A DNA stretch of 64,000 bases from Candidatus Anstonellales archaeon (GCA_038896535.1 JAWACY010000001.1:320001-384000), one strand, 5' to 3'. Positions 1 to 64,000 are shown, numbered from the stretch's first letter. Translations and numbers: made by a program. The notes: a model not told the origin generated them from the sequence alone.

Positions 1-91
1 GAATTTCAGCATATAATAAATTTTCTATAAATTATTTTTTAAACTTACTGCATTGTACATATAAGATAAGGTTAGCTCCTTCTTCACAAAG

Positions 92-265
92 TTAATAATA
101 GGGGCTGGATGTTTGTAAGAAGGCGCACATATAAGGGCATTGCCTTCTTACCTGGAAGATTGTAAGAAGGCATGTATATAAGCCAATTTGCCTTCTTCCC
201 ACAGGTAATAATAGGGGCGGGATGTTTGTAAGAAGGCGCGTATAATAGGGTTAGCGCCTTCTTAC
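92..265. repeat. Cluster of three palindromic units (GTAAGAAGGC-N14-18-GCCTTCTTAC), REP/BIME-like
   Basis: Stems at 115-124/142-151, 164-172/189-197 and 228-239/254-265 (12-bp perfect). Linker TAATAATAGGGGC(T/-)GG(G)ATGTTT precedes units 1 and 3. An inverted homologue lies at 42377-42500. Confidence 0.9.
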
Positions 266-301
266 CCTCTATTTTAAAACTTTTAGTTGAATATTTCTGG
301 C

Positions 302-1423
302 ATGAAAGAAGTACATAAATTGACATGGGCTTTTTGGGCGTTGGAAAAAGATAAAATAATAGATATAATAATACTAATAAGGGTTTTGTCTATAAGCCTT
401 GTTTCGATATTTTTACCAGCATATTTTTTAAAAGATTTTTCAATTGATGCATTTATCTATTATTTTGCTGGTTATGCACTTGCAGGCTTGACAGCAGTTT
501 ATTCCATTTCATATTTAGTAAAAAGCAAAATGAATGATAAAGCAATGCTTATTTCTGTTTTGTGTTTTGCTCTTGGCATGATCTTTATGCAGCAAAAGAG
601 TTATGCTGCAATATTTATAGCTTCATTCCTGCTTGCTGTTGCAGAAAGGGCATTTTGGATACCGTTTCATTATATATATTCACTTACAGTTGATAAAAAA
701 GAAAAGGCATATGCCATTATAAATAGCATTGTATATTTAGCCCCATTTTTAAGTCCTTTAATAGGGCTTTTAATAGTCGATTTTTTTGGTTTTGATTCTC
801 TTTTCACATTTGCACTCATTTTTTATAGTTTGAATATAATATTGTATAAATTTACAAATCTAAAAATAAGAAAGAAATTTAATATAAAGCCAGTTTTAAG
901 GTTTGATGGGCTTTATTTTGCTGATGTGTTAAAGACAAATGTCCTTGGTTTAATATGGCCTACAATGCTCTTAATATTCGGTTGGGAATTAAAAGACATC
1001 ATATTTCTTTTTTCAGTTTGTTATTTAATATCTGGTTTGATATCATTATTTAATGCACAGTATTTAAATGCAAAAATAAGAACAACGCTAAGCCCAAAGC
1101 TTGCTTTTGTGCATAGCCTATCAATATTATTAAGAGCATTTCCAGCACCTTTAATAAATGGCATATCAGCTTTGATTGGTTTTTCTGCTAATGTTATTTT
1201 TGATTCTCATTATATGGCTTACTTTTACAGCAGGGCAAAAAATAATATATCAGAAGTAATTAATAGAGAGCTTAACATTGCATTTGGTTATATATTCTTA
1301 TTTTTATCTTCTTTCATATTTAGCATTTTTACATATGAAACATTTGTTTTCCTAATGTTGCTAACTGCAATTGGCTCCATGTATGTCTCAGTATTTTTCA
1401 CAAAGCATGAATATAAGGAATAA
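302..1423 (+). CDS. MFS-like multi-pass membrane transporter
   Basis: About 12 hydrophobic segments in two halves; MFS-like 'FWIPFH...APFLSPLIG'. ATG 302 lies 22 nt after TTTTAAAA (272-279). Confidence 0.7.
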   Translation: MKEVHKLTWAFWALEKDKIIDIIILIRVLSISLVSIFLPAYFLKDFSIDAFIYYFAGYALAGLTAVYSISYLVKSKMNDKAMLISVLCFALGMIFMQQKSYAAIFIASFLLAVAERAFWIPFHYIYSLTVDKKEKAYAIINSIVYLAPFLSPLIGLLIVDFFGFDSLFTFALIFYSLNIILYKFTNLKIRKKFNIKPVLRFDGLYFADVLKTNVLGLIWPTMLLIFGWELKDIIFLFSVCYLISGLISLFNAQYLNAKIRTTLSPKLAFVHSLSILLRAFPAPLINGISALIGFSANVIFDSHYMAYFYSRAKNNISEVINRELNIAFGYIFLFLSSFIFSIFTYETFVFLMLLTAIGSMYVSVFFTKHEYKE

Positions 1424-1443
1424 TGTAAAGTATTTTTTCATTT

Positions 1444-2826
1444 TTATTTCTTTTTAATTGACGCTAAAAGAGATTTTATTTTTTTCCTTGTTTTTTCTAT
1501 CTCAGCATTTAACATTTCATGCTCCTGCTCAATATCTGTTATTTTACTATTTAATTGTTCTTCTATCTGCTCAAGCTTTTCTGCGTATGATTCAAAAGCT
1601 TTTATTGCAATCTTATTTATTTCTTTTTCATAAGCCTCTCTATACTTATTCATACTGCTCTCTAATTCAGAAACATCATTTCTGTATTTCAATGCAATAT
1701 CCTCTATCAATTTTTCTACTTTTTCTGTTTCATCTAATTTTTTCTTAAGCCTCTCTTCAAGGCCGCCCTTTTTATCCATCTGCTCAACAATATGCCCGAG
1801 CCTTTGTTCCATTTGCTTTTTCTCATCTGCTAAACGTGAAATTGCGTCAGAGGTCTTAACCATCAAATTTGCTATTTCATCAAATTGTAATGATAATTTT
1901 GCAAGCATTCTTTCATGTTCTTTAATTGCTTTATCTATCTCTTGTATTGAATCTTTTATTGTTTTTATCTCTCCATTTACTTTTTTCATTTCTTCAGAGA
2001 AGGAATCGAGCTCATTCTTCAGAAGCATTTTATAATCTCTAATGCCATTTTTTATTGATTCAATATTATTTGCCTGCCCTTTTATAAGATTTTGAAGCTC
2101 AGTTAAAGATAAGCGATTTTCTTTATTAGTAATCTTTTTTAGCAAATCTAATGAATGCAATGCTTCTTCTTTCAATAATGACAATTTCTTCTGCGCTTCA
2201 AGCATTGAGTCTATTACAGCATTAACTTCTGCTTCAGCTTCATTATAAATTTGTTTTGCCTTTACTTTTTCTAAATATTCTCTTTTTGCTAAAAGTTCAT
2301 GTAATACTGCTTGCTGTTTCTCTATCTCCTTTATTATTTCTTTTACATGCCCTGCTTTTGCTTCCTGCTTTTCCCTAACTTTCCCTACATTTTCTTGTTC
2401 TTTGCTTCTATATAAGCCCTTGCCATGCTTTTCTTGACTGCGTTTTATTTTCTGGCCGTTTTTTATTTCTCCAGCGATGTTAATATTGCCGTATTCTTTT
2501 TCTTGCATTTTTGTTTGTTCCTTAATCTCATTTTTTATGATTTCTTGATTTATTGCTTGCTTGGCACTTTCTTGAATTTGTTCTTCGCTTATTCTTGGCT
2601 TATCTTCTTCTTCAAAGTTATCGTGTTCAAGAAGCCATATAGCATATTTCTTGGTAAATTTATACTCTATTTTTACATACCCCTCTTCGCTTAAAATCTG
2701 AAGCCAGTAATTAACTTTTAATGGGTCCATGTTTAGATGTGCAGCAATGTCTTCAATGCTTGCCCTCTTCTCTTTTGCAATATACTTTATTAATTTATCA
2801 ACATCAGTATTTATGGAAATCTCCAT
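1444..2826 (-). CDS. Hypothetical protein: N-terminal winged helix plus long coiled coil
   Basis: N-terminus TDVDKLIKYI..ASIEDIAAHL..YWLQILSEEGYVKI is wHTH-like, followed by ~300 aa of E/K/Q-rich heptads. No Walker motifs. GGTGG RBS. Confidence 0.65.
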   Translation of the reverse strand: MEISINTDVDKLIKYIAKEKRASIEDIAAHLNMDPLKVNYWLQILSEEGYVKIEYKFTKKYAIWLLEHDNFEEEDKPRISEEQIQESAKQAINQEIIKNEIKEQTKMQEKEYGNINIAGEIKNGQKIKRSQEKHGKGLYRSKEQENVGKVREKQEAKAGHVKEIIKEIEKQQAVLHELLAKREYLEKVKAKQIYNEAEAEVNAVIDSMLEAQKKLSLLKEEALHSLDLLKKITNKENRLSLTELQNLIKGQANNIESIKNGIRDYKMLLKNELDSFSEEMKKVNGEIKTIKDSIQEIDKAIKEHERMLAKLSLQFDEIANLMVKTSDAISRLADEKKQMEQRLGHIVEQMDKKGGLEERLKKKLDETEKVEKLIEDIALKYRNDVSELESSMNKYREAYEKEINKIAIKAFESYAEKLEQIEEQLNSKITDIEQEHEMLNAEIEKTRKKIKSLLASIKKK

Positions 2827-2838
2827 GAAACCACCAAA

Positions 2839-3375
2839 TTAAGATGCAAATCCTATGTCTTTATCTTTTATCAATATTTTCCATGTTCCAGATAATTTTT
2901 TGCTTGCTTTTCTATATGCTTCTTGTACAACAGGAATAAATTGCTTATATGTATAAACAGAAAAAACAGGCTGCCCTTGCCTTATTAGTGCTGCTTTATG
3001 TGTTGGTTTACCAAATGCTCTTCTCATACCTTTACTTATTCTATCTGCTCCGGCGCCAGCAACCATCCTGTTTTCCCTTATAATATGATGCGGATATGGT
3101 CTGACTCTAAAAAAGTATTTGCCGCTTGCGCCCTTCTCAAGCTGTCTAACAACAGTTTGCCTTGATGCTTCTAAGGCATTATCCCTATGGTAATATGTCT
3201 GCTCTGCAACAAGCTCTATTAAAACTTCATAATTTTGCTTAACGCCTGTTTGGAATTGGTGTAAATGTTGATGTGGCTCTGTTTTGACATAATTTTTACT
3301 CATGTTGCTTTTGCTTTTTCTTGTATATGGCACTTTATCAACATCTCTAAATGTTCTTGCGGGTCTTATTGGCAT
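2839..3375 (-). CDS. rpl10e: 50S ribosomal protein uL16 (L10e)
   Basis: RPYPHHIIRENRMVAGAGADRISKGMRRAFGKP signature. ATG 3375 follows a GGTGGT RBS. Confidence 0.97.
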   Translation of the reverse strand: MPIRPARTFRDVDKVPYTRKSKSNMSKNYVKTEPHQHLHQFQTGVKQNYEVLIELVAEQTYYHRDNALEASRQTVVRQLEKGASGKYFFRVRPYPHHIIRENRMVAGAGADRISKGMRRAFGKPTHKAALIRQGQPVFSVYTYKQFIPVVQEAYRKASKKLSGTWKILIKDKDIGFAS

Positions 3376-3447
3376 AATTACCACCTATAATAGATTATAT
3401 ATGTGAAGCATACATATTTTAAATATAACGAAACATTAACATTTCAT

Positions 3448-3978
3448 ATGAGAAGGCATTTGCACATGCACATGTTCAAAAAAGTACATAATAAAAATAA
3501 ATTATTACTCTTTTTATTCATTTTTATCATTGCCCTTGTTAATGGCTGCTTAGTAAGGAAAGACCTAGTCTTAGCAAGAAATTGCAATGCCCTTGATGGC
3601 ACTGACAAGCTTGATTGCTATTATGAGAAGGCACTTTACCACACTTTTGATGGAGAATACAATGCAGCATTTCAGCAATGTCAACAGATAAGCGCTGGTT
3701 TTGGTGGTGGCCTAACATCAATAAAACAGGTTTTCTCTGGAGTTGATGAAGCTTATTACAATAAATGCGTAACAAATATAGCAGTTGTAAGCTTAAATGA
3801 TAGTTGGTGCTCCCAAACGAAATCAGGAACAATTACTGGCATATTCACTTCTATCATAGATTTACATAAAGAAGAATGTCTATCTGCTGTTAGAGAGGAA
3901 ATAAGAAAAAGGTCTGGTATGGCAAGCATGAGTAATATGTGGGAATGCATTTTAAACCCCTACAGTAGGAGTTGTTGA
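3448..3978 (+). CDS. Cys-rich predicted lipoprotein
   Basis: Hydrophobic signal ending LVNGC; spaced Cys pattern (DCYYEKA..QQCQQI..KCVTNIA..WCSQ..ECL). Start codon uncertain. Confidence 0.6.
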   Translation: MRRHLHMHMFKKVHNKNKLLLFLFIFIIALVNGCLVRKDLVLARNCNALDGTDKLDCYYEKALYHTFDGEYNAAFQQCQQISAGFGGGLTSIKQVFSGVDEAYYNKCVTNIAVVSLNDSWCSQTKSGTITGIFTSIIDLHKEECLSAVREEIRKRSGMASMSNMWECILNPYSRSC

Positions 3979-4019
3979 AATAAGAAAAGTAATAACATAA
4001 CAAACTAATAATTAAAAGC

Positions 4020-4125
4020 TAAGCTAATAATTAAAAACTCTTACTTGAAAATACATATATGGGACAAAAGGGACAAACTAAAAGGGAAGGGGAAAAAGAA
4101 AAGCTTGGTGTATTTGGGAGAAAAA
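4020..4125 (+). repeat. Partial copy of the dispersed ~520-bp repeat (promoter/start segment)
   Basis: GAAGGGGAAAAAGAAAAGCT at 4086-4105 is identical to 18044-18063; ATACATATA..GGGACAAACTA matches ~59492-59521. Confidence 0.7.
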
Positions 4126-4239
4126 TGTAAAAAAGTTTATGATGCAAGTTCTTAATGCAAGTTTAAGGCAAAAGGCCACTTAGACTTAAAAAAGCTGATA
4201 TTGGCTTACTTATAATGTTTAATTTTAATGTTTATAATT

Positions 4240-4863
4240 TTATTCTCCTTCTAATTCAAGCCTCTCAAAATATGATATTGGCACTTTAAATTCGTCATAT
4301 GATTTAATTTTTCCTTCTTTTAAAAGCATCTCCCTTACAAAAAGCCAGAAAAATACTGCAAGGCTTTTTCTGCCTTTATTGTTCATTGGTATTACATAAT
4401 TTATTCCATTAGCACTATTATCAGTATCAACAAGCCCTATAATAGGAATTTTCATATAACTCGCCTCTTTTATTGCTTCTCTTTCGCTTCTAGGATCGCA
4501 TACTATCACAATGCTTGGCTCTCTAAATTGTTTTGCCTCAGGATTTGTGAAAGTACCAGGAATGAACCTTTTTGATACAATATCAATCTTTGGCAAAAAC
4601 TTCTGCGCTTTTTTAGCAGCATTTGTTGCATAAACCCTTGTTGCTATTATGCATATTTCTTCTTGTTTATAATTTTTTAATTCATTTATTGCATCTCTTA
4701 TCCCATTATCTATTGCTTTCATATCTATTATGTATATTCCATCTTTCCTTTTTTTGTATATGAATTTTATTGTATCTGCATTTCTTAACTTTGTCCCTAT
4801 ATGAATGCCTGATTCAAGGTATTTCTCAACAGGCAATAAAAGCCCAGAAGTTTCTTCTTCCAT
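4240..4863 (-). CDS. rps2: 30S ribosomal protein uS2
   Basis: YLESGIHIGTK, RFIPGTFTNP and IPMNNKGRKSLA motifs. Confidence 0.97.
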   Translation of the reverse strand: MEEETSGLLLPVEKYLESGIHIGTKLRNADTIKFIYKKRKDGIYIIDMKAIDNGIRDAINELKNYKQEEICIIATRVYATNAAKKAQKFLPKIDIVSKRFIPGTFTNPEAKQFREPSIVIVCDPRSEREAIKEASYMKIPIIGLVDTDNSANGINYVIPMNNKGRKSLAVFFWLFVREMLLKEGKIKSYDEFKVPISYFERLELEGE

Positions 4864-4888
4864 TTTATCCCTCTTATTTTATCTTTAA

Positions 4889-4978
4889 TGGGGCCGCCGA
4901 GATTTTCAGGCTTATACCTTTTGAACTCGGATCACAGGCACCCCAAGCCTGCAGGCTTCCAGGTTACCCCACGGCCCC
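4889..4978 (-). tRNA. tRNA-Pro(GGG) with a 17-nt intron at position 59/60 (T-loop)
   Basis: Acceptor GGGGCCG/CGGCCCC+A; anticodon arm CAGGC-TTGGGGT-GCCTG; T arm CCGAG-TTCAAA|intron 4903-4919|T-CTCGG with a canonical bulge-helix-bulge. CCA not encoded. Confidence 0.93.
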
Positions 4979-4994
4979 TTTCTCTTCTTTCTTA

Positions 4995-5192
4995 TCATTC
5001 TCTTATGTAAGGTATTATATCATCCATTAGCTCTACATGGCCTAAGAACATTCTTCTGCAACAATATCTCTTTATGCCAAGATCATCAAAAACTTGTTCT
5101 GGTTTTTCTCCAGCATTTACTTTTTCTTTATAATGCTTCCACAGATGTGCTAAAACCTTTCCACAAGAAAAACATCTTACAGGAAATTCCAT
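4995..5192 (-). CDS. rpoN: RNA polymerase subunit Rpo10 (N)
   Basis: PVRCFSCGK and RYCCRRM zinc motifs; operon position. Confidence 0.97.
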
Positions 5193-5209
5193 GAAACCAC
5201 CTATATAAA

Positions 5210-5677
5210 TTACCTATAGCTTTTCTGGAACCTTGCCCTTGCTTTTCTGCCTTTGTATTTCTTTGGCTCAACCCTTCTCGTATCTTCAACAACAAGCGAT
5301 TTATCAATGTTATAATATGTTTTAAGTAATTCATTATCATTAAGATATTCGGATATGCCAACTGCTATTGCTCTTCTTGCTGCTTGTATTTGCCCCATTA
5401 AGCCGCCGCCCTTTGCATTAACTACAATATCTAAATTTTCTTCATTAGCTTTTGGAGCTAATATTAATGGCTCTAATAACATATGTTTCAAATACTCATT
5501 TTCAATTGCATCTGCAGAAATGCCATTAAAAATAAGCCTTGTTTTCTTGCCCTTTTTTATTCTGGCTATTGCTATAGCCCTTTTTCTCTTTCCCCTAGCT
5601 ACAACAACCCTTACTTGGCCCTTTTTTTCTTTATCCTTTATATTTTTTGCCCTGACATTTTTTGTACTCCTAACCAT
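5210..5677 (-). CDS. rps9: 30S ribosomal protein uS9
   Basis: [17 protein letters not shown] and C-terminal [10 protein letters not shown]. Confidence 0.97.
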
Positions 5678-5678
5678 T

Positions 5679-6089
5679 TTATCCCTTCCATCCTAAATAT
5701 GAGCATAAATCTGCCATTGTTATGTAATTTTTTAATTCTTTCATTGCCTCATCTACCTTTGTGCCTTGAACATTTAAAGGATTGCCTATATAAACCTTTA
5801 ACCTCTTGAAAGCTTGCCTTCCTTTTGCTTTCTTTCTTGGCAACATTCCTCTTATAATGCGCCTTAATAAAAGGTTTGGCACTTTCGGCCATTTTGGACT
5901 TTTTTCTGGATTTTGTTTTGTTTGCAAATTCCTTCTTGTTTTATATTTTCTTATTATGTATTCCTTATTTCCAGATATTAATGCTTTTTCAGCATTTATA
6001 ATTACAACCTGCTCTCCATTTAGCAATGCCTTTGCAACCTTGCTTGCAAGCCTTCCCAATACAGCATTTTCCGCATCTATTACCAGCAT
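5679..6089 (-). CDS. rpl13: 50S ribosomal protein uL13
   Basis: VIDAENAVLGRLASKVAK and IIRGMLP motifs. Confidence 0.97.
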   Translation of the reverse strand: MLVIDAENAVLGRLASKVAKALLNGEQVVIINAEKALISGNKEYIIRKYKTRRNLQTKQNPEKSPKWPKVPNLLLRRIIRGMLPRKKAKGRQAFKRLKVYIGNPLNVQGTKVDEAMKELKNYITMADLCSYLGWKG

Positions 6090-6097
6090 GTCACCAC

Positions 6098-6439
6098 CTA
6101 TACTATTATCATTACATCTTGAAAATTTTTTATCTCATTATGGGCTTGTTTTATCGATATTGCCTTTCCTCCAATGTTTTCTATCCCCTGCTTTGCTTTT
6201 TTACTATAAGAAAAAGCAGCCACAACAATCTTTTTTGTTAATGTTCCATTACCAAGCACTTTTCCTGGCACTATGACAGTTTTTCCTTCTTCTACAAATT
6301 TTTCTATCTTCTCCAAGTTAACAACGACCCTCTTTCTTCTAGGCTTTTCAATTAGCTTCAATACTGCTCTCCAAAAAGGCCTTTTATCCTTTTTTAGAGT
6401 ATTTATTGTGTCCAATAATTCAGCATTTTCAATATTCAT
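6098..6439 (-). CDS. rpl18e: 50S ribosomal protein eL18
   Basis: VNLEKI..VIVPGKVLGNG..AFSYS..A motifs; first gene of the operon. Confidence 0.95.
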   Translation of the reverse strand: MNIENAELLDTINTLKKDKRPFWRAVLKLIEKPRRKRVVVNLEKIEKFVEEGKTVIVPGKVLGNGTLTKKIVVAAFSYSKKAKQGIENIGGKAISIKQAHNEIKNFQDVMIIV

Positions 6440-6520
6440 TTTATCACCAATACACGCGCAGTGCGCTCGCTCCTTGTAAAAGGAACTGAATAATAGTATT
6501 AATAAAAGGTATTAAAAATG

Positions 6521-7759
6521 TTATGCAAAAATTACTTTAAGCCAGAATAACGGACTTGTCAGCATTTTTCTGTAATTAAGTCCCTCTTGGTCTGTCAATG
6601 TGCTTGATATGAAATCTCTTATATCTTTATTTCTTATTGCCTTGTCTATTATCATGTTTAAAAGGAATTTATGTCTTCCAAGCCTTTGCAATTTATACAT
6701 TGTTTGCAATTCATCATCCAAATGCTTTCTTAAAAGCTCGTCATAAAGCTTCAGCGTGTTTGAAGAAAAATCCTGTTTTTTAAATGCTTGCTCTATTGCT
6801 ATGCTTGCAAGTTTTCCTGAAAGCAATGCATTGCCAACACCTTCTCCTGTGAATGGGTCTATTAAACAACAAGCATCTCCAACAAGCAAATAGCCATTCC
6901 CATATCCCTTTCTTCTCTTACTCCCTAATGGCAAGCCCCATCCAATTGGCTGTTCCAAAGGCTTTGCATTCTTAAATCTATGAGCAACAATCTCATTATT
7001 TATTGCTTTTGCTAGCTCTGCCTTTAAATCAATCCTTTTTTTCTTTATCTCTTTTGTTATCATACCAATGCCAACATTTGCCATTTTATTTGGCAATGGA
7101 AAGATCCAGAAATAGCCAGGCAATATGTTGTCCATAAAATGTAATTCTATTTTATCTTCCATTCCTTCAACGCCTTGCCAATATTGCCTCAAAGCAATAA
7201 CATGATGCTCATCATCTATCTTTTCTGCATCTGTTTTTGCAGCAACAATGCTGCTTGCTCCATCAGCACCAATAACAACGTTTGCATATATATCTTTTAC
7301 CCCATCCTTTGTTTGTGCCTTTAAACCAATAACATTGCCTTTATCATCTTTTAATACATCAATAACACTTGCTTCTTCAATAACATCGCAATTTTCCTTT
7401 ACAGCATTGAACAAGTGATTGTCCCCTATAAAACGCCTGACAATATAACCAGCCGGGCCATTTTTGTTATTTTTATTTTCAACCTTCAATATTTTTCCTT
7501 TTGGAGAGCTAAATATTACGCCATTAATATCAAAATGCTCCTCTTTTTCATATGCTTTTAACAAGCCCAGCTCATTCAATATTTTTACTGATTTCCCGCC
7601 AACAGCATCTCCACAAACTTTATCCCTTGGGAATTTTCTTTTTTCTATCACTATTACTCTATATCCTTTTTTTGCTAAAAATAATGCACTTGAACTTCCA
7701 GCAGGCCCTGAGCCAGCTATTGCTACATCATATTTTTTATTTTCCATATTACCATCCAT
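6521..7759 (-). CDS. Geranylgeranyl reductase family FAD oxidoreductase
   Basis: GSGPAG, FPRDKVCG, GADG, GYFWIFP and LVGDA..IDPFTGEG motifs. Confidence 0.9.
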   Translation of the reverse strand: MDGNMENKKYDVAIAGSGPAGSSSALFLAKKGYRVIVIEKRKFPRDKVCGDAVGGKSVKILNELGLLKAYEKEEHFDINGVIFSSPKGKILKVENKNNKNGPAGYIVRRFIGDNHLFNAVKENCDVIEEASVIDVLKDDKGNVIGLKAQTKDGVKDIYANVVIGADGASSIVAAKTDAEKIDDEHHVIALRQYWQGVEGMEDKIELHFMDNILPGYFWIFPLPNKMANVGIGMITKEIKKKRIDLKAELAKAINNEIVAHRFKNAKPLEQPIGWGLPLGSKRRKGYGNGYLLVGDACCLIDPFTGEGVGNALLSGKLASIAIEQAFKKQDFSSNTLKLYDELLRKHLDDELQTMYKLQRLGRHKFLLNMIIDKAIRNKDIRDFISSTLTDQEGLNYRKMLTSPLFWLKVIFA

Positions 7760-7779
7760 ATAAGAGATGTAAAAAAACA

Positions 7780-7787
7780 TTTAAAAA
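7780..7787. promoter_or_regulatory. Candidate shared TATA box for a divergent leaderless gene pair
   Basis: TTTAAAAA centred between ATG 7759 (-) and ATG 7807 (+), about 20 nt from each. Confidence 0.5.
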
Positions 7788-7806
7788 TTTGAATGCACAT
7801 TTATTT

Positions 7807-8010
7807 ATGCCTTTTTCAATAGGATTGACATTTACTTTTATAGGGGAATTTATGCTTGCAGTTGCTATATATTTAGTGCACGGAAAATTGCTACAAGAGA
7901 AAAGGCTGGATAAAAAGGTTTTTATGGAACTGTATAAAGAAGAAATAATAACTATTATAGCAATACTATTTTTATTATCCGGCTATATAATGCAGATATT
8001 TGACATATGA
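7807..8010 (+). CDS. Small two-TM membrane protein (67 aa)
   Basis: 3' part of the 7552-8010 ORF; two hydrophobic helices flank a charged loop; TATA-to-ATG spacing fits. Confidence 0.65.
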   Translation: MPFSIGLTFTFIGEFMLAVAIYLVHGKLLQEKRLDKKVFMELYKEEIITIIAILFLLSGYIMQIFDI

Positions 8011-8083
8011 ATAGAGAATATAACTCAATGACAGCTGGCCATTAAAAAAGAGGAATATGCCTTGCTATTAGATAAGTAATTTT

Positions 8084-10552
8084 TTAGCAACCCATATCAA
8101 TAAGAGTTTGTTTATCTACTTGCATTCTTCTTGCAGTATTACATAAATTTGTTTTCCAATCACCAGAATAACAATCTTTGCATTCTTTATAAAATGCTGC
8201 ATATAATTTACCAGCTTCTATAGCATCTTTATAATTTGGTAAGTTCAATGCATTTAAAAAAGAAGCAAAATCAGATTGCATGCATGCACTGTTAGATAAT
8301 TTATAAGTGCTGCTGCTAGTGCTTGTACTTCCAGAACTGCCAGTGTTTATTGTTGTTGAACCAACTGAGCTTCTTGAGCCAGTTGAGCCAGTTGAGCTTG
8401 TTGAACTTGTTGAACCAGTTGAGCTTGATAATGTACAGCAAAGATTTCTTGTAGTTATTGACATTTTATCGCAGTTTCCACCAGATTTTAATATATCATC
8501 AAAAATATCAGCAAGTTGAATACTATTTATATTTACTATGCCCATTGCAGTGAGTAAAGCAGTCAATTGCCTTTTTTCTGATTCTGTTGTAGCAAAGCTC
8601 ATTGCTGAAGCTTTTTGATCTGCTTTATTATATGCTTGTTCAAATTTCATTAATAAAATGCATATGCCATCATTTATATCGAATGGGTTATATTCACTGC
8701 CCATGCATTTTTTCACATTATCTGGAAAGCTTGCGTAATCTGATGGTTTATAATCAAAGCTAAAAATACCCAAGCCATCTATTTTGCAAGCATTCCCCGC
8801 ATTACTATTTGTTGAATCGCAATTTGTTCCATATTTTATTGTAATGCTTCCTTGACAGCCAGCTTTTTTATATGCATCATTTAATTGATTTATTAAATTA
8901 TTATCAACATTTATGCCCTTTGAATTATTATAGCTTATGAAGCATGCATCGCCTTTGCTTTTATAATATGCTATTGCTCTTGCTACAACTCCATCAATTT
9001 CATTTGCATCAGCAGCAACATAAACCGCATCAGTAGCTTTGCAAGCATTGCTGTTTATGTTAGAAGAAAGCCCCTTAATAATGGGTGTCGGCTCAGAGAA
9101 ATCAATGCAAAAACTACATTTGTATATAGTTGGCGATTTTGAGCTTATATTTATAATTTCTGGCAAAATTTCTGGTTTAACAACGCTTTTTACTGAATAA
9201 TCCTGTATAGGGAATACAAAAGAGCATAAATCTGCATTATCAGCATTATACCTCAATGCCGGCAATACATTGCCATTTTTATAATCATTCCCTCCAGTAA
9301 TGTTGCTCCCTCCAGTATAGTATTTACTACAAAGGTCAAACCAGACATTAAATCTATATTTTGCATCTTCTATATTTCCTGTTGTTTTATTATAGAGAGT
9401 TAAAGCACAATTATCGCAATCAAAAATGGAGGTTGATTCAAAAAATGGCTGTGGTGCAAATCCCAAAAGGCCTTCTCTAATCAAAGCTGGAAGTATTGTA
9501 AATAACTGCTCGTAAATGGCAACATAATCATTATCACCATAAACACATCTATCTGTTTTTGGCAGATAAACATAATATATGAAAGATGATTTATTGAATT
9601 CTTTATTGATAAATGATATTAATGGCAATACTTCCTGTATCATTATTGCATCTCCACCACAGAATCCATTATCATCTTTTGTTCTACTAAATCTTGAGTC
9701 AATGCCAAAAGCAAAGCCATCTATAGAATTAAGAACTTGTTGATTGCTTGCATAGTTCGATTTATTTAAATAAAATCTTCTGTTTTCATATATCTCATCA
9801 AGAGATATTGATAAGAAAACGCTGCAATTAGGGCAAGCATTTTTTATATCAAGAACTTGTTTCATTACTTTATTGAATGTTGCTTGCTCTTTTTTAGGAT
9901 TTATTTCTGTAGCTACAAAAACTGGACCAAGGCCATTAATTGACTTTGCTATATCAAAAGCATTATCATTTGCAGGAGGGCTTCCATAATAATTTGTATC
10001 TAAGCCATCTTTATTATAGAATGCAAAAAAAGGTATCACATTTGCAGAAAGCATGCAGCCAATATTCTGTTTCGTGCCCAAAGGTCTTGCATAGCCATTA
10101 TTATCCCCAGTTATAAATCTTACTGAATATGTATAGCTATAATTGCAGTAAGCATTTGCTTCATTAAAATCTATTATTTTTGGGCCTTGCGCAAGCCCAA
10201 AAGGCCTTGCTCTTGTTTTTGTTCTGTTTAGTTCTTCCAAAAATTTTTTTACATCACTAAGATTTGAGGCATTCATTGTGAGAAAAGAACAATTTCCATT
10301 TACAAGAGATGTATCAGTAAAAAAGAAAAACCTCCTTGCAGTTTTATTGGTACAAGCGAATAAATAACATAAATTATCAGATGTGGGTTGAGCAATAGAA
10401 ACATTTAAATTATCATAGATTGTTTGTGCTAAATAATTTTCTCCAAATAGCCTTGCTTCTCCTTCTATTGTTGTACAACCGAATAAAAATAATAATAGAA
10501 TAATTACCGAATATTGCAATTTATTCATAACATTCATAATGATTTTACCCAT
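8084..10552 (-). CDS. Large Cys-rich surface lipoprotein with a TIM-barrel-like region, a degenerate lysozyme/SLT-like region and a Ser/Thr/Gly linker
   Basis: Lipobox LFGC; many Cys and NxS/T sequons; SLT-like pattern AADANEIDGVVARAIAYYKS..GLGIFSF..YNPFD; SSTGSTSSTSSTGS tract. Confidence 0.6.
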   Translation of the reverse strand: MGKIIMNVMNKLQYSVIILLLFLFGCTTIEGEARLFGENYLAQTIYDNLNVSIAQPTSDNLCYLFACTNKTARRFFFFTDTSLVNGNCSFLTMNASNLSDVKKFLEELNRTKTRARPFGLAQGPKIIDFNEANAYCNYSYTYSVRFITGDNNGYARPLGTKQNIGCMLSANVIPFFAFYNKDGLDTNYYGSPPANDNAFDIAKSINGLGPVFVATEINPKKEQATFNKVMKQVLDIKNACPNCSVFLSISLDEIYENRRFYLNKSNYASNQQVLNSIDGFAFGIDSRFSRTKDDNGFCGGDAIMIQEVLPLISFINKEFNKSSFIYYVYLPKTDRCVYGDNDYVAIYEQLFTILPALIREGLLGFAPQPFFESTSIFDCDNCALTLYNKTTGNIEDAKYRFNVWFDLCSKYYTGGSNITGGNDYKNGNVLPALRYNADNADLCSFVFPIQDYSVKSVVKPEILPEIINISSKSPTIYKCSFCIDFSEPTPIIKGLSSNINSNACKATDAVYVAADANEIDGVVARAIAYYKSKGDACFISYNNSKGINVDNNLINQLNDAYKKAGCQGSITIKYGTNCDSTNSNAGNACKIDGLGIFSFDYKPSDYASFPDNVKKCMGSEYNPFDINDGICILLMKFEQAYNKADQKASAMSFATTESEKRQLTALLTAMGIVNINSIQLADIFDDILKSGGNCDKMSITTRNLCCTLSSSTGSTSSTSSTGSTGSRSSVGSTTINTGSSGSTSTSSSTYKLSNSACMQSDFASFLNALNLPNYKDAIEAGKLYAAFYKECKDCYSGDWKTNLCNTARRMQVDKQTLIDMGC

Positions 10553-10736
10553 AATGATATTTAAAAGTTAAAAATAAAAAACCAACTTAAATAAACATAA
10601 ATTAAATAAACACGGTCAGAAGGATTTAAAAGTTATTGAAAACATTTAAAAAAGTTATTGTAAAAGATAATGATAAGAACATTTAAAAACACTTTCTATT
10701 TATTATATAAATAAAGAGAAAAATAGAGGTAGGAGC

Positions 10737-11456
10737 ATGGGCAGGAGAAAAATAAAATTTAATGCTGTCGAGGATAATGTTATTAAAAAATTAAATGAAC
10801 GCCAAACAGCATTAAAGCAGAATAACAATCAATTAACATTTGCTAAGCTTGCTGAGCAGTTATTGAAGATTCAAGGGCAAGCAAAGCAGGCTTATAAAAA
10901 CCACGGCAGAGCAGAATTGTCAAAATTTGGTCTTTTGACATTGCAAGAAGCATATGATATGCTAAGGCAAAATGGAATAAATATAACATTTAGAGCATTC
11001 TCAGGCAGGATAGAGAGAAAAACTATACCAACAATAATAATAGGAAAAAGAAGATACTTATCAAAGGATGTTGTTGCACACATGATAGATCTGAATAACA
11101 AATTTTACAAAATAAGAGAAGCTTATGAGTTATATAGTTCAGTCAAACCAATCAATTTCAGAGCGTTTTTGGGCAGAATAGAAAAAGGAGCAATCCCTTC
11201 AGTAAAAATAGGGCATACAAAATACATTCCAAAAGAGGTTATAGAAACATTTTTGCATGTTGGAAAGAATTATTATACAGTAAAAGAGGTTGTTGATGAA
11301 TTGAGAAAGTTAGGGGTAAATATTAAAAGAGCGACAATTGAAAGAAGGCTTGACAGGGGCTCAATACCATTCCATAAAATAGGAGGAAAAAGATACATAC
11401 ACAAAGATGTTGCTAATGAATTAATAAATTATGAATTATCAAAACAGAAGAAATAA
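10737..11456 (+). CDS. DNA-binding protein with three tandem excisionase-like (HTH_17) helix-turn-helix domains
   Basis: Three repeats of T..EA/V..L....I..RA...RI(E/D)(R/K)G.IP..KIG..(R/K)YI.K(D/E)V. GAGGTAGGAG RBS. Confidence 0.8.
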   Translation: MGRRKIKFNAVEDNVIKKLNERQTALKQNNNQLTFAKLAEQLLKIQGQAKQAYKNHGRAELSKFGLLTLQEAYDMLRQNGINITFRAFSGRIERKTIPTIIIGKRRYLSKDVVAHMIDLNNKFYKIREAYELYSSVKPINFRAFLGRIEKGAIPSVKIGHTKYIPKEVIETFLHVGKNYYTVKEVVDELRKLGVNIKRATIERRLDRGSIPFHKIGGKRYIHKDVANELINYELSKQKK

Positions 11457-11532
11457 GTTTATGTGTTATAAAATTACTTCTTGGCTTCTTTTCTTGGGCT
11501 GAAATTACTAATGGCAATTAATATATTTATGT

Positions 11533-11790
11533 TTAATATTCAAAATCTGGTTCTATTTTCATCCAAGTGCCATTTATAAATGCCCATAATGTCTTAGTAG
11601 TTGAGTCATAAACAAGGTTTTGTTTGTTTGCTATTTCTATGCCTCTGTCTATCTCTATGAATGGATATCTATAAGCCCATGAAAATTTCTCTCTAAAGAT
11701 GTTTGGCTCTATTAAGGCTAATCTTTTTGTTTCTTCTTTTCTCCTCTCGCAGTATGCAATAACTTCCTCAATCTCATTTTTTGGAGGCAT
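11533..11790 (-). CDS. Small hypothetical protein
   Basis: 85-aa ORF with globular composition, divergent from the ATPase operon and sharing its TATA box. Confidence 0.7.
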   Translation of the reverse strand: MPPKNEIEEVIAYCERRKEETKRLALIEPNIFREKFSWAYRYPFIEIDRGIEIANKQNLVYDSTTKTLWAFINGTWMKIEPDFEY

Positions 11791-11810
11791 AATAATATAA
11801 TAGAAAGCTT

Positions 11811-11818
11811 TTTATAAA
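11811..11818. promoter_or_regulatory. Palindromic TATA box (TTTATAAA) shared by divergent genes
   Basis: About 20 nt from both ATG 11790 (-) and ATG 11838 (+). Confidence 0.6.
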
Positions 11819-11837
11819 TAAATGATTAAATAAGATT

Positions 11838-12674
11838 ATGGTAACTCAAAAAACAGCATTTTATGCATCAATTGGTTTAGGCATATTTGGTGTTTTTGCA
11901 GCGCTTGCAGCTGGAGGAGGAATAATAACAATCATAGGCCTGTTTTTTGCAGCTCTTGGGATAATAGGAAGTGTAGCATTCTATAAATATGGTTACATGT
12001 TAGTTCCATGGCTTACGCAACAAACAAAAACTGTATTCATTACTTCTGATGGATATGAAATACCTCCAAGCCAGGATGTAATAATAAAAAAAGGTGAGAA
12101 TGGAGTTTATTATGCAACAGCATTCCTCGGATTAAGACTTTATCAATCTGCTGTTGAAATGACAGAAGAGCAGTTAAGAGCTTATAACACGCTTTTTGAA
12201 CGGGCTATGTCTGGATTTAAAAAAGTTGTGAAAATTGGCTATATAATGCATGCTGTTGATATAGCAGAAAAGAAAAGAGATTTAGAAAGTAAAAAGGCAG
12301 AGGCACAATTAAGATTGCAAAGAGAAAGAGAAAAGACTGAGCCAGATCCATTAAGGATTGAAAGGTTTGAAAGAGAAGTATCATATTGGAGTGCACAAAT
12401 AGATAAATTAACAAGGGGGCTAAGGCCAATGAAAGTTGTTTTGTATGCAATGACAACAGATGCTGGAATAACAAGAGATGAAGCAATAGCAAGAGTAAAT
12501 AATAATGTGTCTGAGCTAAGAACATTATTGAGCAATTCATTGAATTGCGAAGTTGTAAGGCTTGTTGCTGATGAGATGATGACTGCTTTTGAGTGGGAGA
12601 GATTTTTGCCTTTAACACCAGAAGATATAGAAGCAAGGGTTGAACTTGAAAAATCAGGGGGTATGCAAATATGA
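11838..12674 (+). CDS. Two-TM membrane-anchored protein; possible VirB4 N-terminal/accessory component
   Basis: Two Gly-rich N-terminal TM helices, a coiled coil and an alpha/beta tail; ATGA overlap with the ATPase gene. Confidence 0.65.
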   Translation: MVTQKTAFYASIGLGIFGVFAALAAGGGIITIIGLFFAALGIIGSVAFYKYGYMLVPWLTQQTKTVFITSDGYEIPPSQDVIIKKGENGVYYATAFLGLRLYQSAVEMTEEQLRAYNTLFERAMSGFKKVVKIGYIMHAVDIAEKKRDLESKKAEAQLRLQREREKTEPDPLRIERFEREVSYWSAQIDKLTRGLRPMKVVLYAMTTDAGITRDEAIARVNNNVSELRTLLSNSLNCEVVRLVADEMMTAFEWERFLPLTPEDIEARVELEKSGGMQI

Positions 12675-14254
12675 CAGCAGCAAAGGTTCCTGCAGGTAAG
12701 CTTACAATAACTGAAACAACAAATGTTGAAATTGGAAGGAGAAATATTTTGCATCATCCACCAGAGCCACCGCCAGAGTTTATCATGGCAGATATAACAA
12801 ACGGCATATATATAGGCAGAACAGCTGAATTAAATGCTCCATTCTTTTGGGCTCCAAAGTTTACAACAAACCCGCATATAGCTATTGTAGGTATTTCTGG
12901 TAGCGGAAAATCATACTTCATAAAGACTTTCCTTGTTAGAGCAAGCTTTGTCTGGAATGCTAATGCAATAATAGTTGATTGGGCTGGAGAATATAAAGAT
13001 TGGGTCTTAGAGACCGGAGGGAAGTTAATAGCATTGGGTAAGGGCAATAATCTTAACTTGCTTGATCTTGGAGGGATGAGGCCATATGACAGGATAAAGC
13101 AAGTCATGAGAACTCTGGAGTTGCTTACAGATATTGCCCAGTATCCTGAACAAAAAAGATTGACAGAACAAGCAATAGAAGAAGCATATGTAAGAGCAAA
13201 ATTTAAACTTGATTCAAGAGAGCAAAAAGATGAGCTTGGAAATGTACTTGAGCCACCAACATTAAAAGATGTTGTCAAAATACTTGAGGAATTAAGGCAA
13301 ACAGGAGCTTATGAATACCCATCTGAGCTTGAAAATTCTATTCATAGGCTGAAGCAGTTTACAAGACAAGGGGAAGATTATTTCGCGCAAAAGAGCACAA
13401 TAAATTTAGATGAAATTGTTTCCTCTGGCTTGGTTGACCTTGATTTAACTGGCTTGCCAGATGAAACAATGAGGGCTTTGGGAGCATTAACAGTTTTACA
13501 ATTTATTAAAGAAAGAATGCGTCTTGAAGGCGCGCAAGAAGTTAAAGGCATAAAGCTTATAACAGTTGTTGATGAGGCATGGAAAATTGCAGGAGAAGAA
13601 AATTCTGACATAGTCATGATAGTAAGAGAGGGAAGAAAATATAACTTTTCTTTGATTGTTGCGAGCCAAAACCCAACCGATATTAGTAAGAGCATATTTA
13701 GCAATGTTGGCACGACATTTATATTAAAAACTAAATTCGAAACATTTCTCGATTATTTGCAAGGCAGCTTGAGATTTAGCAATTACATGAGAGAAAAAAT
13801 CATGCAGTTTGGCGTTGGGCAAGCCTGCGTTAACATGGCTTTTCATGTTCCATTGCAGTTTTCACAAACATTCATAATAAATAAAATCGAAGGCGAAGAG
13901 CCTATTAAAGATTTCTTCTTAACATTCGAAGGAATAGAAGGTGTTACTATGGGATTTGCAATATCAATAAAGAAAAATGAATTTAGAGATACGCTAAGAA
14001 AAAAGCTTGGGTTAAATGAAGAAGAAGTACAAGCAATAACAGCAAAATTTGAAAAATTATCTAGGAGAATGAATGTTGTTGATTTTGTTATCGAGCTAGA
14101 GCTAAAAAATGCACAGAGGAAAAGAATAGTAGATTTGCTCAAAGAATGGGGTGTTGACGATGCAACAATTATTAATATATTCACAAAAGTTGATTTTAAG
14201 AAAAGCGGTCAAAAAGGCAGCTTGCCAGTAAGGCTCTTAGTTAAAAAAGAATAA
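12671..14254 (+). CDS. VirB4/HerA/FtsK-superfamily ATPase (DUF87-like)
   Basis: NPHIAIVGISGSGKS (Walker A), IIVDWAGEY, TVVDEAW (Walker B) and REGRKYNFSLIVASQ (Arg finger and Gln sensor). Confidence 0.9.
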   Translation: MTAAKVPAGKLTITETTNVEIGRRNILHHPPEPPPEFIMADITNGIYIGRTAELNAPFFWAPKFTTNPHIAIVGISGSGKSYFIKTFLVRASFVWNANAIIVDWAGEYKDWVLETGGKLIALGKGNNLNLLDLGGMRPYDRIKQVMRTLELLTDIAQYPEQKRLTEQAIEEAYVRAKFKLDSREQKDELGNVLEPPTLKDVVKILEELRQTGAYEYPSELENSIHRLKQFTRQGEDYFAQKSTINLDEIVSSGLVDLDLTGLPDETMRALGALTVLQFIKERMRLEGAQEVKGIKLITVVDEAWKIAGEENSDIVMIVREGRKYNFSLIVASQNPTDISKSIFSNVGTTFILKTKFETFLDYLQGSLRFSNYMREKIMQFGVGQACVNMAFHVPLQFSQTFIINKIEGEEPIKDFFLTFEGIEGVTMGFAISIKKNEFRDTLRKKLGLNEEEVQAITAKFEKLSRRMNVVDFVIELELKNAQRKRIVDLLKEWGVDDATIINIFTKVDFKKSGQKGSLPVRLLVKKE

Positions 14255-14269
14255 AGGAAAGGTGGTAAA

Positions 14270-14776
14270 ATGGATTTAGATATAATAACTGGAAAAGAAG
14301 TTAATAAAGGATATAGAGTTAAAGAAGACATTGTAATAAGAACTATTGCATGGATTAAAAAGAAAGCAGGCTTATATCAGGGAAATAATTTATATGTTGC
14401 AGAAGAATCGCTTGAAGAATACAAAAAAAGAAGGAGCAGGTTTGAGAGATACGCAATTTTTGGCACTATTTTTGTTTTTGTAGTGCTTGTTTTTTCTATC
14501 TTACTCCCAATTACTTCAGGGGATTATCAAAAGATTATTTCAAATATTGTTGCAGTCTTAGGCCTTACTTTTGTTACTTTCTTTCTTGTATTATTCTCTT
14601 ACATGCCAGCAATAGAAGATAAAATAACAATAATAAGGGAAGAAAAGAAAAAGGAGGAGAAAGAAAATAAAGAGGCTGATGAATTAAAAAAAGAGGCCAA
14701 AGAAAGGGAAATTAAAGAGAAAGAGGAGAAAAAAGATATAAAAGAGAAGAAAACATATAAGAGGAGAAAGAAATAG
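14270..14776 (+). CDS. Two-TM membrane protein with a highly charged tail
   Basis: Two hydrophobic helices and a K/E-rich C-terminus. GGTGGT RBS. Confidence 0.75.
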   Translation: MDLDIITGKEVNKGYRVKEDIVIRTIAWIKKKAGLYQGNNLYVAEESLEEYKKRRSRFERYAIFGTIFVFVVLVFSILLPITSGDYQKIISNIVAVLGLTFVTFFLVLFSYMPAIEDKITIIREEKKKEEKENKEADELKKEAKEREIKEKEEKKDIKEKKTYKRRKK

Positions 14777-14785
14777 GTTGATTGA

Positions 14786-15490
14786 ATGGAGCCAGAAATA
14801 ATAACATTAACATTAAAAGTAATTAAGCAAGCAAATATTAACGATGTTTATAATGTAATATCTTCATTATCAGGATTTAAGATATATAAAACACAGAAAG
14901 CTGTTTATGTAGCAATTGTTGAGAAAGAAGATGTTGAAAAAAGGCCTACGAAATTTATTATTGTCGAATTTTTGCAGGATTCAATAAATATGCATTTTAC
15001 CGTTTCAGAAGATGAAAGTTCTTCTATAAGAAAGCTCGAAGTAATTTCGAAAGCCCTGCCAATAATAGAACTTGTTTTAGATAGCTATTCATTGTCAATC
15101 AAGCCCTTATTATCAATCGTTGATTCTGCACTTACTGAAATGTTGCATAAATTTACGAGAGAGATGAAAGATGTATTAATAGAGAACGATAGACTTAGGG
15201 ATAAAATAGTAGAGCAAAGCAGCAAAATAAAAAGGCAGGAAGAGCAAATTAAAGAACTGACTTCAAAGCTTTATGAAATAAACTCAGAAAATGCTGAATT
15301 AAGGCTTAAGCTTGGCAAATATGAAAAGCCGAGCCAAGAGGCATTAGAATCAATGTTGATGGATTGGATTAAAGAGCACGGCGGCACGATAGATATAGCT
15401 GAATTCTCCAGAATAAACAATGTTCCTATTTCAAGGATTGAAGATACTCTTAACGGGCTTGTTAATAAAGGTTTCATAAAGCCGCTGTGA
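14786..15490 (+). CDS. Coiled-coil protein with a C-terminal winged helix
   Basis: Heptads at about aa 125-180, then LMDWIKEHGGTIDIAEFSRINNVPISRIEDTLNGLVNKGFI. Confidence 0.75.
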   Translation: MEPEIITLTLKVIKQANINDVYNVISSLSGFKIYKTQKAVYVAIVEKEDVEKRPTKFIIVEFLQDSINMHFTVSEDESSSIRKLEVISKALPIIELVLDSYSLSIKPLLSIVDSALTEMLHKFTREMKDVLIENDRLRDKIVEQSSKIKRQEEQIKELTSKLYEINSENAELRLKLGKYEKPSQEALESMLMDWIKEHGGTIDIAEFSRINNVPISRIEDTLNGLVNKGFIKPL

Positions 15491-15494
15491 TATC

Positions 15495-17999
15495 ATGGCA
15501 AAAAGATTTGCTATAAATAAAGATTATAAGTATATAAAGAATTTTAAAATTGCGCAAAGGTCTTTTATTGATAATTTATTGGATCAATTTAAAACAAAAA
15601 AACCAAAGCAAGAGAAAGTAAAAGAAATAAAAGAAAAAGTGCAAGTAAAAGGTATTGACATAATGCTAATGAAGGCACTTCCACTATTGATATTTTTGGG
15701 TTTAATAGGTTATTTTTATATAACATTCCAAAACATCACTGCATCATTGGCAGAACAACCAGTAATTGGAGAAGAAAAAATAAAATTTCCAGAGATAAGG
15801 AAAGCACTTTTTATTGATTATGGGGCCAGAGATAATAGGATATATGCTGCTCTTATAAACCTATACCTTCCTGAAGAAAAGATATACACTATTCATCTAT
15901 CTAGAATGATAAGACCATTTACAGGCAATATTTTCATTTACTCAGATGATATATACCCAAAAACAGAAGATACATTAAAATTCATAGAAACTCTTGAAAA
16001 AGAGCTAAATAACAAAGGTTTTGTTGTCCAGAGAATTTATTCAAAAGAGCAGTTAAATTACATTGACAGCAACAGCATTTTTGTTTTGCCTTCTGATAAG
16101 TTACCTGCAAATATAGAGAATTATTTTGATAAGATGAGTGAGAAGGGCATAACAATATTAATAATAAGCTCTACTCCAACAAATGAGCAGATAGAACTTG
16201 GTATAAGGGATATAACATCTTACTGGGCATCAAAAGATATTAGATTTATTCCATCAACATTTAAACCATCTGGCATGAAAATGTATCAAGCTTTTTATTA
16301 TGTTGACAAAGCATCTTTGATAAATGGAGGGGCTTCATATATACTGACTAAAGGTGGGGATGAATTTATTTTTATTCCAGGCTCTGTTGGGGATACAATA
16401 ACAAACCATTGGAGAAACAGCCAAGAAGCTGCTCTGGATACAGCAAATATAATAATTGAGTTCGTAAAAGGGTTAAGGGAATATAAAAAGGAAGAAGGAG
16501 AAAGATTAGTCCCGGATGAAATATTATATAATTTACCTAATGGAAGCCATTATGTATTAATTGAAAACAATGATAAAAATAAAAGTGCCCTTAATGTTTT
16601 ATTAACAGCAGATTTAGATGGCAATACATTTTTTTACAAGCCTTTGACTGTTGTTAAAGATTATAATGGCTACATTTATCCTAATGAGCCAATGCCAATA
16701 TTGCCATTTTATGTCAGGAATGTGCCAATTGTATTTGAATACCTCCCAGATCCTGAGCAGGCATTATTTTCATCAATAGGATTAAAATTAGTAAATGCAA
16801 ACAATCAAGTTGTTGATAATGTGACATTAGCACAAGGAAGCCAAGTTCCACTTAATAGCATATCAACAGTTCAATATATAAATAAGGATTTAAATGATAC
16901 TAGGTATTTAATAGAACTTGTTGATTTAAGAAAAAACACTGTTTATTCAAGATCTGTATTAGAACTTGGAACTCTTGAAATAAGGCCAGAGCCTAAATTT
17001 GATGAAGGCAAGATAACATTTTATTTTGAAATAGCAGGAAGGCCGACAAAAGTTGGTAATGTTGTTTTATCTTTGGTTGGTGGTGATTTTACTGCTGGAA
17101 CTAGAAATAGCGATAGGATAACAATAGATATGTCAGGTTATTATGGAGGAGCAATACCAGCAGGCAATTATACTTTTAAGTTTTCAATAGAGGGGCTTGG
17201 GCAAAGAGAAGTAAATATATATAATCCCCCAAAAATAGGCATATCAAGGCTTTTTAGCATAGAAAGAATGGCATTAATTTTAATTGCAGGCATTATATAT
17301 GCTGTTGGCATGATGGTAAAAAGAGCAGAAGAATTGCCATACAATATAGATATCCCAGATTTTGCCCCAGTTGAATACACAACATTGGAGTTAAGCAAGG
17401 AAGAAATAAAGAAGGCATTTGAAGTAATAAGCGATTATTATAAATGGAAATACATACCGTTAAGGCTTGAAGAGATAAAGAGGGGCATATCAATGATGCT
17501 AGGCAGAAAAGACCTTGTCATTAATGATTTTAATCTTGAAATTGTTTTGGGTAATCTTGAAAGAGACGGAATAGTAAAAGAGGAATCTGGATTTTATGTA
17601 TTAACAGAATGGCTGAAATCTGGTTTTACAATACAGCAATTGATAGCATTTAGGTTGATAAGGGATGCTGCAATAGCACATGCTTTGCCATTCAAAAATA
17701 TAACAAGGGCCCTTCCACATACCAAGGTTACATTTCCATGGCAGGAGATGTGGATTTATTTATACAGCTCATTAGATAAAGAAAGGATAACTGATGCAAT
17801 ATTAAATAATGTCGGAAAAACAGAAGCATTGCAAATAATACTTGTTCCAGATGAAAGGGAAGCATATACATTTCACACACTTTTAAGCAGTGGGCGGAAG
17901 AAAGATTCTCTTATTAAAGCTTATATAGATAATGGCATTATATTTTTATTCACGACACAAGAATTAATAGATAAGATAGAACAACTTAGTTTGTCATAA
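15495..17999 (+). CDS. Large membrane protein (two TMs, ~500-aa extracellular region, cytoplasmic C-terminal domain)
   Basis: TMs at about aa 62-78 and 593-610; beta-rich region with NxT/S sequons between them; last gene of the operon. Confidence 0.75.
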   Translation: MAKRFAINKDYKYIKNFKIAQRSFIDNLLDQFKTKKPKQEKVKEIKEKVQVKGIDIMLMKALPLLIFLGLIGYFYITFQNITASLAEQPVIGEEKIKFPEIRKALFIDYGARDNRIYAALINLYLPEEKIYTIHLSRMIRPFTGNIFIYSDDIYPKTEDTLKFIETLEKELNNKGFVVQRIYSKEQLNYIDSNSIFVLPSDKLPANIENYFDKMSEKGITILIISSTPTNEQIELGIRDITSYWASKDIRFIPSTFKPSGMKMYQAFYYVDKASLINGGASYILTKGGDEFIFIPGSVGDTITNHWRNSQEAALDTANIIIEFVKGLREYKKEEGERLVPDEILYNLPNGSHYVLIENNDKNKSALNVLLTADLDGNTFFYKPLTVVKDYNGYIYPNEPMPILPFYVRNVPIVFEYLPDPEQALFSSIGLKLVNANNQVVDNVTLAQGSQVPLNSISTVQYINKDLNDTRYLIELVDLRKNTVYSRSVLELGTLEIRPEPKFDEGKITFYFEIAGRPTKVGNVVLSLVGGDFTAGTRNSDRITIDMSGYYGGAIPAGNYTFKFSIEGLGQREVNIYNPPKIGISRLFSIERMALILIAGIIYAVGMMVKRAEELPYNIDIPDFAPVEYTTLELSKEEIKKAFEVISDYYKWKYIPLRLEEIKRGISMMLGRKDLVINDFNLEIVLGNLERDGIVKEESGFYVLTEWLKSGFTIQQLIAFRLIRDAAIAHALPFKNITRALPHTKVTFPWQEMWIYLYSSLDKERITDAILNNVGKTEALQIILVPDEREAYTFHTLLSSGRKKDSLIKAYIDNGIIFLFTTQELIDKIEQLSLS

Positions 18000-18002
18000 A
18001 TT

Positions 18003-18562
18003 CATATAACCAACAAAAACAAACTTCTTTGGAAGCTTCTTGTGAAGGGGAAAAAGAAAAGCTGGGCTTAGTTAATAGAAAAGAATAAAAAATAAAAGAA
18101 GAGTTAAGATTAAGAAGAGCAGAAATTATAATAAAACAAAACAAAGACAAAATATCAAGTGAAAACAAACAAAAGAAATACAAGCTAAATTAAGCGCAAC
18201 AAAAGATGAAGAAGAGAAAAATACATTAAGGATAATAGTAATAATAGAATGTAAATCCGAAGAAGAAATTCCAAAAGCCTTAAAAGAGTTAATGAAAAAC
18301 TTCAATGAAAATCTTATAGAAGATAAAAAAAGACAATCTTGATGAAGAGAAATTAAAAGCCATAATAAAAGTCATTGAAAATTATTATCAAAATATATTG
18401 AGCTTCTATATTCCTTGTGATGTAATTGTGATGTTGTGATTTAATGTTGTGATTTAATTGTGACGTAATCCGAAATTATAAATTATATAAATTATAAAAA
18501 TAAAAACAGCATATAAATAATTAAAAACCATTATTTGGGAATACATACAATGCTGGCTAACA
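18003..18562 (+). repeat. Dispersed ~520-bp repeat, copy 1 (decayed ORF, TGTGA cluster, promoter)
   Basis: 27-nt identity 18170-18196 = 59143-59169; 26-nt identity 18444-18469 = 59398-59423; colinear similarity between these blocks. Confidence 0.85.
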
Positions 18563-19194
18563 ACTTATTGTCAATTGATCTGGCAGCAAAAGAAAATAAT
18601 ATAACTGGCATTGCATATTTTGAAAAATGTGGAGATAAATTTCTTGCTAGGACATTATTTGCTAAAACATTAAGCATTTATACAGATGAAGAAATAAAAA
18701 GCATTGCAAAGCATTTCAAATATGTTTTTATTGATGCTCCATTGTCATTACCAAAAGGAAGAAAAAGCATAGATAAAAAGGAAAATATACATTTTAGGAT
18801 ATGTGATATGAAATTAAGGGCTCTTGGAATAAAATTTTTTCCAATAACGCTTTCTGGCATGAGGGCATTAACAAAGAGAGGGTTAAAAATAAAGCATGAA
18901 CTAAATAAGCTTGGCTGCATTTGTTATGAAATATATCCTGGAGCAAGTTATGATATGCTTGGACTAAAGAGAAAAATGATAAAAGAACAAATTGATTTTT
19001 ATAACAAAATAGGCATAAAACACAGTATTTCAAATCAGCATGAAAGCGATGCATTAATGGGCCTAATAACCGCATTGCTTTTTATAAAGGGCAAAGCAAA
19101 AGTGCTTGATGGTGAGGATGGGGCAATAATATTGCCAAGTAAAAAATTCAATGCAGAAGAAATTAAAGCAGTAATTTATAACACAAATGAATAG
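18550..19194 (+). CDS. DUF429 family protein (RNase H-like fold)
   Basis: SIDLAAK..TGIA, FIDAPLSLP, FRICD, EIYPGA and HESDA motifs. Confidence 0.85.
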   Translation: MLANNLLSIDLAAKENNITGIAYFEKCGDKFLARTLFAKTLSIYTDEEIKSIAKHFKYVFIDAPLSLPKGRKSIDKKENIHFRICDMKLRALGIKFFPITLSGMRALTKRGLKIKHELNKLGCICYEIYPGASYDMLGLKRKMIKEQIDFYNKIGIKHSISNQHESDALMGLITALLFIKGKAKVLDGEDGAIILPSKKFNAEEIKAVIYNTNE

Positions 19195-19250
19195 AAGCCG
19201 GATAGTAAAAAGATAGTAAAAAATAAAAATACTCCATATTAATAGATTTT

Positions 19251-20225
19251 ATGGCAAATATTAAATCAAACAAGATTTTATTTATATCCTTCGTTATATT
19301 TATTTTTTTATTCGGCTGTGTCGAGCAGGTAAAAAAACAAAGAACTATTGAGATCCCTGAATCATATAACATAAATATAACAAGCGAGTATGAAGAAATA
19401 AATAAAGTAAAGCTCCCAATATTGCCAACTGAAGAAAATGGGAGTATAAATTTAGAGCAAATAGCAAATTATACAAAAGATGAAAATGCTACATTAAACA
19501 TTGTATTTTTTAACATTGGGCCTGATCAAAGGCTTGACCTTATTTCAAAAGGAGATTTTGATGTTGCCATTGTTTCTATTAATGCAGATAAGATAGATGA
19601 AGCAAGTGCCTTGCTTAAGTCAAAAGCTGATGATATTGAAATACTTATCCTGCCGTATGCAAAAACCGCTGTTGATAGTTTAAAAATAAAAAATAAGATA
19701 GATGTTGCAAAAATAATAGTGCCAGATTATGAATTGCTTAATATAACATCGCCAAATGTTGAAAAAATGAAATCTGGAGATAATATAAAAGAAAATGGAA
19801 TAACAATCACTTTTATTACCCCATTTAAAGGCGCATTTTCTGGCTATGAAAATAACGCGCTTTCATTTTATCTTAATGATAGGAACTTTTCAATATTTTT
19901 TGGCAATGATATTGTTGAAGGAGCAATAGGAAAAATTGTATCAAGCAATTTAGCATTGAAAACAGATGTTGTTGTTATGCCATCCTATGGAAAAGGAGAA
20001 GCATCAGGCCAATATATGGGCCTTTTCATTGATAGGGCAAATCCAAAAAGTGCTGTATTTGAAGGCATGGGCATAGATTTAAATAGAATTGAACAAAATG
20101 ATTCTAGAGTTGGAATAATAAACAAGCTTTTGTTAAAGAACATAAATCTTTATTTTGTTGGCAATAATAAGAACGTTTTGATATCATATAATGGGAACAT
20201 GTATAATGTAAATGAGAATAATTAG
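19251..20225 (+). CDS. Lipoprotein with a degenerate ComEC/Rec2-type metallo-beta-lactamase fold
   Basis: Lipobox LFGC. LNIVFFNIG, ENNALSFYL..FSIFFGND and LKTDVVVMPSYG align by eye with ComEC MBL motifs, but the metal-binding His residues are absent. Confidence 0.65.
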   Translation: MANIKSNKILFISFVIFIFLFGCVEQVKKQRTIEIPESYNINITSEYEEINKVKLPILPTEENGSINLEQIANYTKDENATLNIVFFNIGPDQRLDLISKGDFDVAIVSINADKIDEASALLKSKADDIEILILPYAKTAVDSLKIKNKIDVAKIIVPDYELLNITSPNVEKMKSGDNIKENGITITFITPFKGAFSGYENNALSFYLNDRNFSIFFGNDIVEGAIGKIVSSNLALKTDVVVMPSYGKGEASGQYMGLFIDRANPKSAVFEGMGIDLNRIEQNDSRVGIINKLLLKNINLYFVGNNKNVLISYNGNMYNVNENN

Positions 20226-20300
20226 GGTAATAGTATGAAAAATATAAGTAATAATATAAATAACAGCAGAAGTGATAAGATGAAGAACAAGGGGAAATAT

Positions 20301-20972
20301 ATGGAAAGCGTTGTCATTTCTCTTGGCGGTAGTGTAATAAACCCTGGAAAACCTGATACAAAAAAAATTTTATCACTTGCAAATATATTTAATTCATTTA
20401 AAGGTAAAATGGCTATAACAACTGGTGGGGGGAGCTATGCCAGGATATATGCAGATTGCATAAGAGAGATAAGCAAAAATGAATTTTTTGCTGATGAAAT
20501 AGGCATATTAGAAACAAGGCAAAATGCCATGCTTGTAATACCAGCATTAAAAAATGCCTGCCCTTATGTAGTGCAAGATTTTAGAGAAGCAATATCGCTA
20601 TTGAATACTTATAATATTGTTGTGATGGGCGGCTTTATGCCAGGCATAACAACAGATGCAGTTGCTGTTATGCTTGCAGAAGTTATAAAAGCAAAAAGGC
20701 TTGTAAATATAAGTAATATAAATGGCATTTATGACAGGCCACCAAATGAAAAAGGGGCAAAGAAGCTTGATAAGTTATCATTGCAAGAATTGCTAGAACT
20801 TGCTTATGAATATGATAAAAGAAAAGCAGGCACACACTTTATTTTTGATGTGCTTGCTTGCAAACTTGCTTTAAGGGCTGGTATAGAAATACATTTTGTC
20901 TCATCAGAAGAAGAGGAAGTTAGAAATGCATTGAATGGCAGAAAACATAATGGCAGCATAGCCTATGCTTAG
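20301..20972 (+). CDS. pyrH: UMP kinase
   Basis: VISLGGSV, TTGGGSYAR, MGGFMPGITTDAVA and NINGIYDRPP motifs. Confidence 0.95.
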   Translation: MESVVISLGGSVINPGKPDTKKILSLANIFNSFKGKMAITTGGGSYARIYADCIREISKNEFFADEIGILETRQNAMLVIPALKNACPYVVQDFREAISLLNTYNIVVMGGFMPGITTDAVAVMLAEVIKAKRLVNISNINGIYDRPPNEKGAKKLDKLSLQELLELAYEYDKRKAGTHFIFDVLACKLALRAGIEIHFVSSEEEEVRNALNGRKHNGSIAYA

Positions 20973-21056
20973 GAGTCAATTTTTTCATAATGGCAAATAG
21001 AAAATTAAAAATTAAATAAAAAATCAAACTTAAAAAAATAAATAAACACTAAAATA

Positions 21057-21932
21057 TTAAACGCATTGTCTTTTTACTACATCACATACATAACCTTTTT
21101 GACAATCATTATCTGTATTGCATCTTCCTGGTTTTGCTGTGCATAGTTTTGTTTGCTGATTGCAGTATTCCCATTCTTTACAGTTTGCATCTGTATTACA
21201 ATAGCCCCTTTTTGGTACACATACATGTTTTGTTGAATCGCAATACTCCCATGTATTGCACTGACTTGATGAATCGCAATAGCCAGGCAATGGAGCACAT
21301 TTTTTATTGTTTGTATTACAATACTGCCAATCCTCGCAATTACTGTCATCATTACAAAATCCTGGTTTTGGTACGCAAGTATTAGTTTTATTATTGCAAA
21401 ATTCATATGCATAGCAATCCTTGTCATTAAAGCATCTGCCAGGAATTGGGAAACATTTATTGTTGCTGCAATATTGCCAGGAAGCATTGCAATCTAAATC
21501 ACTATTGCAAAATCCGGGTTTAACTTTACATACATGAGATGTCTGATCGCATACTTCATTTTGTTTACACTCAGCATCATTGTTACAGAATCCCTGAGCT
21601 GTAATGCATAGGTGGTTTGATAAATTACATTCTTGCCAATTTTCACAATCAGAACTTGTTTGGCAGAATCCCTTTTTAGGAATACAGTAATTTCCTTTAT
21701 TGCATTCTTGCCAATTTTCACAATCAGAATTTGAAAAACACCTCCCAGGCAATGGCTGACATATGCCTTTATCTTTATTACATTGTTGCCATGCTTTACA
21801 ATCAGCATCATTTGAGCACTTAATTATATTTTGCCCTGAGCTAGAAGTGCAACCATAAAAGAATAATAAGAATGAGAATAGTATTATTGTTAAAAAAGCA
21901 TGGTATTTATTGAAAGCATTATATATATCCAT
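21057..21932 (-). CDS. Lipoprotein made of ten four-Cys repeats
   Basis: Lipobox FYGC, then 10 repeats of ~26 aa: C-x5-C-x5/6-C-x4-6-C-x4-G. Confidence 0.85.
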   Translation of the reverse strand: MDIYNAFNKYHAFLTIILFSFLLFFYGCTSSSGQNIIKCSNDADCKAWQQCNKDKGICQPLPGRCFSNSDCENWQECNKGNYCIPKKGFCQTSSDCENWQECNLSNHLCITAQGFCNNDAECKQNEVCDQTSHVCKVKPGFCNSDLDCNASWQYCSNNKCFPIPGRCFNDKDCYAYEFCNNKTNTCVPKPGFCNDDSNCEDWQYCNTNNKKCAPLPGYCDSSSQCNTWEYCDSTKHVCVPKRGYCNTDANCKEWEYCNQQTKLCTAKPGRCNTDNDCQKGYVCDVVKRQCV

Positions 21933-22022
21933 CTTATCCCTATTTATTATCCATTTTCCATTTTATATTAATTTTTTAATTTTTATATTAATTTATCCAC
22001 TCCCTTTTCTACCTTTTTGATC

Positions 22023-22379
22023 TTACTTTTTTGATCTCTTTGCCCTTTTAACTTTTTTTGCTTTTTTCTTCTGTTTTTCTGCCTTAACTTCTTCTAACTT
22101 CTCTTCTATTAAAGGCTGCCCTTCAACTTCTTCTTTTTTATGCTCTTCCCCTTTTTCATATTTTGCACATTCTTCACATGTATTTCTGCCAACCGCAGCA
22201 TAAACAGGGCAATAGCCAAATAAGCCTGTAAGCACAAGGGCCAATGAAATAATAACAAGCAAACCAAAGCTCCAGCTAGGCAGCTCAGCAGCTTTTCCCA
22301 TCGTTATTAAAAATAAAAAAAGCCCGATAGTAAATCTTAATATCCTTTCACTTATTCCTACATTGTGCATGTAATTCAT
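22023..22379 (-). CDS. DUF2892 (YgaP-like) membrane protein
   Basis: NVGISERILRFTIG and LTGLFGYCPVYAAVGRNTC signature. Confidence 0.9.
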   Translation of the reverse strand: MNYMHNVGISERILRFTIGLFLFLITMGKAAELPSWSFGLLVIISLALVLTGLFGYCPVYAAVGRNTCEECAKYEKGEEHKKEEVEGQPLIEEKLEEVKAEKQKKKAKKVKRAKRSKK

Positions 22380-22461
22380 TTTACCACCTAAAAATTATTT
22401 AAGATTTGTTTTTTAAATTTTTGCCTTCTTTGCAATTGCAATGAAAAGATGAGAAGCAATT

Positions 22462-23298
22462 TTAACCTTCTATTATCTCAGCACTCATTGTCGTTGTTTC
22501 ATTACTATATATGACAAGCATGTCATCTTTTTGCATTAATAGTGTTATAACCTTTCCATTAAATTTTTTGTAATAAGTAAATGTCTCCCCATTTTTGATT
22601 TTTTCTGTTTGATTCTTGCTTGTTAAAAATAACTCAACATTATTATCAAATTTTAATTTTACTAATGCAGGGCCATTTAATGGCAACCCAACTATCAAAT
22701 ATCTGTTTTCATAAATATTAAATGATAGTACATTAACAAATGTTTTATTAAGATATATTGTTGTTATATAACACAATTGCTTTCCGCATGCTATACCAAC
22801 TCCGAGCTTTGTAAAGTTATTGCTCAACATTGTTTCTCTGTGTTTTTCACTGTTTAGCCAGCCATCTATTGTTTTGTTCACAAGATCTTTATTAAATGTC
22901 ACTAATGCCAAGTTTTCTCCTGCCAGTGAATATGAAATATTTGCTTCTTTTAATCTGTAATCAACGTTTCTGCCTTCTTTATCATAATGGTCAAAAAAGC
23001 CTTCTTCAAGCATTTTTTGGCTGTATGCTCTTGCAACATAGCTCTGCCTTAAATCATATTCAAGATATGTTTTATTATAGTGCTTTCTTATGTCATTTAT
23101 GGCATGAAATATATCTAATTCAAGCTGCGATGGCGAAAAATTTAAGTTATAATTAATTGCATTTTCCATTCTTTTTTCTTCAATACCATCTAAATTTTTT
23201 GTATAAAAGCAACCATATGATGCTATGCCATATAATATTGCAAGTATAAAAAGAAAAACAACTCCATTATTCCTATTATTTGATTTTTTTTGTTTCAT
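22462..23298 (-). CDS. CAP (SCP/PR-1) domain surface protein
   Basis: INDIR, ARAYSQKM..FFDH, GENLA and GWLNSEKHRETMLS..F..LGVG motifs; N-terminal TM with SYGC. Confidence 0.9.
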   Translation of the reverse strand: MKQKKSNNRNNGVVFLFILAILYGIASYGCFYTKNLDGIEEKRMENAINYNLNFSPSQLELDIFHAINDIRKHYNKTYLEYDLRQSYVARAYSQKMLEEGFFDHYDKEGRNVDYRLKEANISYSLAGENLALVTFNKDLVNKTIDGWLNSEKHRETMLSNNFTKLGVGIACGKQLCYITTIYLNKTFVNVLSFNIYENRYLIVGLPLNGPALVKLKFDNNVELFLTSKNQTEKIKNGETFTYYKKFNGKVITLLMQKDDMLVIYSNETTTMSAEIIEG

Positions 23299-23299
23299 A

Positions 23300-24325
23300 T
23301 CAACCCTCAATTTTAAATCTCAACATTGCTGCTATACCTTTCATGCCTTTTAATTTTTCCCCCCATTCATGGCTAGTACTTATTATATGTATTTTTGCTT
23401 TATTTTTTTGCTCTGCCTCTTTTAATAAATTTTTTATTTCATTATCTGCAAGGAGTTTGTCTATAACAATGATATAGCTTATTGCATTATAATCTATTGC
23501 CTTTTTTATATTTTCTTTTCCATAAACAGCGAGCCCATCATTTTTGTATATACTTAAAAGTGTTTCATTCACCAATTTTGCTTCTTTTATTAGCCTCGCT
23601 TCCCCTATAACAGAATCTATAATGCCAGCATCCAGCAGCTCTTTTATTGAGCTTACCTCGGCATAACTAGCATCAGCAATCTTTGTTTTGTAGCCATTAT
23701 TTTTAATTATTTCATTTGCTTTTTCTTTCTCAAAACCAGGGCCAGCAATTATTATTATTGCCTGCTTATCCAATGACTGTATTATTTCTTTATATTTTTT
23801 TTCTTTTATTCTTTCTATTTCTTTTTCATCCCATTTTTTTCCTGCTGGTAAATCAATCTCAAATTTTTCTTCAAATCCATATGGGGTTATATCTATTATC
23901 AATGCCTTTCTTTCATCAATAAGCAAAAGCTGCGCTGCTTTTCTTCTAGAATCCTCAAGAGCATTTTTTATTACATTTATTTCATAATCCCTCCATTCTT
24001 TTTTTTCTATTGTTAATACATAATCTTCTGTTATCTCTATGCTATGATGTTTCCCTCTTTGTATGAATTCTTCTGGCTTGCCATCTATGATAATGCCAGT
24101 AACCCTTAATGATATTGGCCTTTGTTTAAAATCTATTTTTTCTGCTTCTATCTTGACGAATATTGGCTTTCTCTCTTCTTCTCCATTAAATTTTACTGCC
24201 CTGAAGCTTTGCCCTGATAGTATATCATGAGCATTTAGTATTTTTGATAAATACCATAAATCTTGTGCACTCTCAATTTTTATTTTTATGATTCCATGTT
24301 TTTTGTCTTCATTCAATATTTTCAT
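23300..24325 (-). CDS. pelA: mRNA surveillance protein pelota (Dom34)
   Basis: ESAQDLWYL, LRVTGII, AGPGFEK, AVYG and HEWGEKLKGMKGIAAMLRF motifs. Confidence 0.95.
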   Translation of the reverse strand: MKILNEDKKHGIIKIKIESAQDLWYLSKILNAHDILSGQSFRAVKFNGEEERKPIFVKIEAEKIDFKQRPISLRVTGIIIDGKPEEFIQRGKHHSIEITEDYVLTIEKKEWRDYEINVIKNALEDSRRKAAQLLLIDERKALIIDITPYGFEEKFEIDLPAGKKWDEKEIERIKEKKYKEIIQSLDKQAIIIIAGPGFEKEKANEIIKNNGYKTKIADASYAEVSSIKELLDAGIIDSVIGEARLIKEAKLVNETLLSIYKNDGLAVYGKENIKKAIDYNAISYIIVIDKLLADNEIKNLLKEAEQKNKAKIHIISTSHEWGEKLKGMKGIAAMLRFKIEG

Positions 24326-24332
24326 TTTATCA

Positions 24333-24929
24333 CTATTTCATAGCTATGCTGACCCACCATTCGCTGCTTTGCTTTTTTATTATATATTTTGCATATAAAT
24401 AGCCTATAACAAGCCCGCCTAAATGAGCAGCAGATGCTATACCAGAATTTATGTTAAATGTGCTCAGAAATTCAAGGATAAACCAAAATATTACTGCTTG
24501 CTTCATTCTCATAGGCATAAACCATATAAAGATCACAAGGTTTGGAAAAAACACTGCTGTTGCCCCCATTATGCCAAAAACTGCTCCGCTTGCTCCTAAT
24601 GCTGGCAAGCCCGGGTTTATGTTAAGCAATGTAGCTAAGTAATAGAATAGAGAGCCAGAAATTCCAGAAAGCAAGAATATTTTTATTATTTCTATTGGCC
24701 CCACCCTTTTTTCAAGGATTGACCCAAAAAGTATGAAAGCATAAAGATTAAGGAAAAGATGCAAAAAGCCAGCATGCAAGAAAATTGATGTAATAAACCT
24801 CCATGGCTCATTTATTGCATTGCTTGGAAGGAAATAAAGTGATTCTGTAAAATTTGGAATAATGATTTGAGCTATGAATGCAATGAAAATTGTGATGGAT
24901 ATTAATAAAACTGCATTATAGTAAGCCAT
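24333..24929 (-). CDS. Rhomboid family intramembrane serine protease
   Basis: PWRFITSIFLH, HLFLN, GASG and AHLGG motifs. Confidence 0.95.
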   Translation of the reverse strand: MAYYNAVLLISITIFIAFIAQIIIPNFTESLYFLPSNAINEPWRFITSIFLHAGFLHLFLNLYAFILFGSILEKRVGPIEIIKIFLLSGISGSLFYYLATLLNINPGLPALGASGAVFGIMGATAVFFPNLVIFIWFMPMRMKQAVIFWFILEFLSTFNINSGIASAAHLGGLVIGYLYAKYIIKKQSSEWWVSIAMK

Positions 24930-24963
24930 AAATCATATTTACATAATAATTTTATTAACCTAT

Positions 24964-25524
24964 CTATTTATTTCTGCTCGGCATTTGCCTTGATCTTGCA
25001 AACCCTCCGTTTTCCTCATCTAATTTTATAACAAGATTTTTTGCAATGCTTCTTGCTGTCCCTTGAAATTTTTCTCTTATGCTGTCATCTAATAAACTCT
25101 TGCTCATTAAATGTTCCAGCAGTTTTAAAATATTTAGCCAATCCCCACTTTCCTTATTCTTTTTTATTATATTAGATAAAATTTTATGAAAAGCATCTAT
25201 TGCGGCAATTCTTAATTCTTCTTCTATATCTTTACTTACAATTATTTTTTCCAATGCTTGAATATTGCCATCTTGCCTTGCAAGCTTAATACTCTGGATT
25301 GCGCATTCCTTTCTTACTTTATATACTATATTTTCATCAATGCCAATTTTACTGCATATAAATTTATTTGTTATTACATTATTACCAGTTGCAATATTAA
25401 CAAGTTCTTCTACAAATCTTTGTTGCTCAGCAATTTCCATAGCCCTTAAGAGTGCATCTCTCCTTATCTCTTCTTCTTCATGGAAAGTCGCAATAAACAG
25501 CAAATCATAAAATTTGGTTATCAT
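24964..25524 (-). CDS. Hypothetical alpha-helical (HEAT-like) protein
   Basis: Repeated EE(I/L)R..A helices. GGTGA RBS. Confidence 0.6.
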   Translation of the reverse strand: MITKFYDLLFIATFHEEEEIRRDALLRAMEIAEQQRFVEELVNIATGNNVITNKFICSKIGIDENIVYKVRKECAIQSIKLARQDGNIQALEKIIVSKDIEEELRIAAIDAFHKILSNIIKKNKESGDWLNILKLLEHLMSKSLLDDSIREKFQGTARSIAKNLVIKLDEENGGFARSRQMPSRNK

Positions 25525-25592
25525 TGTTTCACCATGCTACTTAATTATTTATAACAAACATTTTTAAAGCCTTGCTAATAAAGAAGTGCCAT

Positions 25593-27347
25593 ATGGAAAT
25601 TATAATAGCTGAAAAGCCAAGAGTTGCTATGAAGATTGCAAATGCTCTTGGAAAAGCAAAAAAGAAGCTTTATAAAAAAAAGGCCCCATATTATGAGCTA
25701 GATCATAGCATAATAATGCCTGCAGTTGGCCATTTATTTTCATTATCTAGCAATGCTGGGAGCGATTATCCTGTTTTTGATGTGCAATGGAAGAAGGTTT
25801 ATGAGATAAATAAAAAGTATTATTATGTTAAGCCATACATAGAGAATTTTGAGGCAAATAAAGAGAAAGCAGATAATATTATTGTTGCAACAGATTACGA
25901 TAATGAGGGCAGCTTAATAGGTTATAATATAGCAAGGTTCATATTTACTGGTAAGAAAGTAGAGAGAATGAAATTTTCAACATTAACCGCAAATGAATTG
26001 AAAAAGGCATATAATGAAAGAGGAGATTTTGATTATGGCAATGCTATTGCTGGAGAAACTAGGCATATCGTTGACTGGTTTTATGGCATAAATTTAAGCA
26101 GGGCATTGATGTCATCTTTAAGAAAGGCAGGTAAATACAGAGTTATGAGCATAGGCAGGGTTCAAGGTCCGACATTGGCTCTGGCTGTTGGTAGGGAAAA
26201 CGAAATATTGAGCTTTAAGCCAGAGGACTATTACCTATTATTTTTATACGCTAAAAATGCTGAATTTTCATTTGGCAAGCATATAAAAAGCAAGGAAGAG
26301 GCAGAGAGAATATTTAATGCTATTGGGAATTATGGGATAATAAATGATGTTGATATAAAGAAATTGGAAATAAGGCCATTGCCAGCATTTGATTTAACTT
26401 CATTGCAAGTTGATGCTTATAGAATATTTAAAATCTCTCCATCAAAAACGTTGCAGATTGCCCAATTGTTATATGAATCTTCTTTAATCTCATATCCAAG
26501 GACAAGCTCTCAACAACTGCCTCCATCTATTGGTTATAGGAACATACTTGAGAGCATTGCAAAACATAATGATAGTTATAGCAAGCTTGTAAGCAAAATA
26601 CTTGAAAAGCAGAAGTTGTGGCCAAGCCAAGGCAAAAAGACAGATCAAGCGCATCCAGCGATATATCCAACTGGCCAGAAGCCGGATAAACTGAGTGAGG
26701 AAGAAAGGAAAATTTATGAGCTTATATTGAGAAGGTTTATTGCTGCATTTATGGACAGTGCAATTAAGGTTGAGACAAATGTTCTGCTAGAGTCTAATGG
26801 CATTTTATTCAAAGCTGAAGGCGTTAAAATAGAGGAGCAAGGCTGGTTAAAGGCAGTTAAAGGGCTTTATGATTTAAAGGAAAAAGCCATAGCAGATTTT
26901 AAAAAAGGCGAGAAAGTAAGAATAGATGATAAGAAGATTGTAAAAGAAAGGACAAAACCACCAGCTAGGTATAATGAAGCAAGCCTTATAAAAGAGCTGG
27001 AAAAAAGAGGCCTAGGCACAAAAGCAACAAGAGCTGTTATAGTTTCAACGCTTTTTTTGAGGAAATACTTGTTTAAGCAAAAAGATGGAATACACGTTTC
27101 TGCTCTTGGCATAGCTGTTTACAGAACACTTGCAGACCATGTGCCTAATATATTAAATGAGAGTTTAACAAGAGAAATAGAAGAGGATTTAGAAGAGATA
27201 GCAAAAGACCCAAATAAAAAAGATGCAGTAATAGAGAAAGCAAAAGCAATAATAACTGACGCATGCAAAGCATTTAAAGAAAGAGAATTAGAGATCGGGA
27301 CTACTTTCTTCGATGCTATAAGGAGTATGAGGGTCTTCTCTAAATAA
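25593..27347 (+). CDS. topA: DNA topoisomerase type IA (no C-terminal zinc ribbons)
   Basis: IAEKP, ATDYDNEG (TOPRIM), SIGRVQGPTL, LISYPRT (catalytic Tyr), AHPAIYPT and GLGTKATR motifs. Confidence 0.95.
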   Translation: MEIIIAEKPRVAMKIANALGKAKKKLYKKKAPYYELDHSIIMPAVGHLFSLSSNAGSDYPVFDVQWKKVYEINKKYYYVKPYIENFEANKEKADNIIVATDYDNEGSLIGYNIARFIFTGKKVERMKFSTLTANELKKAYNERGDFDYGNAIAGETRHIVDWFYGINLSRALMSSLRKAGKYRVMSIGRVQGPTLALAVGRENEILSFKPEDYYLLFLYAKNAEFSFGKHIKSKEEAERIFNAIGNYGIINDVDIKKLEIRPLPAFDLTSLQVDAYRIFKISPSKTLQIAQLLYESSLISYPRTSSQQLPPSIGYRNILESIAKHNDSYSKLVSKILEKQKLWPSQGKKTDQAHPAIYPTGQKPDKLSEEERKIYELILRRFIAAFMDSAIKVETNVLLESNGILFKAEGVKIEEQGWLKAVKGLYDLKEKAIADFKKGEKVRIDDKKIVKERTKPPARYNEASLIKELEKRGLGTKATRAVIVSTLFLRKYLFKQKDGIHVSALGIAVYRTLADHVPNILNESLTREIEEDLEEIAKDPNKKDAVIEKAKAIITDACKAFKERELEIGTTFFDAIRSMRVFSK

Positions 27348-28073
27348 ATTAAAGAGCTTTGCTACTAAGCTGTTTTTTCTTGAAAAATGCTTTAGGATAT
27401 TGAATTTTTTTCTATTGCTTTTTGACCCATCTTTTATTTTATAAATGCTTATTTCATCTTCATTTATTTCTAAAAATCCAATATAAGCATCTATATTGTT
27501 AATTAAATAATGAACAGCCCTTTCTTTGTCATTTTTTGGAAACATGCTGCTAAATGTTTCATAAAATTCATTTATAGCCCCGGCATCTGCTATTGGATAA
27601 GCCAGCATGTATCTTGATTCATCTTTGCTGAATATAAAATATTTTCTCAATGCAGCCATATGCTGTGCTATTTGCTTTAAATATTGATTCAAGCAATAAA
27701 TATCGCCCCTTTTCATTCTCTCTATTCTTGACCTTATATCATAACTGCTTTTTACTTCTATAAAAGTGCCTTTTAACTGGCCGATCTCATTTTTTTCTTC
27801 TAATATCATTATATCTATTATCCCTATATTTCCAGCCCCTCCATTATTATTAGAGTGCAGTGTTAAACAAACTTCCATTGCTGTAATGAATGGCTCCCTC
27901 GATAATATAAAAGGATTTTCATACAAGAAATGCTTTATTAATCTGTGTAAAGGTTTTTCATTTGTATGCTTTATTCCCTGTCCTTGGAATGTTCTTACTT
28001 CTCCATTATTTGCTATTAAACCAGCCCTTTCTCCCTTCCATGTTATTAATAACTCGTTATGATTGCCCTCCAT
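27288..28073 (-). CDS. Hypothetical protein with a PD-(D/E)XK nuclease-like motif
   Basis: E...IIDIMIL...FIEVKSS...Q pattern. Confidence 0.55.
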   Translation of the reverse strand: MEGNHNELLITWKGERAGLIANNGEVRTFQGQGIKHTNEKPLHRLIKHFLYENPFILSREPFITAMEVCLTLHSNNNGGAGNIGIIDIMILEEKNEIGQLKGTFIEVKSSYDIRSRIERMKRGDIYCLNQYLKQIAQHMAALRKYFIFSKDESRYMLAYPIADAGAINEFYETFSSMFPKNDKERAVHYLINNIDAYIGFLEINEDEISIYKIKDGSKSNRKKFNILKHFSRKNSLVAKLFNLFREDPHTPYSIEESSPDL

Positions 28074-28124
28074 TAAAATAATTTAATTAGAAAGGTTTTT
28101 ATATATAATATGTTTAATATTTTT

Positions 28125-28568
28125 ATGCAAGCGAAACTCGTAATTAAATCTGTATTTGAGCATGGCCAGCAAATACCAAAAGAGTATACATGCGAAGGCA
28201 GGAACATAAGCCCAAAACTCATTATACAGGGTTTAGATGAAAAAGTCAAGTCAATTGCAATAATAATGGACGACCCTGATGCGCCTATGGGAACTTTTGT
28301 ACATTGGGTCGTATGGGACTTGCCTCCAGGCAATGTTGAAGAAGGAACAAAAAAAGGCGTTAATGGCATTACGAGTTTTAACAGGCTCGGATATGGGGGG
28401 CCATGTCCACCAAAAGGGCATGGCAAGCATAGGTATTATTTTAAAGTTTATGGACTTGATAAAAAGCTCGGGCTGAAGGAAGGGCTGAGAAAAGAGGAAT
28501 TATTAAAAGCAATGGAGGGACATGTCATTGCATATGGAGAGCTGATGGGAACATATGAAAGAAAATGA
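28125..28568 (+). CDS. YbhB/YbcL family (PEBP/Raf kinase inhibitor-like) protein
   Basis: MDDPDAP..FVHWVVWD and YGGPCPP.GHGKHRYYF motifs. Confidence 0.95.
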   Translation: MQAKLVIKSVFEHGQQIPKEYTCEGRNISPKLIIQGLDEKVKSIAIIMDDPDAPMGTFVHWVVWDLPPGNVEEGTKKGVNGITSFNRLGYGGPCPPKGHGKHRYYFKVYGLDKKLGLKEGLRKEELLKAMEGHVIAYGELMGTYERK

Positions 28569-28959
28569 CATAAAAGGAAAAGACAATGTTATTGCTGTTG
28601 TTGGAGCAAGCAGAGAGCATTATAAGTATGGGTTTAAAGTTTTTTACACATTGCTTGTGAATGGCTTTAATGTTTATCCGGTAAATCCAAATGCTGATTT
28701 TATAGCTGGCAAGAAGTGTTATGCATCAATAAGGGATATTCCAGAAAAGCCAGATATTGTAATAACAGTCACAAAGCCAGAGGTTACTGAAAAAATTATT
28801 GATGATTTAAAAGGAATGAAAATAAAAGTTTTTTGGATGCAGCCAGGGAGTGAAAGCAAAGGAGCAATAGAAAAATGCAAAAAACTGAATATAAATTATA
28901 GTGCAGGAAAATGCTATATAAAGGATGAGCTTAAAATAGATTTTGCTGTGATAGAATGA
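28555..28959 (+). CDS. CoA-binding protein (YccU-like)
   Basis: IAVVGAS, VYPVNP and WMQPGSES motifs. Confidence 0.92.
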   Translation: MKENDIKGKDNVIAVVGASREHYKYGFKVFYTLLVNGFNVYPVNPNADFIAGKKCYASIRDIPEKPDIVITVTKPEVTEKIIDDLKGMKIKVFWMQPGSESKGAIEKCKKLNINYSAGKCYIKDELKIDFAVIE

Positions 28960-29474
28960 AAAAAGCAACATTTGCTGGTGGCTGCTTTTGGTGTATGGAA
29001 TATGCATTTAGCAAAATCCAAGGCATTGTTGATATAAAAGTTGGTTATGCAAATTGTAGAATAAGAAATCCAAATTATGAGAGCGTTAGCAAAGGCAATA
29101 CGGGATGTTATGAAGCAGTGCAAATAACTTATGATGAAAATAAGCTAAGCTATGAAACATTGCTGGATGTTTTCTGGCATAATATAAATCCAGAAGATGA
29201 TGAAGGCCAATTTTCAGATAAGGGGGAGCAATATAGAACTGCTATTTTTTGGCATAGCCAAGAGCAGAGACAAAAAGCAATAGAATCAAAAAATGCACTG
29301 CTCAAAAAAGGAATATTTAATGAAATAAGAACAAAAATCATAAAATTTAAGAATTTCTATATTGCAGAGGATTACCATCAAGCATATTATAGGAAAAATC
29401 CAATAAGGTTTTTTGTTTATGAATCATTATCTGGAAGAAAAGCATTTATTGAGAAAGTTTGGGGCAAGCATTAA
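28956..29474 (+). CDS. msrA: Peptide-methionine (S)-S-oxide reductase
   Basis: FAGGCFWCME, GQFSDKGEQYR and AEDYHQAYY motifs. Confidence 0.96.
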   Translation: MKKATFAGGCFWCMEYAFSKIQGIVDIKVGYANCRIRNPNYESVSKGNTGCYEAVQITYDENKLSYETLLDVFWHNINPEDDEGQFSDKGEQYRTAIFWHSQEQRQKAIESKNALLKKGIFNEIRTKIIKFKNFYIAEDYHQAYYRKNPIRFFVYESLSGRKAFIEKVWGKH

Positions 29475-29485
29475 TTGCTAGCATG

Positions 29486-30547
29486 TTAAGATTTTTTGAA
29501 TGGCTCTAAAATATCATCATAGCTAAGGCCTAATCTTTCTTTATAATTTTTGTTTAAAAGATACCTAGCTATTTCACTTATCTCCTCCCTGCTTTTTTCT
29601 ATCAATGTTCTTTTCCCCATATCTTTTAATAATATTGATTTTGCTAATGAATGTCCATCATTATTATTTATTTCCAATTCTGTTTCTAAGAATAACTTCG
29701 GGTCAGAAAAGGCAAGTTCTGCTAGGTAGCTTCTATATTCCCCAAATATTCCAGTATGCCTATCAAAGATAAGAAAATCAAAAGCATGTTGCAGTTCATG
29801 CTGTAAAATTGGCTCAAATCTAACTTTGCCAGTAGGAAAAATTATTATATTGATATGCCAATCATTTTTAGCAGTTAAGCCCACTTCAATACAATCTTTA
29901 GCTGGGTAAGAGCTAAACATATAAGCAGCCATTATATTTATTGCTCCAAGTTTTTTATACTTATTAAAAAAGCCGACTCTCAGCTTATACTCATATGGTT
30001 GGTTATCATAATAAATGCCAAATTTGAATAAATCTTCATATAGATTAATTTTTCCCATATAATCATTTAAGTCAATAAAATAGTTGTCTAATATTGAATC
30101 AAGTTTATGCTTTTTTCTTAACAAACTTTTATTTTTTGGCTTTAATGCAAGAGAAATATTAATAATGAGGTAATTTAACATTAATTCTTTAATTAGTGAT
30201 AATGCTTTTTCATCTTTAATAATTTTTTTTAATCTTTCTTGAATGACTTCATATAATTTTTTTTCATTGGGTTTAATTTCGTCAAAATTATTAATGTCAA
30301 TATCCTGCCTTTTTGTCATATGCTTAATTGTAGCAAAAAATCTTGATAATAAGTTAATGTCCCCAATATTTCTTAAAAAATAAAAATAAGCCTTAGGCTT
30401 TGATGACCTTTTTATTGTTTCAAGAACTTTTTCTTCTAATTTTTTAAAGGCCCGCCTGCCCCTTTCAGTTTTACTTTGCATTTTAGATAATGGCTTTTTA
30501 TAGAATGATTCATTTACAATGTTATATAGGCTAAGCTTGGCTCGCAT
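29486..30547 (-). CDS. Hypothetical protein with an HExxH zincin-like motif
   Basis: ILQHELQHAFD followed by GEYRSYLAEL. Confidence 0.6.
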   Translation of the reverse strand: MRAKLSLYNIVNESFYKKPLSKMQSKTERGRRAFKKLEEKVLETIKRSSKPKAYFYFLRNIGDINLLSRFFATIKHMTKRQDIDINNFDEIKPNEKKLYEVIQERLKKIIKDEKALSLIKELMLNYLIINISLALKPKNKSLLRKKHKLDSILDNYFIDLNDYMGKINLYEDLFKFGIYYDNQPYEYKLRVGFFNKYKKLGAINIMAAYMFSSYPAKDCIEVGLTAKNDWHINIIIFPTGKVRFEPILQHELQHAFDFLIFDRHTGIFGEYRSYLAELAFSDPKLFLETELEINNNDGHSLAKSILLKDMGKRTLIEKSREEISEIARYLLNKNYKERLGLSYDDILEPFKKS

Positions 30548-31166
30548 ATTTCTCCCCTACCATTTTTTCAAATTCATTTAACTTATGTTTTATTTTTTCA
30601 ATCACTTCAGCATAATGTTTTCTTGGCACTACATTCAAAAGATTTAGAACAATTTTTTCTGCGCATAAGGCCAATATTTCCTCATACACTATTATGGCAA
30701 TTTCTTTTTCTTTTAATTCATTTATATTTTGATCAGTGCCAAGTTTTGAAATTGAAAAATTAAACCTTCCTTTGTTTTTTGCACACCCTATATGAAATGT
30801 TTCATGCATCAATAAAGCAATAAAACTAAAGTCATTTTCAATTACATTATTTATGCCTTGCTTTGTTATTACTATTTCATAAAGATTTTTTCTTTCTGCT
30901 TTTCTTCTTGAATTATTATATACATTAAAATATGACAACTCATTAGTTATTGCATTATTTACATTAATAATATTTGCCTGCCCTGCTATAAGGCCGTAAA
31001 TGCTCATTCCCTCTATAAGAAGATATTTTGCTTTTTTTAGTTCTTTATTTATTGTTTCTTTTATGCTGTCTTCATTAACCCTTATTTTTAACTCTAACTC
31101 TGGCTTGTATTCAAAGTGTTTTTTTATTATGCCCCTTGCTTTTTGCTCAAGTAAAAGCAATTCCAT
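30531..31166 (-). CDS. Hypothetical protein with an HExxH zincin-like motif
   Basis: LLMHETFHIG followed by YEEILA. Confidence 0.6.
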   Translation of the reverse strand: MELLLLEQKARGIIKKHFEYKPELELKIRVNEDSIKETINKELKKAKYLLIEGMSIYGLIAGQANIINVNNAITNELSYFNVYNNSRRKAERKNLYEIVITKQGINNVIENDFSFIALLMHETFHIGCAKNKGRFNFSISKLGTDQNINELKEKEIAIIVYEEILALCAEKIVLNLLNVVPRKHYAEVIEKIKHKLNEFEKMVGEKYASQA

Positions 31167-31227
31167 TTTCCCAATCCCAGAATTATTCTTATCATGCCTT
31201 TTTTAAATTTATCTATGTTTATAAATT

Positions 31228-32730
31228 ATGCTTGTTTTTAATCATTGGGCTTACAAAATCGCTGAAAAGATAATGAGAGAAAAGCCAGATGGAAAAATAG
31301 TCATAACATCTGGCATAACAACTTCTGGCCCTGCACATTTAGGCACTGTAATAGAAGGGCTTATGCCAAATACAATAAAAAAAGTGCTTTTAGAATACAA
31401 AAGAGATGTGGATTTCTATTTTATTGCTGACATAATGGATGCTTTTGATTCTGTGCCAAGAGATTTGATGCAATTTAAAGAATTTCTTGAACCACATTTA
31501 GGAAAACCGCTTGCCTTTGTGCCTGATCCATTTTCATGCCATGATAGCTATGCAGAGCATTTTTTACAAGAAGCACTTTATGTATTTAATGCCTTTGGCA
31601 TAAATCCAATTGTTAAAAGGGCGCATGAGTTATACAAGCAAGGAGCATTTGAGAAACAAACTATAATATTAATTAACAATTTTGAGCGCGTTAAAGAGAT
31701 TGTTGAAAAAACATCTGGCAGAACATTGGGCAAGGATTGGCATGTTATCATGCCAGTATGCGAAAAATGTGGAAAAATAGCTACAACGACAATAACCAAA
31801 TGGGATAAAGAAGGAAATTATGAATACATATGTAATAAAGATGTTGGCTATACAAAAGGCTGTAATTATGAAGGCAAAAGTAATATAAAATATGGAAATT
31901 ATAAATTACAATGGCGTTTGCACTGGCCTAGTTGGCACTATTATTTTAATACAACAGCAGAAGGGGGCGGGCTCGATCATTTTACAAAAGGCGGGAGTTG
32001 GGATACAGCAAAAGAAATACATAAAGAAATTTTTAAGAGGAAGGAACCAATTGGTTATAGATGGGGATTTATTCTAGAGCATGGAAGAAAAATGAGCAAG
32101 AGCAAAGGCGTTATATTATCTGCATTGGAATTAATAAAGTTACTTCCACCAAAGATTATTGCCTATCATATACTAAAATATGATTTAGAAGAAAATATGA
32201 ATTTTAATCCAGAAAAGGAAAGCATTCTTAATATCATTGAGGATTATGAAAATGCTTCTCAAATTACTGATAGAAGCACAAGGGCATTAGAGAAAAAGGC
32301 AGCTGCATATTATTTAAGTAATCTCGGTTTTAAGGACTGGCAGGGCAATTTTAGAGATTATTTACTTTATTACAGCATTTATAGGGATTGGGATAAAGTA
32401 AAAATACATCTGCCATATGATGCTGATAAAATAAAGGGTTATATATCATATTGGTTTGATAAGGATTTTGTTCCAGAAGATTATAATTTTTCTTATAAAC
32501 CAGAAAAGGCAAAAGGCAATGTGAGGGTATTTATTGAATCATTAAAAAATGATATGGATGCATTAGCAATTCATAATGCTGTTTATGATTTTTGTAAAAT
32601 GCACAATATTAATGCATCAGAATTTTTTGCTGAAATATATAAAACGCTTATTGGAAAAAACAAAGGCCCAAGATTAGGAAAATTAATATATGCTTTAGGC
32701 GTTGATAGGGTTAAGAGAGATGTTCTTTAA
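31228..32730 (+). CDS. lysS: Lysine--tRNA ligase, class I
   Basis: SGITTSGPAHLG, CEKCG, KLQWRLHWP, KMSKSKG and KGPRLG motifs. Confidence 0.96.
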   Translation: MLVFNHWAYKIAEKIMREKPDGKIVITSGITTSGPAHLGTVIEGLMPNTIKKVLLEYKRDVDFYFIADIMDAFDSVPRDLMQFKEFLEPHLGKPLAFVPDPFSCHDSYAEHFLQEALYVFNAFGINPIVKRAHELYKQGAFEKQTIILINNFERVKEIVEKTSGRTLGKDWHVIMPVCEKCGKIATTTITKWDKEGNYEYICNKDVGYTKGCNYEGKSNIKYGNYKLQWRLHWPSWHYYFNTTAEGGGLDHFTKGGSWDTAKEIHKEIFKRKEPIGYRWGFILEHGRKMSKSKGVILSALELIKLLPPKIIAYHILKYDLEENMNFNPEKESILNIIEDYENASQITDRSTRALEKKAAAYYLSNLGFKDWQGNFRDYLLYYSIYRDWDKVKIHLPYDADKIKGYISYWFDKDFVPEDYNFSYKPEKAKGNVRVFIESLKNDMDALAIHNAVYDFCKMHNINASEFFAEIYKTLIGKNKGPRLGKLIYALGVDRVKRDVL

Positions 32731-32857
32731 TATATTTGCTTTTTTATTTTAATATATTGCTTTTATATTTTTTAGAAATGTACTTTGATTTTCTTTTATT
32801 AACACAACTCCATCAAATCAGCAACATTTTTAAATATTTTGCTCAACTTAATTAAAT

Positions 32858-34102
32858 ATGAAATTAAAAAGAATGATATATGCAACTTTACTAGGCTCTT
32901 CTTTATTAGTGTCTCCAACAGTTAAAAATACAATTAAAGATAACGAACCCTTTAAATCAAAAGAACCTTTAATATCAATTGTAGAAGAAGTCAATGCTGG
33001 GGCTGATTATACAAACGCAAAATATTGGGGAGTAACTGTATGGGAAAAATTGCTGTTAAATGAAAATTGGTTTAAACAAATAAAAGCACAGACAAAATAT
33101 ATTGATGTAGATGAAATGAGAAGGAGAAGGAATAATGATTTATCATCACCAAAATTAAATTTAGAAGATTTAGCATATGCATATGCTCATCTTGATAAGC
33201 CACAATTTAGAGACTTGTTAAAAGTTAAGGAAATTAATATGCATGTTGATCCTTGGCCTTATGTTTTTGAAGTTTATAAAGACGGCAGTATAGGAAGAGG
33301 GCCAACAGCTTATATTTTAGAGCACATGTATTTGTTTCCGAATGATTATAAACTTTTGAAGCTATGGGAGTTATATGGTGACGTAACTTTTGATATACTT
33401 GAAAAGGCATCTATATTAAAAAAGTATACTGAAATTACTATGATGGTATTAAGAGAAGAGTGGCCAGAATTTTTATTAGAAAATTTTAAATATCCAGTAA
33501 CAAGAATTATTGAGCAAAGACGATTCCCCCATAAAGGGTTTTTGATCGTTACTAAAGAACCACCAACTATAACTGCATTTCATGATTTTTATGATAATGA
33601 GCTTAATACTGATGGAAAAAAATATATCAGCTTATATTATTCAACTGGAAAAGAGTTAAAGTATATTACAGGTTATACTGACCACGATTATTTAAATAGT
33701 AATGAAGTTACAGTACATATGGCAACATTAAAAGATAAAGATGGAAAAGATATTGAAGTAATGGTTACTGTTGACCCACAACAGATAAACTTTGTTGTTG
33801 TAAGAGATAATGGGAATTTGCTTATGGAAAAATGGGTACGCCATGACTTAAAAGGAGCTGAAGGTGATATAAGGAAATTTAAACTTGGTATAGAGAATCC
33901 AAAATCATATGAAACGGCAATATTTTATCATCAACAAGATGGCAGAGATGGAGTAGGAGTATTACTTTACAATAAAACCAAAAATGATGCTTACATAGCC
34001 TTTTTTATGCCAGATTATTCTTATGGTCTTGGCTATGCCACAAATGTTGTTATAGATAATAATAGCACAAAAGATTGTGATGGAGTAAATAAGCTAAATT
34101 AA
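32858..34102 (+). CDS. Hypothetical secreted protein
   Basis: 414-aa ORF with a basic then hydrophobic N-terminus; no recognised domain. Confidence 0.65.
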   Translation: MKLKRMIYATLLGSSLLVSPTVKNTIKDNEPFKSKEPLISIVEEVNAGADYTNAKYWGVTVWEKLLLNENWFKQIKAQTKYIDVDEMRRRRNNDLSSPKLNLEDLAYAYAHLDKPQFRDLLKVKEINMHVDPWPYVFEVYKDGSIGRGPTAYILEHMYLFPNDYKLLKLWELYGDVTFDILEKASILKKYTEITMMVLREEWPEFLLENFKYPVTRIIEQRRFPHKGFLIVTKEPPTITAFHDFYDNELNTDGKKYISLYYSTGKELKYITGYTDHDYLNSNEVTVHMATLKDKDGKDIEVMVTVDPQQINFVVVRDNGNLLMEKWVRHDLKGAEGDIRKFKLGIENPKSYETAIFYHQQDGRDGVGVLLYNKTKNDAYIAFFMPDYSYGLGYATNVVIDNNSTKDCDGVNKLN

Positions 34103-34139
34103 ACGCACAATTTATAATATTTTCTTTTTATAATAAATT

Positions 34140-35525
34140 ATGGTTAGCTTTGGATCAAACCAGAAAGAAAACAACCAAACAAAAACAAAAACCCAAATAT
34201 TGGGTAAAATAATAAGTGAACTAGAAAATTTGCAATCGCCTAATATAAGAATAAGAGCATTAGAAAAATTAAAGGAAGTTATTGAAGAGCTGAAAAGTAA
34301 AATTAATAATGGTACATTAGATGAGAAAACTCTTGTAGATAAATTGAAAGAAAAATTCGGTAATTTTGATGAGAGGAGGATTAAAACTTTAATTGGTAAA
34401 ATTATTGGTTTTGTAACTGGCCAAAATTCAGCACAGGATTTAGTTAATGAAATAAATAGTGGCATTGTTGTGTTACAAGCCGCACTTGCACTCAAAGAAA
34501 ATGAACAAACAAAAAATTCACAAACACAGATACAAACAGTAGCCAGTTTTGCTTATATTGAATACTTGTTAAAAAATACTAGTGCTGCTCATGTTAGTTT
34601 TGCTGCTGTAATAGATGGGTTTTTTAAGGCGCAGACTTTTCAAGACTTTAATGGAAAATTGAGCTTAAATAATAATGATGTTGCAAAGAGAATATTCGAT
34701 GCCCTAAGTTATGCCTTTGCTACTAAAGAAGAAAGAAAAGAGCCTAAATTTAACGGAATAAGAACAAATATAGAAAATTGGAAGAAAGAAAATGCCGTAA
34801 GTTTGGAATTTTTGGACAACTATTTTAAATTTATTCTTGTTACAATTTCTGCCAGTAATGAAGCGGCGCGCCCCTTTAGAAGAGCAGCAGCTGAAGAAGC
34901 CAAAAAGGATGGAACTCAAAAACTAGCCACAGAACTACATCAGTCATTAGTTTATCTTAAAAGGGAAGGCTATTTAAGCGATGATGAATATGTAAGAGCT
35001 ACTCAAGAAATTGCTAATATAACAGGTTTTTACTCATTGGGGGCTCAGTTTTTGGCTCAAGAAGGTTTTTATAAAGAAGCAAGAGAGCTTTTGCTTTTAG
35101 GCGAGTATGTAAATAAGTTGGATCAATCATTTTTAAATGTTAAAGAACTGATTGATGAACTGATTGATGAAATTAATAAATTGGTTGATGCTAAAACAGA
35201 AGAAGAAAAGAAAAAAAGAGAAGAAATAATTGAAGCAGTTACCAATGAAATAAATGGAGCCGGGGAGTTAGCAAAAATGATTGTTGCTGAAATGAAGAAA
35301 TTAAATTTTGAGGAAGATGAAGGAGAGGAATTTAGAAGAAAAATAGAAGAAGAGCTGAAGGAAATAATAAAAAAGCTGGATGAGAGAATTAAAGAAGTTG
35401 AAGAAAAAACAAACGAGCTTAAAGATGGAAGTATAAAAGGAAAATTAAATCTGGCAATTGAAAAAGCGCTTGAAAATATTGAAAATATTAGAAAAGAACA
35501 TATAGGAGATAGGAGATTAGTTTAA
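34140..35525 (+). CDS. Hypothetical helical/coiled-coil protein
   Basis: 461-aa ORF with an E/K-rich C-terminus; TATA about 20 nt upstream. Confidence 0.7.
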   Translation: MVSFGSNQKENNQTKTKTQILGKIISELENLQSPNIRIRALEKLKEVIEELKSKINNGTLDEKTLVDKLKEKFGNFDERRIKTLIGKIIGFVTGQNSAQDLVNEINSGIVVLQAALALKENEQTKNSQTQIQTVASFAYIEYLLKNTSAAHVSFAAVIDGFFKAQTFQDFNGKLSLNNNDVAKRIFDALSYAFATKEERKEPKFNGIRTNIENWKKENAVSLEFLDNYFKFILVTISASNEAARPFRRAAAEEAKKDGTQKLATELHQSLVYLKREGYLSDDEYVRATQEIANITGFYSLGAQFLAQEGFYKEARELLLLGEYVNKLDQSFLNVKELIDELIDEINKLVDAKTEEEKKKREEIIEAVTNEINGAGELAKMIVAEMKKLNFEEDEGEEFRRKIEEELKEIIKKLDERIKEVEEKTNELKDGSIKGKLNLAIEKALENIENIRKEHIGDRRLV

Positions 35526-35534
35526 CATTTTTAT

Positions 35535-35864
35535 GTGCTGGTAGAAATGAACAGTATAAAGCATTTTTTCATATCTCATAAAAAAACAAAAGAAATGCTT
35601 GAGTTTGCTGGTAAAATAGGCGATATTGATAGTATTGGGTTTCTAAAAGTTGATGAAAAAAATGTTGGGCATTTAACAAAGCATTTTAGCAATTTCCCTT
35701 ATTTTGTTGTTTTTGTTAGCTCATTAAAACAGCCTTGCTGTACAATAACAAGAGCAATAAAAATGAAAAGAGAAATTGAAAAAAACATCGGCAATAAGAT
35801 TTTTTATTCTACATTTGCTACACATGCCTTAGATGAAAACGATTATATTGTATATTGTTTTTAA
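35535..35864 (+). CDS. Hypothetical protein
   Basis: 109-aa ORF filling the gap between co-oriented genes. Confidence 0.5.
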   Translation: MLVEMNSIKHFFISHKKTKEMLEFAGKIGDIDSIGFLKVDEKNVGHLTKHFSNFPYFVVFVSSLKQPCCTITRAIKMKREIEKNIGNKIFYSTFATHALDENDYIVYCF

Positions 35865-35888
35865 AATTATTCTAAAAAACATCTTATT

Positions 35889-37139
35889 ATGTATAGAACA
35901 CATTTTATAGAAGAAGCAAAAAAACAATTAGAGAAGGAAGTCATACTTTGCGGTTGGGCAGAGCATATAAGAGATTTAGGTAAGGTTGTATTTGTAATAT
36001 TAAGGGATTATACAGGAAGGATACAATGCGTTATAAAAGACAGGAGCTTAATTAATGCACAAATAAATAGGGAGGATGTAATAAAAGTTAGGGGCATTGT
36101 GAAACCTGTGCAAAATGCTCCATATGGGGGAATAGAAATAGCAGTTAATGAAATAGCAATAATAAATTCTGTTAAAAAAACATTGCCAATAGACCCCACA
36201 GAAAAGGTTAAGTCAGAATTAGAAACTAGATTAAATTATAGGTTTATTGATTTGAGGAAGGATGAAGTAAAAAATATTTTTATTGCAAAGAGCATAGCAG
36301 CACAAACATTTACAAAAATATTGAGCAAAAAACGTTTTATACAGATACAGCCGCCTTCAATAATAGGGGCAGCAAGTGAAGGCGGAGCAGAAGTTTTTGA
36401 AGTGCAGTATTTTGAGAAAAAGGCTTATCTTGCGCAGAGCCCTCAATTGTATAAACAGCTAGCAGTCATTGGAGGCCTTGAAAGAGTTATGATGATAGCA
36501 ACTGTTTTTAGAGCAGAAAAGCACCACACTACATATCACTTAAATGAGATAACATCGATGGATGTAGAAGCAGCATTTTTTGATCATAAAGATATGATGG
36601 CCTTGCTTTCAGATGTTTTTTATGCAATGCTAAAGGAGATGAAAAAAATAAATAGCAATATTAAGTTAGTAAAGCCAATAAAAGTAGAATACAAAAAGGC
36701 AATAAATAAATTGATTTCAGAAGGGTTTGATATTGAATATGGAGATGATTTAAACAGAGAAGCAGAGCAGAAATTATGTGAGATTTTTGGCGATGCTGTT
36801 TTAATACACAGCTGGCCTACAAAAATAAGAGCATTTTATTCTATGCCATATGAGGACAATCCAGATTTATGTAAGAGTTTTGACCTTCTTTATAAAGGAT
36901 TGGAAATAACAAGCGGAGCACAAAGAATACATGATGCAGATATGCTGAAAGAACAAATTAGAAATAAGGGGTTAAATATAAATGACTTTCAGCACTATAT
37001 AGAAGCATTTTACTATGGAGCGCCCCCGCATGCTGGATTTGGGCTAGGCCTTGAAAGATTTATCATGAAAGCACTTGACATAAATAATATAAGAGAAGTT
37101 ATGTTATTCCCGAGAGATAGGACAAGGCTTATGCCATAA
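35889..37139 (+). CDS. aspS: Aspartate--tRNA ligase, archaeal type (possibly non-discriminating)
   Basis: MYRTH, IRDLG, YLAQSPQLYKQ, FRAE, EITSGAQRIH and PPHAGFGLGLER motifs. Confidence 0.95.
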   Translation: MYRTHFIEEAKKQLEKEVILCGWAEHIRDLGKVVFVILRDYTGRIQCVIKDRSLINAQINREDVIKVRGIVKPVQNAPYGGIEIAVNEIAIINSVKKTLPIDPTEKVKSELETRLNYRFIDLRKDEVKNIFIAKSIAAQTFTKILSKKRFIQIQPPSIIGAASEGGAEVFEVQYFEKKAYLAQSPQLYKQLAVIGGLERVMMIATVFRAEKHHTTYHLNEITSMDVEAAFFDHKDMMALLSDVFYAMLKEMKKINSNIKLVKPIKVEYKKAINKLISEGFDIEYGDDLNREAEQKLCEIFGDAVLIHSWPTKIRAFYSMPYEDNPDLCKSFDLLYKGLEITSGAQRIHDADMLKEQIRNKGLNINDFQHYIEAFYYGAPPHAGFGLGLERFIMKALDINNIREVMLFPRDRTRLMP

Positions 37140-37193
37140 TCTGATGTTATAAAAATGATCGGTTTTTAAACCTTTCTACACACTATTTATAAC

Positions 37194-37769
37194 ATGGCAA
37201 ACGAAAATGAGGGTGAAGGAATTATTAATGAGAATGAATATAGCAGATTAAAATTTGGCGCCGAATTTGATGAATTAAAAAACGAGCTAATTGGAAAGCT
37301 AGAGGGCCTTAAAAAAGAAATAGAAAACAAAGAAGAAGAAAAAGGAGATGGTAGGGCGGATATTATAGCATATTTAAATTCAATAAAAGATGGAGTTTAT
37401 AGAGTTACGCTTGATCTTGATAAAGATAAACTACACGAAGATCAAGAAGAGAAAGCAAAACTGGAACTTTTTATTTTATTAAATGAGGCACTTGATGAAT
37501 TAAAGGCAGAATTAAATGAACAAAATGTTTTTAGCAAAGAAGCATTAGAAAAAAAGGTTGGGGAAAAATTAAATGAAAGACAAGAAAGTGAAGTTAAAGG
37601 GCATTTAGAAAAAATGCTTAAAGAAATTGGTTTGATAAAAGGACAGGAAGAGAATTTAGTTAAAACAAATATGCCATCTCTTAGTAATGGAGGAAATCAG
37701 TCACTTAATGCTGAAGGAGAGGGAATAAATAATATGCTGGCAGTGCAGGGAATGATGAACAATATATAG
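37194..37769 (+). CDS. Acidic hypothetical protein (probably the 5' part of a split gene)
   Basis: 191-aa E/K-rich ORF; coding-like sequence continues in the -1 frame to 37951. Confidence 0.55.
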   Translation: MANENEGEGIINENEYSRLKFGAEFDELKNELIGKLEGLKKEIENKEEEKGDGRADIIAYLNSIKDGVYRVTLDLDKDKLHEDQEEKAKLELFILLNEALDELKAELNEQNVFSKEALEKKVGEKLNERQESEVKGHLEKMLKEIGLIKGQEENLVKTNMPSLSNGGNQSLNAEGEGINNMLAVQGMMNNI

Positions 37770-37950
37770 ATATAAATGCATTAGCTGTTGCCTTTGCTGA
37801 TTTGCTTGTTGCAAAAGAGAGAATGATAAGAAGTAAGCATGATAAACATGTTATACAAAGTTCTGGCCAAATAATTAATAAGGTAAAATCTGCTTTGGCC
37901 AGTATGGAAGATGAAAAGAAAAAGGGTTTTTCAATTATGTTAGGTTATTA

Positions 37951-38826
37951 ATGGCAGAAAAAAGAGAAGATGATAGTAGGAGAATATACAGGTTTTCAAG
38001 AGCATTAAGAAAGTATAGATGGCTTTTGCCAATATTCACTATTTCAACAACATTGGCCGCAACAACATTTCTAGTCAGTGGTTGCATTGTTGCTGGCATT
38101 TCATTATATAGCTTATCAGCAGTAGCAAGGGGCATATCATCTTATGTATCAACAAATGCATTATTAACAGCAACTCAAAGGCTTTATGCAACAAAGTTAA
38201 AGAGAAATAAAGAAAAAAGGATAGCAGCATGCCTTATATTTGATCATGAAAAAGCATTGAATAAGGCATTAGATGCATTAAATGAAGGCATAGGAGATAA
38301 TACAGTGGAAAATATGGTTGAATATGCAGAAAATTACAGAAAATCAAAGTTTGCAAAACACATATTCTCAGCTCTTGTCGGCATTTCATTGGCATATGCT
38401 GGTTTAGCAAAAGCAACATGCTATGTTGATTCATTATCAAGCAAAATAGCAAGCATATCAACATTAAAAGAACAGCCAATAACAGCAATAAAAGAGGGGG
38501 CAAATGCAATAACAGATGATAGCATTTTTATAGCAAAGAAAGGAGAGGGCATATGGCATATATCAAGAAGAGCATTAGAATACCATTACGGAGAAGCATT
38601 TAAAGCATTGACTGAAAAAGAGAAAATAATGCTGATTGATAGGCTTAAAGATAAAATAATAGAAAACAAAGCACTATTTGGCTTGGAAGGGCATGAAGTA
38701 ATAAATAGGAGTATAGAAAAAGGTGGGCCTTGGTTAAAGTTGGGTGCAAAAATAGATAATTTAACAGATAAAGAGCTAATAAATAAGGCAATTGGAAAAT
38801 ATGCGCATCTATTAGCAAGGAGATAA
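37951..38826 (+). CDS. Membrane-associated hypothetical protein (probably the 3' part of a split gene)
   Basis: Hydrophobic segments; C-terminal AKKGEGIWHISRR is LysM-like; the frame is open back to 37915. Confidence 0.55.
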   Translation: MAEKREDDSRRIYRFSRALRKYRWLLPIFTISTTLAATTFLVSGCIVAGISLYSLSAVARGISSYVSTNALLTATQRLYATKLKRNKEKRIAACLIFDHEKALNKALDALNEGIGDNTVENMVEYAENYRKSKFAKHIFSALVGISLAYAGLAKATCYVDSLSSKIASISTLKEQPITAIKEGANAITDDSIFIAKKGEGIWHISRRALEYHYGEAFKALTEKEKIMLIDRLKDKIIENKALFGLEGHEVINRSIEKGGPWLKLGAKIDNLTDKELINKAIGKYAHLLARR

Positions 38827-38874
38827 AAGGCTAAAAATAGGCAAAGTATTAAATAATTAATGTTATTATTTTTT

Positions 38875-39705
38875 ATGCTCTTATTTGGAACAGCAGGCAT
38901 TCCTTTATCTAGCGAAGGAAATGATACTGTAGCAGGGATAAAAAGGGTAAAGGAGCTTGGCTTGGGTGCAATGGAGCTGGAATTTGTAAGGAGCGTTTAT
39001 GTAAAAAGTAATGAAGAAGCAGAGAGAATAAAACAGGAAGCAAAAAAGCAAAGCATAAGATTAAGCGTTCATGCTCCATACTTCATAAATCTCAATGCTT
39101 CAGAAAAAGCTAAATTAGAAGCAAGTAAAAAACGCATTTTAGATAGTGCAAAAGCAGCCTATTTATGCGGGGCAAATGATATAGCAATTCATTCTGGTTT
39201 TTATTTAGGGAATGAAAAATCAGCTGTTTATGAAAAAATAAAGCAGGCTTATAAAGATATAAGGAAGAAAATGAGAGAAATGGGCATAGATAGCATAATA
39301 CTCAGGCCAGAAATGATGGGCAAACCAACCCAATTTGCTGATATTGATACAATAATAAGGTTATGTAATGATGTTGAAGGATTATTGCCATGTATTGATT
39401 ACGCCCATTATCAAGCGCTTTATGGAGAAAAAGTAAATAACTATGATGGCTTTTGTGCATTACTTGATAAAATTAAGGATGGCCTTGGAAAGCAGGCATT
39501 AAAAAATATGCATATCCAGTTTTCCGCTGTTGAATATACAGATAAAGGAGAGAGAAACCACACTACATTTGATGAAGGAACGCTTAGATGGAAAGATATG
39601 GTAAAGACATGGAAGCATTATAAAATAGAAGGAATAGCAATAAGTGAAAGTCCAAATATAGAGGGAGATGCAATAAAAGCGATGTCAGAATATAAAAAGG
39701 CATGA
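38875..39705 (+). CDS. nfo: Endonuclease IV (AP endonuclease family 2)
   Basis: FGTAGIP, SVHAPYFINLN, HSGFY, PEMMGK..QF, CIDYAH, GERNH and ISESP motifs. Confidence 0.92.
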   Translation: MLLFGTAGIPLSSEGNDTVAGIKRVKELGLGAMELEFVRSVYVKSNEEAERIKQEAKKQSIRLSVHAPYFINLNASEKAKLEASKKRILDSAKAAYLCGANDIAIHSGFYLGNEKSAVYEKIKQAYKDIRKKMREMGIDSIILRPEMMGKPTQFADIDTIIRLCNDVEGLLPCIDYAHYQALYGEKVNNYDGFCALLDKIKDGLGKQALKNMHIQFSAVEYTDKGERNHTTFDEGTLRWKDMVKTWKHYKIEGIAISESPNIEGDAIKAMSEYKKA

Positions 39706-39832
39706 AAATGTCAAAAACAGAATATAAATAGAAAATTTGCCTGCACTTGCTATTGCTTTTTATTCCTGCTTTATAACCACAAAATAACCACAAAATATTT
39801 AAATACTTTAAAACAATATTTAGCGTGGGAGG

Positions 39833-40633
39833 ATGGAGAGGCGAATAGTGGTTGTAAAACCCCATGAAAATGAAAAAGAAGCTATAAGGCCATTTGAACT
39901 GCCCCTTTTAAAAGAGCTTAGAAAAGCTGGTTTTGATTGTATTAGAGCGAGAACAAGAAGCAGGTTTAAATTCTATACAAAAGCAAAGCAAGCTGTCGAG
40001 CAAAGATTTGCTAAAGAGAACAGGTTTTATTTAAACAGAATCCTTGAGTTTGTTTTTTCTTCTTTGGATTTTATGTCAAGGATGAGAAGAGCTTTGAAAT
40101 TGAAAGAACATTATGGAATTTTAGAACTGCATTCATACAGGGCCAAAAGAGAAGATAATATAATGATATTTGGTAAGGAAGATTTAACAAATGCCATTGA
40201 AGATGCCATAACATCTTTTACAGAGATGGCACAAGCTATGTGCTCAGGAAAAGGCATTAAGGTCAAAAACCTTTTTGGCATATCAGGGCTGGAATTTGAG
40301 GAAACAGAAAGAGTTGAAAGTGAATTCATTTCAAATGTTTGCTCAGTTGCTTGTGGAAAGAACATAGAAGCGCTGTTAAAAGAACTTAGAACTTTACTAG
40401 ATAGGTTTAAACTAGATAATCATAGCTTTAATATGATTGAATTTCCTGGAGTAATTGATGTAAAAGAGAGCTTGAAGAATGAGGGCATTGTATTTAATGG
40501 CTTTTCATCAAGGTTTGAGTATCTATATTTATGGTTAAAGTTAAAACAGATAGACGCAGAAAATTATGATATTGAAGAAGCTGCAAGGTTGGTTGCTTCT
40601 TTATATAAAAATAGACATTATTATGTTTCATAG
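39833..40633 (+). CDS. Hypothetical protein
   Basis: 266-aa ORF with a GGGAGG RBS; no recognised motif. Confidence 0.6.
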   Translation: MERRIVVVKPHENEKEAIRPFELPLLKELRKAGFDCIRARTRSRFKFYTKAKQAVEQRFAKENRFYLNRILEFVFSSLDFMSRMRRALKLKEHYGILELHSYRAKREDNIMIFGKEDLTNAIEDAITSFTEMAQAMCSGKGIKVKNLFGISGLEFEETERVESEFISNVCSVACGKNIEALLKELRTLLDRFKLDNHSFNMIEFPGVIDVKESLKNEGIVFNGFSSRFEYLYLWLKLKQIDAENYDIEEAARLVASLYKNRHYYVS

Positions 40634-40687
40634 CTATTTCTTTAAAAAAAGCAAAGGTTTTTAAATACATAAAATATCTTTTTAATT

Positions 40688-41656
40688 ATGGCCCGTTGCT
40701 GTAATTCAGTAAGTGTTTTGTCTTTGAATATTAACACAGGTCATGGGCCATTCAAATCTTTTCATGAGAGATTAGAAAGAAAAGAGCTGGAAGAGAATTT
40801 AGATAAAATAGCATCTTTTTTGAGAAAGGCAAAACCAGAAGTTGTTTGCTTGCAGGAAGTTGATCTATGCTGGGATGGAACGCATTGCATAAATCAAGCA
40901 TCTTATATAGCAGAAAAAGCTGGCTATAATTATTATGTCTACCATATTTTTCATAAGAAAATTGGCGTTCCATCATTTATAAATAGCCCAACAATAAGTT
41001 CTATATTTAATAGAGACACTGGAATGGCCATATTAAGCATTTATCCTATTACTGCTCATGGCTATTACAAGTTTGGTTCAAGTAAAAACAAGGCAGTTGA
41101 TTGGTTGAAAAATATTATGAATGAAGCAAAAGGTTATATGTGGGCGGATATTGATAAGCAAGGGGTAATTTATACAGTTATAAATCTGCATTTAATAAAT
41201 GATATAGTTGGCACTGTTATTGGCTTTTTAACTGGCAAATTCATATATAAAGGCGGGAAAATAAGGGAGAAGCAATTGACAACATTGTTAAGGCATTTAG
41301 ATGAATTCTTTGGCAAGAAAAATGTAATTATAGCTGGCGATTTTAATTCTGTTCCTGAATCTTTGCAAGGTTGTTTTAGCAATAATATACATGGCTTAGA
41401 GGAAGATGATTATAGAGGGGACAGCACGTTAGAAATATTAAAATCCTATGCTGAAAGGACAAAAAGATTTTTGCTTTTGCCATTTATTTCATGCAGGAAG
41501 ATTGATGAAGCAAGAGATTATTTTACTTATCCAGCAATTAAGCCACAAAGGCCAATAGATTATATATTCCCCCCTTATGCAAAATCTTATTGTGTATTAA
41601 AAGAGCTATTGTCTGATCACTTACCAGTATTTAGCGAGGCAGAGGTTTTGTCATGA
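40688..41656 (+). CDS. Endonuclease/exonuclease/phosphatase (EEP) family protein
   Basis: SLNI, CLQEVD, NLHL, AGDFNS, IDYIF and SDHLPV catalytic motifs. Confidence 0.93.
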   Translation: MARCCNSVSVLSLNINTGHGPFKSFHERLERKELEENLDKIASFLRKAKPEVVCLQEVDLCWDGTHCINQASYIAEKAGYNYYVYHIFHKKIGVPSFINSPTISSIFNRDTGMAILSIYPITAHGYYKFGSSKNKAVDWLKNIMNEAKGYMWADIDKQGVIYTVINLHLINDIVGTVIGFLTGKFIYKGGKIREKQLTTLLRHLDEFFGKKNVIIAGDFNSVPESLQGCFSNNIHGLEEDDYRGDSTLEILKSYAERTKRFLLLPFISCRKIDEARDYFTYPAIKPQRPIDYIFPPYAKSYCVLKELLSDHLPVFSEAEVLS

Positions 41657-41970
41657 AAAATGAAATAGATTTTTGGAAAATAAGATTGCCAGCCATAATT
41701 GGAAGAGTTCAAAAATCAAAGGAGAAGACAAGGCAGAAATGGATAAGCAATACTTCAAGACACGTTGAAAGACTTTTGAAAGCAGAGACAACAATAAGTG
41801 CTAGATTAGATGATATAACAGATGAAAGGGAGAAAGAGAGGTTAAGAAAAGAATCAGAAATATTAAGGCAAAAAATAAATCGTATAATAACGCATTTTCG
41901 TCAAATATGGCGTTTTTGGGAATGCTTGGAGGCCTTCAATGAAGAAAATGGCAAGAATTGGTTTAACTAA
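41653..41970 (+). CDS. Hypothetical coiled-coil protein
   Basis: ATGA overlap with the EEP gene. Confidence 0.55.
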   Translation: MKNEIDFWKIRLPAIIGRVQKSKEKTRQKWISNTSRHVERLLKAETTISARLDDITDEREKERLRKESEILRQKINRIITHFRQIWRFWECLEAFNEENGKNWFN

Positions 41971-42250
41971 GCATAGCAAAGAAAAGCAAGAAAAAATCAA
42001 TAAACTTAAAGGCATAACAAAGACAAGTAAGGGAAAAATAGAGCAGCGCCTTTATTTATCAGAAGGAGATTTTATTATTTATGGTTACAGGGATTTAGAT
42101 GGAAAAATGATAGAGGGAAAATACAGCATAATATTGAAGCACAAAAATAATAAGATAGAGCAAATAATGATAGTTAAAACAAAAAATGGCAGAGAATTAA
42201 TAGTAAAGCATGAGAATATTGATAAAATTCCTGATATTGCATATGACTAA
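41939..42250 (+). CDS. Hypothetical basic protein
   Basis: 103-aa ORF; GGAGG upstream. Confidence 0.55.
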   Translation: MKKMARIGLTKHSKEKQEKINKLKGITKTSKGKIEQRLYLSEGDFIIYGYRDLDGKMIEGKYSIILKHKNNKIEQIMIVKTKNGRELIVKHENIDKIPDIAYD

Positions 42251-42288
42251 TATTATAAAAGATTTTTCTTAATAATCTAATTTATTTA

Positions 42289-42374
42289 GCAGGGGTCGCC
42301 AAGTCTGGTCAAAGGCGCAGGGCTTAGGACCCTGTCCCTTAGTGGGTTCGTGGGTTCAAATCCCACCCCCTGCA
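42289..42374 (+). tRNA. tRNA-Leu(TAG)
   Basis: Acceptor GCAGGGG/CCCCTGC+A; anticodon arm CAGGG-CTTAGGA-CCCTG; long variable arm; GTGGG-TTCAAAT-CCCAC T arm. Confidence 0.97.
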
Positions 42375-42376
42375 TA

Positions 42377-42535
42377 GTAAGAAGGCAATGCCCTTATATA
42401 TGCGCCTTCTTACAAACATCCCACCGCTATTATACGCTTGTTGAAGAAGGCAATGCCCTTATAAACATGCCTTCTTACAATCTTCCAACCCTTATTATAA
42501 ACTTGTTGGGGAAGGCACTAAATTATTATTGGCTT
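42377..42535. repeat. Second cluster of GTAAGAAGGC palindromic units (two intact, one degenerate), inverted relative to 92-265
   Basis: Stems 42377-42386/42404-42413 and 42444-42452/42468-42476; period about 66 bp; 42377-42433 is nearly the reverse complement of 95-151. Confidence 0.9.
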
Positions 42536-42699
42536 GTGGAAGGTGGCGAGTTGGCTAAGAAATCCATTCTTATAATATCTGACATTTTTATCTTCTCCTT
42601 ATATAATAAAGTCTGAGTTGGAAGGTAAAAGAATATGGAAGTTGGTTGTGGTAAGTCGGTTGATTAAATTATTGGCAGTTGATAAAGATTAAAGAAAGC

Positions 42700-43689
42700 T
42701 TATAAAACATCTATACTTGTTATGTTTTCATCTTTTTTTCCGCCTGTGCCTAATATTGATGGAGATTTAACCCCAACAATAACTGCAGTTACATAAATTT
42801 TGTCTTTCATATTATCATTTATTCTTGCCCCAAGTTTTACATTTGCATCTTCTCTTAATGATTCTGTTATGCCCTCCCCTATTTTAACAGCCTCGCCAAG
42901 CGTTAAATCCTCTCCTCCTTCTATGTGTATAAGGGCCCCATGTGCATCTTCATAATCAACTTCAAGCAATGGATGGTAGAGTGTATTTTTTACTGCATCC
43001 TCTACCCTGTTTGGCCCTTCTCCTTCTCCTAATGAAATCATTGCAAGTCCTCCTTTTCCTTGCACAATAGCCCTTAAATCAGCATAATCCATAGGAATTA
43101 ATGATGGTAAAACAATGCTGTCAGATATGCCTTTTACTGCCCGATTCATAACATTGTCAGCAAGTTCAAAAGCTTTATCAACTGGTAAATTTGGAGCATA
43201 TGAAAGGAGCTTATTATTGTCTATTACTATAAGTGTATCACATACTTTTGACATCCTTTCTATGCCTTTTAAAGCATTTGCAATCCTTGACCTCTCAAGT
43301 TTGAATGGATATGTAACAACACCTATTGTTATTGCCCCAATGTCCTTTGCTGCTTGTGCAACAATAGGGGCCGCGCCAGTGCCAGTTCCTCCTCCCATGC
43401 CAGCAGAAATAAAAACTAGCTCGTTCTCAGATAGGGTATTTTTTATTTCTTCATAACTTGTTTGAGCGCATTTCTCTGCAATTTCAGGATTTCCGCCAGC
43501 CCCAAGGCCCCTAGTAAATTCTTTCCCTATAAGTAATTTTTTGTGTGCATGTGTAACTTTTGTTAAATGCAATGCGTCTGTATTTAAAGCAATTGTTACT
43601 GCACTTTTTATGCCTGATTTATAAAGCCTTGTTATTGCATTGCATCCAGCTCCACCAACCCCAACAGCAGCAATTTTTACTTCTCGCAT
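42700..43689 (-). CDS. ftsZ: Cell division protein FtsZ (compact, FtsZ2-like)
   Basis: GVGGAGCNA, GLGAGGNPE, AGMGGGTGTGAAP and IDNNKL motifs; T7 loop PSLIPMDYADL. Confidence 0.96.
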   Translation of the reverse strand: MREVKIAAVGVGGAGCNAITRLYKSGIKSAVTIALNTDALHLTKVTHAHKKLLIGKEFTRGLGAGGNPEIAEKCAQTSYEEIKNTLSENELVFISAGMGGGTGTGAAPIVAQAAKDIGAITIGVVTYPFKLERSRIANALKGIERMSKVCDTLIVIDNNKLLSYAPNLPVDKAFELADNVMNRAVKGISDSIVLPSLIPMDYADLRAIVQGKGGLAMISLGEGEGPNRVEDAVKNTLYHPLLEVDYEDAHGALIHIEGGEDLTLGEAVKIGEGITESLREDANVKLGARINDNMKDKIYVTAVIVGVKSPSILGTGGKKDENITSIDVL

Positions 43690-43709
43690 GATATATATTA
43701 TAGTAATAA

Positions 43710-43718
43710 TTTAATAAA
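43710..43718. promoter_or_regulatory. Candidate shared TATA box for divergent ftsZ/valS
   Basis: TTTAATAAA about 20 nt from ATG 43689 (-) and ATG 43738 (+). Confidence 0.5.
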
Positions 43719-43737
43719 TTTATGCCTTATTATTTTC

Positions 43738-46146
43738 ATGGCTATTGAAACGCAAGAAAATGAAAGAAATGGAGATAAATCAATGGGCAATTATAATAGA
43801 GAAATAGAATTAAAATGGCTTGAAGTTTGGGAAAAAGAACAAATATATAAATTTGAAGAAAATAACGATAATGTTTATGTAATAGATTCCCCACCACCAT
43901 TTACTTCTGGCAAATTGCACATGGGCCATATGCTATCATTTACAATGTTTGACATAGCTGCAAGATATAAAAGGATGAAAGGATATAATGTTTTATATGC
44001 TCAAGGCTGGGATACACAAGGTTTTCCTACAGAAGTTAAAGTCGAGGCCAAGTATGGAAAACTTCCAAGGGAGGAATTTATTAAAAGATGTATTGAATGG
44101 ACAGATGAGCACATTGCTTATATGAGATGGCAAGCAAAGAGGTTTGGCTTTTCTGCTGATTGGGATAGGGAATATATAACATATAAACCAGATTACCATA
44201 AAAAAATACAGCTTTCATTGATAATGATGTATAAGAACGGCCTTATATATAGAGAGGAGCATCCTGTATTTTTTTGCACTAATTGCGTATCTGCCATTGC
44301 AAAAGCAGAAACTGAAGATAAGGAGAGGGAGGCAAAGATTTATGATGTTGTGTTTGAACTTGATGGGAAGCCATTTATAATAGCAACAACAAGGCCAGAG
44401 CTTATTCATGCTGTTGTTGCAATAGCAGTTAATCCAAATGACGAGAGATATAGAAATCTTGAAGGAAAATATGTTATAACACCAATAGGAAAAAAAGTGC
44501 CTTTAATATATGATAATGATGTTGATATGGATTTTGGCACTGGGGCTGTTATGATAGCAACATTTGGCGATAAGCAGGATGTTATATGGTTTTATAGGCA
44601 TAAATTGAATTATATAAAAGCGATGGATGAAAACGGCTTTATAATAAATTCAGGCGTAATAGATGGCATACACATATCTGAGGCAAAAAAAAGCATGGTG
44701 GAGTGGCTCAAACAAAAAAATCTCATTGTTGGAGAAAGGGCATTAAAACAGGTTGTAAAATTGCATGATAGATGCAAGCAGCCAGTCGAGATATTAATGT
44801 CAAAACAATGGTTTGCTAAATTAATGGATCATAAAAAAGGAATAGAGAAAGTAGCAAGAGAAATAAAATGGTATCCTGATTTTGGCATATATTATTTACT
44901 TGATTGGCTTAATACACTTGAATGGGATTGGGTAATAAGCAGACAGAGATATTGGGGCACGCCTTTGCCATTCTATTATTGTGAATCATGCAATGAAACG
45001 CAAGCAGCAGAGGAGCATGAGTTGCCATTTTATCCAGAAAAAGCAAGCAATAAAACATGTAAAAAATGCAAAGGCAAAATGATTCCAGAGCAAGCAACAG
45101 CAGATGTTTGGATAGACTCAAGCATAACGCCTTTGATAATAGCAGGTTGGCCTGAAAAAGGATGGGAAAAGCTTTATCCAAGTGATTTAAGGCCGCAGGG
45201 CATTGAAATAGTTAGGACATGGGCATTTTACACGGTTTATAGATGCTATATGCTGACTGGAAAGAGGCCTTTTAAAGCAATATTGTTGAATGGCAATGTC
45301 TTAGGCCCTGATGGAAGGAAGATGAGCAAAAGCCTTGGCAATGTCATAGACCCAATGCAACTTGTTGATCAATACAGCGCAGATGCAGCAAGGCTTTGGG
45401 TGGCATTAAGCGGGAATTTAGAAAAGGACAAGCCATTCAATTACCAGCAAATAAAAAGAGCACATTCTCTTGTTGTGAAATTATGGAATGCAGCAAGATT
45501 TATATTAATGCATGCTGATGCTGAAAATATAAAACATATAATGGAAAAAAACATGAAGCTCGAGCCAATTGATATGGCAATAATTGAAAAACTAAAAATG
45601 ACGAGCCAAAAAATAAACAATAGCATGGAGTCATTTGATTATTACAATGCAATAACAGCATTGACTGATTTCTTCTGGCTGGATTTTTGCGATACTTATA
45701 TAGAGATAGTGAAAAAAAGGCTGAAGGAAAATAAGAATAAAGAAGAAGCTTTATACACATTGTCTTATGTTTTTCAAAATATAATAAAATTATACGCCCC
45801 ATTTGCACCTTTTATTACTGAAGAGCTTTATAGAAATGCATTTGCCAATGAAGGCAGTATACACAAAAAGCACTACCCATATTTTGATTCATATAATTAT
45901 GCATATGTGCATTATTTCGATATGATGAAGAAGGCTTTATCAATGATAAGGAAAAAAACAAAAGAGATACAAGATAAAGGTAAAATAAATTTAGAAATTC
46001 ATAAAAACAGAGAAAAAAATGAAATTTTGATAATACTAAATGGAGAAGAAGAGCATATAAGTGTTGATAATGAAATATTAAATGAAATAGAAAAAAATGG
46101 ATTAATAGAAAAAGCAAAGCACGAATTAAATTATCTAATAAAATAA
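43738..46146 (+). CDS. valS: Valine--tRNA ligase
   Basis: IDSPPPFTSGKLHMGH, ATTRPEL, WDWVISRQRYWG and KMSKSLGN motifs. Confidence 0.95.
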   Translation: MAIETQENERNGDKSMGNYNREIELKWLEVWEKEQIYKFEENNDNVYVIDSPPPFTSGKLHMGHMLSFTMFDIAARYKRMKGYNVLYAQGWDTQGFPTEVKVEAKYGKLPREEFIKRCIEWTDEHIAYMRWQAKRFGFSADWDREYITYKPDYHKKIQLSLIMMYKNGLIYREEHPVFFCTNCVSAIAKAETEDKEREAKIYDVVFELDGKPFIIATTRPELIHAVVAIAVNPNDERYRNLEGKYVITPIGKKVPLIYDNDVDMDFGTGAVMIATFGDKQDVIWFYRHKLNYIKAMDENGFIINSGVIDGIHISEAKKSMVEWLKQKNLIVGERALKQVVKLHDRCKQPVEILMSKQWFAKLMDHKKGIEKVAREIKWYPDFGIYYLLDWLNTLEWDWVISRQRYWGTPLPFYYCESCNETQAAEEHELPFYPEKASNKTCKKCKGKMIPEQATADVWIDSSITPLIIAGWPEKGWEKLYPSDLRPQGIEIVRTWAFYTVYRCYMLTGKRPFKAILLNGNVLGPDGRKMSKSLGNVIDPMQLVDQYSADAARLWVALSGNLEKDKPFNYQQIKRAHSLVVKLWNAARFILMHADAENIKHIMEKNMKLEPIDMAIIEKLKMTSQKINNSMESFDYYNAITALTDFFWLDFCDTYIEIVKKRLKENKNKEEALYTLSYVFQNIIKLYAPFAPFITEELYRNAFANEGSIHKKHYPYFDSYNYAYVHYFDMMKKALSMIRKKTKEIQDKGKINLEIHKNREKNEILIILNGEEEHISVDNEILNEIEKNGLIEKAKHELNYLIK

Positions 46147-46172
46147 AAATCTACTAAAATAAAAATGTAAAA

Positions 46173-46607
46173 TTACCTGCTAAAATAGAATTCTACCAAT
46201 GTAACATTTTCAGTATCATTTGTAATAAAAAGCCTCTCTATTTTTGCTTGTCTTATGCCAATAATGCATTCTCCACTATCTGTTTTCCCATAAGATTGCT
46301 TGCCTATCTTTACGCATAAATTACCAGTAATGCTGAAATCATTAATGTAGCTTTCTACACTTTTTTTTATGTCTCTATCATTTTTTAGTATTGGAGTGTT
46401 GTTCACCAATATGCTGTAATTTTCATTTTCACTCGTTAATACAAGCATGTGTTTTATTGCTTCCCTTCTTATGCTTTCTATATTTGATGGGTCTTGTTCA
46501 ATTGAATACTGCCAGTAAAGTAAAAGAGCACCAAAAGCAAGTATTGCTATAACGCCAGCAATAAGGACATCAAAAGAAAAATACTGGCCCTTTTTCATAT
46601 TTTTCAT
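46173..46607 (-). CDS. Type IV pilin-like protein (class III signal peptide)
   Basis: KKG|QYFSFD followed by a hydrophobic helix. Confidence 0.8.
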   Translation of the reverse strand: MKNMKKGQYFSFDVLIAGVIAILAFGALLLYWQYSIEQDPSNIESIRREAIKHMLVLTSENENYSILVNNTPILKNDRDIKKSVESYINDFSITGNLCVKIGKQSYGKTDSGECIIGIRQAKIERLFITNDTENVTLVEFYFSR

Positions 46608-46611
46608 GTTA

Positions 46612-47100
46612 TCATTCCCTTAATTCAATCTCATTCATTTTAGTTGTTAAATTATAAAAAACAGAAACATTGAATGATGTTGCATTAATAATGAATACAT
46701 TAGTATTTCTACACACATTAATATCACATATGCTACATACATTGCTTTCGCATCTTACAGGAAATTTCAATTCATTTGCTGTACTTATGTTGTAATCCTC
46801 TATTTCTAATATCAGTGTTGCATTTTTATCTTTATTTATTAAATATAATTTGTATTCTTTTGTCCCTATCCTTTTTGGCAATGTTATCGAATAAGTAAAG
46901 CCATCCCCGACAGAATAAGCAGAATTTAATACAAGCACAAACCTCTGCATTATCTCACTTGCTGCATTGTAATAAGAGCTTTTTATTTGTGCATTTCCAT
47001 ATGTATAAATAAGGTTATAGATAAAGAAAAATGCAATCAGGAAAATGCCCGAGAAAACGAGCATTTCAATAGCTATCTGCCCCTTCATTTGTTCCACCAA
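46612..47100 (-). CDS. Type IV pilin-like protein (class III signal peptide)
   Basis: KG|QIAIE followed by a hydrophobic helix; later GDGFTYSITLP. Confidence 0.85.
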   Translation of the reverse strand: MVEQMKGQIAIEMLVFSGIFLIAFFFIYNLIYTYGNAQIKSSYYNAASEIMQRFVLVLNSAYSVGDGFTYSITLPKRIGTKEYKLYLINKDKNATLILEIEDYNISTANELKFPVRCESNVCSICDINVCRNTNVFIINATSFNVSVFYNLTTKMNEIELRE

Positions 47101-47103
47101 TAA

Positions 47104-47544
47104 TCAACCACCTATAGTTATATTTACATTACCATTATTAATAGAGCATGTAACATTTATATTAATAAACCCACTTTTTCTTTCTATAGTCCCGCCAACA
47201 ATTTCTGCCTGTACATTTAACTTTCTTATATAGCTATTTGTTCCGCTAAGTTTAATATATAAATTTTTATTTTGATCGTTGAATATTGTAAAGTTAACTT
47301 CTCTTGGAAAAAAAACCTGCACTATTTTATTTGATGGGCATGATGAGAAAGCCTCTTCTATACCAGTTTTTATCTTAAATAAAGCCAGGTTTTCTTGCTC
47401 ATTCATTATCTGCTCTTGTTTAATCCTATCTTGTGATAAGAGTAAGAGTGTTAAAGGTATGAATATAACAAGAAAAAGTACTAAAACAGTCAAGAATTCT
47501 ACGCTGAACTGGGCTTTTTTTATTTTAGCAACCATTTTTAGCAT
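47104..47544 (-). CDS. Type IV pilin-like protein (class III signal peptide)
   Basis: KKA|QFSVE followed by a hydrophobic helix. Confidence 0.85.
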   Translation of the reverse strand: MLKMVAKIKKAQFSVEFLTVLVLFLVIFIPLTLLLLSQDRIKQEQIMNEQENLALFKIKTGIEEAFSSCPSNKIVQVFFPREVNFTIFNDQNKNLYIKLSGTNSYIRKLNVQAEIVGGTIERKSGFININVTCSINNGNVNITIGG

Positions 47545-49186
47545 CTTCCCATTTGCAAGATATGTTTTCCAACCCTAATGTTTGTGCCAAATCCTTGCTT
47601 ATAGCAAATCTTCCTATACTTAAATCAGATCTTTTACACATGCTAGCAGTTTTACATCCTGGAAAACCTTTAATGACTAAAATATCATTAGGAGTAAAGC
47701 TCTTGTTATACTCATAATCTGCCCTGCTAATTGGTATTAAATCATTCCCTGCTCTTTTTGTAAATTCCTTTGTTATTATGAATGAAAATATTCCTTTCTC
47801 ACTGTCTTTTTGCTCATATCCATTTACAAGCATTCTTTGGAAGAAATTTGGTGGAGCAAGATCATGCTGGCCAGCCCATTTTACATAATAGCCATTTATT
47901 ACTATATCTCTTGCTAATTCTATATCATATACACTTATATTTTTAAGGTCATATTTTCTATTTCCAAGTTCATCGTCATTGGCATCGCTGGCATTTACAT
48001 TTGTTAATATCAAGTAATAGTTCCCATCTTTCATATTTGTTATCATTTCATTGTATAAGCTTTCATTTAACAACAAAAACATCTCATCAACTTTTTTGTT
48101 TTTTAATACAATTTCACATCTCCTACTGCTGCTTACATAAAAGTCAATTGCATTGAACATTTCTTTTTCATACTCTTTACCATCACAAGGATCACGAGGA
48201 TTATTGCTGCTTATTGTTATATTTTTCCCTGTCCCATTTACTATGAATCCTTCTGTGCCGAAATTAGATATTTCATTAAAAGAGCCATAACTAATGATTG
48301 GTTGTAATGAATCATAATTTGGCTCTTTTCTTAATGAGCCATAAACCCAGCTTTGGCCAATGCCCTCTATTTCTGTTTTGCTTATTTTTATATTTTTCTT
48401 TTGATAAATTAAATTTATTGACGGGAATGTTTCTATATTATCCTTAAATACAACGCCCCTTGATATGTTATTGTAGCCATTGCTCTTTAATATGCCATTA
48501 ACAAGTGCATCAGGCATGCCATCTATTGTTATATTTGTATATATATTAAATGACCCCTTTAAATAAGATTGCTTTGCTTTATCTCTTATTGTAATATTGT
48601 ATGTAGTATTAATTTCAACTGTCCCGTAATTCTTTAATAAAATTGTTGTTTTGCCTTTTGCATCTCCCTGCTTTGATGCTGATATGCTATAATTTAAATC
48701 AGAAACATTGAATTCTGCTATTTCAAGACCGACATTTTTCATGCTGTCATTTAAATCTTTTATCAAGCCAGTCAAATTAAATGTTGAATTCAGCCCTATA
48801 GAGTCATTAAAGTATGAGCTATTTGCACTGCCATAAATCATAAGCTCATACAATGCCTTTACTACATTAGTTGTGTTTTCTCCATTTTCATTATCTGGAT
48901 TTATTTTATGCTCTGCTGTATGATTAGCTAGCTTATATAAATTATCATATAACAAATCTTGTGTTAATTTCTCAAGCGCATCTTTATTTAATGGGAGAAA
49001 CTTTGCCTTATAGCTCTCTAACTTTATAGATTCAGAATAGCTGAGCCTTGTTTGTTCTATTTCAGCCATTTTTATTGCTAGTAATGAAGATATGATGATT
49101 AATGCAATAATTGCAGCAAGAGAAAGGAAAAATCCCCTGTAATTTTTATAATTTTTATTAAACATACGAACCACATATTCACGCAT
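47525..49186 (-). CDS. Large pilin-like protein / candidate pilus adhesin
   Basis: RG|FFLS followed by a hydrophobic helix; 553 aa, many N-glycosylation sequons, Cys pairs. Confidence 0.7.
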   Translation of the reverse strand: MREYVVRMFNKNYKNYRGFFLSLAAIIALIIISSLLAIKMAEIEQTRLSYSESIKLESYKAKFLPLNKDALEKLTQDLLYDNLYKLANHTAEHKINPDNENGENTTNVVKALYELMIYGSANSSYFNDSIGLNSTFNLTGLIKDLNDSMKNVGLEIAEFNVSDLNYSISASKQGDAKGKTTILLKNYGTVEINTTYNITIRDKAKQSYLKGSFNIYTNITIDGMPDALVNGILKSNGYNNISRGVVFKDNIETFPSINLIYQKKNIKISKTEIEGIGQSWVYGSLRKEPNYDSLQPIISYGSFNEISNFGTEGFIVNGTGKNITISSNNPRDPCDGKEYEKEMFNAIDFYVSSSRRCEIVLKNKKVDEMFLLLNESLYNEMITNMKDGNYYLILTNVNASDANDDELGNRKYDLKNISVYDIELARDIVINGYYVKWAGQHDLAPPNFFQRMLVNGYEQKDSEKGIFSFIITKEFTKRAGNDLIPISRADYEYNKSFTPNDILVIKGFPGCKTASMCKRSDLSIGRFAISKDLAQTLGLENISCKWEDAKNGC

Positions 49187-49238
49187 TATATTTATAAATT
49201 TCTATAAATTTCTACGCCCTATCTTCTACACCAGTTTT

Positions 49239-49730
49239 CTACACCCCTATTTCTATTGTTGTATAATTTAATACGACCCTGCCTATATTTGCAGTTGTGT
49301 TCTTCTGGCTGCAAAATGGGTCTGGTTTGTATAAATAATCTTCTTTCACATAATTTATAATCAAATAGTTATCTTTTACAAGCCCGATATCTGCATTTTT
49401 CTTTTTTTCTGCTTCTTCAACTCCGCCTTCAGCAGTCAAGCAGGTCATTTTGAAATTGTATTTTTTTGGTATAGCATTATTTATAGTATCACAGTTTATT
49501 GATGATAATTTATTTGTTATTGTATATGCATTTATATTATAAGCATCAAGCGATAAGATCTTTAATTGATATATTACTGGCTCATTCAATGCCGTGAAGC
49601 CAGAAAATGAAATAAGCGTTGATATAATGAATGTTATTATGATAAGTGCTATGAATGCATCTAATGAATAGATAAATGCCTTAAAATGCCAGTTTTTAAT
49701 TTTCTTATTGCTATTATTTTTGTTTTCCAT
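49239..49730 (-). CDS. Type IV pilin-like protein (class III signal peptide)
   Basis: KA|FIYSLD followed by a hydrophobic helix. Confidence 0.78.
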   Translation of the reverse strand: MENKNNSNKKIKNWHFKAFIYSLDAFIALIIITFIISTLISFSGFTALNEPVIYQLKILSLDAYNINAYTITNKLSSINCDTINNAIPKKYNFKMTCLTAEGGVEEAEKKKNADIGLVKDNYLIINYVKEDYLYKPDPFCSQKNTTANIGRVVLNYTTIEIGV

Positions 49731-49917
49731 AACATAAAAAATACAGCATAAAACATTTAAAAAGCATGTGCAAACTTTATGAAAGCTTTATGAAAGCTTG
49801 AAATGTTATCAAAATTTACTAAAACTGATAATAAGAAAAAATTAGATAGATTTTTAAATATTTCCCTATAATAAAAAATAACGCTTTGCTGCATGCTGCC
49901 TTGTGCGGGTGGTGTTA

Positions 49918-50169
49918 TTGGTAAAACAAAAAAGAGCAAGAGAAGGAACAGAAATATTAAACTATTTTTTGAATCCTAAAGTTGAAGTGTTAGATGAAAA
50001 AGAAAAAGAGGCAGTGTTAAAGAAATTTAATATAACAGAAGATAAGCTGCCAAAAATAAGAAAAACAGACCCATTGGCAAGGGCCCTTGATTTAAAAGAA
50101 GGTCAAGTGATAAAGATAATAAGAGATGATGGAACAGGAGAATATGTATATTATAGAATATGTGTTTAA
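49918..50169 (+). CDS. rpoH: RNA polymerase subunit Rpo5 (H)
   Basis: LPKIRKTDP..G.VIKIIR..GEYVYYR; likely TTG start after GGTGGTG; upstream of rpoB. Confidence 0.93.
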   Translation: MVKQKRAREGTEILNYFLNPKVEVLDEKEKEAVLKKFNITEDKLPKIRKTDPLARALDLKEGQVIKIIRDDGTGEYVYYRICV

Positions 50170-50632
50170 GCATATTTATAGGCATATGCATTTAAGCACA
50201 TTCATTGCATGTTTGCATGCATTTCATGTTTGGATGCATTTTAAGCATGCAGCATAAAGCTTTGTAAATAAGTGCCGATATGGTGTATAAAGTATGGCCT
50301 GGCCGTATGGCCGTATGGAGCATTTATGAAAAAGAGGTTGGATGCATGAATGAATATGATATTATTGATGGAATTGATGGAATATTAGAACATGGAATTG
50401 ATGGAATATTAGAACGGGATTGGGAAAATGGAATTGCTTTTGCCTTAAATGGCAGTGTATGGCATGGTGTATGGCATATTGATAAATGGCTATATGCTCT
50501 TATGCATTATAATCATATTATGCATTATAATATTTCTGCCCGCAATATTTTTTATGCCCATAATAAATATGATGGGTATGGTTGGTATGATGGGCTTATA
50601 TTGGGATTATTTATGGGGGCGATTATTTCTTA
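50170..50632. repeat. Low-complexity insert rich in short tandem duplications
   Basis: Perfect 24-bp tandem at 50368-50391/50392-50415; TGGCCGTA x2; GTGTATGGCAT x2; TTATGCATTATAAT x2; dense GCAT/ATGC words. Confidence 0.7.
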
Positions 50633-50644
50633 ATGGGTGAAAAT

Positions 50645-53600
50645 ATGAAAGATGAATTAATTGAAGCATATTTTAAAGAAAACTCTCTTGTAAAGCAGCA
50701 GATTGATTCATTTAATAGGTTTTTAACACAGGGATTGCAATCTATAATTGATGATGTTGGAATAATAAAAACAAACGTTGAAGGATTTGAAATTAAGCTT
50801 GGTAAAATAAGGGTTGAACCGCCAAGGTTTTATGAGATAAAAGGCGGGTATAGGCAAATACTTCCAGCAGAGGCAAGATTAAGGAATTTAACATATGCAA
50901 GTCCATTATTTTTAGAGATGATACCAGTGCATAATGGTGTAGAGCGTTCATCTCCTATAGAAGTTTTTATAGGAGAACTGCCAATAATGCTAAAATCTAA
51001 AGTTTGCTATCTATCACAGATGACAAAAAATGAACTCATAGAAGCAGGGGAAGACCCTCTTGATCCTGGAGGGTATTTTATCATAAATGGAACAGAGAGA
51101 GTACTTGTCAGCTTAGAAGATTTAGTATTGAATAAAATACTGGTAACAAAAGAAAAAGAGGGCGAAGTTGTTGCAAAAATATTTTCAACAAGAAAAGGTT
51201 TTAGAGCAAAATGCAGTATAAAAAGAACAAAGTCAGGGCATTGGGTGCTTGATTTCCCATCAGCTCCTACAAAAGGAGTTAGTTTGATGCCAATACTTTA
51301 TGTCTTAGGGTTTGAAAAAAATGTAGAAAGCCTTTTTGACATGTCAATGATTGAAGTTGCAAACGATGTTGCATTTAATAAACATTATGATGCGATAGAT
51401 GAGCCATATAAAGAATGGCTTTCAAAAAAATTGTCTCCAGGCCAGCCAAAGGAATACAGAGACCAAAGGATGTGGCACTTGCTTGATGAGTATTTACTCC
51501 CGCATTTAGGCAATACAATAAATGACAGAAAGAAAAAGGCATTTTACCTTGCAAAAATGGCTCAAAGGACAACTCTTGTTGCTCACAAAAAGCTTATTGC
51601 AGATGACAGAGACCATTATGGGAATAAGAGAGTCAAGCTTTCTGGAGAGCTTATGGAAGAACTTTTCAGGCATGCATTTAATTTCTTGACAAGAGATATT
51701 GTATATCAAGCAAGCAGGGTTGATGTAAGAGGAAGAAAACTGCAAGTCCATACATTGGTAAGGCAGGATGCATTAACTGACAGAATTTTATATGCAATGG
51801 CAACAGGCAATTGGATTGCTGGCCAAACAGGAGTTAGTCAATTACTTGACAGGGTAAGCTGGTCAGCAACAATAAGCCATAGGAAAAGGCTTATATCGCC
51901 ATTGAGCAAAAGACATCCTCATTTCCTGGCAAGAGATTTACATGGAACTCATTATGGCAGGATATGCCCTGCAGAAAGCCCTGAAGGCATAAGCATATCA
52001 CTTGTAAAAAACTTTGGCCTTATTGCAGAGGTAACAACTGGAGTGGAAGAGAAGCCAATTATTGATATATTAAAGAATTTTGGCATTTTAAATGAAGTTC
52101 AAAATCCTAGTAAATATGCTCATATTTATGTTAATGGCGATTTCATAGGATTTTATCAAGATGGTAATGCATTAGCCCAGAGATTGAGAGAAAAGAGAAG
52201 AAATAATGAGATAGATAGTCAAGTGAATATTTATTATAGAGAAAAGACAAACGAACTTTTTATAAATACTGATAGAGGAAGAGTGAGAAGGCCTTATATA
52301 GTAGTAAAAGAAGGGAAGCCATTAATAACGCAGGATATTCTAAAAAGATTAGTTCAAGGCCAGCTTAGTTGGAGCCATTTAGTTAGAATAGGCGCTATTG
52401 AATATTTAGATGCTGATGAGGAAGAGAATGCATTTATAGCATTTGATGAGAGTAAGATAACAAAAGAGACAACACATCTTGAAATTGATCCAGTAACAAT
52501 AATGGGTTTTGTTGGTTCATTAGTGCCATTTTCAAATTACAACTCAAGCCCAAGGCTTACTATGGCTTGTGCCATGCAAAAACAAAGCCTTGGGTTGTAT
52601 GCTTCAAACTTTAATCAGAGATTTGATACAAAAGCATATGTCATGTATTACCCCCAACAACCAATTGCTCAAACTGCAATATATAAAACATTGAATTTGA
52701 AGAGAAGAGCAGCAGGCCAGAATTTTGTTGTTGCATTAACTAGTTATAGGGGCTGGAATATAAGCGATGCTCTCGTAATAAATAAAGGGGCAATAGACAG
52801 AGGCTTGGGAAGGGCTATGATGCTCAGGACTTATGAAACAGAAGAAACTACATACCCCTCAGGACAAAAAGATTATATTGAAGTGCCATCTCCAAAGGTT
52901 GAGGGCTACAGGGGGGAAGAAGCTTATAGACATTTGGATGTTGATGGAATTGTTTTCCCTGAAAGCATTGTTGATGAAAAAGATGTTATTGTTGGAAAGG
53001 TATCACCCCCAAGGTTTTTGGAAGAGGTCTCAATATTCGGTCTTGTTGAGGAAAAAAGAAGAGAAAATTCCCTTGTTGTTAAAGCAGGAGAAGGCGGGAA
53101 GGTCGATAGCGTATTGATCGCAGAAGGGCCTTCAGGAAATAAAATAGCAAAAGTAAGGCTTAGAATTGAAAAAGTGCCTGAGATAGGAGATAAGTTTGCT
53201 TCAAGGCATGGACAGAAAGGCGTTATTGGCCTTGTTGTAAATCATGAAGATATGCCATTTACTGAATCTGGCGTAGTGCCTGATTTAATAGTTAATACTC
53301 ATGCGATCCCTGGCAGAATGACAGCAGGGCATTTGCTAGAAATGCTTGGATGCAAAGCAGCATGTTTGAAAGGCGAGCTTCTTGATGCAACGCCATTTAG
53401 AAATACAAATGTGCAGGAAATAGAAAATATTTTAAAAGAGCATGGATTTGAAGAAAGGGGAGAAGAGTGGCTCTATGATGGAATAACAGGAGAAAAAATG
53501 AAAGTAAAAATCTTTGTTGGCGTTATATATTATCAAAGGCTTCATCATCTTGTTAGCAATAAGATGCATGCAAGAAGCAGAGGGCCAGTCCAATTACTAA

Positions 53601-53938
53601 CATTGCAACCAACAGAAGGAAGGACTAGAGAAGGCGGCCTTAGATTTGGCGAGATGGAAAGAGACACATTAATAGGGCATGGAGCAGCAATGTTATTGAG
53701 AGAGAGGTTACTTGAAGAGAGTGATAAATCGATACAGCTCGTATGCAAAGAATGCGGAGCCCTAGCATATGTTGACCATGTTAAAAAGCAAAACACATGC
53801 CAGCTTTGTAATAGTTCTAATGTTAAAGAAGTTGAAATAAGCTATGCATTCAAACTTTTGCTTGAAGAAATAGAGGCATTGAACATATTCCCTAGGCTTA
53901 TTATAGATAAAAAAGTTGAAATATTAGGAGGCGATTAA
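50645..53938 (+). CDS. rpoB: RNA polymerase subunit Rpo2 (B, unsplit)
   Basis: GGYFIINGTERV, GDKFASRHGQKG and EGGLRFGEMERD motifs; C-terminal Zn ribbon. ATG 50645 follows GGTGA. Confidence 0.98.
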   Translation: MKDELIEAYFKENSLVKQQIDSFNRFLTQGLQSIIDDVGIIKTNVEGFEIKLGKIRVEPPRFYEIKGGYRQILPAEARLRNLTYASPLFLEMIPVHNGVERSSPIEVFIGELPIMLKSKVCYLSQMTKNELIEAGEDPLDPGGYFIINGTERVLVSLEDLVLNKILVTKEKEGEVVAKIFSTRKGFRAKCSIKRTKSGHWVLDFPSAPTKGVSLMPILYVLGFEKNVESLFDMSMIEVANDVAFNKHYDAIDEPYKEWLSKKLSPGQPKEYRDQRMWHLLDEYLLPHLGNTINDRKKKAFYLAKMAQRTTLVAHKKLIADDRDHYGNKRVKLSGELMEELFRHAFNFLTRDIVYQASRVDVRGRKLQVHTLVRQDALTDRILYAMATGNWIAGQTGVSQLLDRVSWSATISHRKRLISPLSKRHPHFLARDLHGTHYGRICPAESPEGISISLVKNFGLIAEVTTGVEEKPIIDILKNFGILNEVQNPSKYAHIYVNGDFIGFYQDGNALAQRLREKRRNNEIDSQVNIYYREKTNELFINTDRGRVRRPYIVVKEGKPLITQDILKRLVQGQLSWSHLVRIGAIEYLDADEEENAFIAFDESKITKETTHLEIDPVTIMGFVGSLVPFSNYNSSPRLTMACAMQKQSLGLYASNFNQRFDTKAYVMYYPQQPIAQTAIYKTLNLKRRAAGQNFVVALTSYRGWNISDALVINKGAIDRGLGRAMMLRTYETEETTYPSGQKDYIEVPSPKVEGYRGEEAYRHLDVDGIVFPESIVDEKDVIVGKVSPPRFLEEVSIFGLVEEKRRENSLVVKAGEGGKVDSVLIAEGPSGNKIAKVRLRIEKVPEIGDKFASRHGQKGVIGLVVNHEDMPFTESGVVPDLIVNTHAIPGRMTAGHLLEMLGCKAACLKGELLDATPFRNTNVQEIENILKEHGFEERGEEWLYDGITGEKMKVKIFVGVIYYQRLHHLVSNKMHARSRGPVQLLTLQPTEGRTREGGLRFGEMERDTLIGHGAAMLLRERLLEESDKSIQLVCKECGALAYVDHVKKQNTCQLCNSSNVKEVEISYAFKLLLEEIEALNIFPRLIIDKKVEILGGD

Positions 53939-57435
<3,497 letters not shown>

Positions 57436-57437
57436 AC

Positions 57438-57785
57438 ATGGCAGAAAAAGAAAGTAAAGAAGTAAAAAGAGCAGTCAGAAAAAGAGAAAAAAAGGAAAAA
57501 ATAGGTGATATAGAGAAAAAAATATCTGTTTTGGTCGAAACAGGAAAAATATTGGTTGGAACAAGAAAGTCAATAAAAGCATTGTTAACAGGCAATCCAA
57601 AACTTGTTATATACGCCTCTAATATAGATGAGCAAAAAAAGGATGAAATAAAAAAACTTGGAGAGAAAGCGAGCGTAAAAACAATTGAGTTCAATGGCAG
57701 TTCAATACAGCTTGGAAAATTATGCGGGAAAATATTTCCAGTAAGCGTTTTGGTTGCACTTGATTTGGGAGAAGCTGAATTTTAG
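57438..57785 (+). CDS. rpl30e: 50S ribosomal protein eL30
   Basis: TGKILVG..KLVIYASN..FNGSSIQLGKLCGK; conserved operon position. Confidence 0.92.
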   Translation: MAEKESKEVKRAVRKREKKEKIGDIEKKISVLVETGKILVGTRKSIKALLTGNPKLVIYASNIDEQKKDEIKKLGEKASVKTIEFNGSSIQLGKLCGKIFPVSVLVALDLGEAEF

Positions 57786-57796
57786 CAAGTGAAAAA

Positions 57797-58225
57797 ATGC
57801 AGGAAATATCAGAAACTGAGCTAAAACTCTCTAATTTTTTTACTGAATTTACTGGCGTTATTCCATCCTTAGTTGTTGCTTTAAATGATGCAGTTGCTTT
57901 TGTTGTTGATAAAAGGGTAATGTCAAAAGTACTTGGCAGAAATGGGAAAAATGCAGAAATAATGGCAAGAAAAATAAATAAAAAAGTATATATTTTTGCT
58001 GATGCAAAAGAGCTTGAGCCATTTGTCAGGAATTTATTATCAGATGTTAAGATCATTGCATTGGATATAAATAGAGTTATGGACAAAGATTTTGTAACTG
58101 CATTCATAATGGAAAAAGATAAATCAAGAGTTATAGGCAAAAACAAAGCAAGAATACGCCTTACAGAAGAGCTTTTAAAAAGAAAATTCAACGCAATGTT
58201 TTATTTGAGAACTAAAGTTATTTGA
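57797..58225 (+). CDS. nusA: Archaeal NusA (KH domains)
   Basis: Two KH GxxG-like loops (LGRNGKN, IGKNKAR); follows rpl30e. Confidence 0.88.
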   Translation: MQEISETELKLSNFFTEFTGVIPSLVVALNDAVAFVVDKRVMSKVLGRNGKNAEIMARKINKKVYIFADAKELEPFVRNLLSDVKIIALDINRVMDKDFVTAFIMEKDKSRVIGKNKARIRLTEELLKRKFNAMFYLRTKVI

Positions 58226-58426
58226 TATGAGTTGGTAATGTAAAGGTAGTGCAAAAAAGTCTGGCAAATTTTTTATTTCATTTTATTGAATCAAAATGCT
58301 TCTTCGCTCCATTAAAATTCCTCAGCAAGAAATACAGCATTAATATTCTTACAAAAAATAAAAGTTGAGAAATTAAATTCTAGGCAAAAAATAAAAAATA
58401 AAAAATTCTAGGAGTTAGAAAGATAT

Positions 58427-58969
58427 TTATTGCACTCCAGTTGTCAATACTTTGAATGATACCCTTGCTATTCTGCTTTCTACAAAGTCAGTGGTAAAGT
58501 TATATTTTATTATTACAACTCCTTGAAAATCTTGATTTTGCCCCATTTGAAGTCTTGTTTTTGTTCCTTGTTCATAGCATGGCACATTCTTTAATTCTAT
58601 TGTCTGGCCTGGGCTTAATTGAACTGTGCTTACTCCTGGCTGTAGGCCAGAACTGACTACATCTTTTATAGAGCTAAATGGTTCATTACCAGTAAATTCA
58701 CTTCTAACGCATGTTATGTTTATCAAATTTATTGCTTTATCCTTTTGATTTATAAACCTAAAAGAAACATTAACGCTTCTATCTGTTCCAGAAATCTTTG
58801 TAGTAGCAATTAAATCAGAGCATGTAAACCCTTGGTCTGCAAGGCAGAACTCACCAGAGCTTCTAAACCTAGTCAAATAAAAGACTAATGCACCCAAAAC
58901 TATAAGAATAACAAATATGGCCCACCCATATGTCATTAAAAATTCTATTGCTGCCTGTGCTTTTTTCAT
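58427..58969 (-). CDS. Type IV pilin, candidate major pilin
   Basis: MKKA|QAAIEFLMTYGWAIFVILIVLGAL class III signal; own GGTGGT RBS and TATA. Confidence 0.9.
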   Translation of the reverse strand: MKKAQAAIEFLMTYGWAIFVILIVLGALVFYLTRFRSSGEFCLADQGFTCSDLIATTKISGTDRSVNVSFRFINQKDKAINLINITCVRSEFTGNEPFSSIKDVVSSGLQPGVSTVQLSPGQTIELKNVPCYEQGTKTRLQMGQNQDFQGVVIIKYNFTTDFVESRIARVSFKVLTTGVQ

Positions 58970-59093
58970 ATGACCACCAAATTATTTAATATAGGAATAT
59001 TAATAAATGTTTGCTTTTATATACTTGCTTACACTTAAATAACCTTTAATTCACTCAATGCCCAATCAATGCTAATCAATGCCTTAATCAAAT

Positions 59094-59608
59094 AAATTAT
59101 AAGAGAAGAATACAAATATGAAATACCAAGGGAAATAAAAACCAAAAGAAATACAAGCTAAATTAAGCGGAACAAAAGATGAAGAAGGGAAAAATGCATT
59201 AAAGATAATAGTAATAATAAAAGATAAATCTGGGAGAGAAATTCTAGGCCTTAAAAGAGTTCAATGAAAAACTTCAATGAAATACTATATAAAAAGATAA
59301 AAAAAGAAATTCTTGATGAAAAGGAATTAATAGAAATAATAAAAGCAATTAAAGAATGTGATGCAAAATATATTGAGAAAATTTTCTCTTCTTTGTGATG
59401 TTGTGATTTAATTGTGACGTAATTATAAATTATAAATTATAAATATAAAAACAGCATATAAAAATTTAAATAATTAAACCATTACTCTAAGATACATATA
59501 TAGGCTAACAGGGACAAACTAGTAAGGAAGGCAAAAAGAACAAAAGAGGCAGCGGGAATAATGCAACAACATAAAATGATAAATGAAGAACAATTAACAA
59601 GAGCAGAA
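59094..59608 (+). repeat. Dispersed ~520-bp repeat, copy 2 (circularly permuted relative to copy 1)
   Basis: Starts at AAATTATAA (= 18123) and ends at AAGAGCAGAA (= 18115-18124); shares 27-nt and 26-nt identical blocks with copy 1. Confidence 0.85.
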
Positions 59609-59623
59609 GATACGCTATTGATA

Positions 59624-60667
59624 TTAACCAATGTTGAGCATTAAACTGCTTACAAATGCTGTTGCAATGAAGAAAATGATATATGCTGTTATCAGCATCA
59701 ATGGAAAGAATCTAAATGCCTGTCTTTTTGTGCCAGTATAAGCTACACTTACAATGAAGCTTGCTATGAAAACGTTTATGAATATTGTTATAATAGAAAA
59801 CCACAGGAATTCCCTTGATGAAAATGGGGGTTTTGATAATGATATATTTATACCTCCAACACTTGTTGTTTGCTGGCCTGAAGTAAATGTAAATGTTTTT
59901 TCCAGAGTTTGTATAAGCATATTTGTAACAGCCAATACTGCAGGCACACCAATAGATGACGCAAAAATAAGAAATATGATAGAAACAAGCAGGCTTGTTC
60001 TTATCTCTTTTTTACTAATGATTATATCTCTCGCCTCATCAGCAGTTTTTTCCAAAACAACAGCAAGCTCACCACCAGATTTTAATGCCTCTTTTATCAT
60101 GCTTAAAGTCCTTGATAATATTGGAGAGTTAAACCTTTTGCTTAGATTATCTAACGCTTTGTCCATTGGCGTGCCAGCAAATGCCTCCTTTATGCTTGCT
60201 TTAACCTCAATAGATAATATGCCAAATTCTGGTTTTGCTGCTTGCCATAATGCCTGCTCTAATGTCATCCCGCCCCTTATATTTGATGAAACTAAAGAAA
60301 AAAAGTCTGGTAAAACAGATTCAACAGCATTTCTTCTCATATCTGATTTAAATACATAATAACCATAGATGAGAGTTGCAATAAAGAAATACAAAACAAT
60401 GCCGAATATTGAGTAAATAATGAAGGACAAAACCTGTATTTGTGCTTGTTCTTTTGTAATATCTGATGCTATGCCATAAAATATTTCATTAATTGGCTTG
60501 AATAGAAATAATAATATGAATAGCATGGCATAAATCAATGTTAAAACAATTGCAATGCCAATGAATGTATCTCCATCTATGCTAGAACCAGATTGTTTTA
60601 TAAATGAATCAACATCATTAACAGTTTTTTCAGGCATTAATCTACCTATTGTTTTTAATATCTCCAT
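59624..60667 (-). CDS. Type II secretion F / TadC-like pilus platform protein
   Basis: ESVLPDFF..NIRGGMTLEQAL..EFGILS..SGGELA motifs; multiple TMs. Confidence 0.92.
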   Translation of the reverse strand: MEILKTIGRLMPEKTVNDVDSFIKQSGSSIDGDTFIGIAIVLTLIYAMLFILLFLFKPINEIFYGIASDITKEQAQIQVLSFIIYSIFGIVLYFFIATLIYGYYVFKSDMRRNAVESVLPDFFSLVSSNIRGGMTLEQALWQAAKPEFGILSIEVKASIKEAFAGTPMDKALDNLSKRFNSPILSRTLSMIKEALKSGGELAVVLEKTADEARDIIISKKEIRTSLLVSIIFLIFASSIGVPAVLAVTNMLIQTLEKTFTFTSGQQTTSVGGINISLSKPPFSSREFLWFSIITIFINVFIASFIVSVAYTGTKRQAFRFFPLMLITAYIIFFIATAFVSSLMLNIG

Positions 60668-60671
60668 AATA

Positions 60672-61535
60672 TCAGTCCATTATTGCATATCTTGGTCTTG
60701 TGCTGTCAACTGCAGCCAGGAAAAGAAATTGTATAAGAGCCAATACAACAGCCACTCCAAGCAAATAAACAAAAGGCATTGAAAGGCCTGTTTGCGGGGA
60801 AAATGATAAAAATACCATCAAGAATACAATGCCCAAAGCAGGTAGTATAACGCCAATAATAAGATAAAACATGACAAGCGGGTTAAGCTTTTGTCCATAT
60901 TCCTTTATTTCAAGAAACTGCTCTTTTGATATCTGATTGACAACGGCATTTAAGCTTGCAGCTATATCAGCTCCTGATACAACAGCATTTGCTAATTGTA
61001 TTAAAACCCTTTTTAATGCTGATGATGGCGTTTTTTCTGCAGCATCCCTCAAAACAAATGTTAAAGGCTCTCCTAATGAAACCCTCTCAACAATTCTTTT
61101 GAATTCTTTACTTACCCTACCATAACCTTTTGTCAATCCAACCATTGCATCAAAAAGCGTTGAACCAGAAGAGAGCGATATTATTAAATGCTTCACTGCA
61201 AATACAAGATCGTAATCTATTTCTTTCTTTCTCCTCAATAGCAATACATCAACACTATTTATGCTGACGAAATAAAATATTATGAATAAAAATACAAAAA
61301 GCACAGAAAAAACAATAAGCATTAATGATTCTGATGTTATTACTGAATAGCTCCATAAAAAAAGTCCAGCAACAGCACTTATGAATAAAGACATTATAAA
61401 AGATACGAAAATCACATTATCAAAATACTGCTCTGGTGTAAATACACTTTCTGCAGCAATAAGTTTTTTCCTTAAATCTGGGTAATATGGTAATAAGAGA
61501 TCAGAAATTTTTGATATTATTGGCAATCTTATCAT
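60672..61535 (-). CDS. Type II secretion F / TadB/C-like pilus platform protein
   Basis: SSGSTLFDAM..YGRVSKEF..SGADIA..KEYGQKLNP motifs; TMs. Confidence 0.92.
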   Translation of the reverse strand: MIRLPIISKISDLLLPYYPDLRKKLIAAESVFTPEQYFDNVIFVSFIMSLFISAVAGLFLWSYSVITSESLMLIVFSVLFVFLFIIFYFVSINSVDVLLLRRKKEIDYDLVFAVKHLIISLSSGSTLFDAMVGLTKGYGRVSKEFKRIVERVSLGEPLTFVLRDAAEKTPSSALKRVLIQLANAVVSGADIAASLNAVVNQISKEQFLEIKEYGQKLNPLVMFYLIIGVILPALGIVFLMVFLSFSPQTGLSMPFVYLLGVAVVLALIQFLFLAAVDSTRPRYAIMD

Positions 61536-62767
61536 GAAAATGCCTCCTTTGCTTCTTGCTCATTCATGCCCATCTCAATAGCAATAAGCTGTTTTGCTCT
61601 TTTGATTGCATCTTGTTTTGATATTTCCCCTCTTAAATAGCTGTAAAATACTTTTCTGTCTTTTGCTCCGAGTTCATGCAAAAGCTGTGCCTCTTTCATT
61701 GCATTTATCTTTTCCATTATCTCTTCTCTCTTTGTTTTTTTCTCTTCCACAATTTGCTCTTGCTTTACTTCTTCTGATATAATTTCTTTTTTCTCTTTCG
61801 TTTCTTCTATAGGCATTGCTACAATTTCTTCCTTTACTTCTTTTTTCTCTTCTTTTTCTTTTGGTTTGTATTCATTTACTAAATTATCTATTGACGAGTA
61901 ATCTGGCTCTTTTAATGGAACTTTGATCATTTCTATAATAGCATTGTGCATTGTTTTTAAATAATCCTTATATTCATTTGCTGCTGCCTTTATTGCTTCA
62001 TAAAGTTCTTGCTCACTCATATGCTGCTTTTGTTCATTTGCCGCTGCCTTTATTGTATTTACCGCCTTTTCTATATCATTTTTTAACATTGTTTCTATCT
62101 GTTTTTCATTATCTTCTTTTCCTTTACCCTCTATTAATGCCTTTATTTTCTCTATCTCAGCCTTTATAACAACTCTTTTCTGCTCTTGCTTTTCTTTGAG
62201 CAATTCAGTTGTTAATTGTATTAGCTTAGCAGATAATTGAGATTTTGATAACCCCTCATAACTTGTTTTTAATGTTTCAACTCTTTTATTTGCTTCTTCT
62301 AAGGCTTGCTCCTTTTTCGGTATGCTCAAACCAAGGCCAGGCTTTTCTTTCATATTATCCTTCATATTATCTTTTTTAAATGGCATTTCCTTTTTTAAGT
62401 TATCTGTTTCTATTTTTTCCATCCTTTCTATTTTTTCCGCAACCTTTGCTTCTTCCTTTTGTTCTTTTTTTTGTTCCTTCCCATATTCAGGCTTTTCTGT
62501 TTTTGTTTCTACTTTCTCTTCCTGAGTTTTTTCTTTTATTTCAGCAATCTTGGCTTCTCTTTGTTGTTTTACATTAGCATATGCAGCCTTTCCATAAGCA
62601 GTAATGAGCTTTTGGCTCTTTTCTATATTCTGATAAATATTTAATAAATCTGCATATAGCAAAACATTAATTTCTTCTTGCACTAAATAAGAGCCTTGCT
62701 CTCTTTCCAGCTTACCGCTTGTTATTTTTGATTCTTTTATGATTTTCAATGCTTCATTAAAATTCAT
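61532..62767 (-). CDS. Charged helical hypothetical protein within the pilus operon
   Basis: E/K-rich; ATGA-coupled to both neighbours. Confidence 0.7.
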   Translation of the reverse strand: MNFNEALKIIKESKITSGKLEREQGSYLVQEEINVLLYADLLNIYQNIEKSQKLITAYGKAAYANVKQQREAKIAEIKEKTQEEKVETKTEKPEYGKEQKKEQKEEAKVAEKIERMEKIETDNLKKEMPFKKDNMKDNMKEKPGLGLSIPKKEQALEEANKRVETLKTSYEGLSKSQLSAKLIQLTTELLKEKQEQKRVVIKAEIEKIKALIEGKGKEDNEKQIETMLKNDIEKAVNTIKAAANEQKQHMSEQELYEAIKAAANEYKDYLKTMHNAIIEMIKVPLKEPDYSSIDNLVNEYKPKEKEEKKEVKEEIVAMPIEETKEKKEIISEEVKQEQIVEEKKTKREEIMEKINAMKEAQLLHELGAKDRKVFYSYLRGEISKQDAIKRAKQLIAIEMGMNEQEAKEAFS

Positions 62768-64000
62768 TGAAACACCCATTGCTTATCTTTCTCAGCCGCA
62801 TTTACAACTTCTTCTGGATAGCTATAATATGTGCTTACTATATGCCCTACTTGGTCTATGTCAAAATATTTCTTATTTACCATCCAATTTAATATTACTG
62901 ATTTTTCTTGAATATCTGCTTTTATTTCTTTTTCATTAAGCCCTGCATAAAGCTCAAGTAAATTCGCTATTCTCACAAGATTTCCAGATTTTATTATTGT
63001 ATCCTTTCCTGCATCCCATCTGTATATGTTGTTTAATTTTCCATTCTTTAATACTTCTGTAAATTCAAGCGTTCTCCTTAAATTGTATCTTCTATGCCTG
63101 AATTGAACAACAATGCCTGCAACTGCATCAAGCACTTCATTTGGCAAGCTTATAGGAGGAGTTGTTAATCTTGTTATTGTTTGCTCGCTATTATCAGCGT
63201 GTAATGTTGCATAGACACTATGTCCAGTATGCATTGCTTCAAACATGACTTCTGCTTCTTTTTGCCTCCTTATTTCTCCTACAATAATTCTATCTGGCCT
63301 CATCCTTAAAGAGTTAACGAGCAAATCAAGCATTGTTACTTCTCCCTTTCCTTCTGGATTTGGTTCTCTTGTTACTAATGGCACCCATTGCAAGTATTTA
63401 GGCAATGTTAACTCCCTTGTATCTTCAATTGTTATTACTCTCTGATTTGCTGGAATAAAGCCGGCTATTGCATTAAGAAATGAAGTCTTCCCGCTTCCAG
63501 TGCCACCAGAAACTATTAAGGATAGCTCATTCTGTATGCAGAGCCATATCAGTGCCATGACTTCTATGCTTATTGTATCAGATGCTATAAGATTTGTGAC
63601 AGTCCAAGGATTTCTCGAGAATTTTCTTATTGTTAATGTATTGCCATAAGATGATATGGGGAACAATGTGGCATTAACTCTATCCCCAGTTGATATATGT
63701 GCGTCAAGCAATGGGTTTAAAATATTTATCTGCCTACCAACCTTTCTTGCTATGAATGCAGCATAATTATATATTTCCTCATCATCTTTCATTTTCAAGT
63801 TTGTTCTGCACCACCCGAATTTTTTGTGATAAACCCATATATTATCATTTGGTCCATTCACGACTATTTCTTCAAGCATCTCGTCAGAAACAAGTATATC
63901 AAGATCACCAAGCCCTATTGTGTGCTGTATTAAATATGTTGCGAGTATTGCCTTTTGCTCTTCTGTTATGTCTGGGAAGCTTTTTTCAAGTATTGCTATT
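62764..64000 (-). CDS. Type IV pilus assembly ATPase (TadA/VirB11/FlaI family), 5' end outside the window
   Basis: SGGTGSGKTS, TIEDTREL, LRMRPDRIIVGEIR and MHTGH..TLHA motifs; the frame is open to the window edge. Confidence 0.95.
   Translation of the reverse strand, partial: IAILEKSFPDITEEQKAILATYLIQHTIGLGDLDILVSDEMLEEIVVNGPNDNIWVYHKKFGWCRTNLKMKDDEEIYNYAAFIARKVGRQINILNPLLDAHISTGDRVNATLFPISSYGNTLTIRKFSRNPWTVTNLIASDTISIEVMALIWLCIQNELSLIVSGGTGSGKTSFLNAIAGFIPANQRVITIEDTRELTLPKYLQWVPLVTREPNPEGKGEVTMLDLLVNSLRMRPDRIIVGEIRRQKEAEVMFEAMHTGHSVYATLHADNSEQTITRLTTPPISLPNEVLDAVAGIVVQFRHRRYNLRRTLEFTEVLKNGKLNNIYRWDAGKDTIIKSGNLVRIANLLELYAGLNEKEIKADIQEKSVILNWMVNKKYFDIDQVGHIVSTYYSYPEEVVNAAEKDKQWVFQ

Follow-up and report, generated by a model that had tools for sequence, protein, structure and literature searches.

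Several described systems resemble the locus reported here. Patescibacteria carry a chromosomal T4SS with VirB4, TrsD, PrgI/VirB3, VirB6 and arrays of VirB2-like pilins, according to an account in which TrsD adjoins VirB4 and provides a precedent for a divided VirB4 N-terminal domain (PMC12102498). CedB and CedD of the Sulfolobales, as described, are a second such precedent (PMC11868833). The Ced system of Sulfolobales is reported to comprise CedA, CedA1, CedA2, CedB, CedD and CedE, and the Ted system of Thermoproteales TedA, TedB and TedC (PMC9905601, PMC11868833). In the conjugative T4SS of plasmid R388, the inner-membrane complex contains TrwK/VirB4, TrwM/VirB3, TrwI/VirB6 and TrwL/VirB2 (PDB 7o41-7o43, 8rtb, 8rtd). 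Among DPANN archaea, Nanohaloarchaeota are reported to encode giant SPEARE-type surface proteins with VirB4/TraG-like ATPase domains (PMC10266531).

We analysed a 64,000-nucleotide stretch of the genome of a Candidatus Anstonellales archaeon (the window) and identified an operon of five genes, A to E. We consider it likely that its products form the inner-membrane core of a type-IV-secretion-like envelope machine, Micrarchaeota-specific, chromosomal and vertically inherited, that acts together with VirB2/TrbC-like pilins and belongs in one class with the crenarchaeal Ced/Ted DNA importers and the Patescibacteria chromosomal T4SS. No published description of the operon was found in the literature searched.

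Like the Patescibacteria T4SS as described, the operon is near-universal and chromosomal in ultrasmall episymbionts, has the N-terminal part of VirB4 as a separate protein beside VirB4 (TrsD there; gene A here, judged by fold), occurs with arrays of divergent candidate VirB2-like pilins and mostly lacks a relaxase. It differs in being archaeal, in having no recognisable VirB3 or VirB6, and in genes C, D and E, which have no counterpart in the system as published. The Patescibacteria T4SS is reported to be essential (PMC12102498).

With Ced and Ted, as they are described, the operon shares the character of an archaeal, chromosomal, domesticated T4SS relative without a relaxase, a VirB4-like motor with a divided N-terminal domain (CedB/CedD there, by predicted fold here), and, as candidates here, a VirB2-like pilin with a polytopic membrane partner; the best NCBIfam match of gene B is CedB. 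However, gene B reaches 81 bits against a CedB cut-off of 700 and the CedA model finds nothing in the same genome. The N-terminal piece, gene A, is a separate membrane-anchored non-ATPase and not a second ATPase as in the Ced description. Ced and Ted have no genes C, D and E, and the organism studied here is a DPANN symbiont; Ted was compared by its description. The likeness to R388 lies in the predicted cytoplasmic fold of gene A, which matches TrwK at about residues 219-384, and in weak matches of the pilin family to TrwL/VirB2 models. Unlike R388, the locus has no outer-membrane core, shows neither coupling protein nor relaxase among the window ORFs scanned, divides its motor between two genes and is not on a mobile element.

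Organisation and conservation of the operon

ORF calls place five co-directional genes on the + strand at 11838-17999: gene A (11838-12674, 278 aa), gene B (12671-14254, 527 aa), gene C (14270-14776, 168 aa), gene D (14786-15490, 234 aa) and gene E (15495-17999, 834 aa). Genes A and B share 4 nt, and the following spacers measure 15 nt (B/C), 9 nt (C/D) and 4 nt (D/E), bearing out the tight coupling of five genes proposed in an earlier interpretation of this DNA (the sequence-only reading). A putative TATA-like element, TTTATAAATA, was read directly off the sequence at 11811-11820 (+ strand), about 23 nt 5′ of the gene A start codon and within a 47-nt intergenic spacer. The sequence-only reading had also attached to the system a divergent 85-aa ORF (11533-11790, - strand). 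This gene is real, being conserved in 31 of 41 relatives, but it is outside the system, because in other genomes it is located elsewhere: some 22 kb away in one (G001) and on a separate contig in another (G006).

The GC content of the operon (0.30-0.36 vs 0.28-0.37 for the entire window) agrees with the native-looking composition noted earlier. The Pfam scan covered 34 ORFs of the window, at about 1-32.7 kb, and among these we detected no integrase, relaxase, coupling protein or NurA/Mre11/Rad50, as had been observed before. Housekeeping genes, including ribosomal ones, flank the operon, and these flanks vary from genome to genome.

We compared 80 named loci, using as the denominator for each gene the loci with enough contig. 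Gene A was present in 65 of 73, gene C in 69 of 70, gene D in 70 of 70 and gene E in 56 of 56; in a separate comparison the operon was conserved at 8/8 loci. All five genes are kept in the class-level relatives L132-L135, and paralogous clusters (A′-B′-D′) exist that lack C and E. The co-occurrence and order of the genes are thus kept in relatives. Of 401 Micrarchaeota genomes, 351 have a member of the gene A family, as do 167 of the 188 high-quality ones. Several lineages of the class do without the whole gene set, which can therefore be dispensed with. In the tree, the gene B sequences of the operon fall into a single clade (100/100) and cluster by taxonomic family, and a tblastn search of 72,556 plasmids returned weak matches in only three. 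Judged from these sequence comparisons, the operon is conserved and chromosomal and its descent looks vertical.

VirB4-like ATPases are commonly carried by mobile elements, and the operon might accordingly be left over from a conjugative plasmid or element that had integrated. Besides the VirB4-like ATPase itself, this explanation could draw on an excisionase-type HTH protein at 10737-11456 (HTH_17, 4.5e-9; TIGR01764, 4.4e-7), 380 nt upstream of the operon. However, no such gene adjoins the operon at the loci of relatives that were compared. The variable ribosomal and housekeeping flanks, the unremarkable GC, the presence in 351/401 genomes with a tree that tracks taxonomy, and the three weak plasmid matches also stand against a remnant, which we regard as highly improbable. 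The same observations favor the sequence-only reading's view of a chromosomally fixed locus.

Genes A and B as a candidate divided motor

Gene B has no hydrophobic segments (hydropathy) and matches the Pfam families DUF87 (1e-13), AAA_10 (1.4e-11) and TraG P-loop (7.9e-11). Both Walker motifs, A (GISGSGKS) and B (VVDEAW), fall in invariant alignment columns. Among NCBIfam models, CedB (81 bits) and VirB4 models (VirB4_plasma 78, then 62 and 55) rank above HerA (41), with CedD at 64, all well under their cut-offs. Specifically, the cut-off of the CedB equivalog NF041017 is 700 bits and gene B scored 81.2, or 77.1 when the whole genome was scanned; it scored 43.2 of 643, 78.1 of 590 and 62.3 of 325 bits for the VirB4 models TIGR00929, NF045975 and NF045971; and 31-41 bits against 800-970 for the HerA equivalogs, with no NurA, Mre11 or Rad50 neighbours among the scanned ORFs. 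The matches cover only C-terminal parts of the models (B 42-354 corresponds to 250-538 of the 590 positions of CedB). A sequence search of the PDB gave HerA (3.5e-8) and the VirB4 C-terminal domain 4ag5 (1e-6). The protein is 57-80% identical across 41/41 genomes of the order and is the sole DUF87 match in the 752-kb genome. From its sequence, gene B is assigned to the VirB4/CedB/HerA group as the C-terminal motor domain only, followed by a conserved tail of about 110 aa, close to the extra tail of ~100 aa described earlier.

The model of gene A (pLDDT 94.5) has an N-terminal membrane hairpin (helices 4-24 and 29-63) and a cytoplasmic alpha/beta domain, in line with the two-TM protein with a cytoplasmic domain first described. 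Similarity of gene A to any family was not detectable by sequence. For the predicted fold of the cytoplasmic domain, the sole whole-domain PDB match is the VirB4 (TrwK) N-terminal domain, and the matching stretch is its C-proximal half. The predicted fold of gene A is neither a HerA HAS-barrel nor an FtsK domain. A gene A profile run against 1.84 billion proteins retrieved only 242 clusters, none fused to an ATPase. Ten clusters were looked up; six were named, of which five carried an organism, all Micrarchaeia, and one read merely "hypothetical protein".

Because gene B is without an N-terminal domain and gene A has the predicted fold of one, the motor is best modelled as VirB4-type and split between the two genes. 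The claim of a VirB4/HerA-like ATPase stands in its VirB4/CedB-type affinity, but the enzyme is not complete in gene B, which holds the P-loop half only. By modelled fold and position, compared without a TrsD profile, gene A is a TrsD-like split-off motor piece.

These results bear on the idea that the operon is a membrane-anchored housekeeping DNA pump of the FtsK/HerA type, serving chromosome segregation, division or repair. Gene B is the sole HerA/FtsK-type ATPase found in the genome and is unusually conserved (57-80%), and CdvB, whose winged helix is similar to that of gene D, is a division protein. Yet the predicted fold of gene A is that of VirB4, HerA models score below the CedB and VirB4 models, NurA, Mre11 and Rad50 do not lie alongside, several lineages of the class lack the operon entirely, and the operon co-varies with pilins. 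We therefore find this explanation very unlikely.

Genes C, D and E

None of genes C, D and E matches a known family at a curated cut-off, C and D have weak sub-threshold matches only, and the E protein itself returned none. The general architecture of all three conforms to the sequence-only reading. Gene C is a small protein with hydrophobic segments at 63-81 and 89-107 (hydropathy); a cytoplasmic domain precedes its two transmembrane helices, and a tail rich in Lys, Arg and Glu follows them. Its N-terminal domain has a CxxC...CxxC motif in most orthologues (alignment of 27), and the cysteines are lost in the present copy. The NCBIfam matches of gene C are faint and sub-threshold: zinc-finger TIGR04104 (6/27) and the mobilome membrane protein CD3337/EF1877 (4/27).

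Gene D, a soluble protein, has no hydrophobic segments (hydropathy); an alpha/beta domain at its N-terminus is followed by a coiled coil and then by a winged helix at the C-terminus (alignment of 31). The best PDB match of its profile is the CdvB/ESCRT-III winged helix 2xvc (E 2.2e-5), the rest being coiled-coil noise; it also matched the TrmB wHTH at 7e-4.

Gene E has transmembrane segments at 56-74 and 583-601 (hydropathy), which enclose about 500 aa predicted to be extracellular. The cytoplasmic domain of about 230 aa that follows is its best-conserved part (alignment of 28). No Pfam family was found in the 28 members save two single chance-level matches, and the one weak profile match in the PDB, over residues 467-574, was an Ig-like glycan-binding protein (9.7e-5).

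It could be argued that only A, B and D make up the ATPase machine and that C and E, though transcribed with them, act separately in the envelope. This would fit the A′-B′-D′ clusters and the fast evolution of E, whose locus orthologues share 19-33% identity (one closer homologue, 60%), compared with 56-77% among B orthologues (34-45% for its paralogues). However, wherever contigs have room C and E accompany the other genes across orders with a single exception for C, the spacing here is 4-15 nt, and the cytoplasmic domain is the most conserved part of E, as expected of a docking surface. We thus consider the smaller machine rather improbable.

Pilin-like proteins and the proposed machine

In other lineages, small proteins encoded directly upstream of gene A match Pfam TrbC/VirB2 (7.2e-6; 26.6 bits, GA 27.9) and T4SS_pilin. 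At E<=0.01, 13 of 24 members of this pilin family match TrbC and 10 of 24 match T4SS_pilin, the best score being below GA. The TrwL model was matched by three of the 24, and TrwL of the PDB only at E 0.1. In L023, L024 and L136 alike, a pilin gene is followed by a polytopic gene and then by A and B. Among the 80 named loci, a pilin lies upstream of A in 12 of the 59 with room, and a polytopic gene in none. The genome studied here has three pilin genes, outside the window, and 12 polytopic paralogues, all of them unlinked to the operon.

The pilin family was found in 130 of 151 genomes, at 1-12 copies per genome in variable arrays. It is missing from families f16, f20 and f22-f25 and mostly from f17, which are the families without gene A; five genomes from those families also lack gene B and the polytopic family. 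The shared phyletic pattern of the adjoining pilin genes, together with the gene A fold, now gives better support to the T4SS derivation proposed in the sequence-only reading. We see no one-to-one match to Ced/Ted, to a conjugative T4SS or to any integrated plasmid, given the familyless C, D and E, the low CedB score, the three weak plasmid matches, the housekeeping flanks and the agreement of the gene B tree with taxonomy.

The polytopic family consists of proteins with 5-8 TM segments, linked to the operon in some lineages, and has no Pfam or PDB sequence match. Pfam TrbL (VirB6/TrbL) matched nothing in the genome studied here, nor did the CedA model NF041796 at E<=0.1; one of 20 polytopic members matched CedA, at 9.9e-4.

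Starting from gene order, conservation, the gene A fold, the gene B family affinity and the co-distribution with pilins, which are established, we propose the following arrangement. Gene A would bind B and tether the motor to the membrane by its hairpin, and gene B would supply the P-loop domain and conserved tail. Gene C (two TM helices, an ancestral Cys4 motif and a basic tail) and gene E would be lineage-specific membrane or surface parts, and gene D, with its coiled coil and winged helix, a cytoplasmic adaptor. VirB2/TrbC-like pilins would join the machine, and probably the 5-8-TM family too. The complex may build a pilus or channel and transfer DNA or other macromolecules between symbiont and host. 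Import, as in Ced, would be the more attractive direction for so reduced an organism; the scanned window ORFs include no coupling protein or relaxase, and thus conjugative DNA export is not indicated. Against this proposal, no component reaches a curated family cut-off (81 vs 700 bits for B, 26.6 vs 27.9 for the best pilin), T4SS offer no counterpart to C, D or E, no VirB6/TrbL or CedA match was obtained in this genome, its pilin and polytopic genes are unlinked to the operon, and some lineages of the class lack the whole set.

The pilins also admit a narrower explanation, in which the operon is a pilus-assembly and adhesion device only, the split VirB4 extracting and polymerising VirB2-like pilins so that cells attach to hosts or surfaces, with no transport. 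Known T4SS are reported to need VirB4 for pilus biogenesis (PMC12102498), the variation of the arrays (1-12 copies per genome) is as expected of surface-exposed filaments, and neither coupling protein nor relaxase was seen among the window ORFs scanned. However, the winged helix of gene D and the ancestral Cys4 motif and the basic tail of gene C suggest the handling of a cytoplasmic ligand, and Ced and Ted, the closest archaeal relatives, are described as transporting DNA (PMC9905601). An adhesion device is, in our judgement, unlikely.

The proposed secretion-like machine bears on how DPANN archaea acquire what they cannot make. Cryo-ET has revealed tubes and a docking complex at Micrarchaeota-host contacts, for which the operon offers concrete candidate components: a conserved motor, three lineage-specific envelope/adaptor proteins, pilin arrays and a polytopic family. 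A chromosomal T4SS relative without a relaxase is retained by ultrasmall bacterial symbionts (Patescibacteria) and archaeal ones (Micrarchaeota) alike, and the apparently detached VirB4 N-terminal module and VirB2-like pilin arrays in both point to a common episymbiotic solution.

Microcaldus variisymbioticus ARM-1 is described as having, under its S-layer, a barrel-shaped complex about 21 nm wide into which host-derived nanotubes insert (PMC11329633). Tentatively, and with low expectation, we suggest that the operon could build the symbiont-side docking and import apparatus of Micrarchaeota, which would be the barrel complex of this organism and whose hexameric split-VirB4 motor would pull in host DNA, nucleotides or proteins. 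If so, the machine would be an independently domesticated archaeal counterpart of the essential Patescibacteria T4SS.

The SPEARE-type proteins, as described, are likewise VirB4-like ATPases of DPANN archaea proposed to act at the host interface, but there a giant Ig-repeat protein carries the ATPase as a fused domain, whereas here the motor is split and belongs to an operon of five genes. One Micrarchaeota genome without the operon (G111) encodes ORFs of 2942 and 3404 aa with a SPEARE-like ATPase domain.

The five-gene operon and its inheritance

The genome of this Candidatus Anstonellales archaeon (G000; 752 kb in five contigs, 91% complete) encodes five co-directional genes on the forward strand, A (11838-12674), B (12671-14254), C (14270-14776), D (14786-15490) and E (15495-17999). 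A and B overlap by 4 nt, and the gaps that follow B, C and D are 15, 9 and 4 nt. An 85-aa ORF lies divergently beside A (11533-11790, reverse strand). The coordinates confirm the six ORFs described in the sequence-only reading, its membrane segments match the hydropathy prediction, and the native composition that it claimed agrees with an operon GC content that is ordinary for the window. The flanks encode ribosomal proteins, geranylgeranyl-reductase-like, amino-acid kinase and Pelota/eRF1-like proteins, a topoisomerase and a class I LysRS. Close protein relatives carry the labels Micrarchaeota, Micrarchaeia, Anstonellales or Bilamarchaeaceae; Microcaldota is the present NCBI name for the phylum Micrarchaeota.

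Conservation of the neighborhood in relatives had been proposed as a check on the system, and both gene set and order do recur. B is present in all 41 genomes of the same order (57-80% identity), and the order A-B-C-D-E is kept in eight of eight loci from different families. Among a further 20 loci, 15 have all five genes, and the other five reflect wrong-strand picks by a crude ORF picker or contig ends. We then compared HMMs of the five families with 80 named loci out of 432 relatives, counting only loci with room on the contig. A is directly before B in 65 of 73 loci, and C, D and E follow B in 69/70, 70/70 and 56/56 loci, respectively. All five genes are also kept in four loci of class-level relatives (L132-L135). 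In two families (f13 and f14), A is tandemly duplicated and a B-tail-like ORF of 98-100 aa is located 3′ of B.

Of 401 sampled genomes in the phylum, 351 encode family A, as do 167 of the 188 high-quality ones; the unpublished G216 and G061 are part of this tally. Families f16 (0/7), f20 (0/8), f22 (0/4) and f23 (0/4) lack it, and it is rare in f17 (3/21). A B orthologue is also missing from five genomes of these families that are 90-97% complete, and thus the operon is widespread in the class, not universal.

A maximum-likelihood tree of 32 B sequences places the 28 copies from the operon in a single clade (support 100/100), where they group by taxonomic family, and leaves four paralogues outside it. 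This topology fits vertical descent and an old duplication. A tblastn search with B against 72,556 plasmids returned weak matches in only three (22-23% identity). A mobile-element remnant, to which we give almost no credence, would have to account for this tree and the near absence of plasmid matches; a gene for an excisionase-type protein does lie upstream of A in the window (10737-11456, forward strand). This 239-aa protein has an HTH_17/excisionase-type DNA-binding domain at its C-terminus according to the family scan, and no such gene is beside the operon at the relatives' loci compared. By eye, two earlier repeats of the ~50-aa HTH module precede that domain.

Paralogous clusters comprise A′-B′-D′ in three loci (L021, L022 and L024) and A′-B′ in a fourth (L023). 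A machine of A, B and D to which C and E are unrelated would resemble the first of these arrangements, and would also have to accommodate C and E in their places after B in nearly every locus; we consider it improbable. A 525-aa gene beside the paralogous clusters, which from its sequence we take to be PheRS beta-like, was treated as unrelated to the system.

A probable split VirB4-like motor

B matches the Pfam domains DUF87, AAA_10 and TraG P-loop. Against curated-family models it scored 81 bits for CedB, 78, 62, 55 and 43 bits for VirB4 models, 64 bits for CedD and at most 41 bits for HerA, all far under the cut-offs. In every case only the C-terminal part of the model is aligned (B residues 42-354, for example, with CedB 250-538 of 590). 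We conclude that B is without the N-terminal domain present in VirB4, CedB and CedD, and the earlier description of B as a "complete" VirB4/HerA-like ATPase does not hold. A housekeeping DNA pump would suit the presence of B throughout the order; with the HerA scores and the genomes that lack B also in view, we regard it as highly improbable.

The missing domain may be supplied by A. The AlphaFold2 model of A, built from an alignment of 107 sequences from an exhaustive profile search, is confident (pLDDT 94.5, pTM 0.83) and has two long helices (residues 4-24 and 29-63) and, after them, an alpha/beta domain (73-272). The best seven Foldseek matches to this model in the PDB are all TrwK/VirB4 of plasmid R388 (best E 1.8e-3, probability 1.00), and a sequence search of the PDB with A found nothing real. 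In our alignment A corresponds to the second half of the VirB4 N-terminal domain, at TrwK residues ~219-384. The model thus gives moderate evidence that A has the fold of a VirB4 N-terminal domain. The match and the overlap of A with an ATPase lacking exactly that domain are convincing only in combination. There are two precedents. The N-terminal domains of Sulfolobales CedB and CedD are reported to cover different portions of that of VirB4 when superposed on it (PMC11868833). TrsD of Patescibacteria and pGO1-type plasmids is described as a separate protein with remote homology to the VirB4 N-terminal part, usually adjoining VirB4 (PMC12102498).

A search of 1.84 billion representative proteins with the profile of A retrieved only 242 clusters, the longest at most 466 aa, so no A-ATPase fusion was seen. 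We looked up ten clusters, six of which are named; five of the names give an organism, in each case from Micrarchaeia, and the sixth reads "hypothetical protein." Stand-alone ORFs of 98-100 aa that resemble the C-terminal tail of B occur 3′ of B at L017:9518-9814, L134:6587-6883 and L135:6404-6706 and in L042, which suggests that the tail is an independent module.

Other operon proteins and linked families

An alignment of 27 orthologues of C revealed an N-terminal cytoplasmic domain with a CxxC...CxxC motif in most lineages, two membrane helices and a Lys/Arg-rich tail. The copy in the window has lost the cysteines of the motif. Faint matches were to TIGR04104 (6/27) and CD3337/EF1877 (4/27). 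D consists of an N-terminal alpha/beta domain, a coiled coil and, at the C-terminus, a winged helix. The latter is matched best in the PDB by that of CdvB (2xvc; 2.2e-5), and we read it as a generic adaptor domain. In the ESM Atlas, D matches only clusters of the same phylum. The 28 members of E had no family match apart from two single chance-level ones, and residues 467-574 have one weak profile match to an Ig-like glycan-binding protein. The cytoplasmic C-terminal domain is the best-conserved part of E. A word-based homologue search returned three proteins, and in the ESM Atlas the model of E itself was poor (pTM 0.27) with no usable neighbor. An hhalign comparison of E with D gave only a 17-column match (probability 3.5%).

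Directly upstream of A, L133 and L136 encode small proteins in which a signal-peptide-like segment is combined with two hydrophobic helices. They match Pfam TrbC/VirB2 (7.2e-6, 26.6 bits against a gathering threshold of 27.9; and 1.8e-5) and T4SS_pilin. Iterated searches from these proteins defined a pilin family, a member of which is upstream of A in 12 of the 59 named loci with room. Among 24 aligned members, 13 matched TrbC, 10 matched T4SS_pilin (E ≤ 0.01) and three matched the TrwL model; the PDB TrwL sequence was reached only at E 0.1. All three copies in G000 are outside the window, one at C1:277580-277936 and a tandem pair at C2:64162-64894.

The pilin family occurs in 130 of 151 class-level genomes that are at least 90% complete, a tally in which the unpublished G061 is counted. 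Families f16 (0/7), f20 (0/5) and f22-f25 (0/1 each) have no member, f17 has one in 1/5 genomes, and every remaining family has the pilins (31/32 in f13). The pilin-negative families are the A-negative ones, and this phyletic pattern ties the pilins to the operon. Likewise, the five operon-negative genomes have no pilins and five operon-positive genomes all do. Related genomes are not independent, and we therefore treat this co-distribution as a pattern, not a statistical test.

The operon is also linked to a second family, whose members are 300-550 aa long and have 5-8 hydrophobic segments. Arrays of these polytopic genes immediately precede the operon in L134 and L135, and in L023, L024 and L136 one lies between a pilin gene and A. 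G000 has 12 copies by HMM in two tandem arrays of six (C3:12402-20602 and C4:1561-8646), a considerable outlay for a genome of 752 kb. These paralogues are divergent, at 12-23% identity to the sequence in the alignment's first row. The family had no match in Pfam or by PDB sequence search, and only one of 20 members touched the CedA model (9.9e-4). Polytopic proteins are also absent from the five operon-negative genomes, which ties this family to the operon by phyletic pattern. An adhesion device consisting of a pilus only would fit the pilins; we think it unlikely.

A probable T4SS-derived machine and neighboring genes

In combination, the results indicate a probable T4SS-derived machine, of which the operon would encode the inner-membrane core. 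B would oligomerize as the ATPase, and A would anchor it and supply the N-terminal module, which in one-piece VirB4 contacts membrane components. C and E would be added membrane-spanning and surface parts and D a cytoplasmic adaptor, with the pilins forming a filament and the polytopic proteins perhaps a channel. All components fall under the curated Ced, VirB4 and HerA cut-offs, and we therefore did not assign the operon to any named system; nor does it map one-to-one onto Ced or a conjugative T4SS, which would have counted against the sequence-only reading. We file it as working like a relative of the Ced/Ted or Patescibacteria-type T4SS. Its cargo might be deduced by analogy only: DNA import is given as the activity of the closest archaeal relatives, Ced/Ted (PMC9905601), and the Patescibacteria T4SS is described as having lost the relaxase and as required for epibiotic growth (PMC12102498).

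The literature we searched contains no description of the operon or of any T4SS-like system in Micrarchaeota, and a term look-up found no mention of the operon in Sakai (2022) or Golyshina (2017), although supplementary tables may list the genes in either case. Cryo-ET of the Micrarchaeota isolate ARM-1 with its Metallosphaera host is reported to show host-derived nanotubes entering the symbiont via a barrel ~21 nm wide beneath the S-layer (PMC11329633). The operon is a candidate for this nanotube-receiving apparatus, albeit a doubtful one.

Several genes near the operon were set apart from it. The 85-aa gene is real and conserved (31/41 relatives, up to 73% identity) and has no family match. 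In other genomes it lies on a different contig or at a long distance from the operon, and its suggested membership in the system was dropped given these varying locations. A gene of ~375-417 aa is immediately 3′ of E in 9 of 15 loci examined, convergent in most of them, and was recorded in L014-L018, L028, L029, L033, L037, L039 and L043. Its glycosyltransferase-like N-terminus (MKIAFFTDTYLPN.DGV) suggests, on our reading of the motif, a GT4-like enzyme; the window has no such gene at that position, and it was rejected as a member. Downstream of E in the window are 535 nt (18000-18534) that are A-rich and without a long ORF, including about five tandem copies of a TTGTGATGTAA-like unit of 11-13 nt (18415-18469). 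On the other side, an 822-aa Cys-rich protein (8084-10552, reverse strand) carries a hydrophobic segment at its N-terminus and a linker rich in Ser, Thr and Gly. It is probably a surface glycoprotein and had no match in the Pfam scan, which covered window ORFs up to ~32.7 kb. Lastly, an operon-lacking Micrarchaeia genome (G111, C1:781266-794954; L127 and L131) encodes ORFs of 2942 and 3404 aa with a VirB4/HerA-like ATPase stretch, which recall the SPEARE-type giant proteins of Nanohaloarchaeota.
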